Positions 1 to 64,000 of a stretch of DNA of 64,000 nt are shown here, piece by piece. A model generated the notes under the pieces. It was not told where the DNA came from, made no database searches, and saw only the letters and a program-made list of their open reading frames with translations. The position numbers were made by a program, and so were the translations under genes. The number at the start of each line of letters is the position of its first letter. Within the stretch, counting starts at the first letter, position 1. The DNA is from Escherichia coli (lineage in GTDB: Bacteria > Pseudomonadota > Gammaproteobacteria > Enterobacterales > Enterobacteriaceae). The stretch lies in assembly GCF_017348835.2 (NCBI RefSeq), contig NZ_CP071375.1. One strand, given 5' to 3'.

Positions 1-37183: not shown

Positions 37184-38205
37184 TAGCTCGCCACCAATTT
37201 TTGATAGTCGGCGTCACTGAGTGAACAATGCCAGAACAGTTGGGCGTAATGCTGCATGTCACTTTTAAACTGGCGATTGATGGCGGGATCCAGCCAGGCG
37301 TGAAGTCTGCGTAATCCCAGAAGACGGTTGATTCCCGGCGGGGCATCCAGCCAGCCAAAGGGCAAGCCACTTAAAAATAAGATGCGTTGTTCCGCAACGG
37401 CTTTCACGCCCTGCCAGAGAGGATCACGACGAATAAAATCTGCAGTAACGGCCTCCTGAACCAGAATAATATCCGGCTGCCAGCGCAGGAGATTTTCCAT
37501 GGAAACCTGTGTCAGGCCGTGGCGATCGGCTATTTGCGCGACGTTGTGCAAACCTAATAATTCCGCCGCCTCGGTATGCAACGAACCCTGTAAGCCCGTT
37601 TCCAGCCCTTGAGGACCGCGCGCAGCATAAAAGCGGAGGTTAGCGGCGGGTGAGGTGGCGAATGCCTGAGCTTCACCAACGAAGCGGCTGGCGAGATTGG
37701 CTTGTTCTGCGGCGCGATGCTCTTCGCCTAACGTTTTGCCAAGCGTTGTTAACTGTTCTGCTGATTGCTCCAGTTTCCCGTTAAGCAATAACCAGGGTAT
37801 TTGTGTCTGTTCGCTAACCTGCCGTGCCTGGGAGATCCAGGTTTCATCCGTATTGCCGCAATCAACGACCAAATCGGGATGTAACGCCATAAGCCCTTCC
37901 AGCGAGAGTGTGCTGGCGCGCCCGGCGAGTCGTCCCAGCCTGGGTAACTGGCGAATGTGCTCTGACAATGGAATTAATGCCTGACGGGCAAAATCAAAAG
38001 AGGAAAAACCGACCATTTTTTCTGGCGCGACAGCCAGCAATAGCAAATCGGCGGGCGCACCTGCGCTGACGATGCGTGTAATGTTTTGGGCTTCGGGAAG
38101 CGTCAGTGAGGCCCAGAAATTGACTGATTGTGCAAAGGACGGCAGATGATGCAGGAACAATGTTGACGCAAGAATCTGTGTAAACCTCCGTCTGGTTAGT
38201 GACAT
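37183..38205 (-). CDS. periplasmic substrate-binding protein of a metal-chelate-type ABC importer (gene 1)
   Basis: 340-aa ORF; N-terminus MSLTRRRFTQILASTLFLHHLPSFAQS resembles a twin-arginine-type signal peptide. Confidence 0.7.
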   Translation of the reverse strand: MSLTRRRFTQILASTLFLHHLPSFAQSVNFWASLTLPEAQNITRIVSAGAPADLLLLAVAPEKMVGFSSFDFARQALIPLSEHIRQLPRLGRLAGRASTLSLEGLMALHPDLVVDCGNTDETWISQARQVSEQTQIPWLLLNGKLEQSAEQLTTLGKTLGEEHRAAEQANLASRFVGEAQAFATSPAANLRFYAARGPQGLETGLQGSLHTEAAELLGLHNVAQIADRHGLTQVSMENLLRWQPDIILVQEAVTADFIRRDPLWQGVKAVAEQRILFLSGLPFGWLDAPPGINRLLGLRRLHAWLDPAINRQFKSDMQHYAQLFWHCSLSDADYQKLVAS

Positions 38206-38480
38206 AAGTTATATCCTGATAATTAAAACCGCTATATATTTACATATATATATCGAAAAAAATCATGTTTGATGTCAAAATTTGTCTAAAGAGACAGAAT
38301 GATTTGCTTGTTGCTTAAATAACACTTTGTTCCACAAGAAAATTGTCAGGGAGAATGGCGGAGTGGCGAAAAATATAAATAGAGGTGTAATGATTAACAA
38401 ATTGATAAAATAAAATTAAAATCTTCTCTGATAAAAGAAAATAAAGGCATAGACCGTAGAATGGGGGGCATTTCGTGGCG

Positions 38481-38523
38481 AAAAAAGAGCAATGCCAATT
38501 TTATGCACATAATGGCATTGCTC
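38481..38523 (-). terminator. rho-independent terminator of treA
   Basis: Hairpin GAGCAATGCCA-(15 nt)-TGGCATTGCTC followed on the minus strand by TTTTTT. Confidence 0.65.
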
Positions 38524-38550
38524 GATATACAGCCTCGATATACAGCAAAG

Positions 38551-40248
38551 TTAAGGCGTAGGTTCCGCCTCTTTTTGTTTTACCGGCTGTGTTGTTGATT
38601 CACTGAGTGGACGCGTCGCCGGAACATTGTCACACGGTTGCTCTTTCGGGCAGATCAAATCCAGCATTTTCAGCGTCACGCCATTGGTCCAGCCAAAGCC
38701 ATCCTGTAATGGATATTCGCCACCGCCGCCCCCCGTTCCGGTGGTGCTGACATCATATTTTTCCACCAGCTTTTTCTCCCGGTCATAGGTGTGCTGAACA
38801 TTGGTCAGGAAGTGCCAGCTAATGTCCATCGCCACCTCTTTTTGCCCGTAGTTTTGTAATCCTTCTGTCGCGACCCACTGTAACGGTGCCCAGCCATTTG
38901 GCGCATCCCATTGTTGCCCACTTTTCACCGACGTGGTGTTCAGGCCGCCGGGTTGCAGCAGATGTGTTTTCGTCGCCGTCGCCATTTTGTTGGCGCGATC
39001 TTTCGCTGCCGCATTGACGTACAGCGGGAACAGGGCGGCAGCGGTTAACTGATTGCGCACTTTATGACTTTTCAGGTCGTAATCGGCATACCAGCCTTGT
39101 TGATCGTTCCACAGGTATTTTTCGATCCCTTTTTGACGGGCATTTGCCAGCGTTTCGTACTGGTTTGCCATCGCGTTATCTCCGGCAACTTTGCTGGCGC
39201 GGGCGAGAATTTTTTCCATTTTAAACATCAGGCTGTTCAGATCGACCGGTACGATGCTGGTGGTGCGTATGGTATTTAACTGCTGCGGATTGTCCATCCA
39301 GCGCGAGCTGAAATCCCAGCCAGACGCAGCGGCAGAGCGCAAGTCGCGGTAAATTTCAGTGGCAGGTCGATTCGGATTGCTTTTGGCGGTGGCAATATCT
39401 TCCACCCATGACTCTGGTCGTGGCGTATCGCGATCGTCCCAGTAGCGGTTGAGAAGGGTACCATCCTGAAGTTTTACAACGCGTTTTTCCTGTTGTCCGG
39501 CTTGCAGGTTTTCAACACCGTCCATCCAGTAAGCATATTCTTTTTGCATTTGCGGCAGGTATTGCTTCAATGCAGCATCGCCTTCATGCTGCGCCAGTAA
39601 CTCTACCATCATGGCAAAGAAGGGCGGCTGCGAGCGGCTTAAATAGTAACTGCGGTTGCCGTTGGGAATATGACCGTAAGTGTCTATTTCATGAGCAAAA
39701 TTGGCCACCATATCCGCGACCTTATCCCAGTGACCGCTTTCGGCAAGTCCTAACATGGTGAAGTAACTGTCCCAGTAATATACCTCGCGAAAACGTCCGC
39801 CTGGCACGACATAAGGTTCCGGCAGCGGTAACAGAGAATCCCATTTTTCGGTGTTTTCGGTAGAACGCGTTAATACCGGCCAAAGTCCGTCAATATGTTC
39901 GCGCAGTGACTGTCCCTCTGGCGGAACATATTTCTCTCCCTCTTTCGGCAGGGTGAAATTGACGTTAACGAAATGGCGCAGATCAAATCCGCTCTGGTTT
40001 TGCTGCATCCGATAATCAGCAAGGATCATCAGCGGATCGCTGTTCGGCACGGCATCGGCAAAGGTTTTTTGGTCCGGAAAAAGCTTGGCGTTTTGCACAT
40101 CATTAAACAGCGGCCCTAATAAAATATCAGGCGGCTGTGGCGTTACCGGTGTTTCTTCTGCCTGCACCGATAGCGCAGCGAAACACAAAAAGATGCAGGC
40201 TGGAATTAACGCCATTTTTTGCGGGCGAGAAGGTGCGGGGGATTTCAT
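38551..40248 (-). CDS. treA: periplasmic trehalase
   Basis: ORF trimmed to [17 protein letters not shown]..., giving 565 aa. Confidence 0.95.
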
Positions 40249-40567
40249 CAATCATTCTCCTTAGGCGAAACCGAATAAAACGGTATTCAAGTATCAGAAA
40301 ACCTTAGTTCAGGATCGCACTAGCTGCATGATCGAAATCTCATTCTGCGAACTGTCAGGCATTTTAGAAAAGGGAATTAAAGGGATAAATAACGGCGAAA
40401 TAGAGTGATCAAATAACGTCTGTTTATTAGCCAGCCAGCGGCGTTTGGTTCGCGATTAGCGAAGAAAAATCATCATAAATTGGTGAAAAATATAACAGGT
40501 AGTTAAAAAACATTAGTGCTGAGTAAATTGCCGGATGACATCAGAACGATGCCATCCGAACGGTGGC

Positions 40568-41986
40568 TTAACCCTGACGGTTGAAACGTTGCGTTTTAAC
40601 GTCCAGCGTTAGCTTTTCTTCTGGTTGTATCGCATACAGTTTCTCACCCTGCTGGCAAATCCAGCCAATCCCCAGTTCACGGGCGATCAGGGCGCTGTGG
40701 GATACCGGACTTCCGGCGCTAAGGCAGATACCTTTTACAACCGCCGGATCCAGTTGCAGTACTGTGGAAGGATAAATGTTCTCCGCCAGTAGAATAGTTG
40801 GCGAGTTAAACTGCGGGAGTTCTTCTTTCGTTTGGGTCAGGTGGACCAGGGCGCGATGCAGAAGATCGTCCACATCAATATAGCGAGCTTGTAGATATTC
40901 ATCATCCAGTTGCTGGTATTGCTGGCTAAGTTCTTTAAGAACTTGCTGCCAGGCATATTCTGCCGTGCAATGTTCGTGCTGAAGGAGTTCGCTTGCCGCC
41001 GCCAGCAGTTCCGGATCATCTAACAGTGTATGGTGACCAGAAAAGATTGCGGCAATATCGTCAAGCCCGCTGGCTTCTGCTTTCGCTGTTAACGTCATCA
41101 GATCTAATAACGTGAAGTCAATGGCCTGGCGTAATCGTTCTTGTTCTTCTTCCACGGTCAGGGTTGATTTGGCCTGTACCGTACATAAAACCGGTTGATA
41201 ATAAAAGGCTTTACCCGAAACAGGCGGAACGGGACGCAGAGTAGGTGGAGCAACTTCCTCCGTTTCACCAAAGTTATCTTCAGCCAGCTGACGGAAAGCG
41301 ATCAGTGCCTCTTCAGCTTCTGGCCCTTTCGCAATCAGGCGCAGCGTATCGTTATAGCGAACTTGTAATAACGCAATCTGGTTAATACTCTCCGGTGTGA
41401 CGCATTTGCCGTTTTTCTCCAACAACATATCGGCATTAAATGTCGATAAGGTATAAACCAGCCGGGAGGCTGGACGTACATGCAGGCCGTTACGGTTCTT
41501 TATGACCACCGCCAGAGAACGGGCTTCTTCATCGTACGGAGGACATGTGTCAGAGATTTCAGTGTCGGAGGACGGTAAACCCAGTTGTTCACGTTTGGCT
41601 TCCAGCGCATGCATGGCGTCAAAGATAACTTTGTCGATATCCGCCCCCGAGGCCGCGCTGACCGTTGCTGCCAGTGTACCTTCGACCAACGGCGCAGCAC
41701 ACAAACGTACTTTTGCGGCGATCTCGGGAGCCAGCAATTCCAGCGCAGTTTCAGCACTCAATAATGCGCTACCCATATCCATCATGACCAGCACATGGTC
41801 GGCATCAGCAACAGATTCGATGGCCTCCATCACTTTGACGGCATCGGTACCAATGGGATTTTGTGGATCGTCAATTCCCGCGGCAATGGCGATTTTACAA
41901 CTATCACTCATTAACATCTGACGGGCTAATTCACCGACACCTTCTCCCAGTCGGCTGCTATGTGAAACTATGACCAGGTTTACCAT
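40568..41986 (-). CDS. dhaM: dihydroxyacetone kinase phosphotransferase subunit DhaM
   Basis: ORF trimmed to MVNLVIVSHSSRLGEG..., giving 472 aa. Confidence 0.9.
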   Translation of the reverse strand: MVNLVIVSHSSRLGEGVGELARQMLMSDSCKIAIAAGIDDPQNPIGTDAVKVMEAIESVADADHVLVMMDMGSALLSAETALELLAPEIAAKVRLCAAPLVEGTLAATVSAASGADIDKVIFDAMHALEAKREQLGLPSSDTEISDTCPPYDEEARSLAVVIKNRNGLHVRPASRLVYTLSTFNADMLLEKNGKCVTPESINQIALLQVRYNDTLRLIAKGPEAEEALIAFRQLAEDNFGETEEVAPPTLRPVPPVSGKAFYYQPVLCTVQAKSTLTVEEEQERLRQAIDFTLLDLMTLTAKAEASGLDDIAAIFSGHHTLLDDPELLAAASELLQHEHCTAEYAWQQVLKELSQQYQQLDDEYLQARYIDVDDLLHRALVHLTQTKEELPQFNSPTILLAENIYPSTVLQLDPAVVKGICLSAGSPVSHSALIARELGIGWICQQGEKLYAIQPEEKLTLDVKTQRFNRQG

Positions 41987-41996
41987 CACCAATTCC

Positions 41997-42629
41997 TTAC
42001 TCTTTTGCGGCTAACGCCAACATTTGCATCATAAACATCACCGAGGTCGCGCCGGGATCCTGGTGACCAATACTGCGTTCACCGAGATAACTGGCGCGGC
42101 CTTTGCGGGCTTGCATCGTAATCGTACTTTGTGCAGCGGATTCGGCGATGCTACTGGCAGCTTCGAGCGCCGCCGGAACAGAGAGATTTTGCTCGCTGGA
42201 CTGACGTAACGATTCCACCACCGGCACCCACACATCACACATGGTTTTATCGCCAGGTTCGGCTTTCCCGCGACTGATTACGCCGTCCGCACCATCGCGG
42301 AACATCTGATAAAGCTCTTCCAGCGTCAGGCTTTGCCGTGCCTGGGTCGCCTGTGCTGCGCGGATAAAGAAGGTGCCGAACAGCGGACCACTGGCACCAC
42401 CGACGCTGGAAAGCAGCGTCATACCGGTATTCTTGAGAATGAAACCGATATCTTTATCTGCGATAGCAGGGAGTTTTTCCACCACTTTGCTAAAGCCTCG
42501 GTTCATATTTAGCCCGTGGTCAGCGTCGCCAATTTCGCGATCCAGTCCGGTAAGATACTCGCTCTCGGTGCTGAAAATATCGCCACAACGAGTGAGCCAG
42601 TTAACAATTTGAGTTCTGCTCAGTGACAT
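41997..42629 (-). CDS. dhaL: dihydroxyacetone kinase ADP-binding subunit DhaL
   Basis: ORF trimmed to MSLSRTQIVNWL..., giving 210 aa. Confidence 0.9.
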   Translation of the reverse strand: MSLSRTQIVNWLTRCGDIFSTESEYLTGLDREIGDADHGLNMNRGFSKVVEKLPAIADKDIGFILKNTGMTLLSSVGGASGPLFGTFFIRAAQATQARQSLTLEELYQMFRDGADGVISRGKAEPGDKTMCDVWVPVVESLRQSSEQNLSVPAALEAASSIAESAAQSTITMQARKGRASYLGERSIGHQDPGATSVMFMMQMLALAAKE

Positions 42630-42639
42630 TGCTTTCTCC

Positions 42640-43710
42640 TTATTTACCCCAGTTAAGGGCCGGGGTGTGGACCGGGGCGTCCCAGAGTGCCAGCGTTTCG
42701 TCATCAACTTTCAGTAAGGTGATTGAGAAACCGGTCATATCCAGTGAGGTGCAGTACGCGCCAATTAAATTACGCTCGATAGTCAATCCCGCTTGCTGGC
42801 AACGTGTGGTCAGGCGGTTATAGACGCCGTACAGCTCAGAAAGTGGAGTTGCGCCAAGATTGTTAACCAGCGCAATCACCCTATCGCCAGACTGGAGCGG
42901 TTGTTTGGTTTGTGGTTCTTCCTGCCAGTTGCCTTGTTGATAATCCCAGAAACGCAAAGTGCGATGGTATGAGCCATTTTCCAGCAGGGTGTCGAACATT
43001 TCATCGACGGTTTGATCAAGGGAAGAGAAGGGGCGGCGGTCAATACCTGGCTCACCATGAATGCCGACGCCAAACTCCATCTCATTGTCCGCCAGGGTAA
43101 AAGAAGGTTTGCCCGCGGCAGGAACGGTACAGGCACCGAGAGCGATACCTATTGAGTGGCCTTGATTATTCAACTTACGCCCCAGTTCCGCACAGGCGTC
43201 CAGTGAGTCGCCACGCTCCGCCGCTGCGCCTACGAGTTTTTCAATTAATACGGTGTTGGCAACGCCGCGTCGCCCGGCGGTATAAAGACTGTCTTTTACT
43301 GCAACGTCGTCATCAATGACCACAGTGGTCACTTTTACGCCGCTATCGTGCAGTAACTCGGTTGCTGTTTCGAAGTTAAGAATATCGCCGGTGTAATTTT
43401 TGATAATCAACAGTACACCTTCGCCGCCATCAACTTGCATGGCGCATTCAAAGATTTTATCGGGCGTCGGTGAGGTGAAAATTTCGCCCGGACAGGCCCC
43501 CGAAAGCATCCCCTGACCGATATAACCACAGTGCATCGGCTCGTGTCCGCTGCCGCCACCCGACAGCAGGGCGACTTTTCCTGTAACGGGGGCATCAGCT
43601 CGGGTGACATACACCGGATCCTGATGCAGTGTCAGCGATGGATGTGCTTTCGCCAGTCCTGCCAGTTGTTCGTCCAGTACGTCTTGCACATCATTGATCA
43701 ATTTTTTCAT
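42640..43710 (-). CDS. dhaK: dihydroxyacetone kinase subunit DhaK
   Basis: ORF trimmed to MKKLINDVQDVLDEQ..., giving 356 aa. Confidence 0.9.
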   Translation of the reverse strand: MKKLINDVQDVLDEQLAGLAKAHPSLTLHQDPVYVTRADAPVTGKVALLSGGGSGHEPMHCGYIGQGMLSGACPGEIFTSPTPDKIFECAMQVDGGEGVLLIIKNYTGDILNFETATELLHDSGVKVTTVVIDDDVAVKDSLYTAGRRGVANTVLIEKLVGAAAERGDSLDACAELGRKLNNQGHSIGIALGACTVPAAGKPSFTLADNEMEFGVGIHGEPGIDRRPFSSLDQTVDEMFDTLLENGSYHRTLRFWDYQQGNWQEEPQTKQPLQSGDRVIALVNNLGATPLSELYGVYNRLTTRCQQAGLTIERNLIGAYCTSLDMTGFSITLLKVDDETLALWDAPVHTPALNWGK

Positions 43711-43937
43711 TATTTTGCTCCAGCAATTACGGTAGGGCATGGATGATGTTCAACGACACGGCGACCACTGACTGCCGATGAATCCATTGTGCATCAGGCA
43801 AGGGAAAAGAAAATTAGCCCAAATTATGTTTCATAGTGAAACATATGCTTTAATGAATGTTCCATATTGAAACTTATACGTGTATTAATACTTAAAATTG
43901 CGAGCCGGAACACCTTTTGTCATAAGGGATGCGGGAT

Positions 43938-45857
43938 ATGAGTGGCGCTTTTAACAACGATGGTCGGGGCATATCTCCCTTAATTGCAACCTCCTGGGAG
44001 AGATGCAATAAACTGATGAAACGGGAGACATGGAACGTACCACATCAGGCCCAGGGCGTGACATTTGCTTCTATTTATCGGCGTAAGAAAGCGATGCTGA
44101 CGCTCGGGCAGGCTGCGCTGGAAGATGCCTGGGAATATATGGCACCGCGAGAGTGTGCGCTGTTTATTCTCGATGAAACCGCCTGCATTCTCAGCCGTAA
44201 TGGCGATCCGCAAACCTTGCAGCAGCTAAGTGCACTGGGATTCCATGACGGCACGTATTGCGCCGAGGGAATTATTGGTACTTGTGCGCTATCGTTAGCG
44301 GCTATCTCTGGTCAGGCCGTGAAAACGATGGCCGATCAACATTTCAAACAGGCACTCTGGAACTGGGCCTTTTGTGCAACGCCGTTGTTTGACAGCAAGG
44401 GCCGATTGACGGGAACAATAGCGCTGGCGTGTCCGGTTGAGCAAACTACCGCAGCTGATTTGCCGTTGACGTTGGCAATCGCCCGCGAGGTCGGTAATTT
44501 ACTGCTGACGGACAGTTTGCTCGCTGAAACTAACCGTCATTTAAATCAACTTAATGCCCTGTTAGAAAGTATGGATGATGGCGTGATTAGCTGGGACGAG
44601 CAGGGTAATTTGCAATTTATTAATGCCCAGGCGGCGCGGGTCTTGCGCCTTGACGCGACGGCAAGTCAGGGACGGGCAATCACTGAACTCTTAACGTTAC
44701 CCGCCGTATTGCAACAAGCAATAAAACAGGCACATCCGCTCAAACACGTAGAAGCAACCTTTGAAAGTCAGCACCAGTTTATTGATGCGGTGATAACCCT
44801 TAAACCGATAATAGAAACGCAGGGAACCAGCTTTATTTTGTTGCTCCATCCTGTGGAACAGATGCGGCAGTTAATGACCAGTCAATTAGGAAAAGTCAGC
44901 CATACCTTCGCTCATATGCCACAGGACGATCCGCAAACCCGCCGCTTGATTCATTTTGGTCGCCAGGCGGCGCGCAGTAGCTTTCCTGTCCTGCTTTGTG
45001 GAGAAGAGGGCGTGGGCAAGGCACTGCTAAGTCAGGCAATTCATAATGAAAGCGAGCGTGCTGCAGGTCCTTATATCGCCGTCAATTGTGAGTTATATGG
45101 TGATGCGGCACTGGCGGAAGAATTTATTGGTGGCGATCGCACGGACAATGAAAATGGCCGTCTGAGTCGGCTGGAACTGGCGCACGGCGGCACGCTGTTT
45201 CTTGAAAAGATTGAATATCTGGCGGTGGAGTTACAGTCTGCTTTGCTTCAGGTTATCAAGCAGGGTGTTATCACGCGACTGGATGCGCGGCGTTTAATAC
45301 CAATTGATGTCAAAGTGATTGCTACAACGACCGCGGACCTCGCAATGCTGGTGGAACAAAATCGTTTTAGTCGCCAGCTGTATTACGCGCTGCATGCATT
45401 TGAAATTACCATCCCGCCTCTGCGTATGCGGCGTGGCAGCATTCCGGCTCTGGTGAATAACAAATTACGCAGTCTTGAAAAACGCTTCTCTACGCGGCTG
45501 AAAATTGATGACGATGCCCTCGCTCGCCTGGTTTCCTGTGCATGGCCTGGCAACGATTTTGAACTTTACAGCGTCATCGAGAATCTTGCTCTGAGTAGTG
45601 ATAATGGGCGCATTCGCGTCAGTGATTTGCCGGAACATCTGTTTACCGAGCAGGCAACAGATGATGTCAGCGCCACACGCCTTTCCACCAGTCTGTCATT
45701 TGCGGAAGTTGAAAAAGAGGCAATTATTAACGCAGCCCAGGTCACAGGCGGTCGCATTCAGGAAATGTCGGCTTTACTTGGAATCGGCCGCACTACACTG
45801 TGGCGGAAAATGAAGCAACATGGCATTGATGCAGGGCAGTTTAAGCGCCGGGTATGA
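43938..45857 (+). CDS. dhaR: sigma-70-dependent transcriptional activator of the dha operon (AAA+/PAS/Fis-HTH)
   Basis: ORF trimmed to MSGAFNNDGRG..., giving 639 aa. Confidence 0.9.
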   Translation: MSGAFNNDGRGISPLIATSWERCNKLMKRETWNVPHQAQGVTFASIYRRKKAMLTLGQAALEDAWEYMAPRECALFILDETACILSRNGDPQTLQQLSALGFHDGTYCAEGIIGTCALSLAAISGQAVKTMADQHFKQALWNWAFCATPLFDSKGRLTGTIALACPVEQTTAADLPLTLAIAREVGNLLLTDSLLAETNRHLNQLNALLESMDDGVISWDEQGNLQFINAQAARVLRLDATASQGRAITELLTLPAVLQQAIKQAHPLKHVEATFESQHQFIDAVITLKPIIETQGTSFILLLHPVEQMRQLMTSQLGKVSHTFAHMPQDDPQTRRLIHFGRQAARSSFPVLLCGEEGVGKALLSQAIHNESERAAGPYIAVNCELYGDAALAEEFIGGDRTDNENGRLSRLELAHGGTLFLEKIEYLAVELQSALLQVIKQGVITRLDARRLIPIDVKVIATTTADLAMLVEQNRFSRQLYYALHAFEITIPPLRMRRGSIPALVNNKLRSLEKRFSTRLKIDDDALARLVSCAWPGNDFELYSVIENLALSSDNGRIRVSDLPEHLFTEQATDDVSATRLSTSLSFAEVEKEAIINAAQVTGGRIQEMSALLGIGRTTLWRKMKQHGIDAGQFKRRV

Positions 45858-45956
45858 AAGACAGAAACGATTTCTGATACATCAGAGTGATCTATATTTC
45901 ATTCCGGCGCACGCTAACATTTTTCAGCATCGTTTAAGGGCTTGTCTATCCCGCAC

Positions 45957-48842
45957 TTAAAAGCTGAAGCGATATCCTCCGTTGACTTGCTTCTGATCAA
46001 AGAGGTTACCCTGCGTGTAATCCGCTTCGAGGTAGAATGTGTGCTGTTTGTTATACTGTGCACTGACTCCCACGCCGTTATTCCAGCCATTACCTTTGAA
46101 ACTGTACTTCTCCCGGGAGTTGTTCAACAGATATTCTGTATCCCCTGAAAACTCGCGGATAGCGCCAGTCTTCACATACATATTCAGCTGGCTGTTGCCT
46201 GCGGTGATGTCATATCCCAGTATCATACTGGCACGCCCCAGCAGCGATTCGTAGTGATTCAGATGTATATTGAGGCCATTACTCGCCTTCATAGCCATCT
46301 CATTCTGGTGGCTGTATGTGAGCTGGGTTTGCGGCTCTATATAGAACCCATAACCAGTAGGGGTCAGGTTGAATCTCTGCCCGGCTTCCAGGGAGATGCT
46401 CAATCCATTCGCAGTGCCGTTGGCGTTAACGCCGTTGTTCTGACTGTCCCGTACGTGGAAACTATTTTTCTGGCGCGATGCTTTTACAACGAGATCGCTG
46501 TAAAAACCGCTGTGTGCCATGTAACTGGCGTACATTCCCATATAGTCTGAACGTGCGGTACCGTCGCCTCCGCTATAGTCCGGCGATGCATGTGTTGAGC
46601 CAATATACAGACCGACATACAACGGCATTTCATCAGAGAGACGTTTATCCCCACCAAACTGGATACCGCTGTAACCCATGTCAAAGCCGCTCAGTTTGCC
46701 ACTGGCGAAGGAGTCCAGGCTTCCCCCATAACTGCGCAGCCAGATATTACCGTCTTTACTCTGATTTCGCAGGTCACCCATCCGTTGCATCAGCGTACGG
46801 TTTTCAACATAGTTCAATAAGTAACCAACATTGAGATAATTGCCGCCAGCATCTGCGGTCGTGGTGGGTTTAGGTGTGGGCGTGGGGGTAGGCGTAGGAT
46901 CGGGTTCAGGCGTAGGATCGGGGTTGACTATGGGAGGCTGAGCGGGAGCCGGCGTTGGTTCAGGATTTGGAGTCGGCTCCGGAATTGTCCCGGAAGCATA
47001 AAGCTCCCAGTTAGTGCCATTTTTACGCACATCGTACAGATATCCTCCCAACTCAACCTGAGAAGACGCGCTGAACGAGGCCGCGCCGTCAGTGGTTTTT
47101 ACCACTGTCAGAACTTCATTTCCCGTTGTGGCTTCGCTGCCCTGGTTACGGATAGCCAATACATGATTACCAGCACTACTCCCGCTGATATTCAATAAAT
47201 CCCCTTTATTATTAACGCCATTACCCTCGCCAACAACATCAGCACGCATAATAAAGGTACTGTTACCGCTCAGGTTCTCTACGTTTAATGTGGTAAATGT
47301 GCCGGCAGTTGATGCGTGGCTGGCAAAATCGACAGTTGAATGGCTCAGCGCCAGCGTGTCGAGATTAGAATTACTTGTTACGTTCCAGACGCTGTTATTC
47401 ATTGCAACGTCCAGTTTCCCGTCATTGACATTATCGCTAAGGGAGGAACCTGTCCAAGCCGACCCAGGGTGCATATCCAGATTGATTAGCCCACCTTTGG
47501 AGAGAACGCTACCGTTGATAAGCATACGACCCGAAGCGTTGATGCGGCTGGCGGCATAACCATCGTCATGTTGCGTTGCGATGGCCATCTGGTCGGGTGT
47601 ACTCATATCAATGACCAGATCGCTCGTGAGGTCGATCTGGCTGTTGGTCATGGCATAAATCCCCCTGGCTCCTGCCGCGCCGGTGATAGCCAAACTGTCT
47701 CCGGTTATTCTACCGCCGCTGAGCGCCCACAAACCCAGCGCCAGACTGCCATTACGATCAACCGTAATATCGGTATTTTGCATGTTGATAACAGCCGTTG
47801 CCGTCTGGGCCGAGGCACCATAAGAACCGCCGGAAAAGATGCTGTTTCGTTGCGCTGCCGTGCCAGAAAAATTGATTGTCGCGTCTGAACCACTGGCTAC
47901 GAGACCACCGCCCTGCGCGGAAGAAATATGGCTATCTGCACCGATAGTGGTTGTACCACCACGAACTTCGACGCCATTGGCCGCGGCTCCAGTTACATCA
48001 ACAGTGAGTGCATTCGCGCTAACCTGGCCAAAGCTCCAGAGGCCGTGTGCATTATCGCCACTGGTTTTAATGGAACTGTTTGTTCCGAGATCGACAACAG
48101 AGTTTTTCTGTACGTTTATCCCCATGGCGCTGTAACCCTGAACATCGATTGTCAGGTCTGTCGCCGTAAAACGCGCAGCACCATTGGCGTTATTGCCGTT
48201 GAGACCACCGATATAAACACCTGTACTTCCATCGGTCTTGATTTTACTTCCGCTTCCAAGATCGACACTGGTGCCATAGTCATTGATGGTTAGGCCTATA
48301 CCGTTCGAGTTTTCAATGGTGAATTGAGTGGCTGTTAGTGTTGAGCTATGCCCAATAATGATGCCGTCATCGTTACTCTTAATGGTGCTGCCTGTGCCTA
48401 AGTCAGCATGGGTATAGTCACCAATTAAATTAATGCCGATGGCAGAGGTTTGACCAACAACATCTACTGTGAGTCGGTTAGCTGTCAGGGAGCTGTTTTT
48501 GCCCTGAATAATGATTCCTTTTGCATATCCAGAGGCGTCGTTGACATTGACGGTGACATCATTACCCAGGTTGATATTGCCAGGCGTGTTTCCTGCTGGG
48601 GTCATTACACCATAGAGGTTTCCTGATGGATCGGCGGTATCTCCTGTAATTCTGTCACCATCATTAATAGTAATATTGGTGCCATATTGACTTCCTGTAT
48701 CAGCAGCTATCAGCAGGGGGGAAAAGATAATTGCATTCAAACCAATAGCGCCAAATTTTATCAGTTGAATTGAGGGCGAACGGATTTTTAATTCAGCGAG
48801 ACGATCGGCTTTGGTATTCCCATTGTGTTGTTTGATGCCCAT
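45957..48842 (-). CDS. ycgV: autotransporter adhesin YcgV
   Basis: 961-aa ORF with a Pro/Thr/Glu-rich linker (PEPTPNPEPTPAP...), a C-terminal beta-barrel ending ...GGYRFSF; synteny after dhaR. Confidence 0.85.
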   Translation of the reverse strand: MGIKQHNGNTKADRLAELKIRSPSIQLIKFGAIGLNAIIFSPLLIAADTGSQYGTNITINDGDRITGDTADPSGNLYGVMTPAGNTPGNINLGNDVTVNVNDASGYAKGIIIQGKNSSLTANRLTVDVVGQTSAIGINLIGDYTHADLGTGSTIKSNDDGIIIGHSSTLTATQFTIENSNGIGLTINDYGTSVDLGSGSKIKTDGSTGVYIGGLNGNNANGAARFTATDLTIDVQGYSAMGINVQKNSVVDLGTNSSIKTSGDNAHGLWSFGQVSANALTVDVTGAAANGVEVRGGTTTIGADSHISSAQGGGLVASGSDATINFSGTAAQRNSIFSGGSYGASAQTATAVINMQNTDITVDRNGSLALGLWALSGGRITGDSLAITGAAGARGIYAMTNSQIDLTSDLVIDMSTPDQMAIATQHDDGYAASRINASGRMLINGSVLSKGGLINLDMHPGSAWTGSSLSDNVNDGKLDVAMNNSVWNVTSNSNLDTLALSHSTVDFASHASTAGTFTTLNVENLSGNSTFIMRADVVGEGNGVNNKGDLLNISGSSAGNHVLAIRNQGSEATTGNEVLTVVKTTDGAASFSASSQVELGGYLYDVRKNGTNWELYASGTIPEPTPNPEPTPAPAQPPIVNPDPTPEPDPTPTPTPTPKPTTTADAGGNYLNVGYLLNYVENRTLMQRMGDLRNQSKDGNIWLRSYGGSLDSFASGKLSGFDMGYSGIQFGGDKRLSDEMPLYVGLYIGSTHASPDYSGGDGTARSDYMGMYASYMAHSGFYSDLVVKASRQKNSFHVRDSQNNGVNANGTANGLSISLEAGQRFNLTPTGYGFYIEPQTQLTYSHQNEMAMKASNGLNIHLNHYESLLGRASMILGYDITAGNSQLNMYVKTGAIREFSGDTEYLLNNSREKYSFKGNGWNNGVGVSAQYNKQHTFYLEADYTQGNLFDQKQVNGGYRFSF

Positions 48843-49012
48843 ACCACTCCTATATAGTACCCAGGCTATGGGTCTATGGATTTTGTCATTTTGTTTAAGT
48901 CAATGAATAATATCCTCTTATCATCATGATATTTGTATGGTGCAATCATGATGAGCTTTGAACCGCCCCGGAAATCCTGGAGACTAAACTCCCTGAGAAA
49001 GAGGTAAACAGG

Positions 49013-49339
49013 ATGACTAAAAATACTCGTTTTTCCCCCGAAGTCCGTCAGCGGGCGATTCGTATGGTTCTGGAAAGTCAGGATGAATATGACTCACAGT
49101 GGGCGGCAATTTGTTCCATTGCCCCAAAGATTGGCTGTACGCCGGAGACTCTGCGTGTCTGGGTTCGCCAGCATGAGCGGGATACCGGGAGTGGTGATGG
49201 TGGACTCACCACCGCTGAACGTCAGCGTCTGAAAGAGCTGGAACGTGAAAATCGTGAACTGCGCCGCAGTAACGATATCCTTCGCCAGGCTTCCGCTTAT
49301 TTTGCGAAGGCGGAGTTCGACCGCCTCTGGAAAAAATAA
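49013..49339 (+). CDS. IS629 OrfA
   Basis: 108-aa product identical to the copy 1 OrfA. Confidence 0.85.
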
Positions 49340-50226
49340 TGCCACTGCTGGATAAGCTGCGTGAGCAGTACGGGGTCGGACCGGTATGCAGCGAACTGCA
49401 TATTGCCCCGTCAACGTATTACCATTGTCAGCAACAGCGACATCATCCGGATAAACGCAGTGCCCGTGCGCAGCACGATGACTGGCTGAAGAAAGAGATA
49501 CAGCGCGTATACGATGAAAATCACCAGGTATACGGTGTGCGTAAAGTCTGGCGTCAGTTGTTACGGGAAGGTATCAGAGTGGCCAGATGCACTGTGGCAC
49601 GTCTCATGGCAGTTATGGGACTTGCCGGTGTTCTCCGGGGTAAAAAGGTCCGCACTACCGTCAGCCGGAAAGCCGTTGCCGCATGCGACCGCGTAAACCG
49701 TCAGTTCGTGGCAGAACGTCCAGACCAGTTGTGGGTGGCTGATTTTACCTGGGTAAGCACATGGCAGGGCTTCGTTTATGTGGCGTTCATCATTGATGTG
49801 TTCGCCGGATACATCGTGGGATGGCAGGTCTCATCATCCATGGAAACAACATTCGTGCTGGATGCACTGGAGCAGGCGTTGTGGGCCCGTCGGCCGTCCG
49901 GCACAATCCATCACAGTGATAAAGGTTCTCAGTATGTATCGCTGGCCTACACGCAGCGGCTTAAGGAAGCCGGATTACTGGCATCAACAGGGAGTACTGG
50001 CGACTCGTATGACAACGCGATGGCTGAGAGCATCAATGGTCTTTACAAAGCGGAGGTAATACACCGTAAGAGCTGGAAAAACCGTGCAGAAGTGGAACTG
50101 GCCACACTCACGTGGGTGGACTGGTATAACAATCGACGATTGCTGGAAAGGCTGGGCCATATTCCTCCGGCAGAAGCAGAAAAAGCTTATTATGCTTCCA
50201 TCGGAAATAATGATCTGGCAGCCTGA
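49339..50226 (+). CDS. IS629 OrfB (DDE transposase)
   Basis: 295 aa; one substitution relative to copy 1 (RAEV vs RTEV). Confidence 0.85.
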   Translation: MPLLDKLREQYGVGPVCSELHIAPSTYYHCQQQRHHPDKRSARAQHDDWLKKEIQRVYDENHQVYGVRKVWRQLLREGIRVARCTVARLMAVMGLAGVLRGKKVRTTVSRKAVAACDRVNRQFVAERPDQLWVADFTWVSTWQGFVYVAFIIDVFAGYIVGWQVSSSMETTFVLDALEQALWARRPSGTIHHSDKGSQYVSLAYTQRLKEAGLLASTGSTGDSYDNAMAESINGLYKAEVIHRKSWKNRAEVELATLTWVDWYNNRRLLERLGHIPPAEAEKAYYASIGNNDLAA

Positions 50227-50913
50227 GTTCACAGATAAAACACTCTCCAGGAAACCCGGGGCGGTTCACTTCTCTGAGAATAATTCTCTATTACCGGGCA
50301 AAATCAGGAACACAGGAATTAATATATATTTAACATCCCCCTTACAAAGGTGAGTTTATATCGAGTTATTCCCTAAGTTGTCGTTACTTATTCCAATTCG
50401 TTACTATGAATATGGCAAAAATATTACAACAAACAGCGGTTAAAAAATTTGGTGAAGATTTTTGTAATAATCCTAATTAGTTATGGGATTTTCGCTTGAT
50501 GTATCTGCATAACAAAAACAATATGCGCCATTTTTGCATTACTAATAAGAAAAAGCAAAAAACATCGATATTCATTTTTGGTCAATGGGTTTTCTGGCCT
50601 ATCGTTGTTATTGTGCTACTGGTTATCATTTTCATCTTGCCAGGATCGCACGTAATCACGTTATTCGGGGACTTTATCTGCGGGATATTACCCTTCAGGT
50701 AAGTCCTTTTCTCGCCAGCATATTGGAGCGTGATCAATATTGATCAGCTGTGAAGGGGGCTGATGTGTAGTGGAACAAAAACTGACGTTATATCACTGCT
50801 AATGAGATATCCGTCATCTGAACACTTATGTCTTTAATTATTTTGGTGGTCACTGTAGGCAATAAGCACAAAAGTGTAGGATGTTACAAGAATGATTAGG
50901 ACTCGGTGAAATG

Positions 50914-50944
50914 AAAAATCCACGCAATTGCGTGGATTTTATAT
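50914..50944. terminator. bidirectional rho-independent terminator downstream of ychF
   Basis: Perfect palindrome AAAATCCACGCAA/TTGCGTGGATTTT with T-runs on both strands. Confidence 0.65.
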
Positions 50945-50996
50945 ACTTTTGCGCTCTTCATGAGATTTAGCGAAACCTCATGAGACAATAAATTAA

Positions 50997-52088
50997 TTAG
51001 ACGTTGAAAAGGAAGTTCATCACATCGCCATCTTTCACGATGTAATCTTTACCTTCTGCACGCATTTTGCCTGCTTCTTTCGCGCCTTGTTCACCTTTGT
51101 AAGTGATGAAATCTTCAAACGAGATGGTTTGTGCACGGATAAAGCCTTTTTCAAAATCAGTATGGATTTTGCCCGCTGCCTGCGGCGCGGTTGCTCCAAC
51201 CGGAATGGTCCATGCACGCACTTCTTTCACCCCAGCGGTGAAGTAAGTTTGCAGGTTCAGCAGCTTATAACCGGCACGGATCACACGGTTCAGGCCCGGC
51301 TCTTCCAGCCCAAGCTCCTGCATAAACTCGTCACGTTCTTCGTCGTCCAGTTCGGCAATGTCTGCTTCAACAGCAGCACAAACCGGAACCACAACAGAAC
51401 CTTCTTTCGCCGCGATTTCACGCACCTGGTCAAGATATGGGTTGTTTTCAAAACCGTCTTCGTTGACGTTGGCGATGTACATTGTTGGTTTCAGCGTCAG
51501 GAAGCTCAGGTAACGAATAGCCGCTTTCTCTTCAGCGCTTAAATCCAGCGCGCGCAGCATACCTGCGTTTTCCAGCTGGGGCAGGCATTTTTCCAGGACC
51601 GCCAGCTCAGCTTTCGCGTCTTTATCGCCACCTTTGGCTTTCTTCTGTACGCGATGAATCGCACGTTCGCAGGTGTCGAGGTCTGCCAGCGCCAGTTCGG
51701 TGTTGATAACTTCAATATCGTCAGCCGGGTTAACTTTGCCGGAAACGTGAATGATGTTGTCATTTTCAAAGCAGCGAACAACGTGACCGATCGCTTCGGT
51801 TTCACGGATGTTAGTCAGGAACTGGTTACCCAGACCTTCGCCTTTCGATGCGCCTTTTACCAGACCGGCGATATCGACAAATTCCATGGTCGTGGGAAGC
51901 GTACGCTGCGGTTTTACGATTTCAGCCAGTTGATCCAGGCGAGGGTCAGGCATTGGTACGACGCCTGTGTTCGGCTCAATGGTGCAGAATGGAAAGTTGG
52001 CCGCTTCAATACCGGCTTTGGTCAGCGCGTTGAACAGGGTAGATTTCCCGACGTTGGGCAAACCGACGATACCGCATTTGAATCCCAT
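50997..52088 (-). CDS. ychF: ribosome-binding ATPase YchF (Obg family)
   Basis: 363-aa ORF with G1 motif GLPNVGKST. Confidence 0.95.
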
Positions 52089-52204
52089 GATTTAAATCAC
52101 CTTAATATCTTAATAATCAACCTGTTATTGCTAACAGATTGCAGAAATGGAAATAACTTTGCCTATTATACACGGCACTCGGCAAAAATGCCGCAGACAA
52201 CGAC

Positions 52205-52789
52205 TTATTGCGCTTTAAAGGCGTGCAATCGGTTCGTTGCTTTGGTCAAGCCATCTGTAAACCACATTTCAGTACAACGCGCCGCTTCGTCGATGGCTTC
52301 ATCAATTAACTTCTGTTCACTAACAGGCGGTTTGCCTAACACAAAACCGACAACTTTATTTTTATCGCCCGGATGACCGATTCCGATGCGTAAACGGTGA
52401 AAGTTAGGGTTATTACCCAATTTACTGATGATGTCTTTCAGTCCATTGTGACCACCATGGCCACCGCCCAACTTAAATTTGGCGACGCCAGGAGGCAGAT
52501 CCAGTTCGTCGTGGGCCACCAGAATTTCGTCCGGATTAATGCGGAAAAAACTGGCCATCGCCGCAACGGCTTTGCCGCTGAGATTCATAAATGTAGTCGG
52601 GACTAACAGGCGGACATCTTCGCCTCCAAGGGTGACTCGCGAAGTATAACCAAAGAATTTAGCCTCTTCGCGCAGCGGAGCGCGCAAACGCTCTGCCAGT
52701 AAGTCAACGAACCAGGCACCAGCATTATGTCGCGTTGCGGCGTATTCAGCACCGGGGTTCGCCAGGCCGACAATCAATTTAATCGTCAC
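52205..52789 (-). CDS. pth: peptidyl-tRNA hydrolase
   Basis: 194-aa [16 protein letters not shown]... Confidence 0.95.
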
Positions 52790-53066
52790 GTTTTTTTGTC
52801 CTGAGTGTGTACATAACTGGCGCGTAGTTTACTGGTTGCGGCCCCGCTTGACAAAAAACTGCGTATCAAATGCAGATAACGTAATAATTGCCTGAGTGGA
52901 CTATTAGAAAGTCAAGGTGTTCAGGCGTTTATTTGTAAAGTTTTGTTGAAATAAGGGTTGTAATTGTGATCACGCCCGCACATAACCCACAGGGTGTTGT
53001 CTATACTTTACACATAAGGAAGAGGGGTATTCCCTGTTACAACCCAGAAAGTTCCGGAGGTGACAT

Positions 53067-53345
53067 ATGAAACGCAAAAACGCTTCGTTACTCGGTAACG
53101 TGCTCATGGGGTTGGGTCTGGTGGTAATGGTGGTCGGCGTGGGGTATTCAATCCTCAACCAGTTACCACAGTTTAATATGCCCCAGTATTTCGCACATGG
53201 TGCAGTGCTAAGTATTTTCGTCGGTGCCATTCTCTGGCTGGCGGGTGCCCGTGTTGGCGGGCATGAACAGGTGTGCGACCGTTACTGGTGGGTTCGCCAC
53301 TATGACAAACGTTGCCGCCGTAGCGATAATCGCCGTCATAGCTAA
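53067..53345 (+). CDS. ychH: small inner-membrane protein YchH
   Basis: 92-aa ORF with two transmembrane segments; synteny. Confidence 0.8.
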   Translation: MKRKNASLLGNVLMGLGLVVMVVGVGYSILNQLPQFNMPQYFAHGAVLSIFVGAILWLAGARVGGHEQVCDRYWWVRHYDKRCRRSDNRRHS

Positions 53346-53399
53346 CAAATAATGCAGTTTGCTGACCAGTCAGTTTGCGCTGACTGGTCAATCTCGTAC

Positions 53400-55079
53400 T
53401 TATAAATCCGCCATCGCCGCGCGACGATTCGGGAAGAACGCGAGGCGTCCCGGGATCGGTTGAATGCCTGCGCGAGCCATAGTGCGCAGTGGCTGGAATT
53501 CCACGTTGCACACGCGCAGTTCACATCCTTCGGGCAGACGCTTCACAAAACGCTGGAACGCATCAAGACCACCAGCATCAAGTACCGGAACGGCATCCCA
53601 CTTCAGAATCACAATCCGTTTGCCTTCAAGACGTGACTCCAGGTCCGTGAACAAGCCTTCAGCGGCAGCAAAAAACAGCGGGCCAATAACGCGCAGAACC
53701 AGGACATCGTCTGGAACATCTACGACTACCGGTGCCAGGCGAGTCATACGTGCGATACGACGCATAAACAGCAGCGATGCCAGCACGATCCCCACGCTGA
53801 TGGCAATAACCATATCAAACAGCACGGTCAGCGACATGCACAGCAGCATGACGATGATGTCATCTTTCGGCGCATGACGCAGCAAGTCGACCACTTTATG
53901 CGCTTCACTCATGTTCCACGCCACCATCAACAGCAGGGCTGCCATAGCGGAAAGCGGCAGCCAGGAGAGCAGCGGTGCCAGTACCAGCAGGGCAAGAATA
54001 ACCAGAATAGAGTGGATCACCGCCGAGATAGGGGAAGTTGCCCCGGCACGGACGTTAGCGGCAGAACGCGCGATGGCAGCTGTAGCGGTAATACCACCAA
54101 AGAACGGAGCGATAATATTCCCCAGTCCCTGGCCAACCAGCTCGCTGTTCGCCTTGTGTTTCGTCCCGGTCATACCATCCAGCACCACGGCGCAGAGCAG
54201 AGATTCGATTGCGCCGAGCATTGCCATTGAGAATGCCGCAGGCAGCAGTGTGCGAATAGAATCCCAGGTTAGCGTGAATTCTGAATTAGGCAGATCCCAC
54301 GGCAGCACCAGTTGCGGCAGCAGTTGCGGAATACCGTTACCCTGAGAACCATCGGCCAGGACGTAGTGGAATTGCGAACCGATGGTAGCAACATGTCCGC
54401 CGAGCAGGTTAACAATCCCCATCACCGCGCAACCAGCCAGCAAGGCCGGAAGGTGACCGGGTAAACGAATGCCCAGACGCGGCCAGAAAACAAGAATACC
54501 TAGCGTCACAATGCCAATGGCAGCATCACCCACATTAATGGTCGGCAGCGCCATAAATAATGCGCCGACTTTTTGTAGATAATGTTCCGGGACATGGGCC
54601 ATTTGCAGACCGAGAAAATCTTTAATCTGCATGGTACCGATGGTGATCCCGATACCCGAGGTGAAACCTAAGGTGACGGAAACCGGAATATACTCAATCA
54701 GGCGACCAAAGCGTGCCAGACCCATCAGAATCAAAAAGATCCCCGACAGCAAGGTCGCAACCAGCAGTCCTGCCAGTCCAAACTGTTGCGACACGGGATA
54801 GAGAATTACCACAAATGCCGCAGTCGGACCGGAAACGCTAAAGCGTGATCCACCCGTCAGAGCAATGACAATCCCCGCAACAGCTGCAGTATATAAACCG
54901 TACTGGGGTGCCACACCACTACCAATAGCCAACGCCATCGCCAGCGGGATAGCAATAATCCCGACGGTTATCCCGGCAATCAGGTCACGGGTAAACCGTG
55001 CGGCAGTATATTTTTCTTTCCAGCAAGCGTCGATCAGAGCGCGGAAAGGCATCACATGTGAGGAAAATATTTTGTTCAC
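53400..55079 (-). CDS. dauA: C4-dicarboxylate transporter DauA (SulP family, STAS domain)
   Basis: 559-aa ORF; synteny. Confidence 0.9.
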
Positions 55080-55203
55080 AATAATGTTTCATCCGTGAGC
55101 GCATCATCTGTCAACTAAATGGCAGGTGAAGGAGGCATAGGTCATACAAATGGATATTACAGACAAAAAAACCCGCCGCAGCGGGTCTTTGAGCCGGGTT
55201 CGA

Positions 55204-56277
<1,074 letters not shown>

Positions 56278-56301
56278 TCACCGAAACTCAGCTTGCCCGG
56301 C

Positions 56302-57152
56302 TTAAAGCATGGCTCTGTGCAATGGGGAAAGATTAACGCCTTTCGCCACAAAGCCATTGAGCCATTCCGGGGCTTGCTCTAGCACCTGGCGGGCTTCAGA
56401 CTCTGTATCAAATTCAGCAAAGACACAGGCCCCTGTCCCAGTCAGGCGCGACGGGGCGTATTCTAACAGCCAGGAAAGCACCGCATCAACCTCGCGAAAA
56501 CGTTTTCTTGCGATAACCTCGCAATCATTGCTGAATTCACATTTTAGCAACGTTTCTATTGACCTTTTTGGCGTATTGCGCGGGAGTTCAGGATCTTTAA
56601 AAATCACCGGAGTCGGAATACTTACACCAGGGTGCGCCACCAGATACCACTTCTCTGGCGGAGCCACCGGCGTTAGTATTTCACCAACTCCTTCGGCAAA
56701 CGCGGCATGCCCCCGAACAAAGACAGGAACATCTGCGCCCAGCGTCAGCCCCATTTCCGCCAGCTCATCCATGCTTAGTCCGCATTGCCAGAGATGATTT
56801 AACGCCACCAGAACCGTCGCGGCATTGGATGAACCACCGCCGAGACCGCCGCCCATCGGCAAACGCTTGTCAATGCTGATATCCGCACCGCTTCCCGTCG
56901 GAAGACGCCCGCTGTCTGCCGCAGTTTTCATCAATAACCGCGCTGCGCGAACGATCAGGTTATCTTCATGTTCCACGCCTTCAACGGGCGTTAACAGACG
57001 AATATCCCCATCGTCACGAAGCTCAATGCTGATGGTGTCGCCGTAATCAAGAAACTGAAACAGCGTTTGCAGCGTGTGGTAACCATCCGCACGCTGACCG
57101 GTAATGTATAAAAACAGATTAAGTTTTGCCGGAGAGGGCCACTGTGTCCGCA

Positions 57153-57153
<1 letters not shown>
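56302..57153 (-). CDS. ispE: 4-diphosphocytidyl-2-C-methyl-D-erythritol kinase
   Basis: 283-aa GHMP kinase. Confidence 0.95.
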
Positions 57154-57845
<692 letters not shown>

Positions 57846-57989
57846 CTATGTTCAAGTTGTCTTAATTGCCAGAATCTAACGGCTTTCGGCAATTACTCCA
57901 AAAGGGGGCGCTCTCTTTTATTGATCTTACGCATCCTGTATGATGCAAGCAGACTAACCCTATCAACGTTGGTATTATTTCCCGCAGAC

Positions 57990-59246
57990 ATGACCCTTTT
58001 AGCACTCGGTATCAACCATAAAACGGCACCTGTATCGCTGCGAGAACGTGTATCGTTTTCGCCGGATAAGCTCGATCAGGCGCTTGACAGCCTGCTTGCG
58101 CAGCCGATGGTGCAGGGCGGCGTGGTGCTGTCGACGTGCAACCGCACGGAACTTTATCTTAGCGTTGAAGAGCAGGATAACCTGCAAGAGGCGTTAATCC
58201 GCTGGCTTTGCGATTATCACAATCTTAATGAAGAAGATCTGCGTAAAAGCCTCTACTGGCATCAGGATAACGACGCGGTTAGCCATTTAATGCGTGTTGC
58301 CAGCGGCCTGGATTCACTGGTTCTTGGGGAGCCGCAGATCCTCGGTCAGGTTAAAAAAGCGTTTGCCGATTCGCAAAAAGGCCATATGAAGGCCAGCGAA
58401 CTGGAACGCATGTTCCAGAAATCTTTCTCTGTAGCGAAACGCGTTCGCACTGAAACAGATATCGGTGCCAGCGCTGTGTCTGTCGCTTTTGCGGCTTGTA
58501 CGCTGGCGCGGCAGATCTTTGAATCGCTCTCTACGGTCACAGTGTTGCTGGTAGGCGCGGGCGAAACCATCGAGCTGGTAGCGCGTCATCTGCGCGAACA
58601 TAAAGTACAGAAGATGATTATCGCCAACCGCACTCGCGAACGTGCCCAAATTCTGGCAGATGAAGTCGGCGCGGAAGTGATTGCCCTGAGTGATATCGAC
58701 GAACGTCTGCGCGAAGCCGATATCATCATCAGTTCCACCGCCAGCCCGTTACCGATTATCGGGAAAGGCATGGTGGAGCGCGCATTAAAAAGCCGTCGCA
58801 ACCAACCAATGCTGTTGGTGGATATTGCCGTTCCGCGCGATGTTGAGCCGGAAGTTGGCAAACTGGCGAATGCTTATCTTTATAGCGTTGATGATCTGCA
58901 AAGCATCATTTCGCACAACCTGGCGCAGCGTAAAGCCGCAGCGGTTGAGGCGGAAACTATTGTCGCTCAGGAAACCAGCGAATTTATGGCGTGGCTGCGT
59001 GCACAAAGCGCCAGCGAAACCATTCGCGAGTATCGCAGCCAGGCAGAGCAAGTTCGCGATGAGTTAACCGCCAAAGCGTTAGCGGCCCTTGAGCAGGGCG
59101 GCGACGCACAAGCCATTATGCAGGATCTGGCATGGAAACTGACTAACCGCTTGATCCATGCGCCAACGAAATCACTTCAACAGGCCGCCCGTGACGGGGA
59201 TAACGAACGCCTGAATATTCTGCGCGACAGCCTCGGGCTGGAGTAG
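57990..59246 (+). CDS. hemA: glutamyl-tRNA reductase
   Basis: ORF 57792..59246 trimmed to [15 protein letters not shown]..., giving 418 aa. Confidence 0.95.
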
Positions 59247-59287
59247 CAGTACATCATTTTCTTTTTTTACAGGGTGCATTTACGCCT

Positions 59288-60370
59288 ATGAAGCCTTCTA
59301 TCGTTGCCAAACTGGAAGCCCTGCATGAACGCCATGAAGAAGTTCAGGCGTTGCTGGGTGACGCGCAAACTATCGCCGACCAGGAACGTTTTCGCGCATT
59401 ATCACGCGAATATGCGCAGTTAAGTGATGTTTCGCGCTGTTTTACCGACTGGCAACAGGTTCAGGAAGATATCGAAACCGCACAGATGATGCTCGATGAT
59501 CCTGAAATGCGTGAGATGGCGCAGGATGAACTGCGCGAAGCTAAAGAAAAAAGCGAGCAACTGGAACAGCAATTACAGGTTCTGTTACTGCCAAAAGATC
59601 CTGATGACGAACGTAACGCCTTCCTCGAAGTCCGAGCCGGAACCGGCGGCGACGAAGCGGCGCTGTTCGCGGGCGATCTGTTCCGTATGTATAGCCGTTA
59701 CGCCGAAGCCCGCCGCTGGCGGGTAGAAATCATGAGCGCTAGCGAGGGTGAACATGGTGGTTATAAAGAGATCATCGCCAAAATTAGCGGTGATGGTGTG
59801 TATGGTCGTCTGAAATTTGAATCCGGCGGTCATCGCGTGCAACGTGTTCCTGCTACGGAATCGCAGGGTCGTATTCATACTTCTGCTTGTACCGTTGCGG
59901 TAATGCCAGAACTGCCTGACGCAGAACTGCCGGACATCAACCCAGCAGATTTACGCATTGATACTTTCCGCTCGTCAGGGGCGGGTGGTCAGCACGTTAA
60001 CACCACCGATTCGGCAATTCGTATTACTCACGTGCCGACCGGGATTGTTGTTGAATGTCAGGACGAACGTTCACAACATAAAAACAAAGCTAAAGCACTT
60101 TCTGTTCTCGGTGCTCGCATCCACGCTGCTGAAATGGCAAAACGCCAACAGGCCGAAGCGTCTACCCGTCGTAACCTGCTGGGGAGTGGCGATCGCAGCG
60201 ACCGTAACCGTACTTACAATTTCCCGCAGGGGCGCGTTACCGATCACCGCATCAACCTGACGCTCTACCGCCTGGATGAAGTGATGGAAGGTAAGCTGGA
60301 TATGCTGATTGAACCGATTATCCAGGAACATCAGGCCGACCAACTGGCGGCGTTGTCCGAGCAGGAATAA
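59288..60370 (+). CDS. prfA: peptide chain release factor 1
   Basis: 360-aa ORF with GGQ motif (SGAGGQHVN). Confidence 0.95.

Positions 60371-64000: not shown

What the first reader, a model, noticed from the sequence alone, without database searches (positions are those of the whole stretch)
38481..38546. Perfect 13-bp tandem duplication in the treA 3' region beside its terminator
CTCGATATACAGC occurs twice in tandem (38521..38533 and 38534..38546) between the treA stop codon and the terminator hairpin, overlapping the hairpin stem by 3 nt. It sits at the boundary between core treA and the accessory operon and may be a junction scar from the insertion event or a small slippage duplication.
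Basis: seen in the sequence. Interest (0 to 1): 0.2.

Follow-up and report, generated by a model that had tools for sequence, protein, structure and literature searches.

The report
Rare 13-bp duplication after treA
The perfect 13-base tandem duplication between the trehalase gene's stop codon and its terminator is real, but it is an ordinary small duplication carried by about 1% of related E. coli strains, not a scar left by insertion of the neighbouring iron-uptake operon.

Summary
CTCGATATACAGC occurs twice in tandem at 38521-38546. It lies in the treA 3' untranslated spacer, and its first 3 nt (CTC) form the base of an 11-bp terminator stem (38487-38523) followed by a T6 run on the treA strand. 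Chance would give about 0.001 such repeats per window.

The "junction scar" reading is not supported.
- About 2,143 of 5,426 complete E. coli genomes have the same operon beside treA, but only 29 carry the duplication. All 12 aligned non-carriers have one copy.
- No 3-copy allele and no mismatched duplication exists in these genomes.
- The real boundaries between the operon-type and K-12 (ycgY)-type locus lie elsewhere. One is inside treA at about 38609/38610, where the last 18 TreA residues differ. The other is at 31802/31803.
- ycgY-type strains still keep the last 24 nt of the operon's TonB-receptor gene. The operon is therefore the older state, not an insertion.

The best explanation is a derived, probably neutral 13-bp tandem duplication that arose on a single-copy operon-type haplotype and spread by descent and recombination. 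It lengthens the stop-to-hairpin spacer from 14 to 27 nt and leaves the coding sequence and terminator intact. Interest is low.

The parts
38521..38533 (-). Copy 1 of the 13-bp unit (CTCGATATACAGC on the plus strand, GCUGUAUAUCGAG in the treA transcript). Its CTC (38521-23) forms the base of the terminator stem. Either copy may be the added one; relatives have a single copy here.
38534..38546 (-). Copy 2 of the 13-bp unit, identical to copy 1. It lies 4 nt downstream of the treA stop codon on the treA strand.
38481..38523 (-). Intrinsic-terminator-like element of treA: 11-bp stem (38523-38513 and 38497-38487), 15-nt loop, then U6 (38486-38481). The stem is invariant in all aligned strains and is unchanged by the duplication.
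   Evidence: (I7)
38551..40248 (-). treA (periplasmic alpha,alpha-trehalase) coding sequence, untouched by the duplication.
38551..38609 (-). Diverged 3' end of treA. The last 18 codons read [18 protein letters not shown] here and TVKSATTQPSTKEAQPTP in ycgY-type strains. The right-hand homology breakpoint between the two locus types is at about 38609/38610.
38206..38480 (-). AT-rich intergenic region between the treA terminator and the substrate-binding-protein gene. It is indel-prone in other strains: an AT dinucleotide, a 5-bp and a 7-bp duplication.
31779..38205 (-). Six-gene operon downstream of treA. Genes: substrate-binding protein 37183-38205, FecCD permease 36203-37183, ATPase 35448-36206, SAM methyltransferase 34626-35438, ModD 33775-34629, TonB-dependent receptor 31779-33749.
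   Evidence: RefSeq annotation of PE164, 2 differences from the window in 16.8 kb
31779..31802 (-). Last 24 nt of the TonB-dependent receptor gene (..AGVEYTF stop), also retained in ycgY-type strains. The left-hand breakpoint is at 31802/31803.

Best explanation
This is a derived, lineage-restricted 13-bp tandem duplication (a small insertion allele) in the 3' untranslated spacer of treA. It arose on an operon-type haplotype that had one copy of CTCGATATACAGC. The likeliest cause is a replication or repair misalignment next to the terminator hairpin. It was then passed on by descent and by homologous recombination to a few E. coli lineages. It lengthens the stop-codon-to-hairpin spacer from 14 to 27 nt. 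It leaves the TreA protein, the terminator stem-loop and the U-tract unchanged, so it is most likely selectively neutral. Shown here: its presence, its rarity, the ancestral single-copy state, the intact terminator and the position of the true locus junctions. Inferred: the mutational mechanism, the single origin and neutrality.
For: - Perfect 2.0-copy repeat.
- A 40-nt probe spanning the copy-copy junction hits 29 of 5,426 complete E. coli genomes, all at 100% identity. About 2,143 genomes have the operon-type flank.
- All 12 aligned non-carriers, including O157:H7, O145 and strains whose flanks are about 5% diverged from the window, have exactly one copy. Single copy is therefore the ancestral state.
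- B19429 (single copy) matches the window at every base between about 38229 and 38730 except the 13-bp duplication and a 2-bp AT-repeat length difference. It is a candidate ancestral background.
- The window/F2_81 group and the main carrier group match at every base from 38165 to 38682 apart from a few private variants (an extra AT in the window, single-base variants in four other carriers). XJ34 is a visible mosaic within treA, showing recombination at this locus.
- No 3-copy allele and no mismatched duplication were found.
- The terminator hairpin is predicted identically in both alleles.
- The same intergenic region carries other small duplications and indels in other strains.
Against: - There is no microhomology at the duplication end points (G before, A after, junction C|C). 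Classical slipped-strand duplication is therefore not directly evidenced.
- The nine carriers examined sit on three flank haplotypes. Strain 873.10 differs from the others 60 nt to the left of the repeat (38461, 38430, 38299, 38290). A second independent origin cannot be excluded.
- Neutrality is not tested. Doubling the stop-to-hairpin spacing could change termination efficiency.
Confidence: 0.82

Rival explanations
1. Junction scar or target-site duplication left when the six-gene iron-uptake operon was inserted beside treA.
For: The repeat lies in the short stretch between treA and the operon.
Against: - About 2,100 operon-bearing genomes have one copy and only 29 have two.
- The two copies are adjacent, not one at each end of the operon. 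The left junction at 31802/31803 has no copy.
- The right junction is inside treA at about 38609/38610.
- ycgY-type strains retain a 24-nt remnant of the receptor gene, so the operon predates the ycgY arrangement.
Confidence: 0.01
2. Footprint of a transposable element that inserted here, made a 13-bp target-site duplication, and was later lost cleanly.
For: The duplication has sharp ends without microhomology, as a staggered-cut fill-in would give. From general knowledge, some IS4-family elements make 11-13-bp target duplications. An IS1 sits in the equivalent region of one ycgY-type strain.
Against: No element or element remnant lies between the copies. None of the 21 operon-type loci examined has an insertion at this site. 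From general knowledge, clean excision that leaves only the target duplication is not a usual outcome in E. coli, which lacks end-joining repair. A systematic search for occupied sites was not done.
Confidence: 0.05
3. A hypermutable repeat (VNTR or contingency locus) whose copy number changes recurrently.
For: The duplication occurs on at least three flank haplotypes, including the divergent strain 873.10.
Against: - Only two allele states exist (1 or 2 copies) and no 3-copy genome was found.
- All 29 duplications are identical.
- Closely related carrier pairs keep the allele: PE164 and F2_81, EC974 and EC1515, XJ34 and XJ6-3.
- There is no microhomology to drive recurrence.
- Recombination is demonstrated at the locus and explains the haplotype spread.
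Confidence: 0.04
4. An adaptive regulatory change. Moving the terminator hairpin from 14 to 27 nt behind the stop codon removes interference by the terminating ribosome. This would alter treA termination and read-through into the downstream iron-uptake operon, or treA mRNA stability.
For: Spacer lengths of 14 and 27 nt follow from the sequence. treA and the operon are on the same strand with only this terminator between them. From general knowledge, terminators very close to stop codons can be affected by the ribosome.
Against: The allele is rare (1.4% of operon-type genomes) and shows no sign of spread beyond a few lineages. The hairpin and U-tract are unchanged. There are no expression data.
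Confidence: 0.06
5. Sequencing or assembly artefact.
For: None found.
Against: The identical allele is present in 29 complete genomes from different laboratories, hosts and countries.
Confidence: 0.005

Closest known systems
Short tandem-duplication (insertion) polymorphisms in bacterial intergenic DNA, attributed to replication slippage or misalignment
   Same: It consists of two perfect head-to-tail copies of a short unit. Relatives carry one copy. It lies in non-coding DNA next to a hairpin-forming sequence. The same intergenic region shows other 2-, 5- and 7-bp duplications in other strains.
   Different: There is no flanking microhomology of the kind that usually seeds slippage. Only one step (1 to 2 copies) is seen.
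Target-site duplications made by transposable elements or inserted islands
   Same: It is a short direct repeat with sharp ends near a variable gene block.
   Different: The copies are adjacent with nothing between them. They do not flank the operon. Their presence is uncorrelated with the operon.
Rho-independent (intrinsic) terminators downstream of E. coli genes
   Same: The adjacent element has an 11-bp stem followed by U6 directly after treA.
   Different: The 15-nt loop is longer than typical, and the simple scan missed it for that reason. ycgY-type strains use an unrelated, longer hairpin shared with the convergent ycgY gene.

Membership tests
Simple tandem duplication allele (slippage-type indel) | Two adjacent head-to-tail copies with no intervening sequence | tested here: met
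   38521-38533 and 38534-38546 are 100% identical.
Simple tandem duplication allele (slippage-type indel) | Related sequences carry the single-copy form at the same site | tested here: met
   All 12 aligned non-carriers have one copy. Only 29 of about 2,143 operon-type genomes carry the junction.
Simple tandem duplication allele (slippage-type indel) | Microhomology at the end points (typical, but not obligatory) | tested here: not met
   The flanks are G before and A after, and the junction is C|C. The nearby GC..GC pair is 12 nt apart, not 13.
Insertion scar or target-site duplication of the accessory operon | One repeat copy at each end of the inserted segment | tested here: not met
   Both copies lie together at 38521-38546. 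The 13-mer is absent from the left junction at 31802/31803.
Insertion scar or target-site duplication of the accessory operon | The repeat co-occurs with the insertion across strains | tested here: not met
   About 2,100 operon-bearing genomes lack the duplication.
Insertion scar or target-site duplication of the accessory operon | The repeat lies at the homology breakpoint with empty-site strains | tested here: not met
   The breakpoint is at about 38609/38610 inside treA, 63 nt from the repeat.
VNTR or contingency locus | Several copy-number alleles in the population | tested here: not met
   Only 1- and 2-copy alleles occur. The 3-copy query found only the 29 two-copy records.
VNTR or contingency locus | Copy number affects a reading frame or promoter spacing | tested here: not met
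   The repeat lies after the treA stop codon and before the terminator. The only overlapping ORF (38461-38598, plus strand) is a 45-aa antisense ORF with no support.
Intrinsic terminator (for the adjacent hairpin) | Stable G+C-containing stem-loop directly followed by a U-run on the transcribed strand | tested here: met
   11-bp stem, -18.6 kcal/mol, z = -4.3, then U6.
Intrinsic terminator (for the adjacent hairpin) | Transcripts end there in vivo | not testable with these tools
   This needs 3'-end mapping (Term-seq or RNA-seq) of an operon-type strain.

The most novel reading that the evidence does not exclude
The 13-nt expansion is a regulatory allele. It moves the terminator hairpin out of the footprint of the ribosome stopping at the treA stop codon (spacer 14 to 27 nt). 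This would change termination efficiency and so the read-through from osmotically induced treA into the downstream TonB-receptor/ABC iron-uptake operon.
Probability: 0.05. Interest if true: 0.25.

Novelty: already known. Interest (0 to 1): 0.07.

Why it matters
It matters very little. The result removes a false lead, because the repeat is not evidence for how the operon arrived. As a by-product, it shows that the operon-bearing arrangement is the older state of the ymgE-treA interval and that the K-12-type ycgY arrangement replaced it. One breakpoint lies inside treA, so TreA has two alternative C-terminal tails in E. coli. The duplication could serve as a minor lineage marker.

Tried and rejected
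- **86-nt probe:** a query spanning the whole repeat, meant to count carriers, failed because the tool joins two overlapping pieces on single-copy genomes. It was replaced by a 40-nt junction-spanning probe.
- **3-copy and variant alleles:** a 3-copy probe and a word-11 blastn search for mismatched duplications found nothing beyond the same 29 genomes.
- **Genome-contig scan of the hairpin:** this gave three chance hits, plus one E. coli-like contig binned in a Collinsella MAG that ends inside the repeat. No other Escherichia species matched exactly, so no outgroup state was obtained this way.
- **Rfam:** only a sub-threshold mir-310 hit, which I take to be a chance match to the hairpin.
- **Fur box:** no match within 3 mismatches anywhere in the window. 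The best match in the intergenic region is 13 of 19.
- **LexA box:** considered because of the CTGTATAT motif and rejected by inspection. The two CTG motifs are direct, not inverted.
- **Consensus terminator scan:** it missed the treA hairpin because the loop exceeds 8 nt.
- **Literature searches:** searches on ycgY/treA and on the operon returned nothing relevant.
- **Template switch to the inverted near-copy at 37091-37105:** considered and rejected, because it would add AACTG..., not a second copy of the unit.

Full report
**Observation**

The window at 38521-38546 reads CTCGATATACAGC twice in perfect tandem. treA lies on the minus strand at 38551-40248. On the treA strand the order is:
- the stop codon UAA (38553-38551);
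- CUUU;
- two copies of GCUGUAUAUCGAG;
- a hairpin whose 5' arm, GAGCAAUGCCA (38523-38513), begins with the last three bases of the second unit;
- a 15-nt loop;
- the 3' arm, UGGCAUUGCUC (38497-38487);
- U6 (38486-38481).

The arms are 100% complementary (I7). The hairpin folds at -18.6 kcal/mol, z = -4.3. A perfect tandem duplication of this length is expected about 0.001 times per window, and none was seen in 100 first-order Markov simulated sequences.

**What the locus is**

The window is E. coli. It differs at 2 positions in 16.8 kb from strain PE164, NZ_CP114128.1. Downstream of treA on the same strand lie six genes: a substrate-binding protein, a FecCD permease, an ATPase, a SAM methyltransferase, ModD and a TonB-dependent receptor (31779-38205). 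ymgE follows. K-12-like strains have ycgY in that interval instead.

**How common the duplication is**

- An 801-nt query shows about 2,143 of 5,426 complete genomes with the operon-type flank. A 4-kb query of the operon agrees, with 2,138 genomes.
- A 40-nt probe that can only match if the copy-copy junction exists hits 29 genomes, all at 100% identity.
- A synthetic 3-copy probe finds only those same 29, each spanning 40 nt. No 3-copy allele exists in this set.
- A more permissive blastn search finds no mismatched versions.
- Alignments of 12 operon-bearing non-carriers all show one copy. They include O157:H7, O145:H28 and strains whose flanks are about 5% diverged from the window.

Single copy is therefore the ancestral state, and the duplication is a rare derived allele (about 1.4% of operon-type genomes).

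**One origin or several**

Nine carriers were compared over 5 kb and at fine scale. They fall into three flank haplotypes:
- window and F2_81;
- a main group: 88-3493, 14EC033, EC1515, DSM 103246, JNEC-KY204 and XJ34;
- the generally divergent strain 873.10.

The first two groups match at every base from 38165 to 38682 apart from a few private variants (an extra AT in the window and single-base variants in four other carriers). The single-copy strain B19429 matches the window at every base between about 38229 and 38730 except the duplication and a 2-bp AT-repeat length difference. This is what one expects of the background on which the duplication arose. XJ34 switches haplotype within treA, so recombination at this locus is visible. 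A single origin followed by recombination explains the data. An independent event in 873.10 cannot be excluded, because it differs at 38461, 38430, 38299 and 38290. The end points show no microhomology (G before, A after, junction C|C), so the mutational route (misalignment next to the hairpin) is inferred, not shown.

**Junction-scar idea**

- The alignment of the operon-type and ycgY-type loci breaks at about 38609/38610, inside treA. Beyond that point the last 18 codons are homologous but diverged: [18 protein letters not shown] versus TVKSATTQPSTKEAQPTP. The 3' flanks are unrelated, and ycgY-type strains use a different, longer hairpin shared with convergent ycgY.
- At the other end, homology runs from ymgE through the last 24 nt of the TonB-dependent receptor gene (..AGVEYTF stop) and breaks at 31802/31803.
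- ycgY-type strains thus carry a remnant of the receptor gene. This means the operon is the older state and the ycgY segment replaced it.
- The repeat is 63 nt from the nearest breakpoint. It is not found at the other breakpoint. It is absent from nearly all operon-bearing strains.

**Consequences**

The TreA protein is unaffected. The terminator stem, loop and U-tract are identical in both alleles and fold the same way. The only change is that the spacer between the stop codon and the hairpin grows from 14 to 27 nt. No Rfam family matches the region. No convincing Fur box is present. The same 345-bp intergenic region has other small length variants in other strains: an AT dinucleotide, a 5-bp duplication in O157 and a 7-bp duplication in CFSAN061768 and AH21E028. 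The duplication fits an ordinary background of small indels in AT-rich non-coding DNA.

**Verdict**

This is a real but ordinary feature: a rare, probably neutral 13-bp tandem duplication in the treA 3' untranslated spacer. It is not an insertion scar. The more informative by-products are that the K-12-type ycgY arrangement is a replacement of an older operon-bearing arrangement, and that one breakpoint lies inside treA.

Noticed in passing
window 31779-31803; L003 2265-2340: ycgY-type (K-12-like) strains retain the last 24 nt (..AGVEYTF stop) of the TonB-dependent receptor gene just after ymgE, and homology ends at 31802/31803. The six-gene operon is therefore the older state of the ymgE-treA interval, and the ycgY segment replaced it.
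   Followed up: partly
window 38551-38610: TreA has two alternative C-terminal tails in E. coli. The last 18 residues are [18 protein letters not shown] in operon-type strains and TVKSATTQPSTKEAQPTP in ycgY-type strains. The DNA there is only weakly similar, while upstream it is near-identical. This looks like a recombination breakpoint inside the gene.
   Followed up: partly
window 37091-37105 (minus strand); L026 1046-1060: There is an inverted near-copy of the repeat unit plus two flanking bases inside the FecCD permease gene. CTCGATATGCAGCAA matches 14 of 15 in the window and 15 of 15 in an E. coli-like metagenomic contig. Chance is not excluded, and none of the 8 fetched carriers has the exact copy.
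   Followed up: partly
window 40011-40023; L023, L005: O157:H7 strains EDL933 and ECP19-198 lack these 13 bp (GATAATCAGCAAG, followed by GAT) inside treA. This matches their RefSeq annotation of treA as a frameshifted pseudogene.
   Followed up: partly
window 38244-38245, about 38404, about 38465: The treA-operon intergenic region has other small length variants. An extra AT is seen only in the window among the aligned strains (even F2_81 lacks it). O157 strains carry a 5-bp ATAAA duplication. CFSAN061768 and AH21E028 carry a 7-bp TGGTATT duplication.
   Followed up: no
window 38352-38373 and 38458-38485: There is an imperfect direct repeat in the intergenic region (AGAATGGSGG ... GTGGCGAAAAA). 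The second copy lies directly after the treA terminator. It may be a remnant of an older duplication of the terminator tail.
   Followed up: no
window 6468-6532 (ORF 4053-7484, plus strand): A perfect hexamer array (AACCCA) of 10.8 copies encodes an (Asn-Pro)n linker in a 1143-aa ORF that reads like an autotransporter (no family search was run). Such arrays are plausible copy-number-variable sites.
   Followed up: no
window 25979-26116: A nested 12-, 36- and 72-bp imperfect tandem array was reported by Tandem Repeats Finder. It was not examined.
   Followed up: no
L026 (JAIJJM010000486.1): A 2.5-kb contig binned in a Collinsella MAG is E. coli operon-type sequence, probably a binning contaminant. 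It ends inside the 13-mer, so its copy number is unknown.
   Followed up: no
window 40568-41986; L001 10469-11887: dhaM is an intact 472-codon reading frame in the window, but RefSeq annotates it as a pseudogene (internal stop) in PE164. The window differs from PE164 at 2 positions in 16.8 kb.
   Followed up: partly
L016 1173-2194 (strain 873.10): The substrate-binding-protein gene of the operon is frameshifted by a 1-bp deletion, equivalent to window 37821, in this divergent carrier of the duplication.
   Followed up: no

What the first reader, a model, noticed from the sequence alone, without database searches (positions are those of the whole stretch)
50270..50996. 730-bp intergenic region between IS629 copy 2 and ychF with a small hydrophobic ORF
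ORF 50496..50702 (68 aa) contains a strongly hydrophobic stretch (FIFGQWVFWPIVVIVLLVIIFILPG). It could be a small membrane protein or a chance ORF in AT-rich DNA; I see no convincing ribosome-binding site.
Basis: inference. Interest (0 to 1): 0.2.

Follow-up and report, generated by a model that had tools for sequence, protein, structure and literature searches.

The report
Orphan hydrophobic ORF upstream of ycgV
A 67-codon, membrane-protein-like reading frame sits in the AT-rich spacer between the adhesin gene ycgV and ychF of E. coli, but it changes as freely as the non-coding DNA around it and has no counterpart outside E. coli, so it is most likely not a working gene.

Summary
IS629 copy 2 ends at 50268, with a CTT target duplication. 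ychF stops at 50997. The spacer is 35.8% GC, and the ORF (TTG 50496 / ATG 50499 to 50702) encodes a very hydrophobic segment with only a weak, badly spaced GGGA as a ribosome-binding site.

The stretch is the ordinary E. coli ycgV–ychF spacer, here split from ycgV by the IS. It is the AT-rich upstream region of the horizontally acquired autotransporter gene ycgV. In K-12 this spacer is a catalogued H-NS-bound "promoter island". It also contains the conserved ychF 3'UTR hairpin and terminator.

The ORF is an E. coli/Shigella-only orphan. It is open in most genomes, but in three C-terminal forms (67, 84 and 59 aa; about 45% of genomes lack 25 codons).
- pN/pS is 0.5–0.7, against 0.015 for ychF and 0.29 for ycgV.
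- It varies as much per site as its flanks.
- Nonsense and frameshift alleles occur.
- In Citrobacter farmeri-type loci, ycgV-upstream homology runs into about the first 25–32 codons of the ORF, with no start codon and with stops in that frame.

RefSeq does not annotate it. Some GenBank records do (EDL933_1906). One caveat remains: the period-3 T pattern of the membrane-like segment is coding-like. A young or relic gene is therefore not excluded (about 0.2–0.3). Interest is low.

The parts
45957..48842 (-). ycgV, an AIDA/pertactin-type autotransporter adhesin gene (context). The finding region is its upstream DNA.
   Evidence: 961-aa ORF. Annotated as ycgV in the 100%-identical strain PE164. 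Pfam Pertactin and Autotransporter domains on its homologues.
48959..50268 (+). IS629-type IS3-family element, copy 2 (context). It is inserted 116 nt upstream of the ycgV ATG and flanked by the 3-bp target duplication CTT (48956-48958 and 50269-50271).
   Evidence: Alignment with K-12 and O157, which lack the IS. Ends and duplication computed. ALIL frameshift pseudoknot at 49294-49410, 120 bits. PGAP calls it an IS3 family transposase.
50272..50905 (-). Distal part of the AT-rich upstream spacer of ycgV. By coordinate mapping, the K-12 'promoter island' 1255333-1255633 corresponds to about 50314-50614.
   Evidence: Contiguous with the 116 nt next to ycgV in K-12, O157 and 18 other genomes. 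35.8% GC. Listed as a promoter island that binds H-NS in all ChIP studies (PMC3661553). About 70% identical to the upstream region of the Citrobacter ycgV orthologue, out to about 50580. No feature is annotated here by PGAP in any sampled genome except one.
50499..50702 (+). Orphan ORF of 67 codons from the ATG (68 from TTG 50496), including the TAA stop: MYLHNKNNMRHFCITNKKKQKTSIFIFGQWVFWPIVVIVLLVIIFILPGSHVITLFGDFICGILPFR.
   Evidence: Only E. coli/Shigella variants are found among 5.8 billion proteins and 1.84 billion cluster representatives. No Pfam or NCBIfam family. pN/pS 0.52-0.70.
50565..50642 (+). Membrane-segment-like stretch (codons 23-48). T occupies codon position 2 in 19 of 26 codons, with 13 NTN codons in a row.
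   Evidence: It is also the most variable part of the ORF (10 changes in 45 nt) and shows a recombination patch.
50639..50713 (.). 75-bp segment bounded by GCCAG direct repeats (50639-50643 and 50714-50718). It is deleted in frame in K-12-type alleles, which removes 25 codons and gives a 59-aa form.
   Evidence: Alignments. Frequency of about 43-47%, from the spread rows and from 18 of 39 metagenomic loci.
50731..50746 (.). Perfect 16-bp palindrome TGATCAATATTGATCA with two GATC sites. It is broken in K-12 and O157.
   Evidence: Read. Variants seen.
50915..50940 (.). Intrinsic terminator hairpin of ychF (AAAATCCACGC-AATT-GCGTGGATTTT) with T runs on both strands, so it could also end + strand transcripts.
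   Evidence: An identical stem lies downstream of ychF in more than 70 Enterobacterales species, but those loci were selected by this pattern.
50957..50986 (-). Hairpin 1 of the ychF 3'UTR (on the mRNA strand, TCTCATGAGG...AATCTCATGA).
   Evidence: 37-species alignment A3: 90.7% of cells paired, 5 of 9 pairs with compensatory changes, and covariation above all 500 shuffles.
50997..52088 (-). ychF (context), used as the control for selection.
   Evidence: pN/pS 0.015 in the same genomes.

Best explanation
The 727 bp are the outer part of the normal E. coli ycgV-ychF spacer. In this strain an IS629 insertion, 116 nt upstream of the ycgV start codon, has separated it from ycgV.

The spacer has two parts. 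(a) The AT-rich upstream region of the horizontally acquired autotransporter gene ycgV. This is DNA of the kind H-NS coats and silences, and in K-12 it is catalogued as a 'promoter island'. (b) The last ~90 nt, which are the 3'UTR of ychF: a structured hairpin followed by an intrinsic terminator with T runs on both sides.

The 67-codon hydrophobic ORF is a real open frame, but it is an orphan confined to E. coli and Shigella. Its first ~25-32 codons lie in DNA that is non-coding ycgV-upstream sequence in Citrobacter. Its membrane-like part lies in E. coli-specific T-rich DNA. It accumulates substitutions, indels and stop codons like its non-coding flanks. It is therefore most likely not a functional gene. 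At most it is an occasionally translated proto-gene, of the kind T-rich spacers tend to produce.

Shown here: the anatomy, the distribution, the substitution pattern, and the lack of the frame outside E. coli. Taken from the literature: H-NS binding and promoter-island status. Inferred: that no functional protein is made.
For: Anatomy. K-12, O157 and 18 other genomes have the spacer uninterrupted, at 764-844 bp.

Distribution. The region is present in 4117-4726 of 5426 complete E. coli genomes. In ST131 it is replaced by a 29-kb integrase island.

Annotation. PGAP annotates nothing here in about 90 sampled rows. In the single exception it calls a different, overlapping frame.

Literature. The K-12 spacer is promoter island 1255333_301, H-NS-bound in all ChIP data sets (PMC3661553).

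No relatives. Only E. coli/Shigella variants turn up in 5.8 billion proteins and in an exhaustive HMMER search of 1.84 billion representatives. There is no Pfam or NCBIfam family, no phage match, and the only 'plasmid' matches are E. coli records, three of them chromosome-sized (4.8-4.9 Mb).

Selection. In 21 genomes there are 16 non-synonymous to 8 synonymous changes. In 60 sequences the count is 24 to 9, including one nonsense and one stop loss, which is 73% non-synonymous against 73-79% expected under neutrality. pN/pS is 0.52-0.70, against 0.015 for ychF and 0.29 for ycgV. Changes per 100 nt are 16.2 in the ORF, 13.5 upstream and 16.5 downstream.

Unstable product. There are three C-terminal forms. 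Stop loss (TAA to CAA) gives 84 aa, and the 75-bp deletion gives 59 aa in about 45% of genomes.

Disrupted alleles. W30* occurs in a 15x, 248-kb contig, along with one frameshift inside the membrane segment and one near the C-terminus, among 39 loci sampled without regard to the ORF.

Outside E. coli. The upstream region of the 83%-identical ycgV orthologue in Citrobacter farmeri-type loci aligns at about 70% up to about codons 25-32. It has no ATG, a 1-nt frameshift and stops, and then homology ends.

Translation signal. The Shine-Dalgarno match is weak and poorly spaced.
Against: The frame is open in all 21 complete genomes. About 2.9 indel events would be expected in it at the rate of the flanks, yet the only indels seen there are in frame (75 nt and 6 nt). 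By my rough Poisson estimate, the chance of seeing no frameshift is about 0.05.

The hydrophobic segment is far beyond shuffles (0.025-0.5%). T sits at codon position 2 in 19 of 26 codons. Across 128 kb of both strands, this pattern occurs otherwise only in nhaB, in dauA and antisense to a coding gene.

The lysine-rich stretch just before the hydrophobic segment fits the positive-inside rule. All six changes within the 13-codon NTN run keep a hydrophobic residue (p about 0.09). Some GenBank submitters annotate it as 'membrane protein' (EDL933_1906).

No expression data could be consulted, so translation is neither shown nor excluded. Other Escherichia species could not be examined.
Confidence: 0.65

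Rival explanations
1. A genuine, young, E. coli-specific small inner-membrane protein. It would be single-pass, with the lysine-rich N-terminus in the cytoplasm. It would be transcribed divergently from ycgV and terminated at the two-way ychF terminator. Selection would act only on the N-terminal part plus the membrane segment (about 47 residues), leaving the C-terminus free to vary.
For: The ORF is open in 21 of 21 genomes and 36 of 39 metagenomic loci, and both indels seen in intact alleles are in frame. The common core of 47 residues is shared by the 59-, 67- and 84-aa forms. The period-3 T pattern and extreme hydrophobicity are unusual. Changes inside the NTN run are conservative: V/I, L/I and F/L. 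The gene layout is plausible, with a terminator carrying T runs on the + strand as well. PredictProtein, as reported in PMC4765031 supplement 1, gives one membrane helix and an inner-membrane location.
Against: pN/pS is 0.5-0.7, and diversity at non-synonymous sites equals that of the flanking non-coding DNA. Radical changes occur in the helix: G28D/E and P34H/L/S. Nonsense and frameshift alleles exist in nature. There is no homologue and no conserved frame outside E. coli. The ribosome-binding site is weak. The DNA is H-NS-bound and reported as transcriptionally suppressed. PGAP/RefSeq rejects the ORF. It is absent from about 24% of E. coli genomes.
Confidence: 0.2
2. A relic. The membrane-segment part would be a fossil fragment of a former membrane-protein gene that once lay next to the ychF terminator. 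After the ycgV segment arrived, the fragment would have been joined by chance, in frame, to an ATG in the ycgV upstream DNA. The coding-like periodicity would then be inherited and not maintained.
For: Homology with the Citrobacter ycgV upstream region stops around codons 25-32, at about the start of the membrane segment, so the ORF straddles a junction of two kinds of DNA. The period-3 T signal is strong while present-day evolution looks neutral. The site is a hotspot of insertion and replacement.
Against: No parent family was found for the hydrophobic part, either by word-indexed or by exhaustive HMMER searches. Nothing coding-like continues downstream in any frame. The fragment is too short for the test to have much power.
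Confidence: 0.1
3. A type I toxin-antitoxin-like module. The ORF would be a small toxic membrane peptide kept silent by an antisense or overlapping small RNA and by a structured 5' leader.
For: It is a small hydrophobic peptide in an intergenic region, restricted to E. coli, with no good ribosome-binding site. This resembles the Ldr, Hok, Ibs and Zor toxins (resemblance recalled from my own knowledge).
Against: No RNA family matches in the region except terminator-type noise. It is single-copy, with a median of one place per genome, whereas these modules are usually repeated. At 67 aa, with a freely varying C-terminus, it is unlike known toxins. Nonsense alleles and the neutral pattern show nothing distinctive. 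No antisense promoter or terminator pair was seen.
Confidence: 0.03

Closest known systems
E. coli 'promoter islands': H-NS-bound, AT-rich spacers next to horizontally acquired genes (Panyukov and Ozoline 2013, PMC3661553)
   Same: The K-12 copy of this very spacer is entry 1255333_301, ycgV(-)/ychF(-), in their Table 1, marked as H-NS-bound in all studies. The region is AT-rich (35.8% GC). It adjoins a gene that is variably present in E. coli and sits in a different context in Citrobacter.
   Different: In this strain the island is cut off from ycgV by IS629. H-NS binding and promoter density were not tested here. The simple sigma-70 scan found fewer sites than in shuffles.
Small single-pass inner-membrane proteins of E. 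coli (Hemm/Storz-type small proteins)
   Same: The size, one strongly hydrophobic helix, and a positively charged stretch before it.
   Different: There is no conservation outside E. coli, a near-neutral substitution pattern, a variable C-terminus, no convincing ribosome-binding site, and no evidence of translation that I could find.
Proto-genes with membrane-segment propensity arising from thymine-rich intergenic DNA (the 'TM-first' model described for yeast by Vakirlis et al. 2020; recalled from my own knowledge, not read here)
   Same: An ORF on the T-rich strand of a spacer encoding a predicted membrane helix. It is lineage-restricted, under no detectable constraint, and straddles two kinds of non-coding DNA.
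   Different: The model was described in yeast. Neither translation nor any benefit is shown here.
Type I toxins (Ldr, Hok, Ibs, ShoB, TisB, ZorO)
   Same: A small hydrophobic peptide encoded in an intergenic region of E. coli.
   Different: There is no sequence similarity, no partner RNA was found, it is single-copy, and it is longer than known toxins with an unconstrained C-terminus.

Membership tests
Functional small membrane protein gene | One predicted transmembrane helix with flanking positive charges | tested here: met
   KD19 maximum of 2.96, with KKKQK before the helix. PredictProtein gives one helix in PMC4765031 supplement 1.
Functional small membrane protein gene | Purifying selection on the protein (pN/pS well below 1, and fewer changes than the flanks) | tested here: not met
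   pN/pS is 0.52 (21 genomes) and 0.70 (60 sequences), against 0.015 for ychF and 0.29 for ycgV. The ORF has 16.2 changes per 100 nt, against 13.5 and 16.5 in the flanks.
Functional small membrane protein gene | Reading frame conserved in related species | tested here: not met
   There are no homologues beyond E. coli/Shigella. The homologous Citrobacter DNA lacks the start codon and the frame. Other Escherichia species could not be sampled.
Functional small membrane protein gene | Frame kept intact within the species | tested here: inconclusive
   It is open in 21 of 21 genomes and 36 of 39 metagenomic loci. However, there are three C-terminal forms, one nonsense allele and two frameshift alleles. 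Divergence is too low for a strong test: the chance of no nonsense mutation among 23 substitutions is 0.4.
Functional small membrane protein gene | Translation initiation signal | tested here: not met
   GGGA at -4.0 kcal/mol, ending 10 nt before the ATG. 45% of all ATGs in the window score -3.0 or better.
Functional small membrane protein gene | Evidence of transcription and translation | not testable with these tools
   The peptide is not found in the held supplements of three ribosome-profiling papers. One of those files is truncated, and the ORF may have been excluded where it was already annotated.
Promoter island / H-NS-silenced foreign DNA | AT-rich relative to the genome | tested here: met
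   35.8% GC against 49.9%.
Promoter island / H-NS-silenced foreign DNA | Association with a horizontally acquired, variably present gene | tested here: met
   The region and ycgV are absent from about 13-24% of E. coli genomes and are replaced by an island in ST131. The ycgV orthologue in Citrobacter lies in another context.
Promoter island / H-NS-silenced foreign DNA | H-NS occupancy and a dense cluster of promoter-like sites | not testable with these tools
   Taken from PMC3661553 Table 1 for K-12. The coordinates were mapped to about 50314-50614 by inference. The simple consensus scan found 1 site against 4.4 in shuffles.
Type I toxin-antitoxin | Partner antisense or overlapping small RNA | tested here: inconclusive
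   No Rfam family matches beyond weak terminator-type hits, and no promoter/terminator pair was found. An undescribed RNA cannot be excluded.
Type I toxin-antitoxin | Sequence membership in a known toxin family | tested here: not met
   No Pfam or NCBIfam match.
Intrinsic terminator (ychF) | G+C-rich stem-loop followed by a T run directly after the gene | tested here: met
   11-bp stem, 4-nt loop and T runs. The same stem lies after ychF in more than 70 species.
IS3 family / IS629 | Terminal inverted repeats, a 3-bp target duplication, and two overlapping ORFs with a frameshift pseudoknot | tested here: met

The most novel reading that the evidence does not exclude
The ORF is a newly born, E. 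coli-specific small inner-membrane protein. It would have been assembled across the junction between ycgV-upstream DNA (non-coding in Citrobacter) and T-rich E. coli-specific DNA. It would be normally silenced by H-NS and still close to neutral. That would make it a bacterial example of a membrane protein emerging from thymine-rich spacer DNA, caught with three C-terminal forms segregating in one species.
Probability: 0.15. Interest if true: 0.4.

Novelty: already known. Interest (0 to 1): 0.12.

Why it matters
It matters little for biology as it stands. The stretch is a known H-NS-bound spacer next to a cryptic adhesin gene, plus the ychF terminator. The ORF is one of many orphan frames that some annotators call and RefSeq drops.

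The practical value is for annotation. Hydrophobicity and an open frame within one species are not enough to call a gene, because divergence inside E. coli is too low for frame retention to mean much.

If the ORF did prove to be translated and useful, it would be a tidy case of gene birth from T-rich spacer DNA, with natural truncated and extended alleles ready for comparison.

Tried and rejected
1. My single genome-contig scan used the ychF terminator stem as its pattern. The deeper within-genus test could therefore not be done, although the loci proved useful for the ychF 3'UTR.

2. Decayed integrase gene. tblastn of the ST131 integrase against the spacer found nothing. Local alignment of the spacer to the left end of the island scored no better than shuffles. 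Rejected.

3. Tandem or trinucleotide repeat as the source of the period-3 T pattern. Tandem Repeats Finder found none at a minimum score of 30. Rejected.

4. Known RNA family. Only the ALIL pseudoknot of the IS matched, plus sub-threshold Leu_leader hits on the terminator and a CrcZ hit at E = 0.6. Rejected.

5. Relatives on plasmids or phages. The plasmid hits are all E. coli records, three of them chromosome-sized (4.8-4.9 Mb). There were no phage matches.

6. Divergent protein hits at 59-78% identity turned out to be frameshifted E. coli alleles, many in homopolymer runs, and not distant homologues. The most divergent intact variant (P0040) comes from an ordinary E. coli with ychF 98.4% identical.

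7. First ycgV selection control. It was invalid because of indels and was redone on an alignment.

8. Literature. EDL933_1906 appears only as a length-matched annotated control in PMC4765031, with no expression data. Nothing was found in the held ribosome-profiling supplements. The mBio small-protein paper is not held.
Full report
WHAT IS THERE. The window is E. coli. The 727 bases of the finding are 100% identical to strain PE164 and 95-98% identical to about 4100 other complete genomes. On the - strand lie ycgV (45957-48842, an autotransporter adhesin) and ychF (50997-52088). Between them sits an IS629-type element at 48959-50268. It is 1310 bp, has terminal repeats TGAACCGCCCCGG.., a 3-bp target duplication CTT at 48956-48958 and 50269-50271, and the ALIL frameshift pseudoknot at 49294-49410. 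K-12, O157:H7 and 18 further genomes have no IS here. In them, the 116 nt next to ycgV and the finding region form one uninterrupted spacer of 764-844 bp. The finding region is therefore the outer part of the ycgV upstream region plus the 3' flank of ychF, cut off from ycgV in this lineage by the IS.

CHECK OF THE OBSERVATION. The ORF exists: TTG 50496 or ATG 50499 to TAA 50702, giving 68 or 67 aa. In one genome the TTG is mutated while the ATG is kept, so the ATG is the conserved start. The hydrophobic stretch is real, with a Kyte-Doolittle 19-residue maximum of 2.96. GC content is 35.8%, against 49.9% for the window. The best pairing to the 16S rRNA 3' end is GGGA at -4.0 kcal/mol, ending 10 nt before the ATG. 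45% of all ATGs in the window score -3.0 or better, so there is indeed no convincing ribosome-binding site.

The length of the ORF is not beyond chance. An ORF of 68 or more codons arises in 30% of dinucleotide-preserving shuffles. The hydrophobic segment is unusual. Only 0.5% of shuffles give an ORF of 50 or more aa with KD19 >= 2.5, and only 0.025% give one of 67 or more aa with KD19 >= 2.9. It is the most hydrophobic of the 388 small ORFs in the window.

Four others do reach it. One is ymgE, a real gene. One is antisense inside what coordinate mapping onto PE164 (offset by the extra IS629 copy) indicates is ypjA. Two are unannotated.

COMPARATIVE EVIDENCE INSIDE E. COLI. The region is present in 4117-4726 of 5426 complete genomes. 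RefSeq/PGAP annotates nothing under it in about 90 sampled rows. In the single exception (strain E200086), PGAP calls a different, overlapping frame.

Gene callers used for other collections do call the ORF. There are 94 protein clusters, all from E. coli or Shigella where named, labelled 'hypothetical' or 'membrane protein'. They show three length forms:
- 67 aa, as in this window.
- 84 aa, where the stop TAA has become CAA.
- 59 aa, the K-12 type, where 75 bp between two GCCAG repeats (50639-50643 and 50714-50718) are missing and the frame runs on to the stop used by the 84-aa form.

The 59-aa form makes up about 43-47% of genomes (spread rows; 18 of 39 loci).

I aligned the spacer from this window and 20 genomes chosen down the identity ranking. 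The frame is open in all 21. The ORF carries 16 non-synonymous and 8 synonymous changes. Segregating sites per 100 nt are 11.3 in the ORF, 9.0 upstream and 11.4 downstream. In the same genomes, ychF has 2 non-synonymous and 41 synonymous changes (pN/pS 0.015), and the 5' part of ycgV has pN/pS 0.29. The ORF has pN/pS 0.52, which does not differ from neutrality (binomial p = 0.11 to 0.35).

I then took a sample that does not depend on the state of the ORF. It consisted of 49 metagenomic contigs found with a 19-mer downstream of the membrane segment, of which 39 cover the ORF. Pooled with the first set, this gives 60 sequences. There are 24 non-synonymous changes (including one nonsense and one stop loss) against 9 synonymous ones, or 73% against the 73-79% expected. 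That gives pN/pS 0.70. Changes per 100 nt are 16.2 in the ORF, against 13.5 and 16.5 in the flanks.

Three of the 39 loci carry disrupted alleles: W30* in a 248-kb contig at 15x coverage, a frameshift inside the membrane segment, and a frameshift near the C-terminus. A fourth has an in-frame 6-nt deletion. Some of these may be assembly errors, because ychF was also broken in 1 of 15 loci, a 2x contig. Per nucleotide, though, disruptions are about six times more frequent in the ORF.

COMPARATIVE EVIDENCE OUTSIDE E. COLI. An exhaustive HMMER search of 1.84 billion cluster representatives found only the E. coli variants. Pfam and NCBIfam give nothing. YcgV itself has orthologues at 81-83% identity in Citrobacter farmeri-type genomes, in another context with a porin gene upstream. 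Their 585-nt upstream region is also AT-rich (37% GC). It aligns at about 70% identity with the E. coli spacer, starting from the ycgV start codon and running into the first 25-32 codons of the ORF. The block CATTACTAATAAGAAAAAGCAAAAAACATC is almost unchanged. There the DNA has no ATG, one extra base and stop codons in the ORF's frame. Homology ends where the membrane segment begins, and the porin terminator follows.

The N-terminal part of the ORF is therefore conserved as non-coding ycgV-upstream DNA, and the hydrophobic part lies in E. coli-specific sequence. The reading frame is not conserved in the only outgroup I could reach.

WHAT SPEAKS FOR A GENE. The frame is kept in most genomes. 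At the indel rate of the flanks (about 9 events in about 640 nt), about 2.9 would be expected in the ORF. The only ones in intact alleles are in frame, giving a rough p of 0.05.

In the membrane segment, T occupies codon position 2 in 19 of 26 codons, against 8 and 10 at positions 1 and 3, and 13 NTN codons occur in a row. In the whole window, on both strands, such a 26-codon stretch occurs only in nhaB, in dauA, antisense to an acidic coding stretch at 26.0 kb, and here. No tandem repeat explains it. Changes inside the NTN run keep hydrophobic residues.

This is a real, coding-like signal. It fits three readings: a young gene, a relic of a former gene, or simply the known tendency of T-rich DNA to encode membrane-like peptides. 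The segment is also the most variable part of the ORF, with 10 changes in 45 nt including G28D/E and P34H/L/S. It carries a recombination patch in some strains.

LITERATURE. The K-12 spacer is listed as promoter island 1255333_301, ycgV(-)/ychF(-). It is associated with a predicted foreign gene and is bound by H-NS in all ChIP data sets. Such islands are described as transcriptionally suppressed (PMC3661553). By coordinate mapping, this island corresponds to about 50314-50614 in the window (inference). A sigma-factor SELEX peak lies near the ychF terminator (PMC5493296). The O157 form of the ORF is locus EDL933_1906 in one re-annotation. It appears in PMC4765031 only as a length-matched annotated control, with one predicted helix and no homologues for ConSurf. 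I found no expression data.

THE YchF END OF THE REGION. The last ~90 nt (about 50906-50996) are the only deeply conserved part. They are 77-87% identical directly after ychF in about 60 Enterobacterales species, which is about as conserved as the gene itself. They hold the terminator hairpin (50915-50940) and a second hairpin (about 50957-50986, mRNA strand). In a 37-species alignment the second hairpin is 90.7% paired, has compensatory changes in 5 of 9 pairs, and exceeds all 500 shuffles. More distant genera have a hairpin of different sequence at the same place.

The same spot is an integration site. A P4-type tyrosine integrase begins exactly 215 nt after the ychF stop in E. coli ST131, Pectobacterium, Pantoea, Serratia and a soil MAG. 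These integrases are 91-96% identical in protein sequence. Remnants occur in seven more species, and several genomes carry a second copy of the ~89-nt element. In ST131 a 29-kb island with retron Ec67 and other defence genes fills the ychF-dhaR interval in place of ycgV and the spacer. The spacer itself shows no trace of that island family.

VERDICT. The stretch is an ordinary, already catalogued piece of E. coli: the H-NS-bound upstream spacer of a cryptic, horizontally acquired adhesin gene, displaced by an IS, plus the ychF 3'UTR. The hydrophobic ORF is an E. coli-only orphan that evolves like non-coding DNA. My estimates are:
- about 0.65 that it is not a functional gene;
- about 0.2 that it is a young small membrane protein;
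- about 0.1 that its hydrophobic part is a relic of a lost gene;
- about 0.03 that it is a type I toxin.

Interest is low.

Noticed in passing
window 50906-50996 (- strand); alignment A3; loci L007-L126: The ychF 3'UTR is conserved across about 60 Enterobacterales species (77-87% identity). It has an invariant terminator stem and an upstream hairpin supported by covariation (90.7% paired, 5 of 9 pairs compensatory, 0 of 500 shuffles as high). No Rfam family covers it, and I found no paper describing it. Part of the conservation may come from island-borne copies of the site.
   Followed up: partly
L006/L143 (ST131), L011, L032, L034, L042, L057/L058, L047, L045: The 3' end of ychF is an integration hotspot. 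A P4-type tyrosine integrase starts exactly 215 nt after the ychF stop in E. coli ST131, Pectobacterium versatile, Pantoea stewartii, Serratia oryzae and a MAG (91-96% identical protein). Remnants occur in seven more species. Some genomes hold a second copy of the ~89-nt element, or of the last ~95 nt of ychF, a few kb away. In ST131 the island is 29 kb and carries retron Ec67 and ABC-three-component defence genes in place of ycgV.
   Followed up: partly
window 50639-50718: A 75-bp segment bounded by 5-bp GCCAG direct repeats is missing in about 45% of E. coli genomes, including K-12. This looks like slippage between the short repeats. One strain (L141) combines the deletion with the downstream haplotype of full-length strains, so the deletion either recurred or recombined.
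   Followed up: partly
window 50731-50746: A perfect 16-bp palindrome, TGATCAATATTGATCA, contains two Dam (GATC) sites about 450 nt upstream of where ycgV would be. My estimate of the chance expectation is about 0.01-0.03 per region. It is broken in K-12 (AATTTT centre), and both GATC sites are lost in O157, so it is probably not a conserved regulatory site.
   Followed up: partly
window 24600-25909 and 48959-50268: Two IS629 copies lie in the same orientation 24 kb apart. Copy 1 interrupts a hypothetical gene that is intact in the otherwise near-identical strain PE164 (478 aa, PE164 locus 25005-26441), so the window is not PE164 itself. Recombination between the two copies would delete the dha genes, treA and ycgV.
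   Followed up: partly
window 9797-10024 (+) and 61438-61599 (+): Two further small ORFs, unannotated as far as checked, have strongly hydrophobic stretches (75 aa with KD19 2.51; 53 aa with KD19 2.61). By coordinate mapping onto PE164, the first lies in the minC-ycgJ spacer.
   Followed up: no
L127 1587-1745 (equivalent to window 50585-50743, + strand, another frame): In strain E200086, PGAP annotates a 52-aa 'hypothetical protein' in a frame that overlaps the ORF studied here. This shows how arbitrary gene calls are in this spacer.
   Followed up: partly
window about 50580-50625; loci L133, L153, L154: Some strains carry the window's haplotype throughout the spacer except for a patch of 7 differences within about 50 nt of the membrane-segment region, taken from the other major haplotype. 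The two haplotypes differ by about 15% there, against about 4-5% elsewhere in the spacer.
   Followed up: partly
L147-L151 (Citrobacter farmeri-type loci), upstream of the ycgV orthologue: Blocks of the ycgV upstream region are conserved between E. coli and Citrobacter despite the different genomic context. Examples are GGTAA.AATC.TA.TT..TGTGGGATTTTC and ATTA.TAATAAGAAAA.GCAAAAAAACATC. They are candidates for the ycgV promoter or regulator sites, and in this strain the IS separates them from ycgV.
   Followed up: no
window 50825-50982: Two sub-threshold Rfam 'Leu_leader' hits (31 bits against a gathering score of 50), one on each strand. They are caused by the terminator hairpin and are not a leader.
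   Followed up: yes
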